This document shows positions 1 through 64,000 of a stretch of DNA of 64,000 bases, piece after piece (within the stretch, counting starts at the first letter, position 1; the number at the start of each line of letters is the position of its first letter). This stretch comes from Negativicutes bacterium (GTDB lineage Bacteria; Bacillota; Negativicutes; UBA1444), in assembly GCA_963665275.2 (NCBI GenBank), contig CAXXIN010000012.1, positions 1 to 64,000 on the forward strand, written 5' to 3'. The notes beneath the pieces are model-generated. The model did no database searches. It saw only the letters and a list, made by a program, of their open reading frames with translations, and had not been told where the DNA came from. The translations under genes were made by a program, and so were the position numbers.

Positions 1-512
1 TTGCCGGCATCATTGATGTAAAATTCTTTTTGAACATCATAGCCGGCGGCCGTCATCAGGTTGGCAAGGGCGCTGCCGAATGCCGCACCACGGCCATGGC
101 CTACATGCAAAGGGCCGGTCGGGTTAGCGCTGACGAATTCAATCTGGATCTTTTGCTGCTGTCCAGCCTGCGTATTGCCGTAAGTTTCCCCCTGTTCGAG
201 GATTTCCTGCAGCAACTCGTAAAGCCAGTCGGGTTTCAGATAAAAATTGATAAAGCCGGGTCCGGCGATTTCGGCGCGGTCCAGCCAGGGAAACTGCAAA
301 TGGGTTACGATGGCTTCGGCGATTTTCCTTGGGTTGGCTTTCAGTGTGCGGGCCGCCTGCATCGCAAAATTGGTGGCATAGTCACCGAAGCTCTTCTCCG
401 GGGGCACCTCCAGAAATACTTCCGGCAGTACGCCTTGAGGCAACGCGCCGTCCGCAACAGCCGCAGCCGCAGCTCCGGCAATTGCGCCAGATAGTTGTTC
501 CTTAACGTTCAC
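1..512 (-). CDS. argS: Arginine--tRNA ligase, N-terminal part (runs off window start)
   Basis: Not in the ORF track. Manual translation from GTG at 512 (GGAGG RBS upstream) gives MNVKEQLSGAI...FGDYATN...IEFVSANPTGPLHVGHGRGAAFG...EFYINDAG, the class I HIGH-type motif of ArgS. Confidence 0.95.
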   Translation of the reverse strand, partial: MNVKEQLSGAIAGAAAAAVADGALPQGVLPEVFLEVPPEKSFGDYATNFAMQAARTLKANPRKIAEAIVTHLQFPWLDRAEIAGPGFINFYLKPDWLYELLQEILEQGETYGNTQAGQQQKIQIEFVSANPTGPLHVGHGRGAAFGSALANLMTAAGYDVQKEFYINDAG

Positions 513-561
513 TCTGTGTTCCTCCAGTGCATCATAAAGGCATTTAAGCAAATACGATTCT

Positions 562-590
562 ATTATAACAGTTGTTTTCTCTGTTGCCAA
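562..590 (-). promoter_or_regulatory. Sigma70/SigA-type promoter for argS
   Basis: Minus strand TTGGCA-N17-TATAAT with extended TG. Confidence 0.6.
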
Positions 591-607
591 ATCAAAATAA
601 AATAGGA

Positions 608-2092
608 TTACAAGGCTTTCTCCATTGCATCAGTCACGGTTTTCAGCACGGTCAGCCGCGCATATTCTTTGGAATTGGCAGCCACAACCGTCCATGGAGC
701 CTTATGGGGCGAGGTTCTGAACAGCATCTCATCCACAGCCAGCTTATAGGCATCCCATTTCTCACGGTTCCGCCAGTCTTCAGCCGTAATTTTCCACTTT
801 TTATCCGGCGTGTTTTCTCGTTCTTCAAAGCGGCGCAGCTGTTCCTCTTTGTCGATGTGAAGCCAGAATTTGACGAGGACTGCGCCGAAATTCGTCAGCT
901 GTTCTTCAAATTCGTTGATTTCCCTGTAGGCGCGACGCCAATCGGCCTCCGGGCAAAAGCCCTCCACTCTTTCGACCAAAACCCGACCATACCAGGTCCG
1001 GTCAAAGATGCTGATTCGACCAGCCGCCGGTACTGCTTGCCAAAAGCGCCAGAGGTAATGATGCGCCCGTTCAATGTCGTTTGGCGCTGCAATCGGCACC
1101 ACTTCATACCCGCGGGGATCGAAATTTTCCACCAGTCGTTTGATGGCTCCACCCTTGCCGGCGGCATCCCAACCCTCGAACAGAATAATGACCGGAATTT
1201 TCTTTTTATAGGTCTCATAATGCAATTCATGAAGTTTATTTCCCAGGTGGCCCAGTTCTTTTTCATAGAGGTCCGGATTCCAGTCTTTTGGCATCACGAC
1301 CTTATCCAGTGCCGACGTCAGAACTTCCGTCGGTATAGGCACAGGGGCAATCGCCGGAATTGCCGCCGCTTTCTGACTCTCCACGCTCTCGATTTTTTGC
1401 TCCAATGCCTGAATGACTTTGCCGCAAATTTTCGCAGTAGCAAACCGCCGGTCCATCGCCGCAACAGGAGTCCATGGACTGCTGTCCCGGTCCGTCCGGC
1501 TCAGCGCCTCTTCAATGATATTCATAAATTCGTCATATTTTCGGTGTCGCCGCCATTCCACATCGCCGACTCGCCAACGAGTCGCCGGATCCTTTTCCAG
1601 ATCATCCAGCCGCGCTTTCTGCTCTTTTTTGGTAATGTGCAGAAAAAACTTGATCAGAATACAGCCTGAATCCGTCAACTGGCGCTCAAAAGAAACGATT
1701 TCATCATAAATCGCAGCCACTCTGCCATTCTTGCTCACTCCATCGATCCGTTCGTTCAGCACGGCCTCATACCAACTCTTGTCATAAATCATAATTTTTC
1801 CTGCGGCAGGGGTCGTATTCCAATATCGCCACAAAAAGGGATGGGCATTCACATCATCGTGACAGAGATTGTTGGCGAACACCTTGAATCCCCTGGGATC
1901 CAGGCGTAAAATCAATTCATTGATCAACGTGCCGCGGCCCGCTGCATCCCATCCTTCGAACACGATAATAGCAGGGATTCCCAAGTCATGAAGCTTGCGG
2001 TGCAATTCGCCCAGCTGACTGCCCATACGATCCATTTGCGTCTTGAACTCATCTTTGGCAAGTTTTTGTTCGAGATCCATCTGGTCAAGCAT
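608..2092 (-). CDS. pap: Two-domain polyphosphate kinase 2 (polyphosphate:AMP phosphotransferase)
   Basis: Two PPK2 domains: FEGWDAAGRG and FEGWDAAGKGG Walker A, DPRG, FDRTWYGRVLVERVEG, WKITAEDW. Confidence 0.92.
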   Translation of the reverse strand: MLDQMDLEQKLAKDEFKTQMDRMGSQLGELHRKLHDLGIPAIIVFEGWDAAGRGTLINELILRLDPRGFKVFANNLCHDDVNAHPFLWRYWNTTPAAGKIMIYDKSWYEAVLNERIDGVSKNGRVAAIYDEIVSFERQLTDSGCILIKFFLHITKKEQKARLDDLEKDPATRWRVGDVEWRRHRKYDEFMNIIEEALSRTDRDSSPWTPVAAMDRRFATAKICGKVIQALEQKIESVESQKAAAIPAIAPVPIPTEVLTSALDKVVMPKDWNPDLYEKELGHLGNKLHELHYETYKKKIPVIILFEGWDAAGKGGAIKRLVENFDPRGYEVVPIAAPNDIERAHHYLWRFWQAVPAAGRISIFDRTWYGRVLVERVEGFCPEADWRRAYREINEFEEQLTNFGAVLVKFWLHIDKEEQLRRFEERENTPDKKWKITAEDWRNREKWDAYKLAVDEMLFRTSPHKAPWTVVAANSKEYARLTVLKTVTDAMEKAL

Positions 2093-2191
2093 ACGACTAT
2101 CCCCCTAATTTTCCGCGTTCTATCTATGTTTCCCGCATGGATTCATGGTAAAATACTCGCAGGATCCAAATTTGTTTGATGAGGTGAAACT

Positions 2192-2686
2192 ATGAAACCA
2201 GCCAAAACCCAACTCATACTCTCGTTGCTGCTGGCCGGATTGTTGCTTTTGGGCCTGCAGTCAGCCACTTTTGCCGCCACTCCCCCTGCCGCAGCACCGG
2301 CTGCCACAGCTGCTGTTCCGGCGCCCCAGTTCGTGATTCCCGTTGAAGTTCGCGAGTTTACGGCCGATGCTCTCGGAACGACCCTGGTTCAAAGAACCCG
2401 CGATTCTTTTGCCTCTGACAATCGATTCCGCATGTCCTCCTCCGAAGCCAACCGGATCATTGTCCGTTTGTATACCCGCGGGATATCGGGGAAAGATCCA
2501 CAAACAGCGTATAGCTTTACGGTTACTTTCAAGCTCGCAGATTCGCCTGATGAATTATTTGCCGGCAGTACAATCGGCACCTGCAATTTCAAGGAAATTC
2601 CGGCCGATGCAAAAGGCATTGTCGATATGGCGTGGAATCAAGCAAACAATTATCCCAAACTGTTTGATACTGTCAAGAAGAAATAA
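2192..2686 (+). CDS. Exported hypothetical protein
   Basis: GAGGTG RBS, signal peptide ending in ATFA, Ala/Pro-rich linker; no family recognised. Confidence 0.8.
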   Translation: MKPAKTQLILSLLLAGLLLLGLQSATFAATPPAAAPAATAAVPAPQFVIPVEVREFTADALGTTLVQRTRDSFASDNRFRMSSSEANRIIVRLYTRGISGKDPQTAYSFTVTFKLADSPDELFAGSTIGTCNFKEIPADAKGIVDMAWNQANNYPKLFDTVKKK

Positions 2687-2703
2687 TTAAAACAAAGAGT
2701 ATT

Positions 2704-2733
2704 GGAGACCTCCGGTTTAACCGGGGGTCTTTT
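2704..2733. terminator. Intrinsic terminator between convergent genes
   Basis: AGACCTCCGG-TTTAA-CCGGGGGTCT hairpin followed by a T-run. Confidence 0.75.
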
Positions 2734-2742
2734 ATTATGCAC

Positions 2743-3666
2743 TTAAACAGCCATCTGTGCTCCGAGGGAAGGGCAGCTGTTTTCGGCCGACTGAATCGTG
2801 CAGGCCGCTGCCCGCGTTCCTGTGACAACCGCATGCGTCAAGGTTTCTCCGCGGACCAGTCCGGCCATAGTACCTGAGAAAAATGCATCTCCCGCTCCAC
2901 AGGTATCCACCACATTGACCTTCATCGCCGGCTGGATTCCTGACTCTCCGGTCCTAACATCCAAAAATGCGCAGCCGCAAGGGCCCAGGGTAACAACCAC
3001 CGATTGCAGGTTCCTCTCCCGCGCAAAGGAGGGAAGTCGATCGAGCACGCGAGCGGGCTCATTTTCATCCCATTCGGTCCCGCAGAGCCGGCCCGCCTCA
3101 ATATGATTGCAAATGAAACAACTCAGTCCGTCCAATACTTCCGGCGTTTTCAGGATCACGGACAGATTGCCAGGCAATCCATACACCGGTCGCTGCTTTT
3201 CACTGGCCAGTTTCAACGCCTGCTTGGTAATTGTTTCATTCAGATCCAGTTCAAGAGCGACGTGTGTGATCCTGTTCATCAAGTCCACACCCCGTTGATC
3301 AAGCATATCGGCCATTCCCTGCAGATTCGGCATTTGGGATATGGATCCCGCGAGTTCGCCCTGACCGTCCATGACCGCCAGCCACATTCCCATACCGCAT
3401 TTATCCATCTCCGCCAAAAACGTTATGTCCACGCCAGCAGCGCCAAGACGTCCCGCCACATCCGCGCCGATGGCACCTCTGTCAATACTGGATACAAGGC
3501 TAACAGGCAGTCCCAGTTGAGCTAGGTTTTCCGCGACATTGCGTCCAACGCCGCCATGCACGAAGCGAACCGAACCGACATTTCTGCCGAGCGGTACGTA
3601 ATTCGCGGCGGCAAAGCCTTTACAATCAACAAAAACAGTCCCCACTACCCCCACATGAGTTGCCAA
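2743..3666 (-). CDS. PfkB-family carbohydrate/nucleoside kinase (pseudouridine kinase-like)
   Basis: GGVGRNVAENL and DTCGAGDAF PfkB signatures. Confidence 0.88.
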   Translation of the reverse strand: MATHVGVVGTVFVDCKGFAAANYVPLGRNVGSVRFVHGGVGRNVAENLAQLGLPVSLVSSIDRGAIGADVAGRLGAAGVDITFLAEMDKCGMGMWLAVMDGQGELAGSISQMPNLQGMADMLDQRGVDLMNRITHVALELDLNETITKQALKLASEKQRPVYGLPGNLSVILKTPEVLDGLSCFICNHIEAGRLCGTEWDENEPARVLDRLPSFARERNLQSVVVTLGPCGCAFLDVRTGESGIQPAMKVNVVDTCGAGDAFFSGTMAGLVRGETLTHAVVTGTRAAACTIQSAENSCPSLGAQMAV

Positions 3667-3703
3667 AAGCTGTCCCCCATCTCCACTCCAATTTTACAAA
3701 GCC

Positions 3704-3752
3704 AAAAAGCGAGACGGGCCTGCCCTCCGGGAGAAGAACATGCCCGTCTTTT
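3704..3752 (-). terminator. Probable terminator after speD
   Basis: Minus strand AAGACGGGC...GCCCGTCTC stem followed by GCTTTTT. Confidence 0.55.
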
Positions 3753-3759
3753 CATTGAT

Positions 3760-4605
3760 TTATACTTTCGGAATATTTCTGCCGGAGAAGATTTCATTCA
3801 TCTCTTTCTTCAGCCTCTGTTTGATTTTCTTCTTTTCCGAGGTGATCAATTCCTTCTTGGCAGTGCCAAACAGATAATTATCCAGATCGAATTCCTTCAG
3901 CAGCATCTTCGTATGAAAAATATTGTCCTGATAGACATTCACGTCCACCATCTGATAAAGATCGCGGGTTTCCCGGGAAATATAGTTTTGGATCGAATTG
4001 ATCTTGTGATCAATAAACAGTTTTTTGCCGTTAATGTCGCGAGTAAAACCGCGCACACGATAGTCGATGACCACCATATCCGAACTGAAGCTGTTGATCA
4101 GATAGTTCAGCGCTGTCAGCGGCGAGATTCGTCCGCAGGTCGAGACGTCAATGTCGGCGCGAAAGGTACTGATGCCCTGATCCGGATGGCTTTCAGGGTA
4201 AGTATGAACTGTAATGTGGCTTTTGTCGAGATGAGCCACCACAGCATCTGTTTTTTTCTTTTTCCCTTTCGGCTTGGGATCGTCCTCTTCAGAAACATCC
4301 GTAGCCTCTGCCGCCAGTGCTTCTGACGCTTCCTTGTCTTCCGCGATCAGCATGGTCACGCTCGAGCCCTGCGGTTCATAATCCTGCTGGGCGATGTTGA
4401 GAATGTTGGCTCCAATGATTTTCGCCACTTCGGTAAGGATGCCGGTCAGTCGCTCGGCATTGTATTCTTCATCGATGTAATCGATGTAAGCTTGTCGGTG
4501 CTGGGGAGTCTTCGCGTAACAAATATCATACATGTTGAAACTCAGACTTTTAGTCAGGTTATTGAACCCATACAGCTTGAGTTTTTTGATTTTCTTAACT
4601 TTCAT
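3760..4605 (-). CDS. speD: S-adenosylmethionine decarboxylase proenzyme (E. coli-type)
   Basis: [21 protein letters not shown], self-cleavage motif [19 protein letters not shown]; start set at ATG 4605 with AGAGGA RBS. Confidence 0.95.
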
Positions 4606-4668
4606 GCGTTTCCTCTTTCCTGCTCCGGCTTTATTTTCCAAACAAATAGTAGCAGATTTTCCGTCATT

Positions 4669-5385
4669 CTACAACCCATTTTCATTCCAGCAAAAATATA
4701 CCCCGAGGAATCCTCTGTTCAAAAACACGTCAACACTGCGCGAGCCGTCAGCCAATCGATTGCAGATGCCTCCGGGGTGATCGCGCTTCAACAGGGCTTG
4801 ATGCAGCGGCCATTGGACTCCCACGCTGTTAACATTTTCGCACTCATCTGACAGTGGCAAAAGAGAGATGGCAACAGGGGTTTCCAGCAAATCGGCGTGA
4901 AAGGATTGCCCTCCTTCGAGCAAAAACAGAGCTTCCGCCTCGTCCGCCAAGCCGATCGCCTGCAGGCCCAATAAATTAGCTTCCCATAGACTGAACACAT
5001 TTGAGTATGCATGATCGAACCGTCTGCCCATTGCGCCTGTCAACAGGACTTCTGCGCCGGGGCGCCTTGCGGCGAGTTCTTGCAAAGACAGCTGCAAATC
5101 CGTCAGATCTTTGTCAACAGGATGGCGTACCAGGGGAACTCCGAGCGATTCGGCCCACCGCCACGATTCCGAAGATCCGCTGTCCGCGTCCCCGATCAGC
5201 ACTTCCGGCGACACGGCCGCAGACCTGCATGCGTCAATGCCCCGATCAGCCGCCCACACCGGATACCGCCGCGCGACCTGTTTCAACCAGCCGTCAGCGG
5301 GCGGTCTCCCGCCAGCCACCAAAACCACCGGCGCCGACGGCTCAGCACCGGTCAGAAAACTTCCCTGTGGCAAGTCTATCTTCAT
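4669..5385 (-). CDS. thiN: Thiamine diphosphokinase
   Basis: AADRG, LIGDADS, DKDLTDL, GAMGRRFDH, GVQWPL motifs. Confidence 0.9.
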   Translation of the reverse strand: MKIDLPQGSFLTGAEPSAPVVLVAGGRPPADGWLKQVARRYPVWAADRGIDACRSAAVSPEVLIGDADSGSSESWRWAESLGVPLVRHPVDKDLTDLQLSLQELAARRPGAEVLLTGAMGRRFDHAYSNVFSLWEANLLGLQAIGLADEAEALFLLEGGQSFHADLLETPVAISLLPLSDECENVNSVGVQWPLHQALLKRDHPGGICNRLADGSRSVDVFLNRGFLGVYFCWNENGL

Positions 5386-5412
5386 GCATGCCTCCTTCGC
5401 CGCCGCTCCCCC

Positions 5413-7341
5413 TCAAGGGCTTTCGGCGCCTTCCATGTCCTCCAGTGTGCATCCGAGCTCTTCCCACGTACGGTAGGCGGTCTCCAGCGCTGCCTTGACG
5501 CGTTCATGCTCTTCGCCCAGTTTCCGGCTTTCCACCGGATCTGCATGAGAAGCTGGATCATTGATCCGCTCCTCCAGCTCTGTCAGCGCAGTCTCCAATT
5601 CACCGATTTCTTTTTCCGCCCGGTTTATCTGGCGAATACAGTCTTGCCGTCGTTTGAGCGGCGAAGTGTTTTTCTTTTCTGTTTGCTCATTTTTTTTGGC
5701 TTTTTTCTGAACCGCCTCCGCAGGTTTTGCCAGTGCCTCCTGCACCACGGACAGCGCCGCTTTGTATTCGGTATAATTGCCTGGATAAGACCCCAGGGCT
5801 CCGGCCTCGAGCACCAACACGCGGTCGGCGATCCGGTCGATCAGGTAACGATCGTGCGACACCAGTAAAATCGTGCCTGGGAATGCATCCATTGCTTCCT
5901 CGACAGCCTCGCGCGCGCGAATATCGAGGTGATTGGTCGGTTCATCCATGACCAGAAAATTGGCGCCGGACAAAATAATTTTCAAAAGGGCCAGCCGGGC
6001 TTTTTCACCGCCGGACAAATCCCCGATGGTCTTGAACACATCGTCGCCCCGGAACATGAACCGCCCTAACACCTTGCGGGCCCGATCTTCTGTCAGGGCA
6101 CATTGATAAACCAGTTCATCAATTACCCGCACAGAATCGTTCAATTCTTCAAATTCCTGAGCGTAGTAGCCGATTCGGGCACGCGGACTCAGCTTCACCC
6201 GTCCATGAAGCGGCAGCATTTCTCCCAGCAAAATCCGCAGAACCGTGGTTTTCCCTGCTCCATTGGGCCCGAGCAGCGCCACTTTTTCGCCACCGCGAAG
6301 CAAAAAAGAGAGCTTGTCGAAAACCGGGACCTCGCCATAACCCCCTGAAACATCGATAAACTCAGCCATCCGGTCGGGTATCTCGTCGCAATCCGGAAAG
6401 AAAAACTGCATCGCCTCGCGTATTTCCGGTTGCTCCAGTCGTTCCAGGCGATTCAGCTGGGACTGGCGGCCGCGGGCCTGCTTGGATTTTATTCCTGCCT
6501 TGTAACGCCTGATATACTCTTCAGTTTCGGCGATTTTTTCCTGTTGCTGTTCATAAGCAGCCAGCGCCGCCTCGAGGCGGGAAGCTTTCTGAGCCACATA
6601 CCCGGAATAGCCCGCCGAATATTCCTGCAGCGAACCGTTCTCAAGTTCCAGTGTCCTGCGTGTCACCGCATCCAGGAAGTACCGGTCGTGCGAGATCACG
6701 AGGATAGCGCCCGGATAGTTCCGCAAATAGCCTTCAAGCCACTCTGTACGCTCCAGGTCTAGGTGATTGGTAGGTTCATCCAGAATGAGGAAGTCAGGCT
6801 GCCGCACCAGTTCGCGCGCCAAGGCTATCCGGGTTTTTTGTCCACCGGAGAATTCCTCCGCCTTGCGGCCCAGTTCTTCTTCCGAAAAATCCAGTCCGAT
6901 AGATACCTGACGTATCCGGCTATCCATCGCATAGCCGTCGGCATGTTCAAAGCGCGCCATGACCTCGGCGTATTCTTCCAGCAATCCAGCGGAACTCGCC
7001 TCGCCCTGGCTGGCGATCTGCTGTTCCAGCTCCCGCATGCGGGCCTCCCAGGCAAGGACGTCCTGGTATGCCTGCTTCAGTTCTTCCAGTACGGTTCGAC
7101 CGCCGAAATCGGCAGCCTGTTCGACATAGCCGACCGCACAGTGGCCATACCAGGTGACCTGCCCCCCATTACTGCTTTCCTGACCCCGCAGGCAGCGAAG
7201 CAAAGTCGTTTTGCCGGCGCCGTTCGGCCCCACCAGTCCGACTTTCTCTCCCCTGCGGATTTCGAATCCAACTCCGGAGAACAAGGTACGTTCGCCGAAA
7301 AATTTAGCCAGGTCGGTTACTTTCAACAGGATCTCACTCAT
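5413..7341 (-). CDS. ABC-F family ATP-binding protein
   Basis: Two ABC domains (GPNGAGKTT twice, FSGGQ/LSGGE, LDEPTNHLD), no TM segments, C-terminal coiled coil. Confidence 0.93.
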   Translation of the reverse strand: MSEILLKVTDLAKFFGERTLFSGVGFEIRRGEKVGLVGPNGAGKTTLLRCLRGQESSNGGQVTWYGHCAVGYVEQAADFGGRTVLEELKQAYQDVLAWEARMRELEQQIASQGEASSAGLLEEYAEVMARFEHADGYAMDSRIRQVSIGLDFSEEELGRKAEEFSGGQKTRIALARELVRQPDFLILDEPTNHLDLERTEWLEGYLRNYPGAILVISHDRYFLDAVTRRTLELENGSLQEYSAGYSGYVAQKASRLEAALAAYEQQQEKIAETEEYIRRYKAGIKSKQARGRQSQLNRLERLEQPEIREAMQFFFPDCDEIPDRMAEFIDVSGGYGEVPVFDKLSFLLRGGEKVALLGPNGAGKTTVLRILLGEMLPLHGRVKLSPRARIGYYAQEFEELNDSVRVIDELVYQCALTEDRARKVLGRFMFRGDDVFKTIGDLSGGEKARLALLKIILSGANFLVMDEPTNHLDIRAREAVEEAMDAFPGTILLVSHDRYLIDRIADRVLVLEAGALGSYPGNYTEYKAALSVVQEALAKPAEAVQKKAKKNEQTEKKNTSPLKRRQDCIRQINRAEKEIGELETALTELEERINDPASHADPVESRKLGEEHERVKAALETAYRTWEELGCTLEDMEGAESP

Positions 7342-7363
7342 GCTTGTGTCATCTCATTCCCGT

Positions 7364-8533
7364 TCAATAATATTCGCTGATAAAGTTACGGCAAGCCGGA
7401 AAAACCTGTTCCAGAATCGCCAGATCAGTTGCGCTGCAGCGGTTGCCGTTCCGCACTGCCAGGATCTCCCTTACCGGACGTTCTCCGAATACCATCTGAC
7501 TCATCGCACCGACGTCGAGAGACAGTCCGCAGGACAGTCCTGGGGGTAAAGGAAGCAGTGCGCCCTTGCCGTGCCGGATGCTCCAGTGAAAAGCCCCTTC
7601 ATTCCATGGGGTCAAAGAATCCGTCACCGTCAGGTCCAGTTCCGCTGACAACCCTGCCGGATACTCCAGCTCTGCCAACACTGTCTGAATATCGGTGATC
7701 CGGCCCATCAAGAAAGGTTCGGACTGCGTGGCAGAATAAAAAACCGATCCGGGATCGCCTGCGGGATCGTCCCATTCCAGGCCCGCGTCTCCGGTCACAC
7801 CTGTCTGGCTGACCAGGCACTGCCAGATCGCATCGACCACCCATTTTTCGCGCCAGACCATCTCACGCACACGCAAAATATTTTCTTGTGTCTTATACAA
7901 AACATAGCCAGCTGGAATTTCATCGCGGGAAAAGATCCCGACCCGCCCGCCTTCGCTGCGGTGATCCGCCAGCAAATCGTCCCAGTCCTGTCGTCCCCGC
8001 CAGGCATACCCATGCCGCGGCCGGACAAAAGTTTCATACAACGCTTCCAGCGGCTCAATCGCCTGTTCGTCTGGCGTCCAGTTCCCCTCTGGCAAAAAGC
8101 CATTGAGTTGCTGCCTGGCCTTGGTCATCGCCAGACTGTATTTCTGCCGCGAATAACAATAATCCCAGCCCAATTTGCGATAAAAAACCGGCCACCGTGG
8201 CTGCAAGATACTGACTCCGACGCCGGTCCGCTTCAATTCGGCCAGGGCAGTTGCCATCAGGTCCCGGCCGATTCCGGTCCCGCGCAGCGCTTCCTCCACG
8301 CACACGCCCACGAAATAGACCGCTTCACGCCAGGTCCCCCGCAGCATCAGCCGGTAGGGAAGCAAGTGCGCCTGCGCCAGAACATTCCCGTCTTCCACGC
8401 CAACCCATACCTGATCTGCCCGGTAGTGCCGGGAAAAATACCAGCTGGTCCAGGGTTCTTCCTCACCGAAACATTGGCCCCAGAGCCGCCGTATCGGCGC
8501 ATATTCATCTTCCCTGCTCAAGCGGAAGTTCAT
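7364..8533 (-). CDS. Eis-like GNAT N-acetyltransferase with SCP2-like C-terminus
   Basis: Motif A (ALRGTGIG), FYRKLGW, DSLTPWNEG, C-terminal ISEYY; start moved to ATG 8533 with GAGGAG RBS. Confidence 0.85.
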   Translation of the reverse strand: MNFRLSREDEYAPIRRLWGQCFGEEEPWTSWYFSRHYRADQVWVGVEDGNVLAQAHLLPYRLMLRGTWREAVYFVGVCVEEALRGTGIGRDLMATALAELKRTGVGVSILQPRWPVFYRKLGWDYCYSRQKYSLAMTKARQQLNGFLPEGNWTPDEQAIEPLEALYETFVRPRHGYAWRGRQDWDDLLADHRSEGGRVGIFSRDEIPAGYVLYKTQENILRVREMVWREKWVVDAIWQCLVSQTGVTGDAGLEWDDPAGDPGSVFYSATQSEPFLMGRITDIQTVLAELEYPAGLSAELDLTVTDSLTPWNEGAFHWSIRHGKGALLPLPPGLSCGLSLDVGAMSQMVFGERPVREILAVRNGNRCSATDLAILEQVFPACRNFISEYY

Positions 8534-8543
8534 CTCTTTCTCC

Positions 8544-9431
8544 TCAGGCGCCTCTGACGCTGTATTTTTCGACCATCCGGATCGGCCGATATGAAAGTTT
8601 GGCTGCCCGCAGTCCCGGTATTCCCATATCCTCTTCCCGATTGACAAAGGTCATATGCGACCAGGCATGCGCCAGATATTCCCGGTTGATCATCTGATAA
8701 AGCCCGACCACTTCCTGGTCTGCTTTTTCGATGTGAATCACCACCGTATCTTCGCTCAGTGCTTCCCCGACGGTAAAAGATTTGATTTTTCCGTCGATCC
8801 GGATGATCCCACCGCTTAAGTTCAATTCAGTAAATTGGGTTAAGGCCTGTTCCACCGCGAACGTCTCCGCTTGCAGAATTTCATCGCCACTCTGTTGCCG
8901 GGCCAACCATTCCTTGGTCACGGGAATACATTCCAGAGCATTGCCCGCATTCATGGCTTCGTAGGAAAAATCCGGCGTATTTCTAAGAAAAGTACGGATA
9001 TGATGCCGTTTGGCTTCGAACTTACGCCCTTTGAGCTCAATGAGGTCTCGGACGCTATATATATAGTCGTCTTCACACAAGTCGTGTTCGATCTCCCAGG
9101 CAGGGAAAGCTTTTTTCAACAGTTCAGCCAAGGGTTTTTCCAATCCACGGATCAATACCGGCTGCCCTTGTTCGCGGAACCAATCCGCCAGGATTTTTGC
9201 CGCCTGAACGGCATCTTCTTCATCTGGTGCACAGGGATGCAATGAATATAACGGCCCATCATTTCGGACCACTACGCAGATGGCCTTGCCGGCCCAGGTC
9301 CAGACAATATCCAAAGGCTTTCGCCATATGAATAGGTTGGTGAAGCTGCTTTCCGACCCTTCGTGCCGGCAACTTCGATACGATCGATCAAAAATCGATC
9401 TGTCCTGTAAAGTGATTTGATGAAACTCCAT
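8544..9431 (-). CDS. DUF2156 / LPG-synthase C-terminal-like soluble protein
   Basis: SFTNLFIW, DYIYSVRDLIELKGRKF, HIEKA, VNREEDMGIPGLRAAKLSYRP; start moved to ATG 9431. Confidence 0.88.
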   Translation of the reverse strand: MEFHQITLQDRSIFDRSYRSCRHEGSESSFTNLFIWRKPLDIVWTWAGKAICVVVRNDGPLYSLHPCAPDEEDAVQAAKILADWFREQGQPVLIRGLEKPLAELLKKAFPAWEIEHDLCEDDYIYSVRDLIELKGRKFEAKRHHIRTFLRNTPDFSYEAMNAGNALECIPVTKEWLARQQSGDEILQAETFAVEQALTQFTELNLSGGIIRIDGKIKSFTVGEALSEDTVVIHIEKADQEVVGLYQMINREYLAHAWSHMTFVNREEDMGIPGLRAAKLSYRPIRMVEKYSVRGA

Positions 9432-9469
9432 GCTGCAAACACTCCCAAATCCGATTGTCTTTCCTGTCC

Positions 9470-10624
9470 CTAAGGCTTGAAAACAATCTTTATTTCGACG
9501 ATCTCCGAGGCGGCGCTCGTGCGGACCGGTGGTCCCCACGTCCCGTAACCAGCGGAAACGATCGCGTTCATTTTTCCTTTGCGAAGATAGCCCCAGTCCG
9601 TCTCGAAAAGCGAACTTGTCACCCATTGATTGGGGAATAACTGTCCCCTGTGGGTATGTCCGGACATCATCAGATCTACACCGGCCGCTGCCGCATCTTC
9701 CATGTTCCGGGGCTGATGATCCATTAACAATAAAGGTTTTGCGGCATCGACACCTTGTAGGAACTCAGCCAAAGGCTTGCGCGCAGTATTCGTGAATCTG
9801 GCCCGGTCCCAGTCATCACGGCCAGCTATCACGAAATTGTCTTCCACGGTGAAAAACGAATCACGCAAAACATGGATCCCGGCGCCGCGCAACAACGCCA
9901 CAGCCTGCTCTGTCTGCCGCCCGATATATTCATGATTTCCCAGCACGGCAAACACACCGTAACGAGAATGCAGACGCTGAAGTGTCGCCGCCATGTTCTG
10001 GTTGATAAAATGTCCGATGTCCTCGTCGATCACATCGCCGCCGAGCAACACCAGGTCCGGATGCCTTGCGTTGATTGACTCCACCAGTTCCACCAGGCGG
10101 CCGTTATTAATGACTTTGCCCAGATGGATATCTGTGACCAGAATAATGTGCATCTCTCGCAAATTGCCTGCCGCTTTGTCAATTGAAATTTCATACTGCC
10201 GCCAGACCGTATTTCTTGCGTTCCATACGCCAAAAGTGATGATGACGGCAACCAGCCCAACTACGACCCCGCCGACGATACCCGGCGACAACCGCCAGGA
10301 CGATGGAATGAAAGTCGCGAATCTGTTGGCAACCCGAATCAGATCGACCGCAGCGCAAAACAACACGAGATAATAGAGGACCGCCAGCCAGGTTCCGCCG
10401 GTAATCGCCAACACCCGGTCGACGGATTCCGGCAGATAATCGCCCAAGATTCTTTCCAGAAGAAAAGCAGAGGCCAGGAACAGGATAACAAGAGAATAAA
10501 AACGGCCACCGGGGAAGGCCGGCAATGCATGAAATGCCTGCCATCCCCGGAGACCTACATAGTAGTTGGCTATTGAATATATGGTGAAGAAGATCCCTAA
10601 GAAAACATAAAATTGTGTGTTCAT
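9470..10624 (-). CDS. Membrane-anchored metallophosphoesterase (YkuE-like)
   Basis: N-terminal TM helices; DIH, GDVID, GNHE, GHTH and GTWGPP motifs. Confidence 0.9.
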   Translation of the reverse strand: MNTQFYVFLGIFFTIYSIANYYVGLRGWQAFHALPAFPGGRFYSLVILFLASAFLLERILGDYLPESVDRVLAITGGTWLAVLYYLVLFCAAVDLIRVANRFATFIPSSWRLSPGIVGGVVVGLVAVIITFGVWNARNTVWRQYEISIDKAAGNLREMHIILVTDIHLGKVINNGRLVELVESINARHPDLVLLGGDVIDEDIGHFINQNMAATLQRLHSRYGVFAVLGNHEYIGRQTEQAVALLRGAGIHVLRDSFFTVEDNFVIAGRDDWDRARFTNTARKPLAEFLQGVDAAKPLLLMDHQPRNMEDAAAAGVDLMMSGHTHRGQLFPNQWVTSSLFETDWGYLRKGKMNAIVSAGYGTWGPPVRTSAASEIVEIKIVFKP

Positions 10625-10658
10625 GGGTATTATTGTATCACATGAACACCGCCATTAA

Positions 10659-13335
10659 CTACTTTGAACCAGTCCCCTCGGCTCCAGCGATATTGGCCTG
10701 GGCAGCCGCCAAACGCGCAACTGGCACCCGGAATGGCGAACAGCTCACAAAATCGAGTCCGATCTGATGACAGAACTCCACAGAGTTCGGTTCCCCGCCA
10801 TGTTCACCGCAGATTCCGATCAGCAGCCCCGGTTTTGCCAACCGGCCGGCTTCTACCGTCATCCGCATCAACTGGCCGACTCCCCGGCGATCGAGAACAA
10901 TGAATGGATCTTCCTTGAGAATCTTCCCTTCCAGATAGGCGTCCATGAACTTGCCTTCGGCGTCGTCGCGGCTAAATCCGAAAGTTGTCTGGGTAAGGTC
11001 ATTGGTTCCGAAGCTGAAGAAGTCGGAAATCTCCGCCAGTTCCCCCGCCAACAGAGCCGCACGCGGCATTTCGATCATGGAGCCGACAGCATACTCGAAG
11101 TGTACTTTGGACTGGATCATGATCTCCTTGGCCATCGCGTCGATGCGGGTCTTGAAGAAGTCCATTTCTTTGAAATCAATCGTCAGAGGAATTTCGACTT
11201 CCGGCAACACGGTGACGCCTTCTTTGGTCAACTTCACGCAGGCATTGAATATGGCCCGGACCTGCATGTCGTAAACATCGGGGTGAGTGATGCCGAGTCG
11301 GCAGCCGCGGTGACCGAGCATCGGATTGAACTCGTGCAGTTCCCTGATCTTGGCCAGCAGCGCTTCCTGCTGAGTCAGTCGCGCAGGATTTTTGCCTGTG
11401 ATGCGAAGTTCGATGGTTTCCACCAGCACCGATTCATAGTTGGGCAGGAATTCGTGCAGGGGTGGATCAAGGAGACGAACGGTAACTGGCAGTCCATGCA
11501 TTGCTTTCAAAATTCCGTAGAAGTCATCTTCCTGCATCTTCTGAAGGTGCGACAGCGGCTCGATTCTTTCTTCCGGAGTTTCGGCCAGAATCATCCGCTG
11601 TACGTGCGGCAACCGGTCGGAGCCCATGAACATGTGTTCCGTCCGGGTCAGGCCGATTCCCTGTGCCCCAAAGGCGCGGGCGCGTTCGGCGTCTTCCGGC
11701 GTATCGGCATTGGCCCGTACCTTCATACGTGACAGATTGTCGGCCCACTTCAGTACTTGGTCGTATTCTTTGGAGAAGACTGCATCCACGACCGGCACCG
11801 AGCCGAGAATCACCCGACCGGTAGTTCCATCGATCGACAGCATGTCGCCGGCTTTAACGACATGGCCGGCAACGGTAGCCGTCTGTTTTGCATAATCGAT
11901 CCGCAGCGCATCGCAACCGCAGACACAGGGTTTCCCCATGCCGCGTGCCACCACGGCCGCATGGCTGGTCATACCGCCCCGGCTGGTCAAGATGCCCTGA
12001 GCCGCTACCATGCCGTGAATATCTTCAGGTGTGGTTTCCATACGCACCAACAGAGTTTTAACCCCTTCGGCCGCTTTCTTCGCCGCCGTATCCGCATCGA
12101 ACACCACCGCGCCCGAGGCAGCGCCTGGCGAGGCAGGCAAGCCTTTGGCGATAACGTCCAGTTTGGCATTCGGATCGATCTGACGGTGCATTAACTGTTC
12201 GATGTGAGCCGGTTCGACTTTCATGATCGCTTCCGATGGCGTCAGGATATTATCCTGCACCAGATCATAGGCGACCTGTACAGCGGCGCGGCCGGTCCGT
12301 TTCCCGTTGCGGGTCTGCAGCATGTAAAGCCGCCCGCGTTCGATCGTGAACTCGATATCCTGCATGTCTTTGTAGTGATGTTCCAGGGTGTTGGCCGCCT
12401 GTACAAACTGCTTGTACATTTCCGGCATCTGGTCTTTGAGTTCCGAGATCGGCCTCGGCGTCCGAATTCCGGCCACCACGTCCTCGCCCTGGGCATTGGT
12501 GAGAAATTCACCATACAAAACCTTTTCGCCTGTGGAGGGATTCCGTGTAAACGCAACGCCAGTTCCGCAGTCGTCGCCCATATTGCCGAAGACCATCGAC
12601 TGAACGTTGACCGCAGTCCCCAGTTCATGGGAAATCCGGTTTAGATTGCGGTATACGATCGCGCGTTCATTGTTCCAGGAACGGAAAACCGCCTCCACCG
12701 ACATGAACAGCTGTTCCATCGGATCTTGCGGGAAAGGACGTCCAGAGCGGTCAATCACCAGTTTTTTATAATCAGCGACCAACGCCGTCAGGGACTCAGC
12801 CGTCAGTTCCTGGTCGAATTTCACTCCCTGTGCTTCCTTGCGTTGCGTTAGGATTTCTTCAAAATCATGTTTATGAATCTCAAGCACTACATCACCGAAC
12901 ATCTGAATGAAGCGTCGATAGGCATCGAAAGCGAAACGGCGGTTCGCCGTGGCGGCGGCCATTCCTTCAACGGTGACGTCATTCAGACCCAGGTTCAGGA
13001 TCGTATCCATCATCCCCGGCATCGAAAAAATAGCGCCGGACCGAACAGAAAGCAACAAAGGATTCGTTGCATCGCCGAATTTTTTACCGGTTTTTTCTTC
13101 GGTCGCAGCCAACCCAGCCTTCATCTGCTCTTTCAAGCCATCAGGAAAGTGATTACCTACTTTATAGTATTGACGGCACACTTCCGTCGTGATGGTCATC
13201 CCCGGAGGAACCGGCAAACCGATTCGGGTCATCTCCGCCAGTCCGGCGCCCTTACCGCCGAGCAGCGAGCGCATGTTGGCACGTCCCTCTTCAAACAGAT
13301 AAACCATCTTTTCCTGTTTTTTCCGCTGTGTCCAT
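10659..13335 (-). CDS. ppdK: Pyruvate, phosphate dikinase
   Basis: LLGGKGAGLAEM, GGMTSHAAVVAR (phospho-His), SFGTNDLTQ, GICGEHGG. The ORF track starts at 13307; an ATG at 13335 with an AGGGGG RBS is 1 nt out of frame, probably from a homopolymer indel. Confidence 0.96.
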
Positions 13336-13505
13336 GTATTATTTCCCCCTGTATTAGTTTTGCTTGCGGAACTGTCGGCCCTTTGACCCAGCAGACAGAT
13401 TTTACCCCATTGTCGCTATTATTTCAACTTGTCTGTTTTTTCCGCCATAAGATTCGATATTCGACTCCGAAGCGAGAAACCCTGCTGTCCTTTTAAAATT
13501 TTCGC

Positions 13506-14304
13506 TTATTTCGTGACAGGTTTTTCTTGCAGGCCCAACAGCATTTCACGAATCACAGGATCCCAGAACGGACGCTCCCCATCAAATCCTGCCAAAATCC
13601 CGATGGTCAACTGGTTGTCCACGCTCATGGCATAGATGCGGGAAAAAAATGCAAAGGGCATATCTTCCGCCGTGATCATGACTCTGGCTCCAGTCGTCCA
13701 AAGTTTGCCGTCCTGCCTGGGCAGCGATTGCAAAGGCAACATTTCAAGCAGTTTAATGCTCACTTTGTTTTTCTCGTCCGTATATTGAGCTTTCTGAATA
13801 TTTTCATCCACCCATTTTTTGAGTCCGTCCAGCTGTTCTGTCTGTTCCGGTGTCAGCTCCTTAGTAAAAACATCGATGGTGGAGGGCAGCGTTTCGCCGT
13901 CACGGGCAGCCAAAAACCAGGCCATGTGAATCGCTTCCCCATCATCAACAGTCAAATGATACAACGAAAAATCCGATTTCAGAAACCGTTTCTCCGCTGC
14001 ATTGGTATCGGCGGGCAGCGCATCCGACAAAATCGTCGGCGTCCCTGGCGGTACAGCTGGCAAAGGCTTGTTCGCTTTGGCCGCCTTGGGTCGTTTCGGA
14101 TCGGTCAGTTTATTCTTTTCCTGTTCGATGAAGTTGCGGAAATCTTTGACTTCCACTGCCGAAAAGCCAACCGGTGCTTGCATTGCGCCGATAAACGGAA
14201 TGTTCCACTCCGACGTTTGCCACTCAAACGCGGCCTCTGCCTGCGGCACGTTCGAGCAAAGTAGGAGCCCCCGCCAACAGCAGAATCATAGACAGTTTTT
14301 TCAT
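13506..14304 (-). CDS. Exported hypothetical protein (apparent frameshift in signal peptide)
   Basis: AGGAG RBS and ATG at 14304 give MKKLSMILLLAG; removing one base from the C5 run at 14268-14272 joins this to ORF 13506..14249 (LLLCSNVPQAEA). Confidence 0.75.
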
Positions 14305-14367
14305 TACAGCACACTCCTTATCATTTCGTGATACTCAAGTCAATGGATTATTCGAAGCTCCCGAAAA

Positions 14368-15732
14368 CTAGGGATGCCAAATAGTGGCTGAAGAAAGTAC
14401 ATCAATGAATCGGCGGCCGCTCCGCAGCGTTACATCCAATCCTCCGACCACTACCTTCATCACTTCCACCCGCGGCAGTGTTCCGTCCGAGCGTGGATTC
14501 CCGGCGTCCCCATAACTGCCGAGACTATGAATGGCATAATGCTTGCCGCCTTCCTGTCCCAGATAAAGCATCACATGATTGCGCAGATGAAGCGTCGCCC
14601 CCGGCTCTGCCTGGCTCAGCCGCGCGTAGCGGGTTGCCGAATCGGCTATCCCGGCCAACGCAATCCGGCGTCCCGGCACTTTCTCCTGTTGGTCTGCATT
14701 CCGGGGTGAACGAATTCCGAATACATTATAAATATCCATAACGAATGAAGAACAATCCCGGCCTTCGTGCAGACCGCCCCAGCCGTAGTTTTCGCCCAGC
14801 ATCTTGAACGCCTGCCGCAGAATGTTCGCGCGGGTATACGGAAGAAATCCGACCGATACGTCCGCCTTACCGTGAATCCAGGCTCTGCGCCACACAACCA
14901 GTCCATCGGTTCCCTTCTGCGGAATCTCGATTGCATACCCCTCTTTCTCCATTCCCAGAAATACCAGCCGGGTTCCCATGCCGGCGCGCCAGTCCGGCGC
15001 CGGTTTCCCATTCACGGATTCACGCGGAGCCACCTTGGTACCGGTAATCACCAGGAACATTGCCGATTCGGCTTTAGCTTGCCACGCCTGACGGGAAGGG
15101 GCCAAGGCCACATCCGCCGCCAGCATCCAACCCCGATAATTGTACATTTGAACAAAAAGCCATGCTGCATCGTCGCTACGATGCAACACGGCCAAAGGCT
15201 CGGAAATATTGACCGCAGTCTCCTGGAACAGGTCGAAGTCATCCGATTCATCGTCTTCGCTAGAAGCGGTGTCGGTCGGAAAAGTACGCAGGTCGGTCCG
15301 ACGGACCGTAAATCCCCAGGCGACGGGGTTCATTTCGTGCAATCCCTGCAAGTTCAAATTCTGTTCCAAATGGTCATAAAAGGTTCCGGTAACCAGGTCA
15401 CCGTCAGAGTAACGTTCTGCTCCACGCGGCATTCGATCGGCAGCCAGCCATTTTCGCAGTGTGTTTTTGTCGAGAGAGTCGGGAAACCGATTCATTTCGA
15501 CCACGCTCTCTGGCATCGCAGTCGAAATAGAGTGGTTGAACGCCGCGATTGCGGCCGGAGCCAGAATCACCTGCTGGGGAGACGACGCCCGATCGATCCA
15601 GAACCCTGCCTGCAGCATCGGTTCCGACACGCCAGGCAACCGGGCGCCAATAAAAGGCGCCGCCGAGCCTACCGTTGGAAAGCACAGAATCAGCAACAGG
15701 CAGAGGACACCACTTACTAATTTCATTTCCAT
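14368..15732 (-). CDS. NlpC/P60 cysteine peptidase with SH3 domains (YkfC/DPP-VI-like)
   Basis: Signal peptide; FDLFQETAV SH3-like region; YGWGG...DCSSF and HVMLYLG catalytic motifs. Confidence 0.88.
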   Translation of the reverse strand: MEMKLVSGVLCLLLILCFPTVGSAAPFIGARLPGVSEPMLQAGFWIDRASSPQQVILAPAAIAAFNHSISTAMPESVVEMNRFPDSLDKNTLRKWLAADRMPRGAERYSDGDLVTGTFYDHLEQNLNLQGLHEMNPVAWGFTVRRTDLRTFPTDTASSEDDESDDFDLFQETAVNISEPLAVLHRSDDAAWLFVQMYNYRGWMLAADVALAPSRQAWQAKAESAMFLVITGTKVAPRESVNGKPAPDWRAGMGTRLVFLGMEKEGYAIEIPQKGTDGLVVWRRAWIHGKADVSVGFLPYTRANILRQAFKMLGENYGWGGLHEGRDCSSFVMDIYNVFGIRSPRNADQQEKVPGRRIALAGIADSATRYARLSQAEPGATLHLRNHVMLYLGQEGGKHYAIHSLGSYGDAGNPRSDGTLPRVEVMKVVVGGLDVTLRSGRRFIDVLSSATIWHP

Positions 15733-15736
15733 TTGA

Positions 15737-16957
15737 CTAGTCTCCTTGATATCCGAGGATAATCTGCGGCTTTTTGTTCGGGTCCAGCCAGGAAGTGATC
15801 CTCTCCAGATCAGTCCGCTTCATGGCGACACAACCGGACGTGGATTGCCCCTGCCCTTTCCATACGTGCAGGAAAATCGCACTACCCCGGCCGGCCACGA
15901 CCGGAGCCGTATTGTAGCCGACCACTATGCCCAGCTGGTACAAACCATCAGCGCGGCGCATTTTTTCGTGGGACTCGTGAGACGGAATCCCCCTTACCCA
16001 TTGGTTGTATCGCGGTGAAGCCGGTTCATCAACCCAGACGTCCAAGTCGGTTGCCTGTCGATAGGGCATCCGCGTTTCAGCTGTCGCTGCATAACCGAAA
16101 ACAGGCCCCAGGGTGTAGACGCCCCGAGGAGTCATGCCATCGCCTTCTCTTTTTCGGTCGAACGCGGCGATTCCAGATCGTCCCAGCGATACAGGTATCG
16201 GCCCCAACACCGCATCCCAGCCATGGGGCGTTTTTTCAAATCCCCACAGGAGGCTCTCTACCGATCCCTGCTTGGGCTCTGCCACCGCCAGCACCTGTAC
16301 GGCATCTGGAGAAGGAACCAGCCGGGAATCCGCATCCGACAACCGGAACTCCTTCCAGTCCGGCGAATCGAAATGCCACCATTCGGTTGTCATCGACAAA
16401 AACCCTGCCTGACGCATTGCGGTCTGCAAAACCTGGCGATTGCGCAGAGCCTCGGGTGTTGCCTCCATATAGTCCAAATGGGAACGCTCCGAAAACTCAT
16501 CGAAGCTTGACGGCATTGGTAGTTCGCGGCCTTTTGCATCCACCAGCCCAACATCGATTGATGCGCCACGATTATGACGGGAACCGGAAGCGGGATCAGC
16601 CACATAATTGGGATCCGGATAAATTTTCCACATCTTTCGCTGCACCTCGATTGGACGATAGCAATCGAACACTTTCAGTCCCAGCCCCTGCGCCCGCAGA
16701 TTTCGTTGCGCCTGCAACAGTCGATACGCAACCGGTTCGCGCAATAGACATCGGGCGGATGGATAAAGGACCTGCCCGGTAAAATTATCTGCAGTTGCAT
16801 ATTTCAGGTCCTGAACGATGGACGGATCCAGTACAGCCACATCCGCCAGACCCAAGCCCAATTGTTCCGGAGCGACGGCCTGCACCACGCCGCCAAAAAG
16901 CAGAACGAATCCTGCCAATAACAGACAGCAGCCAACTTTTCCCGGGAAATATTTCAC
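15737..16957 (-). CDS. Exported VanX/DdpX-type (M15D) D-Ala-D-Ala peptidase fused to a YkuD L,D-transpeptidase-family domain
   Basis: Signal peptide; YATADNFTG, FDCYRP, SRHNRGASID, EWWHF (M15); then REGDGMTPRG and SAIFLH...TSGCV (YkuD His/Cys). Confidence 0.88.
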   Translation of the reverse strand: MKYFPGKVGCCLLLAGFVLLFGGVVQAVAPEQLGLGLADVAVLDPSIVQDLKYATADNFTGQVLYPSARCLLREPVAYRLLQAQRNLRAQGLGLKVFDCYRPIEVQRKMWKIYPDPNYVADPASGSRHNRGASIDVGLVDAKGRELPMPSSFDEFSERSHLDYMEATPEALRNRQVLQTAMRQAGFLSMTTEWWHFDSPDWKEFRLSDADSRLVPSPDAVQVLAVAEPKQGSVESLLWGFEKTPHGWDAVLGPIPVSLGRSGIAAFDRKREGDGMTPRGVYTLGPVFGYAATAETRMPYRQATDLDVWVDEPASPRYNQWVRGIPSHESHEKMRRADGLYQLGIVVGYNTAPVVAGRGSAIFLHVWKGQGQSTSGCVAMKRTDLERITSWLDPNKKPQIILGYQGD

Positions 16958-16972
16958 TGAGCATGCCCTCCT

Positions 16973-18523
16973 CTATCGGATATGTACACCAAGTTCGAAC
17001 ATTCGGTTCCATGGAAACTCCACCCAGATGTTCTCCGATGGAATCGGCCACAGGTTTTCAGCGACAAATTGCCGAATCTTGGTTGTTGCCGCTTTCGTCA
17101 CTTTGGGTTTCAGGGAGTTGAGCCATTGCCCATTATTCCCGGCCGGGTATACGACTTCTTCATAGAGCTGTCCCCGGATATTGGCTTGGTAGGCCCAGTC
17201 ATCAAGATACCGGACTGCCAGCAGTTTTTGTCGCAGCGCATCCGGAGTATGCTCTGCCAACATTCCCTGTCCTACTGCATAACCGAGAGTATTGCCTGCT
17301 GTATTCCACCCGGAGTAAGACGCCAACCGATCCAGCAATCCCTCTTGCTTCAGCGCTGTCATCAACGAATTATCGGAACCATTGCCAAACGCTACGTCGC
17401 CCACCGCCACACGGCGACCTGACTCAACTTCCGTTTTCACACGTTGCACGAACTCCCGCACGGCCGAATTGGGCTGAGAGACATTACTTGGCTGATTCGC
17501 TTCCCGGGTCACTCCATTAGCCGGTGTATTGATCGCCAGGATCAAATCCGGTTTATCCGTCCAGTCCAGCTTCACTCCACCGGACACGGTAATATGCTGG
17601 GGAACACTGTCGAAGAGGGGGTGATCTTCATAGGACGCAATGGTGGCGCTGCCGACGCCTGGTGCATAAAACACCTTCACGAACGGCAGTCGAAATTCGA
17701 TGTCATTGATCGACTGCACCACCAGACTCATCCCCAGGTTATCCGCACCTGGAATCGACAGGTAGCGGCTTGCGTCGATCCCCGCACCGGTTTTTTCCAA
17801 GTGGCGGGATTCTTGATGCGAAGCCGACAAGGGAGATGAATCATCTCTGCCGATCAGGAAATACTCAAATACGCCTTCTCGCGCCAACTGTTGCATCAGC
17901 TCGTTCACGCGATAGTTTTTGGCCCGGCGCGCCCGCCAGTCGATTAGATTCTCTGCGGGAACCTTTTGCACCAAGCCTGCCAGTTCTGCCGATTCCACCG
18001 CCGACAGCCCGGTCGTCTCCCGTTTGTCTTCCAGTGCGGTAATACGAAAAATCGAAGGGCCCACCTTTTCGTAGTAAGGAGGCTCCGTAGCTCCTGCGCT
18101 CATTTTCGGCGTTCGCATAACCGTGCCGAACACGTACAGTCTCAGCGACGGATACCGTCGTTTCAGTTCACGGAATTTTTCGATCCTCGCCTGCAGTTCC
18201 GCATCTGTAGAAAAATGTGTCCGTGACGCAACCAAACCGCCATAAATCAGAGAATCGGAAGACAAAACCAACGCATCACTGATAGGAGCCTGCTCAAAGG
18301 TCCACTCCCAGAGACGAGACACATGGCCCGAATGCTCCCGTCCCGCAATATCCAGCTGCGCGGGCGTTTGCAATCCGCGTTCCGGCAGACCTCACCGTAT
18401 CAACCACGTACTCCAGATTCACCGGACGGTCATCCATTGGCACATAACCTACACTAGCCGCCTGTACAACCGGCCCGCCCCAAACATCAGCATCAGCCCT
18501 ACAGCACAGATAAATGATTTCAT
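16973..18523 (-). CDS. DUF4127-family exported protein (frameshifted 5' end)
   Basis: ATG 18523 with AGGAG RBS; the upstream frame encodes YVPMDDRPVNL; the main ORF has YGGLVASR, SYSGWNTAGNTLG, RYLDDWAYQ, FPWNRMFE. Confidence 0.8.
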
Positions 18524-18599
18524 TCAGATACTCCTTTCCCTGGTGCTCCTTTCAATTTCTCCATTAGAGTTTTTAAGCGACCAGTTCGCCGTTTCAAGT

Positions 18600-20121
18600 T
18601 CAGCCCGCATCCGGCGGTGAGGCCTCCGTCGTCTTGCCGAGCGCTATGTGAACAGCCTCCCATGTGCCTGGTTTTTCAAAGCCCTTGCGCCAGGCAGCGA
18701 CTCCCGCCAGTTCATATTTCTTGGCCAAGTCAGCTTTTAGGCCCAAAGATTTTGCATCTTCGATCCAGACCTTGTACCTGGCGCTGTCAATCGCCATACT
18801 CGATATAGTGTTGTCCGGCGGATTCCAACCACCTTGGCGTCAATCCATAACGGGCGATTCGGTTTTCCACGTCCGCCATCCACATTGTCGATGAACGGAC
18901 CCGTTCATTGTCAGCTTCCCTCCACTCCCGTGTATAGAAGGGGACTCCCATCAGAAGCTTCTCTTTGGGTACATATTGCAGCGTGTTGATAATGCCACGC
19001 TCAACCCAGCCAATCGATGCGACCGATCCGGCTACCGGACTGCTCCGCCAGTGTTCATCATACGTCATGACCATATAATAATCGACAATTTTCGCCAACT
19101 CGGCCCGGTCATAACAACTGGACCACATCGGCACCCCCGACGGAACAGTGGTATCGATTGACAGCACAACCCGCTGTTCCTTCAGCTTGTCCCGCAAGCC
19201 GCGCCACAAAGCCGGTCAGTCGCTCTTTGTCGTCATCATAAACATTTTCAAAGTCGATGTTGATCCCGTCCCAGATCATACAACGCCGTATACATCAAAA
19301 GTTGCCGGGACGGTCCCGGTCCTGCGCCGACTCGTCGGCCAGAAACAGCTTTGTCATATCGGGATCAAAAACTATTGGAAATCAGAGCCCATACTTTATA
19401 ACCCTTGTCATGCGCATCTTGCACATATTTCCAGTCCGCTTTGCTTGCAACCGTGCCCCCTGGCGTCAGTCACCGCAAACCAGGTCGGCGAGATCACCGT
19501 CAAGCCCGCGATTTTCTCTTCCTGCGCCAGATCAACCGGATCTCCGAGGAAATGATCCCATACCAGACTGATTTTTCCGGCTGGTTTGAACGGTTCCCGC
19601 AACGGGCGCAGTTTTTTTGCTTAATGAAACCAGCGGCATTTTATCAGCCGACGGCTCAGCCAATTTAGTGATCACCAGCTTCTGACCATCACCCGATCTT
19701 GCGATAGAAATGTTCAGCAGTTTTTTCCAATCCCTTGAGATTCACATAAGGTGCGCCGTAAACACTCGTCGTACCCAACTGAAAATCCACGCCATCCTTC
19801 AGAAAGTCGGTGAGGACGTGAAGTTTCCATTTCAAACGGCGGAGTCGCGATATTGAAATACAAGCCGGAGCCCTCAGTCGATAACGCATAGTCTCGTTTC
19901 AAGTAGTCAGCAACAATCGACAGCGGTACGAGAGCTTCATGTTTTCTGACGTAACCGGACAGTTGCGTATTGGTCAAGGCGCCATCAGCCTGTCGTATAA
20001 CGACAGGAATATAGGGATCGGAATAATCGCTCTGCTGGACCACCGGCGCCGCACCCGTACAACCGGACAGGCCTATCATTACAAAGGTTATGATAAATAC
20101 TGATAGAAAAATCTTTTTCAC
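18600..20121 (-). CDS. GH18-family glycosyl hydrolase lipoprotein (YaaH/YdhD-like), split by several frameshifts
   Basis: Lipobox LSGC; fragments contain VISPTWF, DGINIDFEN, VMTYDEHW, LLMGVPFY, GVAAWRKG. Confidence 0.8.
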
Positions 20122-20178
20122 ATTCTCATCCTTCCTTAGCTATTGTATTGCAATTCGACGAAAAAGAGTTCCGGGGGA

Positions 20179-20853
20179 CTAAAACAGTCTCCGCGCGCCC
20201 AGATAGCGACCGCTCCAGTAAGGGTCGGACAGCGACGCCACCGCTACGCCAGTACCGGAGTTAGCGGCGATAAACTGACCGTCACCGACAAAAATCCCAT
20301 CATGCGATGCCCCTGGTTCGTACGTTTCGAAAAAAACCAAATCGCCCTGCTGCAGATCCGACTGCATGATTTTTCGTCCCACTTCATACTGTACATCGGC
20401 AGTTCGCGGTAAATTCACGCCAATCTGAGCGAACACGTACTGGACAAACCCTGAACAGTCGAATCCCTCCGGAGTGGCGCCTCCCCATACATAAGGAACT
20501 CCGCCATAACGCATTGCGAGATTGAGCAGTCTGCCAACGTCCTTCTTTCCATAGTTTCCACCCTTGCCGTAATCCATCAGAAAGTGCCAGGTAATCTCAT
20601 CCACCGCACCGGTCTGACTCAGCCGTGCCTGTTTCTGGTATGTCGTTACCGCCCGTGTCGTCCGTTCATCATAAGTACCTGTAGCCTTAGGAACATTGTA
20701 GCCCAAGTCAATCAACCTCAGCTGAACCGCCAGCACCCGATCCCCTTCGTCGCCTTCCTGAACCGACGCTGCTTCCACAAGGTGTCTTCCGCCCGTGAAG
20801 GCAAAAAAGCAAAAGCACAACCCAATCACAACGATTTTATATCTTCTGTTCAT
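20179..20853 (-). CDS. NlpC/P60 endopeptidase with PG-binding domain
   Basis: Signal peptide, PG_binding_1-like segment (VQLRLIDLGY...TGAVD), PYVWGG...GFDCSG, PRTA, HDGIF. Confidence 0.9.
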   Translation of the reverse strand: MNRRYKIVVIGLCFCFFAFTGGRHLVEAASVQEGDEGDRVLAVQLRLIDLGYNVPKATGTYDERTTRAVTTYQKQARLSQTGAVDEITWHFLMDYGKGGNYGKKDVGRLLNLAMRYGGVPYVWGGATPEGFDCSGFVQYVFAQIGVNLPRTADVQYEVGRKIMQSDLQQGDLVFFETYEPGASHDGIFVGDGQFIAANSGTGVAVASLSDPYWSGRYLGARRLF

Positions 20854-20865
20854 ATGTTCCTTCCC

Positions 20866-21354
20866 TTAAAACTCCGCCCCCGAAAGTCGGCCAAACTCCC
20901 CTATTACGGCGCCAGTCGCCTTCACTAGATCTGTTGGTGCGATAAAAATCTGCATCCCGCGCATGCCGGCGCTGATTGAAATTGCCACTTGATCCACGGC
21001 GGCACGGTCTAAGTAGACCGGATAGTTTTTCTTGGCGCCCAGCGGCGAAACGCCTCCCCGAATGTAGCCGGTCAACGGAAGCACTTCGTTCAGGTGGACC
21101 ATTTCAACCTTTTTATTTCCACTGACAGACGCCAGCGCTTTCAGGTCGACTTCCGCCGCTCCAGAGACTACGGCCATAAGGACTCCGGTCTTATCTCCCC
21201 GCGCCACCAGCGTTTTGAAAACGCGTTCCAGAGACATGCCAACCTTTTGCGCCACGTTTTCCGCACTGAGGTCGTTTTCATCGACGGCATATTCACGAAT
21301 TTCATATTCAATTTTTAACTTGTCCAATAATCGGGCAGCGTTTGTTTTTTTCAT
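20866..21354 (-). CDS. ybaK: Cys-tRNA(Pro) deacylase
   Basis: KTNAARLLD, VFKTLV, TGYIRGGVSPLG, SAGMRG. Confidence 0.93.
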   Translation of the reverse strand: MKKTNAARLLDKLKIEYEIREYAVDENDLSAENVAQKVGMSLERVFKTLVARGDKTGVLMAVVSGAAEVDLKALASVSGNKKVEMVHLNEVLPLTGYIRGGVSPLGAKKNYPVYLDRAAVDQVAISISAGMRGMQIFIAPTDLVKATGAVIGEFGRLSGAEF

Positions 21355-21451
21355 AATCAATATAAATTCTTGACCAAACTGCAAAAGACCTTTTTTGCAC
21401 ATATAAAATCATAGCAGGAAACCAAGCGTTTGTCGTCCAATATTTATAAGC

Positions 21452-22401
21452 ATGAAAGTACAACTTAACATCGATTCAAACTCCATGTTGCGTTCCTGTC
21501 GGCTCTGCCCCCGCCTCTGCGGATCGGACCGCACACAGGGTGAACCCGGATTCTGCCGTGCGGGCGCATTGCCGCGAGTCGCGCTGGCTTCGCTGCATCA
21601 ATGGGAAGAGCCTTGCATCTCCGGGCCGCAGGGTTCGGGAACGGTTTTCTTTTCCTGCTGCAACCTCTCCTGTGTGTTTTGTCAAAACCGTGATATCAGC
21701 CAGTCAAGTAACGGCATCGACGTTACAGTAGCCAGATTGGCAGAAATTTTTCTTGAGCAACAGGAACGGGGAGCGCATAATCTGAATCTCGTCACACCGA
21801 CACCCTATGTCCCCCAGATCATCGAGGCCCTTTCCATCGCGCGCAGGTCCGGATTTTCGCTGACCGTCGTCTATAATACTTCGGCCTATGAGACTGTCGA
21901 AACCATTGAAGCCCTACGAGGCTGGGTCGATGTCTACCTGCCGGATCTGAAAATACCATAGTGATGACTTGGCAAGCCGGTTGTCTCATGCGCCCGACTA
22001 TTTTTTTTCATGCCACTGAAGCGATTCAGGCAATGATCAGCCAAACAGGTCCCTGTGTTTTTGATACGGACGGTCTCCTCCGCAGCGGGGTGCTGATACG
22101 CCACCTCGCGCTACCCGGACAGAGCGCCGACTCACGAAAGGTTCTCGCGGCCATGCGTGAGCGGTTTCGGCCCAGATGTATGGTTCAGTCTGATGAACCA
22201 GTATACTCCCCCAGCCGCGAATGGAAGCCTTCCCGGAACTTCAGCGACGACTGACGGATGAGGAATATGACGATTTGATCGACTTTGCCCTTTCACTGGG
22301 CCTGGAAAATGGTTTTTATCCAAGAAGCCGGCGCCGCCTCCGAACAATTTATTCCTGCATTCGATCTAAGAGGTGTCTCCACCAAAGGAGAATCCCCGTG
22401 A
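21452..22401 (+). CDS. PflX-like radical SAM protein (frameshifted)
   Basis: CRLCPRLC, HQWEEPCISG, CNLSCVFCQN (CxxxCxxC), NLNLVTPT, YLPDLK, IRHLALPG and a C-terminal FIPAFD spread over several frames. Confidence 0.82.
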
Positions 22402-22607
22402 CCAAAAAAGCGGATCGCATTTCTTGCCACAAATGCAAATTTTTCTATGTTACCTGGGGACAATTCATTTCCTTATGGCTGCAAAGCTATGGGATTCAAG
22501 GGCAAAAAGCACCCCCCTCCATGATGGTGTTCCAGGCATCAGGTAAAACCTGCATGGCCTATGAGGAAAAAGCTGAAAAAGTTTCTGAAGAAAAAAACAA
22601 AAATTGA
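22398..22607 (+). CDS. Small Cys-rich hypothetical protein (frameshifted)
   Basis: GTG overlaps the upstream stop, AGGAG RBS; CHKCKFFYVTW ... (GCKAMGFK in an alternate frame) ... PSMMVFQASGKTCMAY. Confidence 0.6.
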   Translation: MTKKADRISCHKCKFFYVTWGQFISLWLQSYGIQGQKAPPSMMVFQASGKTCMAYEEKAEKVSEEKNKN

Positions 22608-22614
22608 AAGGGAC

Positions 22615-24251
22615 GTGTTTTTTCTGCGACATCTACAATCTATTGTGTTAACCGCTCTTATTTTAGGGAACCTTCTCCCGCAGGCTTATGCAGCAGAGCC
22701 TACCAAGCCTGTCCCGCCGCCGACTTACTATATTAACGGCCAGGCCGCTTTCGCGGATTCCGGCGAACCGCTGAACGATGTTAAACAAGTCACTGCCTGT
22801 GACGCCCTGCCAGGCTACCAACGTTATACAGATCATGCCCAGGGATACTCCATCTGCGTCCCGGCATCACTGGCCCCCGATTTTTCCCTGTCCGCCGTTC
22901 GAAGCTCGTTCGGCGCCGGACCAACGCGACTCGAAGTCTACCACGACAATTTTGCCGATTCCATCTCCAATCCTCGGGGACTATATGGTCTACTCCAACC
23001 GCTTCCTGCCGGACAGCAGCCGTCACAACATCTCCGTCCGGGAAACCTTTGGCTGGAACGGGTTCACCGTCAACCGCATCAAATGGTCCCGCGCGCCGCT
23101 GGCGGCCCTGCCTAACGACCGCAATCATTATACAAGTTTGGAATTGCTCCGCTATCCCGATGAAGCTTATACAATATTTATCAAATCAGCTGAGCCGATT
23201 GAAAATGACCTCTCCATCCTGCACAGCTTCCAGCTGGTTGAGAAGCGCGGCGCACCCGGTATCTTCCGTCAGATGACTCCGGCAAAAACGAAACTTAATA
23301 AAGAAACCCGCGACTTCAAAGCAAAGTATTTTAGTGAAAACAGTCCCCTGCGCTGGGGCTATTTTGATTGTTCCGCTCCCGAGCAACTGCGGCATGTCAA
23401 GGAATTGGAGGCGCGTCTCGGCTATAAATTCTCGTTCGTGCTCCGTTATCAGTCGCTTGACGAACGAGCCGCAGTCCAGGGCTTGGCCAACGGGTACGCT
23501 GACGGTCGCTATACCGAACTGACGATGCAGACCACCCACGCCGATACGGTGAACGCCCCTGTTGGCCGGCGCCAATCGCGGCAATCAGGATCTCATGTAT
23601 GATATCCTTGACCGGCAATATGATGAATATTTTCGCGAGTATGCCAAATCGCTGAAAGCGTTCGGTCATCCGGTGCTTTTCCGCCTCAACAACGAAATGA
23701 ACGGGGACTGGTGCTGGTATTCGGCCATGTACGCCGGCAAGGACACGGATATTTACAAGGCGGTCTGGCGGCATATCCACGGATTGTTTGACGAAGTCGG
23801 CGTCGATAACGTATTGTGGGTATGGAACCCCCACGACATGTCCCTGCCTGATTTCAAATGGAACCATTCGCTGATGTACTACCCCGGCGACGACGTGGTC
23901 GATATCATCGGCGTTACCGGCTACAATACCGGAACCTACTTTCCTGGAGAAAAATGGCGAACCTTTCACGACATCTATCGGCAAGTCGATGTGGACTATT
24001 CCGACTGGTTTGACAAGCCGCTCATGATCACAGAATTCGGCTCCAATTCTGTCGGCGGTGACAAAGCGGCCTGGATCGATAGCATGTTCCGGGAAATTCC
24101 CGACTATAAACGAATCAAGGTGGCTATCTGGTGGAGCGGCATCGACCTGGATGAAGCCGGTCGCCCCGGACGCATTTATTTGCTGGATGAAAACGACTCG
24201 ACAACAGAAGCATTTCGTCGTGGCCTGAAGAACTACCCCAGCCCGAAGTAG
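22615..24251 (+). CDS. GH26-family glycoside hydrolase, copy 1 (two frameshifts)
   Basis: Signal peptide (AYA); FRLNNEMNGDW acid/base and ITEFG nucleophile motifs, WVWNP, YYPGDDVVD; start approximate. Confidence 0.8.
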
Positions 24252-24290
24252 AAAATTTTACTCACTTGAGTCATCAATGGAGGTCTCGCC

Positions 24291-25920
24291 TTGAACCATA
24301 AAAAATTAGGAATCGCACTCTGCATCATTCACTTAGCACTATTCGAGTTCTTCCCCAACCCTGTCGTCGTTGCAGCCCCTGCCCAACCAGCCTTTTGGTA
24401 CATCAACGGCCAACCATCCCAGTCGCCGCCCGCAGGTGCGTGGCCGGACGTCAAAAAAAATCGACTCCTGCGAAATTCAACCCGGCTATCAGAAATTCAC
24501 AGACTACCCTCACGGATATTCAGTCTGCATTCCGGCAGGATTGCGGCCCGATTTTTCGCTTTCCGCCGTACGCAGTTCGTTTGAAAATCCTGACACGCAT
24601 ATCGAAATCTACTACGACAATTTTTCCAGCTTCAATCCCAACCCTTGGGACTACATGACTGACGCCAATAAGAATCTCCTTTCTTCACAACGAAATCACA
24701 TCGCCACGCAGGAAACCTTTGAATGGAGCGGTCTCACGGTTAACCGACTCAAATGGTCCCGCGCGCCACTAACAGCTGTGAAAGGCGACCGTAACTACTA
24801 TGCCAGCCTGGAGCTGAAACTTTTCGCGGATGAGTATTACACGATCTTCATCAAGTCATCAAAACCGATTGACAATGATCTGGATATCCTTCACAGCTTC
24901 CGTTGGGATGCGAAACGAGGCACGGCGGGAGTCTTCCGCAATCCGGTCCCTGTTGCCCCAAAGCGGAATAAAGAAACCATTGATTTCCTCAAAAAATACT
25001 TTGCCAAAGACAGCCCGCTACGCTGGGGACTATTCGACTATAATGCACCGGATAATCTCCAAAGCGTTATGGATTTAGAATCCCGTCTCGGATATAAATT
25101 CAACTTTCTGCTGCGCTATCAGTCTTTGGAGGATTTTCCTCCCGTCGCCGGCCTGGAAAAAGCCTACACGGACGGACGTTACACCCAACTGTCGATGGAA
25201 ACCACGCACCCCGAAGCCAATAATGCCCTAAGGTTCGGCGAGAGCCAAATTAACAGGGAAGTCCTGTATGAAATTCTGGACGGAAAATACGATGATCATT
25301 TCCGAAAATATGCCCAGACACTCAAAAACTTCGGACATCCGGTCCTGTTCCGCTTTGACAACGAAATGAACGGTGACTGGTGCTGGTACTCCGCAACTTT
25401 TAGCGGCAAAGACACGAATATTTATAAGGCGGCCTGGCGGCACGTCCACCGCCTGTTCGACGAAGTCGGCGTCGACAACGTGCTCTGGGTCTGGAATCCC
25501 AACGACCTGTCTTTCCCCAGATTCAAGTGGAACGAAGCCCTGATGTACTACCCTGGCGATGATGTAGTCGATATTGTCGGTCTCACCGGCTATAACACAG
25601 GAACCTACTTTCGTGACGATCCATGGCGGGAATTCCCTGCCATTTATCAACCTCTTTACGCTGATTACTCCGCATGGTTTGACAAGCCTTTCATAATCGG
25701 CGAATTCGGTTCCAACTCCGTGGGCGGCGATAAAGTGGCCTGGATTAATAAAATGTTCCGCGAAATGCCCAAATTCAATCGCATCAAGGTAGCTATCTGG
25801 TGGAGCGGCATCGATTGGGATGAAGCTGGCCGGCCGGGACGAATCTATAAGCTAGATGAAACTGATGCTACTGTCGATGCTTTCCGCCGAGGATTGCAGG
25901 AATACAACAATAAGAAATAG
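24291..25920 (+). CDS. GH26-family glycoside hydrolase, copy 2 (frameshift at A8 run 24453-24460)
   Basis: GGAGG RBS, TTG start, signal peptide; FRFDNEMNGDW, IGEFG, YYPGDDVVD. Confidence 0.83.
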
Positions 25921-25933
25921 GAGGAATACCAAC

Positions 25934-26830
25934 ATGTCTAAACTAGTCGAATGCGTACCGAATTTTAGCGAGGGACGCCGCCCCGAAGTCATCGAAGCCA
26001 TTGCTGCCGAGGTGCGGAATGTTCCCAATGTCAAACTGCTCGATGTCAAAGCGGATGCCAGCCACAACCGGGTAGTCGTCACCTTTGTCGGCGAACCCCA
26101 GGCGGTTAAGCAGGCCGCCTTCAATGCCTGCAAAAAAGCGACCGAACTGATCGACATGGAAAAACAGCGAGGAGAACATCCACGTATCGGCGCAACCGAT
26201 GTCATCCCCTTCATCCCGGTTAAAAACATGACCATGGAAGAATGCGTCCAATTAGCGGATGAACTCGCACAAGAAATCGCCGAAAAGCTCGAAATTCCGG
26301 TCTATCTTTATGAAGAAGCAGCCAAAATTCCAACCCGCAAAGCTCTGCCCGACATTCGCAAAGGTCAGTACGAGGGACTGAAAGCCGAAATCAGCAAGCC
26401 GGAGCGGCAACCCGATTATGGTCCGGCCCGCATGCACCCAACGGCTGGCGCAACCGTCGTCGGCGCCCGCCAGTTTCTCATCGCCTACAACATCAACCTC
26501 GATACAAGTGATGTCCACATCGCGAAAAAAATCGCCAACTGCATCCGGGAAGCCAAGGGAGGTTACCGCTACGTCCGCGCGATGGGAGTCAGTGTACAGG
26601 TAGGCGGTCGTGATATCGCCCAGGTCACGATCAACATGGTTAACTATAATGGCACGCCTCTGTTCCGGGTGTTCGAGACCGTCAAATCCGAAGCCGCCCG
26701 TTATGGGGTGAATATCATCGGCAGCGAAATCATCGGACTGACGCCGATGCAAGCCCTTCTTGATGTCGCTGAATTCTACCTGCGGCTCGATGGTTTTGAC
26801 CGCAAACAAGTATTGGAGGACAATCTGTGA
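25934..26830 (+). CDS. ftcD: Glutamate formimidoyltransferase
   Basis: LVECVPNFSEGR, HNRVVVT, GEHPRIGATDVIPF, IRKGQYEGL; ATG 25934 with GGAGG RBS. Confidence 0.95.
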   Translation: MSKLVECVPNFSEGRRPEVIEAIAAEVRNVPNVKLLDVKADASHNRVVVTFVGEPQAVKQAAFNACKKATELIDMEKQRGEHPRIGATDVIPFIPVKNMTMEECVQLADELAQEIAEKLEIPVYLYEEAAKIPTRKALPDIRKGQYEGLKAEISKPERQPDYGPARMHPTAGATVVGARQFLIAYNINLDTSDVHIAKKIANCIREAKGGYRYVRAMGVSVQVGGRDIAQVTINMVNYNGTPLFRVFETVKSEAARYGVNIIGSEIIGLTPMQALLDVAEFYLRLDGFDRKQVLEDNL

Positions 26831-27456
26831 TGTTAGTGGCTAAATCCGTCCGTGATTTCGTGACCGAACTGGCCTCAGACTCCGCCGCTCCCGGCGGCGG
26901 CAGCGCCGCTGCCCTAGCGGGAGCCCTGGGCGCGGCTTTGACTACAATGGTCTGCAACCTATCGCTCGATGAAGAAAAATTTCAGGCCGTCTTGCCGGAA
27001 ATCCAGGCCATCCGCCTCCAAGCTTCCGCCCTGCAGGAAAAGCTGACGAACGCCGTCGATGAAGACGCCCAGGCTTTCAATTCAGTCATGAATGCCTACA
27101 AACTGCCAAAGTCCAATGACGAAGAAAAGAAGGCCCGCCTTGCAACCATCCAGCAGTCCATGAAGCAGGCAGCCCTTTTACCGCTCGGTGTTGCTGGGGA
27201 TAGTCTCGAAGCGCTGAAACTTGCCGCCCGCATCCTGCCGCTTGGAAACCAGAATGCCGCCAGTGATGCAGCCGTATCCGGCCTCATGGCTTACGCAGCC
27301 ATCCAGGGGGCCCTCTTCAATGTAAAAATCAATCTCGGCTTCATCAAAGACGCAGACTTCTGCGCCACAACCAGAGATCGAATTACCGCGATCTCCGCCG
27401 AAGCGAAACAGGAAAACGCCGCTCTCGAGGCGGCAGCGCAAAAAATCCTGGGGTAA
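26827..27456 (+). CDS. Formiminotetrahydrofolate cyclodeaminase (FTCD_C family)
   Basis: LASDSAAPGGGSAAA, GNQNAASD, NVKINL; overlaps the ftcD stop. Confidence 0.9.
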   Translation: MMLVAKSVRDFVTELASDSAAPGGGSAAALAGALGAALTTMVCNLSLDEEKFQAVLPEIQAIRLQASALQEKLTNAVDEDAQAFNSVMNAYKLPKSNDEEKKARLATIQQSMKQAALLPLGVAGDSLEALKLAARILPLGNQNAASDAAVSGLMAYAAIQGALFNVKINLGFIKDADFCATTRDRITAISAEAKQENAALEAAAQKILG

Positions 27457-27507
27457 TGTATAGAAGCCGCTACATACTCAGTACAATTCCATGACAGCGT
27501 TCAAGCC

Positions 27508-27550
27508 AAAAGCAGCGGCCTCGTATACTTTCTACGAGGCTGCTGCTTTT
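27508..27550 (+). terminator. Intrinsic terminator
   Basis: AAAGCAGCGGCCTCGTA...TACGAGGCTGCTGCTTT hairpin with T tail. Confidence 0.8.
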
Positions 27551-27652
27551 GATTTTAGAAGGAGATTATTGTCCTTTGTAGAAAAGGTAAAACATGACAC
27601 CTCACCTCAAACATGTTAGAGAACTGCAATAAGAAGGATAGGAGTATCGCTC

Positions 27653-28351
27653 ATGTCAATATCTTCAATTATTTCGTCCCAACTTAGATCGCTGAAGGCA
27701 GGCAAACACTCCTGGCTTTTTTTGTATTTTTGCTCAATCATCGCGCCCTTCACGTATATTCTACTCTTCATGTTTAAGTTTGCCGGTCCAGGTTCCTCTT
27801 CTTTCCTGCTTACCCTGATCTTGACGGTCATCGGTTTCTACTGCACACTCATTCCTTTATTGGCAATAGCGCAAATGTTTTGGACATCAGTCAGCAGCCG
27901 CAAATTGACCGGAGAAAAATTATTACGGTTGTTATTTACTTACTTTTATATGCTATTCGCCTTCGCAGGAGTCTATTTGGTGTTGTACTTTCATTCGGAC
28001 TTCAACTTGGCTCGGCACGAGTTTTCGAGTTTATCCGAAACTGCAGAGCCTGAAAAAACAACTGCGTACCTGGCAATTTCAGGAGTCAGCGAACGTTTTT
28101 GGACGCCTGGAGATTTTCAGACGAGTACCGAATCAGGCGAAACCCCGCAACCCGTGCTACGACATCTGCCTCTCATTTATTTGGATATGCTGTACTTCAG
28201 CGTGGCGACATTAACAACCACCGGCTTTGGTGATATTGTGGCCAAGTCGCCCGGTGTGAAAACAGTTGTAATTATCGAAGCCTTGCTGGGAAATCTGCTT
28301 CTCGTCCTCGGCCTAGCCAGTATCGTTCCCCGCAACGATTCCGATTCTTGA
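27653..28351 (+). CDS. Ion channel (Ion_trans_2) membrane protein
   Basis: Several TM helices; pore motif YFSVATLTTTGFGDI. Confidence 0.85.
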   Translation: MSISSIISSQLRSLKAGKHSWLFLYFCSIIAPFTYILLFMFKFAGPGSSSFLLTLILTVIGFYCTLIPLLAIAQMFWTSVSSRKLTGEKLLRLLFTYFYMLFAFAGVYLVLYFHSDFNLARHEFSSLSETAEPEKTTAYLAISGVSERFWTPGDFQTSTESGETPQPVLRHLPLIYLDMLYFSVATLTTTGFGDIVAKSPGVKTVVIIEALLGNLLLVLGLASIVPRNDSDS

Positions 28352-28368
28352 ACGACAGGGGATAAAAT

Positions 28369-29517
28369 GTGAGAAAAAAACTTTACACTGCGCTGCAGAA
28401 CTTTATCCAGTTAGAACAATTCAGCGGCCTGCTCCTCATGGGCTGCCTGCTGATTTCATTATTGATCGCACACTCTGACTTGTCTGCGAAGTATGAAATT
28501 TTTCTGCGCGACTACGCACTGCAACACTGGATCAACGAAGGCCTCATGACGGTTTTCTTTTTTGTTGTTGGCTTGGAGATTAAGCGCGAGGTAATGGGCG
28601 GTGAGCTGTCAGAGCCACGTCAGGCCCTCTTTCCAGTGTTGGCTGCTATCGGCGGAATGGTCGTTCCCGCTCTGATTTATGGAGCTTTGAACTGGAATGG
28701 CGCAAGCATTTCAGGCTGGGCGATCCCCATGGCCACCGATATTGCGTTTGCACTGGGTGTACTGACATTATTGGGGCAACGAGTACCGCTTTCCCTCAAA
28801 TTGTTTTTAAGCGCACTTGCTATCGTGGATGACATCGGAGCCATAGTCGTGATTGCCTTGTTTTATTCCGGGGCACTGTCCTGGATTCATCTGTCGTACG
28901 TACTTGTCATAGCTGCTGGAATAGCAGGCGTCGCCAAATATTTCAAAATACGAAATCCACTTTTCTTTCTATTAGCTCTGTTTCTGATCTGGCTCTGTTT
29001 TATCCCCACGGGAATTCACGCCACCCTGGCCGGAATTTTGGCTGCCATGCTGGTACCCTCCGCTAACGAGGTTTCCAACAGAGAGTTCCGCAGCTCCCCG
29101 CTGGAACGGTTGGAGGCAATACTGCATCCCTGGGTGGCATTCGTCATCCTCCCGGCTTTCATCCTCGCCAATGCCGGCGTACGTATTGATAGTAATTTCA
29201 GACTGTTTTTTCAGGAACCCTTATTTCTCGGGATCCTGGCTGGCTTGTTTTTAGGGAAACCGCTGGGCATCGTTTTGTTCGCCTGGCTTGGATGCCATCT
29301 TCGCTGGGCTCAAAAACCCAGCAACATTGGCTGGAAGCATATCGCAGGGGTCGGATTCATCGGAGGAATTGGATTTACAATGTCGCTTTTTGTCAGCGGT
29401 CTTTCTTTTCCAGCACCACATTCCCTGCTACCTATTGCAAAGACTGCCGTGATCACTGCATCCTTTGCCGCAGGCGCCGTAGGCCTGGGCCTGCTGAATC
29501 GCACTTGTCACAAATAA
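28369..29517 (+). CDS. nhaA: Na+/H+ antiporter NhaA
   Basis: FFFVVGLEIKRE, GWAIPMATDIAFA, LAIVDDIGAI, GKPLG, GIGFTMSLF. Confidence 0.95.
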   Translation: MRKKLYTALQNFIQLEQFSGLLLMGCLLISLLIAHSDLSAKYEIFLRDYALQHWINEGLMTVFFFVVGLEIKREVMGGELSEPRQALFPVLAAIGGMVVPALIYGALNWNGASISGWAIPMATDIAFALGVLTLLGQRVPLSLKLFLSALAIVDDIGAIVVIALFYSGALSWIHLSYVLVIAAGIAGVAKYFKIRNPLFFLLALFLIWLCFIPTGIHATLAGILAAMLVPSANEVSNREFRSSPLERLEAILHPWVAFVILPAFILANAGVRIDSNFRLFFQEPLFLGILAGLFLGKPLGIVLFAWLGCHLRWAQKPSNIGWKHIAGVGFIGGIGFTMSLFVSGLSFPAPHSLLPIAKTAVITASFAAGAVGLGLLNRTCHK

Positions 29518-29529
29518 CAGCCTCGAACC

Positions 29530-30018
29530 TTATTCTTCCATCAGACAAAATCCACCCTGGCACATTGCCAATTCAACATCGGGATTCTGTTCCATCGGTA
29601 TATTGACTCGCGTTACCATCTGCTGATCCGCCCTCATGTAACGAACCTCGTGCACCACTACCCGAAACAGCACTAATGCCGTTGTATCCCGCGCCGGAAA
29701 AGTTTTCTTCATCTCCGACATTTCCGAATACATCATATCCAACATAGCCCGGTATAAAGGCGACCCCGGGCGGGTTTCATCCCTTACCCGGCCCGAGAGA
29801 GAGAGCACTTCGTAATTTTTCCCCACCACGCAAATCTCAATGCGCGGATTGTTTTTCAGCTCAACCACTTTTCGCGTATCAAATGGACTGAACAGCCAAA
29901 TATGTCCTTCCTTATCCACATAGAGTTTCATCGGGCGAACCCGTGGTTGATTCCCATCGAGGCTCCCCAAAAAAGCAGTTTCGCTTTTCAGCAAATTGAG
30001 AACTTCTTGTTCATACAT
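29530..30018 (-). CDS. Pyridoxamine 5'-phosphate oxidase-like FMN-binding protein
   Basis: DGNQPRVRPM, KVVELKNNPRIEIC. Confidence 0.8.
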   Translation of the reverse strand: MYEQEVLNLLKSETAFLGSLDGNQPRVRPMKLYVDKEGHIWLFSPFDTRKVVELKNNPRIEICVVGKNYEVLSLSGRVRDETRPGSPLYRAMLDMMYSEMSEMKKTFPARDTTALVLFRVVVHEVRYMRADQQMVTRVNIPMEQNPDVELAMCQGGFCLMEE

Positions 30019-30182
30019 ATTACAGCACCTCCAACGAAATTAGACGACGTTTGTCTCTTTAAAAACATTTCTCCGTTACTTTTACTTTCTCCTGCACTTT
30101 ACTAGTTTTCATGTCAATTGTAGAAATGCAATCCAAGAATATGCCGATTGTTTTTTCTATGCTTTTCCTGCCAAGAACTTTC

Positions 30183-30905
30183 TTACAGTATGCTCGCGTG
30201 GCTAGGCGCCGCATCAGCTAATTTTTGCATGAACTCTGACGCCGCCGGCAATTGTTCCATCACCCACCACGGAGAATGCTCCGCTAGTTCCGCTGCACTG
30301 AATGTGCCTGTCGCGACGCCGATCGTATACGCCCCGATATTTTTTCCGCACCGGATATCATGTGGGGTATCGCCGATTACAAAGACTCTTGCAGCTTCCC
30401 CCACAGTCAGGGACCGAACAGCGATCAACGCTCGACTGGCCACATCATCCCGAGTTTTTGAGTTTTCGCAAAAAGCGCTCTGATCAAAATCGAAATATGA
30501 TTCCAGCCCGAATTTTCTCATTTTCGCTTCGGCGCCCCTGCGGCTGTTACCTGTCAGCAGCAAGGAAATCGCGCCCTGTTCATGCAACTTCGCCAGAATT
30601 TCCCGCACCGACGGCAATACCCGTCCCTCATGCTGTGCAAGATGCTCCGGCAGCAATTCTTCATAACGTCCTGCCAGTGCGATTATTTCTTCATGCCTGG
30701 CCGATCGCCCCAGCATTGTCGTTAGGATTTGCCCGGCAATGGAATAGTCCGTCATGCCGGCAGCCTGAATTTGCAGCAGATCAACCTGACTAAGCCCCTG
30801 TTCGGCTGCCGCCGCCTGAAATGCGAACAATCCTGCCCTGGCAGTTCGAATCAACGTTCCATCAATATCCCAGAATATAATATCCAAAAGTATCGTTCCT
30901 TTCAT
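30183..30905 (-). CDS. HAD-superfamily hydrolase
   Basis: WDIDGTL, LLTGN, IGDTPHD motifs. Confidence 0.9.
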   Translation of the reverse strand: MKGTILLDIIFWDIDGTLIRTARAGLFAFQAAAAEQGLSQVDLLQIQAAGMTDYSIAGQILTTMLGRSARHEEIIALAGRYEELLPEHLAQHEGRVLPSVREILAKLHEQGAISLLLTGNSRRGAEAKMRKFGLESYFDFDQSAFCENSKTRDDVASRALIAVRSLTVGEAARVFVIGDTPHDIRCGKNIGAYTIGVATGTFSAAELAEHSPWWVMEQLPAASEFMQKLADAAPSHASIL

Positions 30906-30976
30906 TGCCTGTCTTAATGATCTTCCTTCTCCCTCTCTCTGTCATTCCCCTCCCTGCGTCTGCGAAAACTTTTCTA

Positions 30977-31037
30977 TTTTAAAACAAAGTGGAACAGATA
31001 GGCCTTGCGGCTTTATCTGCTCCACTTTGTTTTAAAA
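30977..31037. repeat. Long imperfect inverted repeat (terminator or stabilising hairpin)
   Basis: TTTTAAAACAAAGTGGAACAGATA...TATCTGCTCCACTTTGTTTTAAAA. Confidence 0.7.
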
Positions 31038-31071
31038 GACTGGTTTTGAGTCTTATACGACTTGGCTTACG

Positions 31072-31317
31072 TTAATGTCCGCCGAACACCCCGTCGAGAT
31101 CTGAAATCAGGTCACGGAGGATTCCGGCTTCTTGGGGGTTCAAAGTGACGCCCTTGCTCATTTTTATGTGATTTTCATCCCATTCGCGAAGATCAAGTTT
31201 CGGTGGTCGTTCATTCCAGCTCACCAGATTGACTTCCTTCTTCCACCCCTTTGTGCCCTCTGCCAGCACGCCAATATGACGCACGATCGAGAACTTGAAC
31301 TCCCTGTTTTCTTCCAC
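31072..31317 (-). CDS. YdbC/PC4-family ssDNA-binding protein
   Basis: GWKKEVNLVSWN...LDLREW...MSKGVTL. Confidence 0.88.
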   Translation of the reverse strand: MEENREFKFSIVRHIGVLAEGTKGWKKEVNLVSWNERPPKLDLREWDENHIKMSKGVTLNPQEAGILRDLISDLDGVFGGH

Positions 31318-31381
31318 TGTGGTCGCTTCCCTTCACCGCGGCATTCGCCGCATATATACGCCGCAAATGCGACGCAAGCTC

Positions 31382-32642
31382 CTAGAGGAAGTGAGTATCA
31401 TGGACGATTTGTCCACGTTTCACTACCGTCTCGACACAATTCACGCCTGCATGGTAAGGCAGATATAAGTGTGACGGATGTGACAAGACGATGAAATCAG
31501 CCTGTTTTCCTACTTCCAGACTACCGATGCGGTCAGCGCGTCCTACAGCTGCCGCCGCGTTGATCGTCAATGCCGTAACGATCTCCGCCGGAGACATCTG
31601 CATATATAGGGCCGCCAGCGCTATGACCAACGGGATAGATTCGGTAAAACAACTGCCGGGGTTGAAGTCGGTCGCTAAAGCGACTGGTACCCCGTGATCA
31701 ATCATAAATCTCGCTCGGGCATAATTTTCCCGCAGGCAAAACGCGGTGGCCGGCAGCAGTACGGCAATGACACCCGCCTCTCCCATCCGGCGGATTCCCT
31801 CGTCCGAAGCATGCAGGAGATGTTCGGCGGACACGGCGCCGATCTCGGCTGAGAGTTCCGCTCCGCCGAAGGAAACGATCTCATCCGCATGAACTTTGGC
31901 TTTCATACCCATTCTCTGAGCTGCCAGCAGCAGCTGTCTCGATTGTTCAACCGTAAAGACGCCCTTCTCGCAAAACACATCACAAAACTCAGCCAGTTTG
32001 CTCTCTGCGACCAACGGCAGAACCGTTTTCCAGCAGATACGCAACAAACTCGTCGGTTCGTCCTTTGTATTCCGGCGGCACGGCATGCGCGCCCATGAAG
32101 GTCGACGCCACTTCGACCACATGTTCCCGGCCGAGCTGGGCCATGACTTCGAGCTGCTTTATTTCATTTGCAGCGTCCAGACCGTAGCCGCTTTTCCCTT
32201 CCACCGTCGTCACACCGAAAGACAGCATGGAGCTCAGGCGTTGCCAGCCTGCGGCCAGCAACTCTTCCTGTGAAGCTTCTCGCGTGGCGCGGACAGTGTT
32301 CACGATGCCACCGCCCCGTTCCATGATCTGCATGTACGTATCGCCGCGCAGCCGCCAGGAAAACTCTTCCGCCCGATTCCCTGCAAACAGAAAATGGGTG
32401 TGCGGGTCGACAAACCCTGGCAGCACACAATGTTCTGCCGCGTCGATCACTTCCGCGCCAGTCGTATCGAGGCCGTCCATAACTTCGGCGGTCGTTCCCA
32501 CTCGCCGAATCACGCCATCCTCAATCCACATGGCTCCATCAGGTATTATGCCGATATCCGCCATCGCGGCGCCTGTCTTGGGCGCTATTCCCCGACAAGT
32601 CACCAGCTCGGCAGCGTTTTTGATCAACAGCTTCTTTCCCAC
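31382..32642 (-). CDS. hutI: Imidazolonepropionase (one frameshift near 32027)
   Basis: PGFVDPHTH, GGGIVNTV, EGKSGYG, GAHAVP, then DVFCEKG, HADEI, ATDFNPG; the two ORFs join on removing one base from a homopolymer. Confidence 0.92.
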
Positions 32643-32643
32643 A

Positions 32644-33348
32644 TTATCCTCCCAAATAAGCCCGTTTGACGGCATCGTCGCTCTTCAATGCTGATGCTGC
32701 GCCTTCCAGCACGATATGCCCTGTCTCCAGCACATAGCCGCGGTCGGCAGCGCCGAGGGCCTTGCGTGCGTTTTGCTCCACCAGCAGAATCGTTGTTCCC
32801 ATCGTATTCAGTTGTTTTAACACTTCAAAACAACGGTTGACCAATATCGGCATCAAGCCCATGGAGATTTCATCCACCAGCAGCAGCTCCGGCTCCAGCA
32901 TCAACGCCCGTCCGATCGCCAGCATCTGCTGTTCGCCGCCTGACATTGTCCTCGCTGCCTGATTCATGCGCTCACCCAGACGTGGGAAAATGGTTACGAC
33001 TTTTTCCACCCGGCGCGGCAAATCGGCAGGAGGCTCCACCCAACCGCCAATCCGCAAATTTTCTGCTACAGTCAGTTCACCGAAAACTCGCCGTCCTTCG
33101 GGCACATAACCGATTTTCATGCCGGCTCGGTCCCACGGTTTGGCCGCTCTGATGTCTTTTCCCTTGAAAGTCAGCGTGCCGGAGGTGACTGGAACCAGTC
33201 CCATGATCACTTTCATCAGAGTGCTTTTGCCGGCGCCGTTGGCGCCGATGATCGTCACGAACTCTCCATCCTTCACGTCAATTGAGATATCATAGAGCAC
33301 CTGCGAATGTCCATAGTGGGCGGTCAAATTGCGAAGTTCCAGCATCAT
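32644..33348 (-). CDS. Liv-type ABC ATPase (LivF-like)
   Basis: GANGAGKST, VPEGRRVF, MSGGEQQMLAIGRALM, AYLGG. Confidence 0.9.
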   Translation of the reverse strand: MMLELRNLTAHYGHSQVLYDISIDVKDGEFVTIIGANGAGKSTLMKVIMGLVPVTSGTLTFKGKDIRAAKPWDRAGMKIGYVPEGRRVFGELTVAENLRIGGWVEPPADLPRRVEKVVTIFPRLGERMNQAARTMSGGEQQMLAIGRALMLEPELLLVDEISMGLMPILVNRCFEVLKQLNTMGTTILLVEQNARKALGAADRGYVLETGHIVLEGAASALKSDDAVKRAYLGG

Positions 33349-34119
33349 TCGGCCTCCTCGGCTTCACCCAGATTAAGCGTCGATAACGGCCTGGTTGCTT
33401 TGAACTTCCTGCGGCGTCCCTTCAGCGATCTTCACCCCATAGGAAAGCACCGTCATCCGGTCGCACAGCGCCGTAGCCACCGCCATATTATGTTCCACGA
33501 TCATGATGGTTGTCCCGGCTGCCTGCAGTTTGCGAATCAATTCCATGAAATCGCGCGTGGCATCTTTGGACAGTCCAGCGCACGGTTCATCCAGCATCAG
33601 CAGAATCGGTTGCAGTGCCAGAGCCCGGGCGATTTCGAGCCGCCTCATATACCCCAGACTCAGATCCCCGGCTTTGGACTGGGCAAAAGCGGCAAGGTCA
33701 ACCTGTTCGAGATACGCCATGACCTCTTCGCGATTGCGCCGCGTATGGCTGCGGCCAAGACTGGAAAACAGACTGGGCGCGCGCCGGAGCGCAAAGGGCC
33801 GCCAGCATATTGTCCTCCACCGTCATGTCTTTGAACACCCTGGTAATCTGGAACGTACGGGCAATTCCCCTGCGAGCTACCGCATGCGCCGGCAACCCTT
33901 GGATCTCCTGCCCGTCGAGCAATATTTTTCCGTCTGTCGGAGTATATGCGCCGCATACCATGTTGAAAGAAAGTTGTCCTTGCCGGCGCCGTTCGGAACC
34001 TATCAGACCCATGGTTTCGCCGCGGCGAACGCTCAGGTCCAACCCCGTCGACCGCCCTTCAGCCCGCCAAAATACTTTTTGAGGCCGATGACTTTGAGCA
34101 GCTCTTTCGTCTCACTCAT
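33345..34119 (-). CDS. Liv-type ABC ATPase (LivG-like), frameshifted
   Basis: MSETKELLKVIGLKKYFGGL, IARTFQ, RRLEIARALA, LDEP, VEH, AYLG recovered across several frames. Confidence 0.82.
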
Positions 34120-35002
34120 GCCGCTTCACCCCCTTGCCGCGTCCCCGGATGGCGGCCCATTTGCGCGGCGCATAACTATCGTCGCCGAGCATTCCCTGTG
34201 GCTGAAAGCGCATCATGAGCACGAGCAGGCTACCGTATACCAGCATGCGGTAGTCGGATACGAAACGGAACACTTCCGGCGCCAACGTGAGGATCAGTGC
34301 TCCCAGCAGAGGACCTGACACCGTGCCGAGGCCCCCCAGCACTGCCATGGACAGAACGCCGATCGAAACAGGAAACGAAAAGTCCGTCGACGAGATGAAC
34401 CCCATGAAGTGGGCATATACGCTGCCGGTCATGCCGGCGATAAAGGTCCCAATCCCAAAGGCAAAGACTTTATAATGATCCGCATTAAAGCCGAGAGAGG
34501 CCGCCGCCTCCTCGTCATTGCGCACGCCGCCGAGCGCCAGGCCGAGCCAGGACTTGGGCAGATGGCGCATGAACAGATACACCAGCAAATTGAGCACGAC
34601 CAGCAATACCAGAATCTCCGTGTTGCCGAATTTGATCCCCAGCACCACCGGCTTCGGAACCGCCAACCCCATGGAGGCGCCAAACAACTCGACATATTGA
34701 AAAATCGCTACCACGACAAAATTGATGCCGATGGTGGTTACGGCCAGAAAATCTTCTCGCACCCTCACGCTGAACAGGCCTAGCAGTACGCCGACCAAGG
34801 CCGCCATCGCTCCGGACGCCGGCAGCGCCAGCAAGAACGGCCAGCCTGCTTTCGCCGTCAACAGGGCCGACGTATAGGCGCCGATCCCGTAAAAAGCCGC
34901 ATGCCCCAGCGTGGGCTGTCCGGCAAAGCCTGTGATGATATTCAGACTCATGGCCAGCAGCATTGCCAGCCCAACATTGATCGCTACTACCTGTTCGTAC
35001 AT
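34112..35002 (-). CDS. Liv-type ABC permease (LivM-like)
   Basis: GFAGQPTLGHAAFYGIGAY, LGGLG, RFQPQG. Confidence 0.9.
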   Translation of the reverse strand: MYEQVVAINVGLAMLLAMSLNIITGFAGQPTLGHAAFYGIGAYTSALLTAKAGWPFLLALPASGAMAALVGVLLGLFSVRVREDFLAVTTIGINFVVVAIFQYVELFGASMGLAVPKPVVLGIKFGNTEILVLLVVLNLLVYLFMRHLPKSWLGLALGGVRNDEEAAASLGFNADHYKVFAFGIGTFIAGMTGSVYAHFMGFISSTDFSFPVSIGVLSMAVLGGLGTVSGPLLGALILTLAPEVFRFVSDYRMLVYGSLLVLMMRFQPQGMLGDDSYAPRKWAAIRGRGKGVKRHE

Positions 35003-35012
35003 AGAGTCCCCC

Positions 35013-35891
35013 TTATGACGTCCGGCGCTTGCCCAGGAGTCCCTGCGGCCGCCAGAGAAGGATCAGGATCAGCACCACGAAAGCAATCGCGTCACGCGGC
35101 AGGAAGAAGCCGATATAACCGCCGATCAGTGTCTCGGCCATACCGATGACCAAGGCTGCCAGCACAGTCCCGAGCGGATTCCCCAGCCCGCCCAGCACGA
35201 TGACTGCCAGCATTTTGTATGCCGGTACATCACCCATCGTCGGATAGACCGCATTATAAAGAATGCCGACGAGAATCCCTGCTACAGCAGCAAAACCATA
35301 CCCAAGGATAAAATTGAACGCCACCACCCGATTGGTGTTAATGCCCATCGCTTTGGCTGTCTCGAGGTCCTGCGCCGTCGCCCGCCAGGCCAGCCCGATG
35401 GAAGAACGGTTCAGCAGCAGCCAGAGAATCAGCAGCAGCATCGCTGTCGCTCCGAGAATCAAAAACCAGGCGCCGTACAATGTCAGCCCGATCTCCGGGA
35501 ACTGGATGGAAGGCAGCAGCTTGCCAAAATTTAGTTCCCGTGCCTGGGGTCCCGCTACCAGTCGCAGAAAATCCTGCAGGAAAATGAACAGTCCGATTCC
35601 CGCAATCAACGAGACATTCGGCGACTTATTCATCAAGGGCGCATACAGAAATTTCTGCACCAGGAATCCGAAAGCCGCCGTCAACGCGACACCCATTACG
35701 AGCGCCACTACCGGGCTGCCAGTCTGCAGCAGGAAAAAGAACGAGACATAAGCGCCGATCGCATAGGCGCCGGCGTTCGAGATGTCGAGAATTCGCATGA
35801 TGCCATATACCAGAGTGGCGCCCATCGCGGTCAGCGCATATACGCTGCCGACGACGATGCCGTTAACGATCTGCTGAAAAAACATGGCCAC
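35013..35891 (-). CDS. Liv-type ABC permease (LivH-like)
   Basis: QQIVNGIVVGSVYAL, GINTNRV, LGGLG, RPQGLLG. Confidence 0.9.
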   Translation of the reverse strand: MAMFFQQIVNGIVVGSVYALTAMGATLVYGIMRILDISNAGAYAIGAYVSFFFLLQTGSPVVALVMGVALTAAFGFLVQKFLYAPLMNKSPNVSLIAGIGLFIFLQDFLRLVAGPQARELNFGKLLPSIQFPEIGLTLYGAWFLILGATAMLLLILWLLLNRSSIGLAWRATAQDLETAKAMGINTNRVVAFNFILGYGFAAVAGILVGILYNAVYPTMGDVPAYKMLAVIVLGGLGNPLGTVLAALVIGMAETLIGGYIGFFLPRDAIAFVVLILILLWRPQGLLGKRRTS

Positions 35892-35906
35892 CCTCCTACC
35901 ATTGCG

Positions 35907-35958
35907 GCAAAAAGAATACGGAAGGGCCGGAAGCGTTCAACGCACCCGGCGCCTTCCG
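35907..35958 (-). terminator. Hairpin/partial terminator between binding-protein and permease genes
   Basis: CGGAAGG...CCTTCCG stem followed by TATTCTTTTT on the minus strand. Confidence 0.5.
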
Positions 35959-35974
35959 CGCATGGAACTACAGT

Positions 35975-37168
35975 TTATTTGTCAGGCGGAGTGATGATCG
36001 TCGGATCGCTGATTTCGCCATAATAAGTGAAAGCGCCGTTCTTTACGATCTGGACCTGAACATTTTTCGTTACTTCACCCAGTGGGTTGTATCCCTTGAT
36101 CAGGCCGGTGGCGGCTTCAAAATCTTTGATCTTGTAAATGCCGTCTTTGATCTTGTCAGGTTCGGTGCCATTCTTGCGCATGGATTCCGCCAGAACCATG
36201 AAGCAGTCATAAGTGGAGGCAGCCACCATATCCGGCGCGTGTCCGGCCATGGCCGTATAATCTTTGATGAATTCCTGAGTGGCTTTCAACTTGGATTCAC
36301 GGTTCAGGTTGGTGGTGATGATGATTCCATCGGCTGTCGGTCCGGATACCTTGAGGAATTCCATCGTGGAATCAATGCCCTCGGTTCCGAGCATCTGGAT
36401 ACCGAGATTCAGTTCCTTGGCCTGACGGGCAATCTGCGCACCAGTGCCGGAATAAGTCGGCATGTAGATCAGATCAGGTTTCAGCTGTTTGATCTTGGTA
36501 AGAACCGGATTAAATTCTTTTTCTACCATCGTGAACTTATCCCGGGAAACGATCTTGGCGCCCTTGGACTCAACGTATTGCGTGAAGGAATCCGCCAACG
36601 TCGTGCCAAAATCATTATCAACATTCAGTATGGCGATGGTCTTGGCTTTCAGCATGTCCACCGCAACATAGCCGCCAGCTTTGCCCTGGGCCGTGCCGAC
36701 GAACGATTGGCGGAATACATAGTCGCCGCCTTTGGTGATGTCCGGATGCAGCGCATAAGCTGCGATCATTGGGATTTTGGCATTTTCGAAGATCGGCGCC
36801 GCTGCGCGGGTGGTATGGCTGTAAGAGCCGGATACCGCCGCGGCCACTCCGTCCTTGGTCGTCAGTTTCTGAGCGATACTTACCGCTTCCTGCGGTTTCA
36901 GATTGTCATCATAAGCAACCAGTTCAACCGGCCGTCCATTGATGCCGCCGGTCTTGTTGATTTTTTCGACAGCCAGTTTGGCTGCTTTGGTGACGCTATC
37001 ACCATCTGCTGCCGCCGGGCCGGTCACTGGCGCAAAGAAGCCGATTTTGACAGGGGCTTTGTTTTCGGCAGCCGGTTTTTTGTCGCCGCCTGCGCCGCCG
37101 CAGCCGGAAACTATGAGGCCGAGAGCAAGAACCAGTACCAGCATCGCGAGAATTGTTTTGTTTTTCAT
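35975..37168 (-). CDS. Liv-type ABC substrate-binding lipoprotein
   Basis: Lipobox VSGC, INKTGGINGRPVEL; ATG 37168 with AGGAGG RBS. Confidence 0.9.
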   Translation of the reverse strand: MKNKTILAMLVLVLALGLIVSGCGGAGGDKKPAAENKAPVKIGFFAPVTGPAAADGDSVTKAAKLAVEKINKTGGINGRPVELVAYDDNLKPQEAVSIAQKLTTKDGVAAAVSGSYSHTTRAAAPIFENAKIPMIAAYALHPDITKGGDYVFRQSFVGTAQGKAGGYVAVDMLKAKTIAILNVDNDFGTTLADSFTQYVESKGAKIVSRDKFTMVEKEFNPVLTKIKQLKPDLIYMPTYSGTGAQIARQAKELNLGIQMLGTEGIDSTMEFLKVSGPTADGIIITTNLNRESKLKATQEFIKDYTAMAGHAPDMVAASTYDCFMVLAESMRKNGTEPDKIKDGIYKIKDFEAATGLIKGYNPLGEVTKNVQVQIVKNGAFTYYGEISDPTIITPPDK

Positions 37169-37219
37169 GATATCCCTCCTTGAGATTCGCAGTACCCAAA
37201 ACTTAGCATAGGTAAAAAT

Positions 37220-37246
37220 ATTCCGCTTCGACGCGCTAAATCCTGC
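37220..37246 (-). promoter_or_regulatory. SigH-like promoter for the liv-hutI operon
   Basis: GCAGGA-N17-GAAT on the minus strand, matching the B. subtilis SigH consensus (AGGA...GAAT). Confidence 0.55.
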
Positions 37247-37416
37247 CTTGTGACCAAAATTAATTTTTATTCTCTTTCCAGCTCCGTCTGATCGCCTCCC
37301 CAAATTCGGCATCTGCCTGTGAACGCTTCCTTAAACGAGCAGGAATTTATGGAACCGCAACGAAAGAAACACAAGAGGAATCATCCAGCGTCTGACAGCG
37401 AAGGGAGACTGTGATT

Positions 37417-37794
37417 ATGAAGAAAATGACGAAAATTGAAATCATCACCCGACCCGAAAAACTGGAATCCCTCAAGGAAGGCATGAATAAAATCGGCGTG
37501 ACCGGCATGACGGTAACCCAGGTACTCGGTTATGGCCTTCAAAAAGGTCACCGTGAAGTATACCGCGGCACCGAATATAATGTAAATCTCGTCCCGAAAG
37601 TTAAAGTGGAAATCGTGGTTTGCGAGGTTCCCGTCGAAAAAGTCATTGAAACCGCCAAAACAATCTGCCGGACCGGCAATGTGGGCGACGGCAAGATCTT
37701 TGTCTACGGCATCGATAATGCTGTCCGCATCCGTACCGGCGAGGAAGGCGACAAAGCCATCATCGACCCGGCGGATATCCACATCAATAGCTAA
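37417..37794 (+). CDS. glnB: PII nitrogen regulatory protein, copy 1
   Basis: IGVTGMTV, G.GLQKG..EVYRG.EY T-loop, PKVKVEIV, TGNVGDGKIFV, RIRTGE. Confidence 0.93.
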   Translation: MKKMTKIEIITRPEKLESLKEGMNKIGVTGMTVTQVLGYGLQKGHREVYRGTEYNVNLVPKVKVEIVVCEVPVEKVIETAKTICRTGNVGDGKIFVYGIDNAVRIRTGEEGDKAIIDPADIHINS

Positions 37795-37850
37795 ATTTCG
37801 TTCAAATTAGTTACACACTAAATATATTTAAGACTATATTCACACCCTAC

Positions 37851-37879
37851 TTGACAATCAAATCGGTTTCTGTTAAATT
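37851..37879 (+). promoter_or_regulatory. SigA-type promoter of amtB-glnK
   Basis: TTGACA-N17-TAAATT with extended TG. Confidence 0.65.
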
Positions 37880-37899
37880 AAACATAAATATTTTAGGAA

Positions 37900-38005
37900 A
37901 AGGCAATGAAGCCTTCGCAAATTCGCGGAGGCTTTTTGTTTTTTTCTAAACACGCTAGTGGACAATGGCGTCCCGTGGCTCAGCCTCGGAACGCCGTCTT
38001 TTTTT
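37900..38005 (+). promoter_or_regulatory. ANTAR-like antitermination leader with two terminators
   Basis: AAGGC-AATGAA-GCCTT and GGAC-AATGGC-GTCC hexaloop hairpins (A1, G4), each overlapping the 5' arm of a terminator with a U-tract. Confidence 0.7.
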
Positions 38006-38056
38006 ACCCGGAGTATTGAATTTTCTCCATCATCAATTTGAAAAGAGGGAAGGATT

Positions 38057-39457
38057 ATGAGAAAGATGTTTTCAAGAATTGCTTGTTTGACCCTGGGATT
38101 CTCCTCCACTCTGTCGGTTGCCTTCGCGGCAGAAGCCGCAGCCGCACCGAAAATCGACACCGGCGACACCGCCTTCGTACTGATCAGCGCGGCTCTAGTC
38201 CTTTTGATGACGCCGGCCCTGGCACTATTTTACGGCGGCATGTGCCGCACCAAAAACGTTCTGAGCACCATTATGCAAAGCTTTTTCATCATTGGCCTGA
38301 TTTCAGTGCAATGGGTATTGTTCGGTTACTCGCTGTCCTTTGGTCCGGACATCAATCATTTCATAGGATCTTTGGACTGGATCGGCCTCAAAGGAGTTAC
38401 CAACGCCCCCAATGCTGATTATGCGGCCACGATTCCCCATTCCACCTTCATGATTTTCCAGGCCATGTTCGCTGTCATCACTCCCGCGCTCATCACCGGC
38501 GCTTTTGCCGAACGGATGAAGTTTTCGGCCTTTGTGCTCTTTACGCTGATTTGGTCCACCTTCGTCTATGATCCTGTAGCGCACTGGGTCTGGGGCGTCG
38601 GCGGCTGGCTGCGTGAGATGGGTGTTCTCGACTTTGCCGGCGGGACTGTCGTTCACATCATATCCGGTGTTTCCGGACTGGTCATCTGTATCATGCTCGG
38701 TAAAAGGAAAGGACACGGCAAGGAAGTCATGTTGCCGCACCACCTGCCCATGACCGTTCTCGGCGCTGGTCTTCTGTGGTTCGGTTGGTTCGGGTTCAAT
38801 GCCGGCAGCGCTCTCGGCGCCAACGAGCTCGCCTCGGCCGCATTCGTCACCACCCATGTTGCCGCAGCAGCCGCTACGCTTTCCTGGGTACTGGCTGAAT
38901 GGATGATGCACGGGAAACCGACCGTGCTGGGTGCAGCCAGTGGTTGCATCGCCGGACTGGTCTCCATTACGCCTGCAGCTGGTTTTGTCAATCCGATGTC
39001 AGCGCTTGCGATTGGACTATTGGGCGGAGTGATCTGTTTCTTTTCAGTCAGCCAGCTAAAAGCCAAAATGGGCTATGACGACTCGCTGGATGCGTTTGGT
39101 GTCCATGGAGTTGGCGGAACCTGGGGGGCCCTAGCTACCGGCCTGTTTGCCTCCAAAGCCGTCAACGAGGCGGGCGCCGATGGCTTGCTGTTCGGCAACC
39201 CTGCACAGTTCAGCACTCAATTGATCGGCGTTGCGGTTAGCTGGGTGTTTGCCATCGCCATGACCTTCATCATCATCAAGTTCATCTCGCTCTTCATGCA
39301 AATTCGAGTGCATGAAGCTCAGGAACTTTCCGGGCTCGACATCACGGAGCACGGCGAACGCGGTTACGCTTACCAGGACCTCATCACCGGTTCGCCTGTC
39401 GCCCACATGGCAATCCAGCCCCAAACGGTTTCCGCCCGCGAAACGAGTCCTGCATAA
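38057..39457 (+). CDS. amtB: Ammonium transporter
   Basis: FQAMFA, DFAGGTVVH, WFGWFGFNAGS, DDSLDAFGVHG. Confidence 0.96.
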   Translation: MRKMFSRIACLTLGFSSTLSVAFAAEAAAAPKIDTGDTAFVLISAALVLLMTPALALFYGGMCRTKNVLSTIMQSFFIIGLISVQWVLFGYSLSFGPDINHFIGSLDWIGLKGVTNAPNADYAATIPHSTFMIFQAMFAVITPALITGAFAERMKFSAFVLFTLIWSTFVYDPVAHWVWGVGGWLREMGVLDFAGGTVVHIISGVSGLVICIMLGKRKGHGKEVMLPHHLPMTVLGAGLLWFGWFGFNAGSALGANELASAAFVTTHVAAAAATLSWVLAEWMMHGKPTVLGAASGCIAGLVSITPAAGFVNPMSALAIGLLGGVICFFSVSQLKAKMGYDDSLDAFGVHGVGGTWGALATGLFASKAVNEAGADGLLFGNPAQFSTQLIGVAVSWVFAIAMTFIIIKFISLFMQIRVHEAQELSGLDITEHGERGYAYQDLITGSPVAHMAIQPQTVSARETSPA

Positions 39458-39481
39458 CAGACTGTTGAAGGAGGTTTACGC

Positions 39482-39859
39482 ATGAAAAGCATGACTAAAA
39501 TAGAAATCATCACCCGTCCGGAAAAACTGGAAGCACTCAAGGACTCCATGAACAAAATTGGCGTAACCGGCATGACCGTGACCCAAGTCCTCGGTTATGG
39601 CCTGCAAAAAGGCCACCGGGAAGTCTATCGGGGTACTGAGTATACCGTCAACCTGGTTCCAAAAGTGAAGGTGGAAATCGTCGTTTGCGAAGTTCCGGTC
39701 GAAAAAGTAATCGAAACCGCCAAAAAAGTCTGCCAGACCGGCAACGTCGGCGATGGAAAAATCTTTGTGTACGGCATTGACAATGCTGTCCGCATCCGTA
39801 CCGGCGAGGAAGGCGACAAAGCCATCATCGACCCGTCGGATTTCAATAAATTGATATAA
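39482..39859 (+). CDS. glnK: PII nitrogen regulatory protein, copy 2 (amtB-linked)
   Basis: Same PII motifs; directly downstream of amtB with a GGAGG RBS. Confidence 0.93.
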   Translation: MKSMTKIEIITRPEKLEALKDSMNKIGVTGMTVTQVLGYGLQKGHREVYRGTEYTVNLVPKVKVEIVVCEVPVEKVIETAKKVCQTGNVGDGKIFVYGIDNAVRIRTGEEGDKAIIDPSDFNKLI

Positions 39860-39890
39860 TCTTCACCCTTCCCCCTCTTCCCCCCCCATA

Positions 39891-39928
39891 AAGAAGCCCC
39901 CCGCCGATTTGGGCGAAGGGGCTTCTTT
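39891..39928. terminator. Terminator between convergent operons
   Basis: AAGAAGCCCC...GGGGCTTCTT hairpin. Confidence 0.7.
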
Positions 39929-39940
39929 CCCTATTCTAGA

Positions 39941-40704
39941 TTATGCGTTCTTTCGCTCGTATATCAGACCGGTTACCAGCCCTTCTTGTTCCATGACGCA
40001 TTGCATGGCGGTGATCCTGTTTCCGGGATCATATTCCGCACGGTCCGACAGTTTCGCAATTCGCTGGCTATACCATTTTCATAGGTATTGATTTTGTTGA
40101 ACGTCACGCAGGGACTGAACACATTGATGAACGAAAAGCCTTTATGGCGGATCCCGGCTTCGATTAACTGCGCCAGTTCATTCAGATCTTTGGAAAAGCC
40201 TTGCGCCACGAACCCGGCTCCTGCGGACAATGCCAATTCCAGCGCCGATACGGGCCGCTCCGTTGATCCATGAGGGCTCGTTTTCGTTACGAACCCCAGG
40301 TCGCTGCGGGGGGAAACCTGCCCCTTCGTCAGTCCGTACACGTGGTTATCCATCACGATGTAAGTGATATCGACATCACGTCGCATTGCATGGATCGTAT
40401 GGCCGACGCCGATGGCAAAGCCGTCGCCGTCGCCGCCGCAAGCCAGTACCGTCAGCGCCGGATTGGCCAGCTTGACTCCCTGCGCCAGCGGCAAAGATCG
40501 CCCATGCGTCGAATGAAAGCCATAGGCGTTAACATAGCCAGGCAAACGGCTGGAGCAGCCGATGCCTGAGATGATGGCAACTTCATGCGGCTGGGCATTG
40601 ACCGCCGCCAATGCCCTCTGAATCGCCGCCTGCACGGAAAAATCGCCGCAGCCTGGACACCAGTTTTGCTTGACATTAAATTGAAAATCAGCAGCTGTTG
40701 ACAT
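39941..40704 (-). CDS. 2-oxoacid:ferredoxin oxidoreductase beta subunit (frameshift near 40077)
   Basis: WCPGCGD, SGIGCSS, GGDGD, YGLTKGQ, SPCVTFN; correcting the frame gives YEWY...LVTGLIYERKNA ending at 39941. Confidence 0.9.
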
Positions 40705-42449
40705 CACAGCACCTCCCTGCAACCGGCAACAATCTCTGCCGGTCGGAACGGATTCCCATCGTATTTGAGAATGGAATGAATTGCTCCGGCAAGCCTGGTA
40801 TTCGCTCGAACCAATGCAGCCAATTGACCGGTCGCATTGTGTTCAGCAACCACCACCGATTCTGCGGCATCCAGCAATGGTTGCAGGCTTTCTGACGGGA
40901 ACGGGTGCAGTAGCCGCACCTGAACATGATTCACCGTGATCCCTTCCAGTCGCAATTGAGTGACGGCTTCCGCAATCGGTCCGCCGGATGCGCCGACGCC
41001 AATGATGAGCAATCGGGGCTTTTCAGCCGGAGCATCGCTTCTCAGCGGTTCTGGAAAACGCGCAGCCACGGATGAAAGCTTGCGCAGTCTTTTATCCATC
41101 TGGGCGATCCGGTTTGCAATCCCTTCGAAAGGCCGTCCTGATTCATCATGTTCCAAGCCTGTCACATGATGGATACCATTTCTCATTCCGGGAATGACCC
41201 GAGGTGACACGCCGGAGGGCGTCACCTGATATCTTTTGAAATATTCGTTTTTAGACAATGCCGGCAGCTCCGCAGCGGACTTTAGTTCGCCCCGCCGCAC
41301 TGGAGGAGCAACCTCCGCAGACGAAATATCTGTTGTTTGATTGGCAAGCGAAAGTTGCATGTCAGACAGCAAAATGACTGGACATTGGTACTCTTCAGCC
41401 AGGTTGAACGCTTCAACCGTATCCCCGAAAGCCGAGGCCGCCGAGTCTAGGGCCATGACAATCTTGGGAGCTTCACCGTGCGTGGAGTAGATTGCCGCCA
41501 TGATATCAGACTGTTCGTGCTTGGTCGGCAATCCGGTGGAAGGACCCCCTCGCTGCACATCGATGACTACCAGCGGCGTCTCGGTCATCCCGGCCAGTCC
41601 TATGGATTCAGCCATCAATGACAACCCTGGCCCCGAGGTGGCGGTAAAAGCCCTGACCCCCGCATAGTTGGCGCCGATTGCCATCATACAGGCGGCGATT
41701 TCATCTTCAGTCTGAACCATGGCGCCGCCCAATTCCGGCAATCGTTCCACCATGGCTTCCATGATCTCTGAGGCCGGTGTAATCGGATAAGCCGCCATGA
41801 ACCGGGCTCCAGCTGCAATCGCTCCCTGCGAGATCGCTTCGTTCCCGATCACATACAGACGCCGAATCTTGTCCCCGGCGTCCATTTTATACGCTTCACG
41901 CAAATCTGCCGCAAACTTTTCCCCATATTCCCATCCGATGTGCAACGCGGCCAGATTCCCTTGCAGCATTGTTTCACCCTTGTCACCAAACATTTCCCGC
42001 AGCGGTTCTTCCCATTCCGCCGGGTTCAGGCCTAACATAAACACCGTCAAGCCTACGGCAATGATATTCTTCATTTTGACATTTCCAGACTGCTGTGCCA
42101 GCGCTGTCAAGGGTAAGCTCAACATTCGCGCCTTCGTCCCCGCCGACAGACTCGGTGCGAATTGCTCATCCGCAATGACCCAGCCGTCGCCGGAAAGTTC
42201 ACGGGCGCAAATTGTGATAGTCTCCTGATCCAACGCAATCAGTACATCGATCTTGTCGGCGATTGAAGCTACCCGCGTGGTGCTGAGGCGCAAATTGTAG
42301 TCAGTATGTCCGCCCCTGATCCGCGATGAGAAAACCCGATACCCATACAGATGATAACCTTGCCGGGACAAACCCTGCGCCAGAAGATCCCCGGCGCTTT
42401 CGACGCCTTCCCCCTGCTGACCGCCAATCTTCCATGAAACTTGTTGCAA
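40704..42449 (-). CDS. 2-oxoacid:ferredoxin oxidoreductase alpha subunit (gamma-alpha fusion)
   Basis: GGQQGEG, SSRIRGGH, YPITPASE, ATSGPG, QRGGPSTGLPTK. Confidence 0.93.
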   Translation of the reverse strand: MQQVSWKIGGQQGEGVESAGDLLAQGLSRQGYHLYGYRVFSSRIRGGHTDYNLRLSTTRVASIADKIDVLIALDQETITICARELSGDGWVIADEQFAPSLSAGTKARMLSLPLTALAQQSGNVKMKNIIAVGLTVFMLGLNPAEWEEPLREMFGDKGETMLQGNLAALHIGWEYGEKFAADLREAYKMDAGDKIRRLYVIGNEAISQGAIAAGARFMAAYPITPASEIMEAMVERLPELGGAMVQTEDEIAACMMAIGANYAGVRAFTATSGPGLSLMAESIGLAGMTETPLVVIDVQRGGPSTGLPTKHEQSDIMAAIYSTHGEAPKIVMALDSAASAFGDTVEAFNLAEEYQCPVILLSDMQLSLANQTTDISSAEVAPPVRRGELKSAAELPALSKNEYFKRYQVTPSGVSPRVIPGMRNGIHHVTGLEHDESGRPFEGIANRIAQMDKRLRKLSSVAARFPEPLRSDAPAEKPRLLIIGVGASGGPIAEAVTQLRLEGITVNHVQVRLLHPFPSESLQPLLDAAESVVVAEHNATGQLAALVRANTRLAGAIHSILKYDGNPFRPAEIVAGCREVL

Positions 42450-42489
42450 CACCCCACACTCCCCCAATCAGCTTTATTGACGCAACCGT

Positions 42490-43501
42490 TCAGCTGCCGC
42501 CACCCAGGCTCGCCAATTCCTTCAGTCGCTCCCGATGCCCAATCACCAGCAAAATGTCTCCCGCCTGAATCATCTCGCTCGCCGATACATGCGTCATCAA
42601 AACACCGCCCCGATGAATACCGACAATCAGCGAATCATATTGTTCCTTGATGCCGCAGACTGCCAAACTGGTCCCGACCAACCGCGACGTGGGAGCAATA
42701 CGGATTTCGGCGATATCCAGATGCAGCTCTTCGTTATAGAAAACATTATCCATCAAATCGACAATCGCCGGTTTGGTCATGGCTGTTACCATCTGACGGC
42801 CGCCCATGATTTCAGGAGAGATGACATTGCTTGCTCCGCTGCGCTTCAACTTTTCAATTGCTTCAGGCCGGTTGGCCCTGGCCACAATCGAAAAAGCGGG
42901 GTTCCGATTCAAATTCCGGGCCGTCAAGGTGACATAAACATTTTCCGCATCGTGTGCGATCGTGGTGATGATACCACGAGCGCGTTCAACTCCTGCCTTT
43001 AAAAGGATCGAGTCCAGCGTGGCGTCGCCCTGAATCGCCAGAATTCCCCGATCCACCAGTCCCTGCCACAGCGCCTCATCCTGGTCGATGACAATGAAGG
43101 GTGCCTTTTCCTGTTGCAGTCTATCCATTACGGCATTGCCTACACGCCCCGCGCCGCAGACGATAATATGCCCGGACAATTTTTCGATTCGGTGTTCCAT
43201 GCCTCTCCTCCCCAATAAATCCCGCAATTTTCCTTCCAGCACAACCTGAAAAATTGACGTAAACACATAAAAGGCGCTGCCCACGCCGAAAAGAATCAAA
43301 ACAATTGTAAACATTCGTCCGGACAAAGTTTTGGCCACTACATCCCCATATCCCACCGTGGACACCGTGGTCACCGTCAAATACAAAGCATCCAACAGGG
43401 ACAACTGTTCCAACGCCATGTATCCAAGGGTACCGGCGGCAAGCATGCTGATAAAAAGCCCGAGCGCGAGAATCAGATTTCTGGATCCCAGAAGTATTCA
43501 C
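42490..43501 (-). CDS. K+ channel with TrkA-N/TrkA-C (RCK) domains
   Basis: TVGYGD filter, CGAGRVG Rossmann motif, GDAT. A likely GTG start at 43501 (GGAGG RBS) is 1 nt out of frame with ORF 42490..43446. Confidence 0.88.
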
Positions 43502-43552
43502 CCCTCCCTACGATATTAAAGTGCTTCAGCACACCTGTCTTGCAGAGACTTC

Positions 43553-43568
43553 CGCAAACACATTGCCA
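43553..43568 (-). promoter_or_regulatory. Possible sigma54 promoter
   Basis: TGGCAATGTGTTTGCG (GG-N10-GC) about 50 nt upstream of the K+ channel-OFOR operon. Confidence 0.4.
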
Positions 43569-43687
43569 ATTCCTGCTTGCCAGAAAACCATATTTGTGCC
43601 CAGGCCGGACTATGCCCATCATCTCTCCTTAGTAAATCAAAGGCGGCCCAATTTGCTCATGCCGAAGCATTCGGGACAAAGCATATG

Positions 43688-43721
43688 AGAAAACGGCAAA
43701 TTCCTGTAAAGGAAAATGCCG
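43688..43721 (-). terminator. Terminator after tctA
   Basis: CGGCATTTTCCT-TTAC-AGGAATTTGCCG followed by TTTT on the minus strand. Confidence 0.55.
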
Positions 43722-43752
43722 CCATGAAAGACCCGTGCTGTAACACCAACAA

Positions 43753-45246
43753 TTATTTACTTTCCGCGTAAGTCGCCCTGAGCTTTCGCCGTTGTTGTAT
43801 ATAGGCCCCGATAATCGAGAACGCCGTCAGTCCTAGAATCATCAGGCAGATTGGCCGGGTGAAAAAGATGGAATATGCCCCATCGGAAAGCAGCAAGCTG
43901 CGCCGAAACTCGCTTTCCACCATCGGGCCCAGAATCAGTGCAAGAACAATGGGAGATACCGGAAACTTAAACTTGTCCATCAAGTAACCCAACAGACCGA
44001 AGAACATCATCACCACCAGATCGAACAAGCTGTTGTTGATCGAATAAGATCCAACGATACACAACACGAAGATGATCGGAGTCAAGATCGGTTTCGGTAT
44101 ATTGATGACCTTGGCGATATACTTGATGGCAAACAACCCGAACAGCAGGAAGATCAGATTGGCAACAAACATGCCGGCGAAAATCGAGTAGACCAAGTCC
44201 GCATTATCCTTAAATAAGAGCGGGCCCGGACGCAATCCCTGCAACATAAGTGCGCCGAGAAAAATCGCCGTGACTGCATCGCCAGGAATCCCCAGTGTTA
44301 GCAATGGAATAAGTGCGCCGCCAGTTACACCATTGTTCGCTGCTTCCGGCGCTGCTACGCCTTCCAGAACGCCCGTGCCGAATTTATCGCCGTCCTTCGA
44401 GCTGCGCTTGGCTTCACCATACGAGAGAAAGGCTGCAATGTCACCGCCGGTTGCCGGAATAATGCCGATAAGAGTGCCGATAATCGATCCCTTTAAAATA
44501 GTTTTGCTGCAACCCCGCAGTTCTTTCCATGAGGGCAATACTCCTGACAGGCTGAAATCCACATGTGCATTCCGAATCATGCTTTCGGTTGTCCGTAGAG
44601 CCTCTGAAACGGCAAACAACCCAATCAGCACCGGAATGAAAGAGACTCCGTTCAGCATATCCACCAGCCCGAACGTAAACCGCGGGTAGCCATTTAATCC
44701 GTCAATGCCCACAACACCCACGAGCAAACCGATGCAGGCGCTGATCAGACCCCTGACGACATAATCGCCTGAGATACTAGCCACGATACTCATCCCCAGC
44801 AGGCCCATGGCAAAATATTCGGGCGAACTGAATGATAGAGCCAGCCGTGCAAGTTCCGGCGCGATAAAGGTAAGGCACGCCGCGCTGAAAATTCCTCCGC
44901 AAAAAGATGCGATGGCCGACATTCCAAGAGCCTTTCCCGCCTGCCCTTTTTTCGCCAATTCATTGCCATCGAAAACGGTAGCGGCAGCGGCAGGAGTCCC
45001 CGGCGTCCGAATCAGTATCGCAGATATCGATCCCCCGTATATCGCCCCGCAATAGATCCCGCACAACATCACCAGCCCTGTTGCCGGCAGCATCGAAAAG
45101 GTCAACGGAGTCAGGAGCGCAACGCCCATGGTAGCAGTCAGACCAGGCAAGGCGCCAATGATGATCCCGCCGAGCGTCCCTGCAATCAAAACTGACAGAA
45201 TTCCTGGCTGAAGAACGGTCATAAATCCGTGCATTAATTGTTCCAT
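43753..45246 (-). CDS. tctA: Tripartite tricarboxylate transporter permease TctA
   Basis: GALPGL, YGGSISAIL..PGTP, GVAAPEAANN, LGIPG. Confidence 0.93.
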   Translation of the reverse strand: MEQLMHGFMTVLQPGILSVLIAGTLGGIIIGALPGLTATMGVALLTPLTFSMLPATGLVMLCGIYCGAIYGGSISAILIRTPGTPAAAATVFDGNELAKKGQAGKALGMSAIASFCGGIFSAACLTFIAPELARLALSFSSPEYFAMGLLGMSIVASISGDYVVRGLISACIGLLVGVVGIDGLNGYPRFTFGLVDMLNGVSFIPVLIGLFAVSEALRTTESMIRNAHVDFSLSGVLPSWKELRGCSKTILKGSIIGTLIGIIPATGGDIAAFLSYGEAKRSSKDGDKFGTGVLEGVAAPEAANNGVTGGALIPLLTLGIPGDAVTAIFLGALMLQGLRPGPLLFKDNADLVYSIFAGMFVANLIFLLFGLFAIKYIAKVINIPKPILTPIIFVLCIVGSYSINNSLFDLVVMMFFGLLGYLMDKFKFPVSPIVLALILGPMVESEFRRSLLLSDGAYSIFFTRPICLMILGLTAFSIIGAYIQQRRKLRATYAESK

Positions 45247-45257
45247 GCCGATACCTC

Positions 45258-45683
45258 CTAAAAGGACCATGCCGGTAACGGCACGTCAAGCATAACTTGA
45301 AAAACGAAGTATATACACGCTGTAGTTCCAACGGCTGAAAGCAGTTTCAGCTTCCAATCCCCTTTTTCCATCACCTGCATCAAAAGAATAAGGCAGAGCG
45401 GCGTTGTAATCAGGAATCCCACATATGCCATTGAAACAAGATAAATGCAAGTAATGACAAATACTTTTGCCGTTCGCCCAAAATCAAACTGCACAAAGTC
45501 GAACACAATCGCATCTTTGACCGAGTGGTTTTCGATTAACATCAGCGTTGTTAATACAATCAGCGCAATCGATACGACGCGTGGAAAAAACGCCGATTCC
45601 GGCGTAAATGATGCAGATCCGATCCAGACGGCGACAGCCAGCAACAAAACTAAAACTCCTGCAATCACACTGCCACGTTTCAC
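45258..45683 (-). CDS. tctB: TctB-family small membrane subunit
   Basis: Four TM helices, FFP motif, C-terminal LDVPLP; lies between tctC and tctA. Confidence 0.85.
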   Translation of the reverse strand: MKRGSVIAGVLVLLLAVAVWIGSASFTPESAFFPRVVSIALIVLTTLMLIENHSVKDAIVFDFVQFDFGRTAKVFVITCIYLVSMAYVGFLITTPLCLILLMQVMEKGDWKLKLLSAVGTTACIYFVFQVMLDVPLPAWSF

Positions 45684-45761
45684 GGTTTCACTCCCCTACG
45701 GAAAGAGGGCGGGCTTGCGCGTCCGCCCTCTTGTGCTAATTCATTTTCCTTTAGCAGGTCA

Positions 45762-46760
45762 TTACTTTTTCTGTTTCAGGCCCAGTTTGTCAACGAGTTT
45801 CGCGTAGTTGGCAAAGTCTGCGTCCATGAATTTCGTGAAATCGGCGGCATTCATGTAACTCAGACCCAAACCAGCTTTGTCGGCCTGGGAAATGAAAGTG
45901 GGATCTTCCATAGCTTTTTTGAAGGCATCATGCAGGATAGCGACGATCGGTTCGGGAGTTCCTTTGGGAACGCCCAATCCCCGCCAAGTTCCGATCACAA
46001 TGTCATAGCCCTGCTCTTTGAAGGTCTTTACGTCCGGGAAAGCTTTTTCCCGCTTGTCGGACATAACACCCAGGATCTTCAGTTTACCGGATGCTACTTG
46101 GGCGCCCACTTCCGCCGGGCTCACAGCTACGGCTTCGATAGCGTTACCGAGCAGTGCCGTCACTGCCGGAGCTGCGCCGCTGTAAGGAACATGGTTGAAC
46201 TTAATACCGATTTTGTCTTCGATCGTAGCAGCCGCCAGATGCCAGATGCTGCCGGGACCGGAGTTGCCCATCCGGACTTTGCCGGGGTTTGCTTTCGCAT
46301 AATCCAGGAACTCTTTCAATGTTTTCCACGGTGCGTCAGCCGCAACGGTGATCGCCGCCGGGTCCATATTCACGCGCATGATCGGAACGAATAGTTTATG
46401 ATCCGCTTGGGCAATTCCCAGATGCGGCACGATGACGATTTCCGCGAAGAACATGGTCACGGTATAGCCGTCCGGTTTGGCAGTCTGTCCGGCTGTGAAA
46501 CCGACCGTGCCGCTTCCACCCGGTTTATTGACGATAACTACCGGTTGGCCCAGAAAGTCTTTGGCTTTATTGGCCAGCGCACGGGCCAACATGTCGGTGC
46601 CGCCGCCGGCGCCTGCAGGAACGATGACTTCGATCTGTTTCGTCGGGAACTTCGGTGTTTCCGGCGCTTTTTGCTGCGGAGTTCCTCCGCCGCAGCCAGC
46701 CACCACCAGCATCATGGATACGACCAGTATCATTGCCACCAGAGTCCACTGTTTCTTCAC
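45762..46760 (-). CDS. tctC: TctC/Bug-family substrate-binding lipoprotein
   Basis: Lipobox VAGC, VPAGAGGGTD, NKPGGSG, KPDGYT, HVPYSG. Confidence 0.92.
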   Translation of the reverse strand: MKKQWTLVAMILVVSMMLVVAGCGGGTPQQKAPETPKFPTKQIEVIVPAGAGGGTDMLARALANKAKDFLGQPVVIVNKPGGSGTVGFTAGQTAKPDGYTVTMFFAEIVIVPHLGIAQADHKLFVPIMRVNMDPAAITVAADAPWKTLKEFLDYAKANPGKVRMGNSGPGSIWHLAAATIEDKIGIKFNHVPYSGAAPAVTALLGNAIEAVAVSPAEVGAQVASGKLKILGVMSDKREKAFPDVKTFKEQGYDIVIGTWRGLGVPKGTPEPIVAILHDAFKKAMEDPTFISQADKAGLGLSYMNAADFTKFMDADFANYAKLVDKLGLKQKK

Positions 46761-46880
46761 ATTCAGTCCTCCTTCTCCTAAAACGATTTATACGAAAAAT
46801 CTAACATGTTTGAATTTTCGCTCTTAATTAGGAAAAGTCCTGCTAAATAAAAAAAATTCATGCCCCCGGCGCGGATAGGG

Positions 46881-47672
46881 TTATTTCCATGGAATCAATC
46901 GTCGCTCCAGCCAATCGAGAACGCGATTAAAAACCAGTCCCAACAGCGACAATACCAATACGCCCACCATGAGTTTCGTCGTAAGCATCAGGTCGCCGTA
47001 GTGCAGAATCATGGCCCCGACACCTTCTTTGGCCGCGATCATTTCTGCAGCGACCAACAGCAACAGCGAGGTTCCCGCAGCCAGTTTCAATCCGGCAAAA
47101 ATTACCGGCAACGCTGCAGGTAAAACAACCTTGCGAATCAGGTTCATCCGTGAAGTTCGATAACTGACAGCAACTTTAATCAATAACGGATCGACGTTTT
47201 TCACGCCGGAATGGGTATTGATGACCACTGGAAAAAACACACCCAGACTGATGATCGTAATTTTTGAAACCTCGCCGATGCCGAGCCAGAGGATGATAAG
47301 AGGCAGCAATGCAATCTTTGGTATGGGATACAATGAATAAATCAAGGGATTTCCAATGGCCTCCGCCAGCCTGGAAAAACCGGTCAAAAGTCCGATCCCG
47401 ATGCCTGCCAAGGTACCGATCGCAAATCCCCAGCCAATCCGCTGCAAGCTGGCCTGCAGGTTGACGGCGATTTCACCGCTTGCCGCCATTTCCCAGCCGA
47501 CTTTGAGAATGGAAGTCGGCGCCGGAAGGTAAAGCTCCGAAACCCAGCCGGTCATGCACACAGCCTGCCAAAGCACCAGCAACACGATAATACCGCCGGG
47601 CCCTGTCCAGCGGGAGACTTTGCGTTCCATGAATGCAAGGCGAAATTGAACTTCCCTGCGAAACATACTCAT
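46881..47672 (-). CDS. NitT/TauT-family ABC permease
   Basis: SLQRI, PIPKIALLP, LPAALP, VAAEM; start at ATG 47672. Confidence 0.9.
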   Translation of the reverse strand: MSMFRREVQFRLAFMERKVSRWTGPGGIIVLLVLWQAVCMTGWVSELYLPAPTSILKVGWEMAASGEIAVNLQASLQRIGWGFAIGTLAGIGIGLLTGFSRLAEAIGNPLIYSLYPIPKIALLPLIILWLGIGEVSKITIISLGVFFPVVINTHSGVKNVDPLLIKVAVSYRTSRMNLIRKVVLPAALPVIFAGLKLAAGTSLLLLVAAEMIAAKEGVGAMILHYGDLMLTTKLMVGVLVLSLLGLVFNRVLDWLERRLIPWK

Positions 47673-47676
47673 TCGT

Positions 47677-48453
47677 TCACGCCTCCCGCAAAGCGTCTTC
47701 CGCATCTTTGCGAATGAGGCTCCAGATGTGGTCGCAATAGGAATTGAATCGAGAGATATGTTCCGCACCGTCTCGCCCACGCCGCGGCAAATCAATCTGC
47801 AAAATGCTCATGATCCGTCCCGGGCGACGGGACAAGACCACGATCCGGTCCGCCAGATACACCGCTTCCTGAATGTTGTGAGTCACATAGAGCGTGCTCA
47901 GGCGATGGGTTTCCCAGATTCGCAGCAATTCTTCCTGCATCAGGGTCCTCGTCTGGGCGTCCAGGGCTGAGAAGGGCTCGTCCATCAACAACAGATCCGG
48001 ATTGATCACCAACGTACGCGCAATGCCGGCCCGTTGCCGCATACCCCCTGACAGCTGATGGGGATAGGACTTTTCAAACCCGGCCAGGCCCACCAAGTCG
48101 ATATGCCAACGGATTCTCTCCTGTTGCTCTGCTTTCGACAATGACGATTCTTCCAACCCGAACCCGATGTTGTTTTCCACCGTGCGCCAAGGGAATAACC
48201 CAACTTCCTGGAATACCATGCCCACCGATGGATCGCGGTCTTCCGTCAATCCCTCCACGACAATCTTGCCTGAAGTAGGCGCGAGCAGCCCGCCAACCAT
48301 GTTCAGCAGCGTCGATTTTCCGCAGCCGCTCGGCCCAACCAAGACAACAAACTCTTCCTGTTCTACAGTAAGGCAGACATCCTCAAGAGCGGTGACCGGA
48401 CTCCCGTCCGGTCCCGCATATTGTTTTCCAACATGTTCAACAATAATCCTCAT
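47677..48453 (-). CDS. NitT/TauT-family ABC ATPase
   Basis: [36 protein letters not shown]. Confidence 0.92.
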
Positions 48454-49520
48454 TGGCCAGCGCCAACCTTTTTCAGAGCCTCCTCCCAAAGTTTCAGATC
48501 CATCACCTGGGAAGCGTTCACCTGTTTTTCAATCATTTTATGGCTGTAATACCAGTCGATCTGCGTCTGAATATCCGCAGCCAGCAATTTCCCGTCCCGA
48601 TCCATATACGGCAGCCCCAGCTTGACGTCCTCAACCGGAGCTCCGGTGTGTTTGGCGATGATTCCCACCACTTCTTCATAATTGGCTCCCGGCGCCGGTT
48701 TCCCGCCATTTTGCTTTAAAACGGCATCAAAGTAATAGCGGGTCGACTTGATATACGCAGCCAGAAAGCGCACTGCCGCATCTTTATCCTTCATAAACTC
48801 CGGCGCAAAAAAGATTGCCGAAGTCTGATACTCGATCGCATCGCCCACCTGCACCACGACTTTGCCGTAGCCGGCTTTTTCCATTTTTGTGATATTCGGC
48901 TCGTTCAGAATAACTGCATCGACTTGTTTCCCCTGCAGCGCCGCCATCAGCGCGCTAAGCTTGCCCAATGGGACGATCTCCACGTCCGTCAATTTGAGTC
49001 CTTTGGTCTCGAGCAAGCGTCCCAGCATATAGTGGAAGGTCGAACCGGTCTGGGTAATCCCCACCCGTTTCCCCTTCAAATCTTCAAGCTTTTTGGCGCC
49101 GCCTTCCCAAAGATCGGTCCGCATCAGCACCGCTGAAGAGGAAAAACCTTTTTGTTCCCTGCCTTTATCGGCCACGATCGACAAATTCTGCCCGCCTGCG
49201 ACCATATTGAACAGGCTGGCGGTAATACCTGTTGCCCCTACCTGAACTTTGTTGGAAGCAGTGGCAACTGCGATCGGATGCGCTGCATCAAACCACTCGG
49301 GGTTGATGTCAATTCCCTGCTCTTTGAAAAACCCTTTTTCCATCCCGATGAAAATTGGCGCCGAACTGGTCAGTTTCAAAATCCCCACGCTGACCTTCGT
49401 CGCCTGTGAGGGCGCCGCAGGTTTTGCCGGTTCCGTCCCTTTGCCGCAGCCTGCCAGCAGCAGGACTGCCATGAAAACTGTTACTACCCCGATAATGACC
49501 CCATGACTTCTTTTCTGCAC
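48450..49520 (-). CDS. NitT/TauT (SsuA/NMT1-like) substrate-binding lipoprotein
   Basis: Lipobox [21 protein letters not shown]. Confidence 0.88.
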
Positions 49521-49822
49521 AATAATACTCCCTTTCTACCTTGCTACATTTAATTACACGAATGGGCTCCAAGCTCCATTTGCTACTGATTATATTACAC
49601 GCTGCGGTTCGCGGCAACACAGCAAGCGGTTCTCCATTCGCCCGCCATTGAATTGTCTATTCTTGGTGCGGGTTTGTCTATTTTTTTAAACAAACGCGCT
49701 TGCTCTCGGGAAGGATTTTCATCACACAACCCGAATTTGATTATTAAGCGGTTTCTTTGACGAGACACGCTCCTTGCGGAATCCCCTATATTTGTCGCAT
49801 CAGTTTGCCACGCAAGAAACAT

Positions 49823-49838
49823 TGGCACGATTTATGCA
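49823..49838 (+). promoter_or_regulatory. Sigma54 (-24/-12) promoter
   Basis: TGGCACGATTTATGCA, near-consensus GG-N10-GC, about 70 nt upstream of the MCP start. Confidence 0.7.
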
Positions 49839-49908
49839 ATAATATTTTTTCTTGTAGCAATTATGGATAAAAATCAGTTTTGGTACAACAGAGAAAGGAG
49901 CTGTACGC

Positions 49909-50754
49909 ATGTCCGATGAACCCAACGTTGTCCTTGAGAAATTTCTTCATGTCATGCCTTTACTAGGAGGCATGTTCTCCTCAGATGTGGGTGTCGCTGT
50001 AACCGATCGTGAAAAATATCTCCTTTATAAAAAGGGGCGGACGCTTGACTTGAAAATTGCAGCCGGAACCATGCTCAAACCCGGCACAGCGGTTGTCCGG
50101 GCCATGGAGGAAAACCATCGGGTTGTGGTCCGTGGCGACAGGGCAACTTTTGGACTGCCGTATATTGCAACGGCAGTGCCGATACACGATGAGAGCGGTC
50201 ACGTAGTCGGCGGGGCCGTGATCATCGAGTCCGTGGAGCAACAGGATCAGTTGAAGCAGATGGCTGAAAAGCTCGCGGATACCACCAATACTCTGGCAAG
50301 CACTTCCGAGGAAATTTCTGCCCAAACCCAGGAAATCAGCGCTCTCAGCCGGACGATGTCGGTTGCTGCCGGGGAATCGCAAGGGCGATTGAAGGAAACC
50401 GACGAAGTGGTCGGATTGATAAAAGCGGTCGCCGGTCAAACCAACATGTTGGGGCTGAATGCTGCCATCGAAGCAGCGCGTGCCGGGGAATCCGGTCGGG
50501 GTTTCTCGGTGGTCGCCGACGAAATTCGCAAACTGGCAACCACCAGCGCTGACTCCATCAAAAAAATCGAAGCGACCCTGCGGACGATTCGGGACGACGG
50601 TCAGAAAAATTTCGAACAGTCTAGGCGAATTGACGAAGTGATGCCGCAAATCGCGCAGGCCATCACACAGGTTGCCGGAGCCGTGCAGGAAGTGAACGAA
50701 ATGGCTCGCGGGCTTAATGAGATGGCGGATAATCTGACGAAAGACCAGGCGTAG
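49909..50754 (+). CDS. Soluble (cytoplasmic) methyl-accepting chemotaxis protein, YfmS-like
   Basis: No TM helix; small sensor domain; [34 protein letters not shown]. Confidence 0.9.
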
Positions 50755-52180
50755 GTTTGAATCCACGGCACTGATACACCGCCATTTCCCGAGAAACGTA
50801 GCGATCGTTATATAACAGCGGTCCGATCGGCTCTACTTCAGTAAAGAAGGCGGCCAATTGGGTCGCTTGTGTTTTATCCCCGAAAAAAACCGCGTCACTG
50901 CCGGCAGAAATATTCAGGTCTTTTCGCCAGTAGTCGAACTGTGAAAATCGGGCAGGAGTTAGGATCTGAGCAGCCGGATGTCCGGGCAGGTAGTACCATG
51001 CAAGGGACGCCAGCTTGTAGTCGGAAGCCAGAACCATCGACGTTCCGCTCACATACCGGCCGCCCTCCCGGAACATCACGTCGTAACCCAGCACCTGTCG
51101 TTTCATAACGATTTGCGGCGGCAGGAAACCGAATAATTCCGGTACTTTCAGCAGCAAGGTCAATAAAATGCCCAACACAATTCCCGTTCTATAGATCGCT
51201 TTATAACGCGGCAAGTTGATCCATTTTGCTAGCAAGATGATCCCGGTTATATAGGCCGGCGCCGCCCAGTTGCCTTCCACTCTTTTAAACAACGCCGCAT
51301 AGCCGAAAAAGCCGAGAACCACTAGACAGGGCCACAGCAAAAAAGCCTGACGGTCGTCTGAAATGATCTGTCGAAAATTCTTCCAGCATACATAACCAAA
51401 AAAGAAAAAGAAAATCGGATTCAGGGCAGCAGCCTGCACTCCCAGATATTCGGCAAGAGAAGAAATGTTCAGGTTGCGCTCACCTGCCAGCCCGTGTCCC
51501 AATTGAAAGCGAAAAGAGCTCCAGTCATGGCCGGCATTCCAGACAATGACCGGCACAAATACCAGCAAGGCGAGTCCAAGGCTCGCAAAGAGTTCCTTGC
51601 GCCGCAATTCGCCGCGATGGGACGAGAAGAGCAGAAACAGCAACAGGCCTGGCAACAGCAGCACTGCGGTATACTTGGACAGCACCGCGAATCCGGCTGC
51701 CGCCCCCGCCGCGTAATAGTACCGGCGTTTCGCCTTGAATATCGCCTGGTAGACAAAAAAAACGACCGCCATCCACCCCAGAATCAGGGGCGCGTCAGGC
51801 GTCGCCAAGGTAAACCCCATCTGGGCCAGCGGTGATAACAAAAATATCAGCAAGGCTTTGCCTGCGACGGCTTTACCAAACATATCCGCAGACAAATGCC
51901 AGATTCCCAGGCCGGTTAACGTCGAACAAAATAGAGGAACCAAGCGGATCTGCCACTCCGAATCGCCAAAAATCGTCGCGAGCCGAATCAGCCAGGCGAT
52001 CATTGGCGGATGGTCAAAGTAGGAAAGCTGCAGATGATTGGACCACACCCAGTAGTACGCTTCATCGAAATGCAGCGGCAAAGCGGCGCTATAAAACAGA
52101 TTACCTAAAACGACCGCCGCCAAAATAGCGGCCCAGCGCCGGCTCACGAACCAATCGTGGAGTCCATGCGCAATTTCCAT
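50714..52180 (-). CDS. GT39/ArnT-family (PMT_2) membrane glycosyltransferase
   Basis: [22 protein letters not shown] motifs; multiple TM helices. Confidence 0.88.
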
Positions 52181-52863
52181 ACCATCAACACGGCCTCCAG
52201 GAAAATTTTGCGTGACATTTTCGATTTCCCAGCAGTCCGATCTTCAAAAATGATCGGTGTCTCAACAATTCGGAATCCCAGAGCCTGCGCCCGATAAGTC
52301 ATTTCAATCTGAAAGGAATAACCGTTGGACTTGACTGCATCCAAATCGATAGCCTGAAGAACCTCCCTGCGGAAGCACTTGAATCCACCGGTCAGATCAC
52401 GCAGGGACAGCCCGAGGATTGTCCTGGCATACAAACTGCCGCCGCGGCTGATAAATTTCCGTAGCAATCCCCAGTTTTTCACCCCGCCGCCCGGAACATA
52501 ACGGCTGCCCAAAACCACATCATGCGTCTGAATTGCCGCCAAAAAATCGGGCAGGTACTTGGGATCATGGGAGAAATCGGCATCCATCTCAAAAATGTAG
52601 TCGTAATCACGGGCCAGCGCCCATTTGAACCCGGCAATATACGCTGTCCCCAGACCCAGCTTCCCGGCGCGCTTCAACAAAAACAGACGATCCGGATATC
52701 GCGACTGCATCAGCCCCTCGACGACTTCAAAGGTGCGATCAGGCGAGTTGTCGTCCACGATCAGCATATGGGCTGCCGGATCGGTCCGGGTAATCAGCTC
52801 CAGCAAACTTTCTATATTCTCCCGCTCATTATAGGTGGGAATGATGATTAGATGTTTCGACAA
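52144..52863 (-). CDS. Polyprenol-phosphate mannose synthase-like GT2
   Basis: IIPTYNERENI, VDDNSPD, GLGTAY, EMDADFSHDP, GYSFQIE; TTG start at 52863 with GGAGG RBS. Confidence 0.92.
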   Translation of the reverse strand: MSKHLIIIPTYNERENIESLLELITRTDPAAHMLIVDDNSPDRTFEVVEGLMQSRYPDRLFLLKRAGKLGLGTAYIAGFKWALARDYDYIFEMDADFSHDPKYLPDFLAAIQTHDVVLGSRYVPGGGVKNWGLLRKFISRGGSLYARTILGLSLRDLTGGFKCFRREVLQAIDLDAVKSNGYSFQIEMTYRAQALGFRIVETPIIFEDRTAGKSKMSRKIFLEAVLMVWKLRMDSTIGS

Positions 52864-52865
52864 GG

Positions 52866-53288
52866 CTATCGTTCCTCCCCGTTCGGTTCTTTCCCGCACG
52901 TGCTGTTTCGCTTTTCGCCAAAAGTAAACCGCGAATTCATGGCAAAATTCAAGATGCTGACCAAGCCAATGGAAACGAGCTGTGCCAGGGTCTTGTCCAT
53001 ATCGAATTTCTCGACAAAGGCTCCCAGCAACAACAAATTGAACCCGAGGTTCAGAACGCTGACCCCGAGAAATCGAAAGTACTTGTTGCGCGTGCTGCGA
53101 CTAGCGGCATGTCCCTTGAACGTCCAACGGAAGTTCCAGAAAAAATTATTGGTAACGGCAAACAAAAAGGATACCACGGCTGCCGCGAGATAATACAGAC
53201 CGCCTTGCACTGCGACCGCATACACAGCCATGTTGACCAGAGTTCCTGATAATCCGACGATCGAAAACTTCATGAATCGCTTTAACAA
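52866..53288 (-). CDS. GtrA-family flippase
   Basis: KFSIVG, NNFFWNFRWTF, C-terminal NF...RFTF; four TM helices. Confidence 0.9.
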   Translation of the reverse strand: MLKRFMKFSIVGLSGTLVNMAVYAVAVQGGLYYLAAAVVSFLFAVTNNFFWNFRWTFKGHAASRSTRNKYFRFLGVSVLNLGFNLLLLGAFVEKFDMDKTLAQLVSIGLVSILNFAMNSRFTFGEKRNSTCGKEPNGEER

Positions 53289-53325
53289 AAAGTGGGTCCG
53301 CCTTCTTTACACAAAATTCTTTATC

Positions 53326-53334
53326 ATTATATCA
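53326..53334 (-). promoter_or_regulatory. Extended -10 promoter for the gtrA cassette
   Basis: TGaTATAAT on the minus strand. Confidence 0.5.
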
Positions 53335-53385
53335 CAAGGCTTCGATCAACTGTCAAAATCCATATTTTGCATAGCCTTATTATTA

Positions 53386-53414
53386 TTGATAATTTTTCTC
53401 CGCAGTCATATAAT
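53386..53414 (+). promoter_or_regulatory. SigA-type promoter of the TM1266-aspA-hydF operon
   Basis: TTGATA-N17-TATAAT. Confidence 0.75.
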
Positions 53415-53420
53415 AATGTT

Positions 53421-53545
53421 AATATAGGGTTCCTGAGGGAGAGGGCCTAAAGCCTGACGCCGAGGGATGAACAACGCGGCGCATCAATGGGTGTGTCACA
53501 AGGTTCATCAGCTCCGCGAATTGTGCGGAGTTTTATTTTTTTAAA
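53421..53545 (+). ncRNA. Candidate cis-regulatory leader RNA (unassigned riboswitch/attenuator) ending in an intrinsic terminator
   Basis: Stems GGGC/GCCT, GATGAAC/GTTCATC and GGCGCATC/GGTGTGTC; terminator GCTCCGCG-AATTG-TGCGGAGT plus U-tract before the first start codon; competing pairings to the terminator 5' arm. Confidence 0.65.
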
Positions 53546-53559
53546 AGGGAGCTTGGAAG

Positions 53560-53814
53560 ATGAATTCACGTCTCGGCTTTGTTGGCATCGTTATCGAAGA
53601 TCCGTCCAGTGCACCTGACATCAACAACATCCTCAGCCGACATGGCCAAATCATTGCCGGCCGCATGGGTATTCCCCGTATTCATCACAACGAAGCGGGA
53701 ATCTCAGTCATCACTTTGATTGTGCAAGGAACTACGGATGAAATTGGCGCCCTGACCGGCCAGCTTGGCAACGTGGCCGGTGTTCAGGTCCGGTCTGCTC
53801 TGAGTAACAAATAA
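53560..53814 (+). CDS. TM1266-family iron-only hydrogenase system putative regulator (ACT/NikR-C-like)
   Basis: IAGRMGIP, ISVITLIVQG, IGALTGQLGNVAGVQV pattern; lies in hyd-maturase context. Confidence 0.85.
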   Translation: MNSRLGFVGIVIEDPSSAPDINNILSRHGQIIAGRMGIPRIHHNEAGISVITLIVQGTTDEIGALTGQLGNVAGVQVRSALSNK

Positions 53815-53832
53815 CTTTCGTGGGAGGTCGTC

Positions 53833-55263
53833 ATGTTCCGTATCGAATCCGACTTTCTTGGAGTGAAAAACGTACCGACTGATGCCTACTATGGAATCCA
53901 TACAGTCCGGGCCATGGAGAATTTCACTGTTTCGCGGCAACTGATCCATCCCGAACTGATTCGCGCCATTGCGACAGTCAAGCAGGCGGCAGCGGAAATG
54001 AACATGTCACTCGGGCTCTTGGATTCCCGACTGGGCTCAGCCATATTTCAGGCTGCCGCCGAAGTAGCAGACGGACAATTCGCCGACCAGTTCCCGTTGG
54101 ATGCGCTCCAGGGAGGCGCTGGCACTTCCACCAACATGAACGTCAATGAAGTCCTCGCCAACCGGGCGATTGAATTGTTGGCCGGTGAAAAAGGGGATTA
54201 TTCGCTGATCCATCCCCTAAACCATGTTAACCTGTCGCAGTCCACCAATGACGTCTATCCTACCGCCCTGCGTCTTGCGGCTATCCGTCTGCTGCAGGCC
54301 CTGTCCGAAGCCTGCGCCCAATTGCAGGGTTCTTTGCAGAAAAAAGAGGCTGAATTTGCTGGAGTCCTGAAACTGGGCAGAACCGAAATGCAGGATGCGG
54401 TCCCCATTACGCTTGGGCAGGAATTTTCCGCCTGGGCGGAAGCGATCGCCCGTGACCGCTGGCGCCTCTACAAGGTGGAAGAACGCCTCCGCGAAGTGAA
54501 CCTCGGCGGCACGGCCATTGGAACCGGCCTGAATGCGGAACGAAAATATGTGTTCGGCGTTGTGGAGCGTCTGCGTTCCCTGACAGGCATCGGGCTGGCG
54601 CGCGACGAAAACATGATTGACACCACCCAGAACGCCGACGTCTTTGTTGAAGTATCGGGGCTGCTCAAAGCCTGCGCCTCTACGCTGATCAAAATCAGCA
54701 ATGACCTTCGCCTGCTCTCCTCCGGTCCCCGCGGCGGCTTCGGCGAGATCCGGCTGCCGGATCTTCAGGCCGGCTCTTCCATCATGCCAGGCAAAGTGAA
54801 TCCGGTCATTCCTGAAATGGTTGCCCAAGTCGGCTATCAGATCATTGCCCGCGATCTGGCCATCACGTTGGCAGCTCAGGGCGGCCAGCTGGAACTTAAT
54901 GCTTTTTTACCGCTCATCGCCGCCAATCTGCTGCCTGGGATGGAAGAACTCACACAGGCAATGCGTCTGTTTGCATCCCGTTGCATCGACGGCATTGAGG
55001 CGGATACGGACCGGTGTCGGGCTCATTTGGAGAACAGCGTCGCCCTGATCACAGCGCTCTCTCCGCTCATCGGTTACGACCGGGCTGCCGCAATCGCCAA
55101 ACAGGCACTAAAGAATAACTCCCCCATCAAGAAAGCACTCTTGGAATCCGGTCTGTTTACCCAGGCGGAACTTGATGCTTTGTTGCGCCCGGAGACACTC
55201 ACCCGTCCCGGCATGATCAAAAGGCCGACCGCCGATAAACCAAAGGAGGCCCGCCATGAATGA
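53833..55263 (+). CDS. aspA: Aspartate ammonia-lyase
   Basis: YYGIHTVRA, QGGAGTSTNMNVNEV, SQSTND, GSSIMPGKVNP, GQLELN. Confidence 0.92.
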   Translation: MFRIESDFLGVKNVPTDAYYGIHTVRAMENFTVSRQLIHPELIRAIATVKQAAAEMNMSLGLLDSRLGSAIFQAAAEVADGQFADQFPLDALQGGAGTSTNMNVNEVLANRAIELLAGEKGDYSLIHPLNHVNLSQSTNDVYPTALRLAAIRLLQALSEACAQLQGSLQKKEAEFAGVLKLGRTEMQDAVPITLGQEFSAWAEAIARDRWRLYKVEERLREVNLGGTAIGTGLNAERKYVFGVVERLRSLTGIGLARDENMIDTTQNADVFVEVSGLLKACASTLIKISNDLRLLSSGPRGGFGEIRLPDLQAGSSIMPGKVNPVIPEMVAQVGYQIIARDLAITLAAQGGQLELNAFLPLIAANLLPGMEELTQAMRLFASRCIDGIEADTDRCRAHLENSVALITALSPLIGYDRAAAIAKQALKNNSPIKKALLESGLFTQAELDALLRPETLTRPGMIKRPTADKPKEARHE

Positions 55264-56488
55264 AACCCCACGCGGCAACCGGTTGCATATCGCTTTGTTC
55301 GGACGTCGGAACGCCGGAAAATCAAGTCTGATCAATGCACTGACCAATCAGTCGCTGGCCATCGTATCCCCTATTGCCGGCACCACTACCGATCCGGTCT
55401 ATAAATCCATGGAGATTTTGCCCATTGGTCCTGTGGTAGTTATCGACACCGCAGGGCTGGATGACGTAGGTGACTTGGGATCGTTGCGTGTCGCCAAATC
55501 ATTGGAAGTCTTGCGAAAATCCGATTTGGTCCTGCTAGTGGTTGATGCAGGCGTCGGACTCGGTGAGCCAGAAAAAGGCCTGGCGGAAAAATGTCTGGCG
55601 CAGAAAATCCCCTTCATCCTCGTCTTTAATAAAACCGATCTTCAGGAAGTTTCTCCGGCAACTCTGGAAACGGCAAAAAGCGAACTCGGAGCCGTTGCTG
55701 CAGTGGCCCTCAGTGCGCAGGAACGAAGAGGCATCGGGGAGCTCAAAATCGCCATGGTCCGTCACGCCCCAGCACGGTGGGATACGCAGACCATCGTGGG
55801 AGACTTGTTGCAGCCGGGTGATATCGCCGTTTTGGTCGTTCCGATCGATCTGGCCGCACCCGCCGGACGCCTGATCCTACCGCAGGTCCAGATGATTCGC
55901 GATATCCTGGATCACGATGCCATGGCCTATACGGTTAAAGAACGCGAACTGAAGGAATGCATCGCCAGTTTGAACCGCAAGCCGAAGATCGTCATTACGG
56001 ATTCGCAGGTTTTTCTCAAAGCCGACGCCGATACACCCCCGGATGTACTCCTGACTTCTTTTTCGATCCTGTTTGCCCGCTACAAGGGTGATCTGGAAAC
56101 GATGGTGCGAGGCGCCCGGGCAATTGATCGCCTGAAACCCGGCGACAAGGTTCTCATCAGCGAATCCTGCACTCATCATCGGGTTGAAGATGATATCGGC
56201 ACTGTTAAAATTCCCCGCTGGCTACGGCAGCATGTCGGCGGCGAACTGATCGTCGATCACTCCAGTGGATTGACATTTCCGCAAAATCTTAGTGATTACA
56301 AACTGGTTCTCCACTGCGGCGCCTGCATGACCAACCGTCGCGAAATGCTGGCCCGCATCGTCGAAGTTCAGCAGGCTGGCGTTCCTATCGTCAACTATGG
56401 CGTTGCCATCGCGGCGCTGATGGGCATCCTGAAGAGAGCCTTGTCGCCTTTTCCCCTGTTACAAGAGATACTGGATGAAGACGAGTGA
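55256..56488 (+). CDS. hydF: [FeFe]-hydrogenase H-cluster maturation GTPase HydF
   Basis: GRRNAGKSS, GTTTDPV, DTAG, NKTD, GRLILPQ, ESCTHH...HCGACM (CxH...HCGxC). Confidence 0.96.
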   Translation: MNETPRGNRLHIALFGRRNAGKSSLINALTNQSLAIVSPIAGTTTDPVYKSMEILPIGPVVVIDTAGLDDVGDLGSLRVAKSLEVLRKSDLVLLVVDAGVGLGEPEKGLAEKCLAQKIPFILVFNKTDLQEVSPATLETAKSELGAVAAVALSAQERRGIGELKIAMVRHAPARWDTQTIVGDLLQPGDIAVLVVPIDLAAPAGRLILPQVQMIRDILDHDAMAYTVKERELKECIASLNRKPKIVITDSQVFLKADADTPPDVLLTSFSILFARYKGDLETMVRGARAIDRLKPGDKVLISESCTHHRVEDDIGTVKIPRWLRQHVGGELIVDHSSGLTFPQNLSDYKLVLHCGACMTNRREMLARIVEVQQAGVPIVNYGVAIAALMGILKRALSPFPLLQEILDEDE

Positions 56489-56494
56489 GTAAAC

Positions 56495-56529
56495 AAAAAT
56501 CCCGGAGCATGAAGCTACCGGGATTTTTG
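56495..56529. terminator. Bidirectional terminator
   Basis: AAAAATCCCGG...CCGGGATTTTT. Confidence 0.8.
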
Positions 56530-56553
56530 ATAATCAGGCCACGGTTGATGCTA

Positions 56554-58296
56554 TTATACTTTAAACTGGTTTACCGTCTGCTGCAGGTCGTTGGCGAACT
56601 TGCCCAACTCCCGTCCCGCTGCGGCAATTTCCTGCATTGCAGCCGATTGTTCTTCTGTCGCTGCCGAAACATTATGAGTTTGTTGCACTGCCGTTTGTCC
56701 GATAATTTTCAAATCGTTCATTGCCCCAAGAATGGTAGAATTCCCTTCGGCCATTGCAGCGAAGGACTCGTCAATCTTCCGGACTTGATTCGAAACATTA
56801 GACACCTGCAAATTAATTTCTTGAAAAGATTGACCCGCGCTTCGCACATCATTGGCCCCGGTTCGTACTTCCTTGCTCCCTGCCGCCATGACTGCAACAG
56901 CCCGTTCTGTTTCCGACTGAATACCGCCGATTAACGAGGCAATTTGCTGCGCGGCATGATCTGATTGCTCCGCCAATTTTCGAACTTCATCCGCGACTAC
57001 GGAAAATCCTCGCCCGGACTCACCAGCGCGCGCTGCTTCAATCGCGGCATTGAGCGCCAGCAAATTAGTCTGTCCGGCAATATCCGAAATTGTTGCAACG
57101 ATGTGCCCAATTTCTTGCGACATTGTTCCTAGTTTCGCAACAACTTCCGCTGACTCTCCTACGGTTTTCTCAATTTGATCCATCTGTCGTACTGCTTGTC
57201 CAGCTGCAATTTCACCTTCTGCTGCTTTGCGTGCTGCAACAGTTGAACTTTCGGCAACTCCCGCAGCCTCTCGCGCCAAACGATCAACCTGATTCGCGCG
57301 CTTTGCCACACTTGCGATGACTTCTTCAATCGTTTTATTCTGGCTGTCGGCGCCAACAGCGACTTCGGCAATTGCGGTTGCGACTGAGTTTGCCGATTCC
57401 GCCGATTGCTCAACATTCGCCCCAAGCTGCTCTGCTGACTTGGTCAGCATATTTGAATTTTGACGAATGTTGAGCACCAAGGATTTAATATGCCCTTGCA
57501 TCCGATTCATAGCCGCGCCAACCTCACCAATCTCATCATTGGAAGAAACAACAATCGCCCGGGTCAGATCTCCCTTTGAATACATTGCGGCTCCCTCAGC
57601 CAAAGCTTGCAGTGGCCGCCTTACCGCACGTGAAAGCGTAAGGCTGAGCGCTATGCCGACCACTAGAGCAATTCCCCCAACCCCTGCAGCAACCTTAACT
57701 GCTTCCGCAGCAGCAATCGATGCATCTTCTACGGTTTCCGCCACGTTTTTTTCATCAGCTTCGACGAAGTTTAATATACTTCTTTTTACTGATTGCGCCT
57801 GAGAATTAAAGTTGATTGCCATCGCAATTGCTCGAACCCGCTTGGCCTCAACACTCCCATCAATCACCGCCGAGTCTCGTTGCGCATGACTAGCCGAATA
57901 ATAGTCCTTGACCGCTGGTAACAGCTCACCCGTCAGTTTCATTTTATACTCAATTACTTCTTTTACCAATTCATCAACGCGAGTCTTCTCGCCTTCTTCC
58001 CGCAAAAGTTTTTTCAATTCGATTGCCATATCGCTGATTTTATTTGCGGATTCTTCAGCTTGGCGAGCGTAGTTTTCATCTCCGAAAGCTACCAACCCCC
58101 GCAGACTTGCCAGCATGCCGGCCGCTTCCGCATCCATCTTCATTTCCAGCATCAGTCGACGATTAGTCTCATGAAGCGCTCCAACCTGTTTTTCCGCCTC
58201 ATAGAGCGAATAAAGCGCTATTGCCGCCATGAATCCCAGCAATACCAACATTGCCGCAAACCCGGCGGTTATTTTGGTTCCGATACGCATCTGCAT
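56554..58296 (-). CDS. Membrane methyl-accepting chemotaxis protein
   Basis: Two TM helices, helical sensor region, HAMP (SNDEIG), [18 protein letters not shown]. Confidence 0.93.
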
Positions 58297-58366
58297 AAAA
58301 CACCCCGCAACAAACTCTAATTTTCCTTATATTTCATTGCACATGCCTCTCCTATTCTCCTGCTAA

Positions 58367-58409
58367 ATTGTCAAAAAAAACCGGCCAATTTCGGCCGGTT
58401 TTTGACAAT
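58367..58409 (-). terminator. Terminator after the Liv-type binding protein gene
   Basis: ATTGTCAAAAA...CCGGCC...GGCCGGTTTTTGACAAT inverted repeat with T8 on the minus strand. Confidence 0.8.
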
Positions 58410-58439
58410 TGAAATTATTGAGTTATTTAGGAAATTCGA

Positions 58440-59621
58440 TTACGGTTTAACGGTTGTTTTGTAGACCATCTTACCATCTTTCATTTCGATGATAACCGCG
58501 CTCTTCACCGCATCATGACTTGCATTCAGAGTCGTTGCTCCGGTAACAGCCGGGAAATCTTTGGTCGCTTCGAGAGCGTCGCGGATCTTCGCAGGGTCAG
58601 CAGCACCAGCGCGTTTGATCGCATCAGCCATTACGTAAGCGGCATCATAACCGAGTACCGCCATAGCATCAGGCATAACGCCGTATTCTTTTTTATAGGC
58701 ATCAACGAATTTCTTGGAGGCAGGACTGTTATCTTCCGGCGAATAATGATTGGTAAAGAAGGTATTGTTCATGCCGGCAGCCGTTCCGATTTCAACCAGT
58801 TTCGGAGAATCCCAGCCATCGCCACCGACGATGGGAACGGTGATGCCCATTTCACGAGCTTGTTTGGCAATCATACCCACTTCTTCGTAATAACCAGGCA
58901 GATAGATAACTTCGGGGCTCATCCCTTTGATCTTGGTCAGGATAGCCTTGAAATCCTTGTCTTTTTGCAGATAAGCTTCTTCACCGGCGATCGCACCGCC
59001 GCCTTTCGTGAAGGCTTCTTTGAAGAACTTAGCCAGTCCTTTGCTATAGTCGCTGGAGTTATCGATCATCACAACCGCTTTTTTCAGTTTGAGGTCTTTC
59101 AGTACGAAATTCGCACCAACTGTACCCTGGAACGGGTCAATGAAACAGACGCGGAAGGTGTAGGGTTTTGCTTTGCCTGTGGCTTCATTCACGGTGACTT
59201 TGGGGTTCGTTGTAGCGGCAGCCATGAAAGGAATCTTGTTGGCTTCGTTAACCGCTGAACCGGCAATGCCATTGGAGCTGGTGGTGAAACCGACAACCGC
59301 AACAACTTTGTCCTGCGAGATAACTTTGGTCATCGCATTGGCCGACTCAGAAGGTTCTCCCTTATTGTCAGCGCTGACGATAGTGATCTGCTTGCCAAGA
59401 ACACCGCCGGCAGCATTGATTTCTTTGAATGCAAGTTTGGTGCCATTATTGGCTGCTGTACCAAAGGAAGCCGTATTGCCAGTCAGTTCATAGACAACAC
59501 CGATTTTGATATCTTTCGAATCAGCCGGTTTTGCCGGAGTACTGGCGCCACCACAGCCTGCAACAGTTAAGGCAGCAACAACTAGAACCACAAGAACATA
59601 GAGAAGTGCACTCTTTTTCAT
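58440..59621 (-). CDS. Orphan branched-chain amino acid ABC substrate-binding lipoprotein (LivK-like)
   Basis: Lipobox VAGC, INAAGGVLGK, FRVCFIDPFQG, GGDGWD; ATG 59621 with GGAGG RBS. Confidence 0.9.
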   Translation of the reverse strand: MKKSALLYVLVVLVVAALTVAGCGGASTPAKPADSKDIKIGVVYELTGNTASFGTAANNGTKLAFKEINAAGGVLGKQITIVSADNKGEPSESANAMTKVISQDKVVAVVGFTTSSNGIAGSAVNEANKIPFMAAATTNPKVTVNEATGKAKPYTFRVCFIDPFQGTVGANFVLKDLKLKKAVVMIDNSSDYSKGLAKFFKEAFTKGGGAIAGEEAYLQKDKDFKAILTKIKGMSPEVIYLPGYYEEVGMIAKQAREMGITVPIVGGDGWDSPKLVEIGTAAGMNNTFFTNHYSPEDNSPASKKFVDAYKKEYGVMPDAMAVLGYDAAYVMADAIKRAGAADPAKIRDALEATKDFPAVTGATTLNASHDAVKSAVIIEMKDGKMVYKTTVKP

Positions 59622-59916
59622 TCTTTCAACCTCCATTTTTTTGTCTTTCTCGTCAGCGGGTTTATCTACAATAGGTTCCCCTATGGCCCCCCCTTCAGCA
59701 CGAAGGCTTACACGTTCCAGATAAGAGAAAAAAGAAGCTTTTCGACATAATACCAAGACGGTATTGCGCAAAAAGCTTCTTCGCTTTTACTTTATGGCCT
59801 CTGTATGCTATGTAATGTTCTTGAAATAGATTATAGTACGCAAATTCATATTTATCAAGCATATTTAATAAAAAAAGTAACATTTCATCGCAAAAGTGGT
59901 TTTTCCAATCAGAAAT

Positions 59917-61443
59917 TTACCGGAGCCGTTCCCCCAAAGCCGATTCGGTTGCCGTTACGATTTTCTCCAGCACCAGCATTTTATAGACTGTTTCTATATC
60001 TTCAGCCGGTACCCGATCTTCATCCAGGTGGGGAACTTCCCGTCTGATCGCCTGAAATGCCGCATTAACTCCGATTCCCGGAGCAAGCGGTCGCAAGAAG
60101 TCCAGCCCCTGGGCCGCAACCAGCATCTCGATGGCCACAACATACCGAACGTTTTCCAAAATCTCGCGAGCCTGGCGCGCCGCAATGGTTCCCATGCTGA
60201 CATGATCTTCCTGATTGGCTGAGGTGGGAATCGAATCCACGCAGGCGGGATGGGCCAGCACTTTGTTCTCCGACACCAAGGCCGCCGCGGTGTACTGGGT
60301 GATCATCAGTCCTGAATCAACACCGGGATAGGCGGTCAAAAACGGGGGAAGATCGCTCAAATGAGCATCAAGCATACGATTGACACGACGTTCAGCAATG
60401 CTGCCGATCTCCGCCAGTGCAGTTTTCATATAGTCCATGACCAGTGCAACGGGTTGTCCATGAAAATTTCCGCCCGAAATCACCTCTCCCGTATCCGGGA
60501 AAATCAGAGGATTGTCGGTCGCAGAATTCATCTCAATATTCAGAGTGTCCAGCGTTCGCATCAAGGCATCCTTGGATGCACCGTGAACTTGGGGAATACA
60601 GCGAAGCGAATAAGCATCCTGAACTTTTTCGCAGTGGGCGTGCGAAGCGATGATCTCGCTTTCCGCAGTCAGTCGCAACATGTTCGCGCAGGCGGCCAAC
60701 TGTCCCGGATGCGGGCGCAAACGACTAATCCGCTCATCAAAAGCAGTCCGTGTGCCGCGCAAAGCTTCCAACGACATCGCTGCCGCAATGTCGGCGGCTT
60801 TCATCAAGCTTTCCGCATCAGCCCAGACCAGTGCCCCCACCGCAGTCATGATCTGTGTCCCGTTGATCAGCGCCAATCCTTCCTTGCCGCCGAGCTCTAT
60901 CGGCTGCAACCCGGCCGCCGCGAGCGACTCTCTGCCTGACACCAATTTTCCGTCAACAAAGGCTTTTCCTTCGCCCATCAATACTAACGCGATATGCGAC
61001 AACGGCGACAGATCACCGCTGGCCCCCACAGAACCCTTGGAAGGGACTGCGGGGTAGATACGGTGATTAATGAGGGCAATCAGCATATCCAATGTCTCCG
61101 GCCGGATACCTGAATAACCCTTGGCCAAGGAATTGGCCCGCAGGAGCATCGCGGCCCTCACCACATCTTCCGGCAAACATTCGCCGACCCCGGCGGCATG
61201 GCTCAGAATCAGGTTGCGTTGCAGCTTCGCCCGCTCCGGCGGCGAGATCCAGATGCGACTGAGATCGCCGAATCCGGTGGATATGCCGTAAACCGGCTCC
61301 TCAGAAGCCAGCAGTTTTTCAACCACCGCCCGGCTGGCTACGACTTGACGACGTCCCTCCGAGCTCAGGGCAACGATCTCAAATTGCCGGGCTACCCGAA
61401 CGACGTCATCAATGGTAAGTGAATTCCCGTCTATATTGATCAT
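59917..61443 (-). CDS. hutH: Histidine ammonia-lyase
   Basis: YGISTGFG, LILSHAAG, MIO motif GASGDL, KEGLALING, QDAYSLRC, SGGNFHG, NQEDHVSM. Confidence 0.95.
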   Translation of the reverse strand: MINIDGNSLTIDDVVRVARQFEIVALSSEGRRQVVASRAVVEKLLASEEPVYGISTGFGDLSRIWISPPERAKLQRNLILSHAAGVGECLPEDVVRAAMLLRANSLAKGYSGIRPETLDMLIALINHRIYPAVPSKGSVGASGDLSPLSHIALVLMGEGKAFVDGKLVSGRESLAAAGLQPIELGGKEGLALINGTQIMTAVGALVWADAESLMKAADIAAAMSLEALRGTRTAFDERISRLRPHPGQLAACANMLRLTAESEIIASHAHCEKVQDAYSLRCIPQVHGASKDALMRTLDTLNIEMNSATDNPLIFPDTGEVISGGNFHGQPVALVMDYMKTALAEIGSIAERRVNRMLDAHLSDLPPFLTAYPGVDSGLMITQYTAAALVSENKVLAHPACVDSIPTSANQEDHVSMGTIAARQAREILENVRYVVAIEMLVAAQGLDFLRPLAPGIGVNAAFQAIRREVPHLDEDRVPAEDIETVYKMLVLEKIVTATESALGERLR

Positions 61444-61495
61444 TTCTTCACCTTTTGCCTTTTCCTCTTTTAGCCCATGCCCAACATTCTTTACA

Positions 61496-62062
61496 TCAAG
61501 CGGCCATTGTCAACGCATATAGAAAAGCCGCCACCCCTACCAACCCGGCGCCGGCGCCGCCATACCAATAATAATGGTTTTTGCTGATAGCAGCCAACGA
61601 TGAGAGCAAGATGCCGATTTGCAGCAGGATCAGGGCCTCGCCGAAACGAACGCCGTGCGCCTGGTAGCGGTCCCTCGCCGCTTCGAGCTTCTTGGCTTCA
61701 TCCATGATTTCATTTTTTTCTTTCTTATAACGGGCACCTTCCTTGTCATAAGCGGTAATTTTATCCTGGTAGGTGCTCTCGAGCGTCGGGGAACCCTGCC
61801 GCGCCAAATCCATTGCGTCGCGTTGAGTCTGATAGGCAGTTTCCTTGATGCTTTTCGCCTGATAGAAAGCCCATTGATCCGATGCCTGACTTTGCGTCAG
61901 CACCATCTTATTACTAAAGCTACCAGCCTTAAAGGAGGCCAGTGTGGCGCATACGGCAAAAACGAGAGTCGTAACGGCGATTAAAGTTGGGATTCTATCT
62001 TTCCACGTTTTTTTCGGCTCTGCGGATTCTTTTTCACCTGCAGACTGTTTTTCCAGAGACAT
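61496..62062 (-). CDS. DUF4337-family membrane protein
   Basis: ASDQWAFYQAKSIK motif, LQIGILLSS. Confidence 0.8.
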   Translation of the reverse strand: MSLEKQSAGEKESAEPKKTWKDRIPTLIAVTTLVFAVCATLASFKAGSFSNKMVLTQSQASDQWAFYQAKSIKETAYQTQRDAMDLARQGSPTLESTYQDKITAYDKEGARYKKEKNEIMDEAKKLEAARDRYQAHGVRFGEALILLQIGILLSSLAAISKNHYYWYGGAGAGLVGVAAFLYALTMAA

Positions 62063-62141
62063 TCGGTAGAATCATCCTTTCCTTTATTAGGTTTAACAGT
62101 GTTTGGCAATTTTATTTTACCACAACCATGCTTAAGGAGGC

Positions 62142-62183
62142 AAAAAAACAGGGTTGCCATCGCGGACAGCCCTGTTGCTTTTT
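62142..62183 (-). terminator. Intrinsic terminator
   Basis: AACAGGGTTG...CAGCCCTGTT stem with T7 on the minus strand. Confidence 0.7.
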
Positions 62184-63043
62184 TATTCCCTGTTCTTGTA
62201 TGGTTTTCTCAGTTCAGCCAGTTCGTGTCGGTGCATCATGAAGTCGGCTTTGATCTGCTCGAGCCTCGCGCCGTGCTCCTGCATCCCGGATGGAGAAAAC
62301 CGGGGATGTTCGGGGGGCTGCCAGCGGCACTGAAGCATCGAGTCCGCCCCTTCCCCTGATGCCGTTATCTTGCCGATGGCTCCACAGAGTGTGCACCGAC
62401 TCCCGCCATCCACGGCAACTCTCAGCATGCCGCTGCCGCAGAACCCGCAGACGAGGTCCGACTCATCCACTGACTGTCGCAGCATCGCGGCATTGTTCTC
62501 AGGAAGCCTTTCGCCCAACAAAAGGCCGGCCAGTTCTCTCGCGCGCTTCAGGACTTCAGGCTGGACTACTTCGCCCGGGTTGGCGGCATGCACAGGCATC
62601 ACTCCAACCACTTCCAGATGAAGGAACCGCGCGAAACTCACAGTAGCCTCCACACCATATCCTTGCCAACCCTCGACTCCGTAAGGAACGGCAACCACGC
62701 AACGTCGCCCCGCATATTTTTCCGCTTCATTCAACACGCTGATGAAACGGTCGCATAAAAGCTTCAACCGGGTATGCATCCCGAGAAAATAAACCGGAGC
62801 CGCTATAATCACTGCATCGGATTCTCTGACCTGCTGCAAAAAAGCATCGTAGTCATCCTGAATCACGCAGTCACAACCGGACGGCAGACAGGCATAGCAG
62901 GCCTTGCACGGCTCTATATTGAAATCAGCCAGCCGTATCATTTTTTTCTCTACCGATTCCGGCAGAGCCGCCAGCATTTCCCTGGCCAGTATCTCCGAGT
63001 TACCCGTTTTTCGAGCTGATGCCACAATCGCCAGCACTTTCAT
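62183..63043 (-). CDS. Flavodoxin-fold / iron-sulfur flavoprotein with C-terminal CxxC...CxxC
   Basis: SARKTGNSE, CKACYAC...C, APVYF, CGFC...CTLC; ATG 63043. Confidence 0.82.
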   Translation of the reverse strand: MKVLAIVASARKTGNSEILAREMLAALPESVEKKMIRLADFNIEPCKACYACLPSGCDCVIQDDYDAFLQQVRESDAVIIAAPVYFLGMHTRLKLLCDRFISVLNEAEKYAGRRCVVAVPYGVEGWQGYGVEATVSFARFLHLEVVGVMPVHAANPGEVVQPEVLKRARELAGLLLGERLPENNAAMLRQSVDESDLVCGFCGSGMLRVAVDGGSRCTLCGAIGKITASGEGADSMLQCRWQPPEHPRFSPSGMQEHGARLEQIKADFMMHRHELAELRKPYKNRE

Positions 63044-63110
63044 CCTTGGAATCCCCCCTGATTCGATCCTATCTTTCCTGATTTCATACACTTACTGCAC
63101 ACACCCCATG

Positions 63111-63875
63111 CTATTGCGCGGTCCAGCCGCCATCGACAGTCAGCGTTTGGCCGGTCATATAGTCAGACGCATCCGAGGCCAGGAACCAAACGGCCCCCAC
63201 CATGTCGGAAACCTGACCCAGGCGGCCATTGGGAATCTTGCGCAGCGTCGCGTTGAAAATTTTCTCATCTTTCATGGCTTCTTCATTGATCGAGGTCAGC
63301 ACAAAACCCGGACACAGGGCATTGACCTGAATGTTGTGCCGCGCCCATTCCAGCGCCAGCGCACGAGTCACTCCGATCACCCCAGACTTCGCCGCGCAGT
63401 AAGTCAACGTGAGTTTTTGCCCCACTTGCCCCATGATGGAAGCAGTATTAATGATTTTTCCGCGCTGCTGACGGATCATCCGCAAGCCTGCGCGTTGCGA
63501 GCAAAAGAATACGCTCTTTAGATCAAGGTCCAGCACTTGGTCCCATTCAGCCTCTGTAATGTTTTCCGCTTTATGGGTCAGGGCGCTGCCGGCATTGTTC
63601 ACCAGAATGTCGATGCGCCCGAAAGCGTCCTCTGTCAGTTGCATCAGACGTTCCACCTCAGCCACTTTGGTCACATCGGTCGGCGCCGCCAAGGTTTTCA
63701 CCCCCATCGCTGCCAATTCCGCCGCCGCCAGATTGCACGCCGCCTTATTTCGGCCAACCACAACAACCGAGGCGCCTGCCAGTCCCAGACATTCGGCGAT
63801 CCCTCTGCCGATGCCTCGCGTCGAACCGGTTACGATAGCCACCCTCCCTGTCAGATCAAACAAATTTGCTTTCAT
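63111..63875 (-). CDS. Short-chain dehydrogenase/reductase
   Basis: TGSTRGIG, NNAG, YCAAK, VDGG; ATG 63875. Confidence 0.92.
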   Translation of the reverse strand: MKANLFDLTGRVAIVTGSTRGIGRGIAECLGLAGASVVVVGRNKAACNLAAAELAAMGVKTLAAPTDVTKVAEVERLMQLTEDAFGRIDILVNNAGSALTHKAENITEAEWDQVLDLDLKSVFFCSQRAGLRMIRQQRGKIINTASIMGQVGQKLTLTYCAAKSGVIGVTRALALEWARHNIQVNALCPGFVLTSINEEAMKDEKIFNATLRKIPNGRLGQVSDMVGAVWFLASDASDYMTGQTLTVDGGWTAQ

Positions 63876-63915
63876 TTCATTCTTCCTTTCTGCACCCGCC
63901 GTGGCGGATCGCTTA

Positions 63916-64000
63916 TCAACTTCTGCCCGGTTTTGCCCAGGCATCGACCGGATAGCCGCGCACTTCCCAGTACCCTTTGTGCGGCGCGTCGGCAAGCTCC
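63916..64000 (-). CDS. C-terminal end of a probable molybdopterin-dependent oxidoreductase (sulfite oxidase/MsrP-like)
   Basis: Manual translation ...ELADAPHKGYWEVRGYPVDAWAKPGRS*; GYWExRGY is typical of this family. Confidence 0.55.
   Translation of the reverse strand, partial: ELADAPHKGYWEVRGYPVDAWAKPGRS

Follow-up and report, generated by a model that had tools for sequence, protein, structure and literature searches.

The locus upstream of 53560 raises the question of what a G+C-rich leader does in front of three genes connected with the assembly of the [FeFe]-hydrogenase H-cluster, and of what reads it. The timing of this costly, oxygen-sensitive assembly is hardly known. The TM1266 family, to which the first of the three genes belongs, has a solved structure and has so far been described only as a 'putative regulator'; the leader provides a testable handle on both. 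The window, i.e. the whole stretch analysed, covers 64,000 nucleotides of one contig of a Negativicutes bacterium. The genes behind the leader are the following:

53560..53814, + strand: TM1266-like small ACT-fold protein, 84 aa (PF21699, 89.6 bits; TIGR03959, 93.9 against a cut-off of 60.8)
53833..55263, + strand: aspartate ammonia-lyase-like gene, aspA (Lyase_1 and FumaraseC_C; PRK12273, 674.6 bits against a cut-off of 510)
55256..56488, + strand: HydF, [FeFe]-hydrogenase maturation GTPase (HydF_tetramer, HydF_dimer and MMR_HSR1 domains)

The profile matches (PF21699, Lyase_1 and the HydF domains) bear out the naming of the operon as TM1266-aspA-hydF in the preliminary description. The first gene is placed in the TM1266 family both by exceeding the curated cut-off and by its likeness to PDB 2NZC (E = 1.5e-7). 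The adjoining position of aspA and hydF is an arrangement already present in the consulted parts of Pagnier et al. (2024, J Biol Chem, PMC11736057), in which the ammonium for the dithiomethylamine bridge is proposed to come from AspA. Those passages contain the same coding arrangement and no mention of a leader RNA, and the word 'regulator' occurs 0 times in the main text.

The other maturase genes were sought in the same genome (92.6% complete). The hydE gene (363.5 bits, above cut-off) is located on another contig (L263 822-1898, - strand) with its own promoter and without the leader. After it on the same strand lies a serine-acetyltransferase-like gene (L263 119-931, -), a pairing that hints at a link of H-cluster maturation to cysteine synthesis. 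No HydG above the NCBIfam cut-off was found in this genome, the best match reaching 186.9 bits against 312; hydG may be unassembled or absent. Downstream of the operon, a 149-aa ORF (56485-56934, +) without family match overlaps both the hydF stop and a converging chemoreceptor gene (56554-58296, -), and is unlikely to be a real gene. A glycosylation cluster (50714-53288, -) with GtrA-like, family-2 glycosyltransferase and PMT_2-type mannosyltransferase genes runs divergently from the leader.

The region between the glycosylation cluster and the first start codon of the operon contains the following elements:

53386..53414, + strand: sigma-70-type promoter TTGATA-17-TATAAT, 11 of 12 consensus positions matched
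53386-53391, + strand: -35 hexamer, followed by the 17-nt spacer before the -10 hexamer
53409-53414, + strand: -10 hexamer
53386-53401, + strand: 16-base promoter box (the -35 hexamer and most of the spacer), conserved in sequence
53432..53465, + strand: hairpin 1, three-tier candidate sensor hairpin, the most conserved part of the leader
53432-34 / 53463-65, + strand: outer helix of hairpin 1, 3 pairs (consensus fold)
53437-38 / 53460-61, + strand: middle helix of hairpin 1, 2 pairs (consensus fold)
53443-46 / 53452-55, + strand: inner helix of hairpin 1, 4 pairs, with a variable loop on top (consensus fold)
53466..53509, + strand: hairpin 2, with a base helix that is conserved and an inner hairpin that varies
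53466-72 / 53503-09, + strand: base helix of hairpin 2, conserved
53478-85 / 53490-97, + strand: inner hairpin of hairpin 2, variable
53510..53542, + strand: intrinsic terminator, stem 53510-53532 (9 pairs, 5 G-C, loop of 5) and U tract to 53542
53545..53562, + strand: putative ribosome-binding site, assigned by sequence alone, and the ATG at 53560

The near-consensus promoter, the G+C-rich leader in an AT-rich flank, the helix 53466-53472/53503-53509 enclosing a second hairpin and the full intrinsic terminator ahead of the first start codon had all been noted earlier, and each was confirmed. The G+C content rises from 0.30 in the region of the promoter to 0.55-0.60 in the core of the leader. 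Also the small hairpin at 53443-53455 stood, but the larger hairpin 53432-53465 that encloses it had been overlooked. For the 139-nt leader the folding energy is -49.4 kcal/mol (z = -3.44), and none of the 200 shuffles was equally stable. The three tiers of hairpin 1 are set apart by purine-rich internal loops. In the sequences, CCUGA, 6-7 nt and AGGG can be read in the 5' to 3' direction on each strand of the hairpin, a repetition that makes its helix pseudo-two-fold symmetric. Promoter, leader and intrinsic terminator follow each other, all before the first start codon, in the order of an attenuation leader. Because of this order of promoter, hairpins and terminator, transcription attenuation is the likely mode of the leader, and the leader probably switches the downstream genes on or off. 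Metatranscriptome contigs from two runs overlap the stretch only at 53822-54343, within aspA.

Membership in a known RNA family was assessed with the 4227 covariance models of Rfam 15, a match at the gathering score being taken as membership. Across the 64-kb window there were 0 such matches, and this cmscan, envisaged earlier as the check on novelty, thus yielded no significant family match. At E<=10, the region 53300-53650 gave seven matches, the best of them L10_leader with 16.7 bits (E = 1.6) where its gathering score is 44. The L10_leader, Trp_leader and rimP matches (E 1.6-5.9) were dismissed as weak and resting mainly on the terminator. Twenty related leaders from other families gave 0 matches at E<=0.1, and neither a T-box nor any other known leader model matched the leader in the Rfam searches. 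The resemblances to the glycine aptamer and to P1 of the THF riboswitch that had been pointed out earlier did not hold, as neither RF00504 nor RF01831 was among the seven matches listed at E<=10 or matched at the gathering score in the window. Both riboswitches share a few short purine-rich words with the leader, and the glycine riboswitch has tandem units, as the leader has in other lineages, but their helices and conserved loops differ from those of the leader. No description of the leader was found in the article texts searched, among them the structured-RNA surveys PMC11109978 and PMC8632094, motif lists of this kind being usually placed in supplements. The leader is an undescribed RNA family, absent from Rfam.

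A covariance model (R1) built from ten copies of the leader gave 24 matches in the genomes of the family to which the window belongs, covering 13 of 13 genomes and mostly with two copies per genome. In the 151-genome sample of the class, a single further genome among the 138 others was matched, and weakly. Scanning one genome per species with an exact pattern gave 21 stretches, of which 16, in uncultured Negativicutes assemblies, were confirmed by R1 and five, in G+C-rich genomes of other phyla, were not. The 25 distinct R1 matches included 13 before a TM1266-like gene and aspA, ten before a transporter, one at a contig end and one in another family, where a 26%-identical TM1266-like gene and then an ORF resembling hydG follow. 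The 23 genome copies with readable downstream DNA were accordingly divided between TM1266-like/aspA/hydF (13) and an SsuABC-like transporter, an importer of the sulfonate type (10). A scan of metagenomes (at least 80 loci) added at least 12 R1-confirmed copies, at least seven of them before TM1266-like/aspA genes close to those of the family, at least two before distant pairs (about 50% identity) and at least three before the transporter. One metagenome leader precedes hydG, a 91-aa ORF, hydE, hydF and an aspA-like gene, and no TM1266-like gene was found on that 6.4-kb contig. The 91-aa ORF (L150 3641-3916, +), situated between hydG and hydE, belongs to no Pfam or NCBIfam family.

The RNAalifold consensus and the model alignments agreed on two adjacent hairpins. 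Among 35 copies, 94.9% of the pair cells were paired, compared to 30-49% with the partners slid, and 11 pairs were changed on both sides, a number reached by 0 of 500 shuffles (shuffle mean 5.6). With the 23 genome copies alone, 94.4% of the cells were paired and six pairs were changed on both sides. The double changes within the window's subtype were confined to hairpin 2, where helices 3 and 4 had 4/6 and 6/7 pairs double-changed (95.6 and 89.1% of cells paired), and to the top pair of the inner helix of hairpin 1. The helices of hairpin 1 were nearly invariant in this subtype, with 100% of the cells paired in the outer and middle helices and 97% in the inner helix, and the outer and middle helices showed no double-sided change among the 35 copies. 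Support for these two helices comes from other lineages, in which the same tiers occur with a different middle helix. When 31 copies were folded singly, most showed the three tiers, their middle helices differing in sequence and length, and the middle helix of one related leader type (type A, see below) was found in three compensating versions. Approximately 30 nearly invariant nucleotides, mainly in the internal loops, are flanked by covarying helices. The terminator follows nearly all copies of both operon types. The leader is therefore a real, conserved structured RNA with covarying helices, and the collection of homologues that had been outlined as a check gave a positive answer. With no match in Rfam, homologues that are conserved and covary, and a terminator before the first start codon, the core claim of the preliminary description, an undescribed cis-regulatory leader (riboswitch or protein-bound attenuator) before TM1266-aspA-hydF, was borne out.

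The location of the leader in the window had been noted correctly, but a second copy in the same genome had been overlooked. This copy, on another contig, is 71% identical, has the same promoter box and precedes three transporter genes, for an ABC permease, an ATPase and a binding protein of the SsuA family. This binding protein comes closest to SsuA, with 186.3 bits where the cut-off is 163.5, and resembles PDB 2X26. Assignment to the Sao transporter system was rejected, the permease and the ATPase scoring far below the Sao cut-offs. The transporter copy and the hyd copy have the same hairpin-1 core, as a single effector common to both would lead one to expect. Genes for an ACT-domain-pair protein (L082 8302-8748, -) and a phenylacetate-CoA-ligase-like protein (L082 8766-10142, -) are located upstream of the transporter copy; the promoter and the leader stand between them and the transporter, and both genes are probably unrelated to the leader.

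The promoter box, including the spacer, was conserved before most family copies of both operon types, also where it stands some 40 nt nearer to or farther from the hairpin. The window's genome has just two exact occurrences of the 16-mer, one at each leader-bearing operon. Its position outside the window is as follows:

L002 ~1651-1666 (calculated from contig coordinates), - strand: second occurrence of the 16-mer box, exact match

The restriction of the 16-mer to these two operons suggests further control at the DNA level, and the box may be the operator of a DNA-binding regulator. It is absent from some copies that keep the leader.

Genes matching PF21699 were present in 94 of the 151 genomes of the class and in 137 of the 301 genomes of the phylum sample. 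Upstream regions of such genes, 40 from the class and 20 from other classes, were compared by eye. In the class, 12 of the 40 regions had a leader of type A, with a related hairpin, a simpler 3' side and a greater length, and another 12 had a leader of type B, with tandem units of which the second is close to hairpin 1 of the window. Of the remaining regions two had the variant seen in the R1 match from another family and six had other related forms, and upstream of eight of the 40 TM1266-like genes no leader was evident. Related hairpins were seen also in 13 of the 20 regions from other classes. A loose regular expression gave 28 matches, part of them spurious, distributed over 24 of 65 loci. 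With the filters off, R1 scored only two leaders, from family f8, among the 40 of the class (18.6-19.7 bits). A single model for all subtypes was given up because the middle helix stands in a different register among them.

Separate models were used for type A (R2) and type B (R3). All 16 matches of R2 and all 31 matches of R3 with E<=0.0012 were located just upstream of a PF21699 match; R3 had 19 weaker, noise-like matches elsewhere. Outside the class R3 matched in none of 151 genomes, a model too narrow to indicate absence. The type A and type B TM1266-like genes are followed by hydG, and across the class and other classes related variants stand before TM1266-like genes with hydG mostly next. 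In all five type-B genomes examined hydF was located elsewhere, with no R3 match there. The match counts of R2 and R3 together with the leaderless hydE and the distant hydF show that the leader travels with the TM1266-like gene and not with maturase genes in general, the exceptions being the transporter copies of the family and the one metagenome operon. The TM1266-like gene is directly behind 13 of 23 family copies, 16 of 16 type A copies and 31 of 31 type B copies, counts which speak of linkage only. Type A leaders, for example those at the loci L091, L097 and L119, have a second conserved block of about 50 nt, without match in Rfam, about 60-90 nt upstream of the hairpin.

The tree of 51 TM1266-like proteins was divided into two deep clades (100/100). 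One clade included the proteins of type A and family f8 and the leaderless ones, the other those of type B and of the window's family. The proteins behind the leader of the window's family formed one clade (100/98). The leader variants follow the protein clades. Five genomes of the family carry two TM1266-like paralogues, each behind its own leader type: for one paralogue the leader is of type A (in the examined case with hydG), for the second it is of the window's type, with aspA-hydF. The mean net charge of the proteins was near neutral (+0.4 to +1.6) and did not differ between those with and without a leader, giving no hint of RNA binding. Since eight of the 40 TM1266-like genes had no leader evident by eye, the protein has some role independent of the leader.

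How the hairpins would be coupled to the terminator was studied from the possible pairings with its arms. The segments 53475-53482 and 53438-53441 are present in the window as they had been written, but the pairing of CGCGGCGC (53475-53482) with the terminator arm and the three-way junction closed by GGAG and CUCC proved specific to the window's copy, neither being conserved. The best duplexes between leader and terminator arm used three different leader segments in different copies. Compared to mononucleotide-shuffled arms in 30 copies, the mean z of the duplex energy was -0.07 to -0.35, a test of low power with such short G+C-rich arms, and at most three of the 30 copies passed 0.05, again with shuffles of little power. 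The most common candidate antiterminator register was paired in 88.3% but lacked covariation, as 168 of 500 shuffles reached it. In type A, where ten of 12 copies could be scored, z was -1.35 to +0.56 with none significant in these low-power shuffles. Such tests do not speak against the existence of an antiterminator.

The effector of the leader is tentatively taken to be the TM1266-like ACT-fold protein, an explanation held at somewhat less than an even chance and favoured over a metabolite riboswitch. According to it, 53432-53542, one copy of the leader family, would act by transcription attenuation, with RNA polymerase either stopping at about 53540 or reading on into the TM1266-like gene, aspA and hydF. 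The TM1266-like protein, loaded with a small ligand, would bind hairpin 1 as a symmetric oligomer, and its binding would set termination, presumably by favouring it. The operon of the protein would in this way be under feedback from its own product, and the second copy, ahead of the SsuABC-like importer, would be a target in trans. Among the matches of the other subtypes the cis linkage is strict (47 of 47); this and the two leader/paralogue pairs within one genome argue for such an effector, and a symmetric hairpin 1 or tandem units suit an oligomeric binder. Also the tracking of protein clades by leader variants points the same way, if weakly, as cis linkage alone makes both co-vary. The opposite direction is indicated by the near-neutral charge, equal in proteins with and without a leader, and by the fact that no conserved antiterminator was found; moreover, we know of no ACT-fold protein that binds RNA. 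Three further observations against the protein count at the same time for a riboswitch: leaders occur without a TM1266-like gene in cis (the ten transporter copies and the one metagenome operon), eight of the 40 TM1266-like genes have no leader evident by eye, and the hairpin core is conserved over classes, as riboswitch aptamers are.

Hairpin 1 could thus instead be the aptamer of a metabolite- or ion-sensing riboswitch, in which ligand binding would set termination without a protein; this is a real possibility, held with less confidence than the protein effector. Its ligand might be tied to the chemistry of HydG and HydF or to sulfur supply (for instance cysteine or a different amino acid, an iron species, or an intermediate of the pathway), and hairpin 1 would then represent a new riboswitch class with a pseudo-two-fold pocket sensing a reporter molecule of H-cluster assembly or of cysteine and sulfur. 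The nearly invariant loop nucleotides (about 30) between covarying helices are consistent with an aptamer, as is the control of two operons of different function in the family, including a transporter, a pattern usual for riboswitches. The TM1266-like protein shows no sign of RNA binding, and the SsuA-like binding protein and the serine-acetyltransferase-like gene after hydE are hints of a link to sulfur. However, outside the family the confident R2 and R3 matches precede a TM1266-like gene in 47 of 47 cases and never a gene of another class, the leader is absent from other hyd maturase operons of these genomes, and the gene set names no ligand. Also the architecture varies by lineage, with one or two units, a sliding middle helix and different 3' boxes, and two leader variants coexist in one genome, both of which are unusual for one invariant ligand; the subtypes (the window family's type, type A and type B) may read different ligands. 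Less probable still, and on the whole unlikely, is that another factor (an RNA-binding protein, a tRNA or a small RNA) reads the leader, or that it is a processing or stability element with a partial terminator damping expression, with a DNA-level regulator added at the promoter box. The failure to demonstrate an antiterminator fits a terminator that is always partly active, and the box, conserved with the leader and found only at two operons, makes a DNA-level regulator likely as well. Against these readings, some leader-bearing copies are without the box, neither T-box nor other known leader models gave a match, and the hairpin-1 loops are so strongly conserved between classes that a specific binding partner is called for. 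Attenuation by a leader peptide, translated from an AUG or GUG at the base of hairpin 2 into the terminator, is very improbable. The window has such a readable ORF, from 53467 across the terminator, and 25 of 35 copies have ATG and seven GTG at that place. The remaining three have -TG with an alignment gap, GGC and GCG, so that two copies lack a start codon there, and the distance from the codon to the conserved 3' strand is spread over the three phases (in 18, 9 and 8 of the 35 copies). The leader peptide was disfavoured because no reading frame is conserved across the 35 copies.

The favoured reading, with the TM1266-like protein as effector, has its closest parallels in PyrR of the Bacillus subtilis pyr operon, TRAP of the trp leader and HutP of the hut leader, which are ligand-loaded oligomers binding leader RNA. 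Their binding to a hairpin or to repeats decides between the terminator and read-through. PyrR is encoded first in the operon that it controls, like the TM1266-like gene behind the leader. The present leader differs from these systems in having an RNA motif unrelated in sequence and no demonstrable pair of antiterminator and anti-antiterminator, and the TM1266-like protein has an ACT fold, with RNA binding only proposed. The riboswitch reading has a counterpart in the SAM-I (S-box) riboswitch, a terminator-coupled OFF switch on sulfur genes of Firmicutes. As in the SAM-I type, promoter, structured RNA and terminator precede the first start codon, and several operons per genome, including a transporter, are concerned. 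The leader differs from SAM-I in having only two adjacent hairpins and no multi-helix junction, in its lack of an Rfam match and in a gene range almost limited to operons starting with one small protein family.

The new elements are the transporter target, the correspondence of subtypes to clades, the two leader/paralogue pairs in a single genome and the symmetric hairpin, within a conserved leader that is tied to a TM1266-like gene across many anaerobic Firmicutes. If the riboswitch reading were true, [FeFe]-hydrogenase maturation would have its first RNA sensor in the leader, whose ligand would point to a metabolite controlling the synthesis of the H-cluster. A TM1266-like effector would be nearly as new: it would be the first of a new class of ligand-gated RNA-binding attenuation proteins, and it would give a function to the TM1266 protein family. 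The importer as a second target links hydrogenase maturation to sulfur supply, and its leader copy is a natural trans target, able to separate a protein effector from a cis effect.
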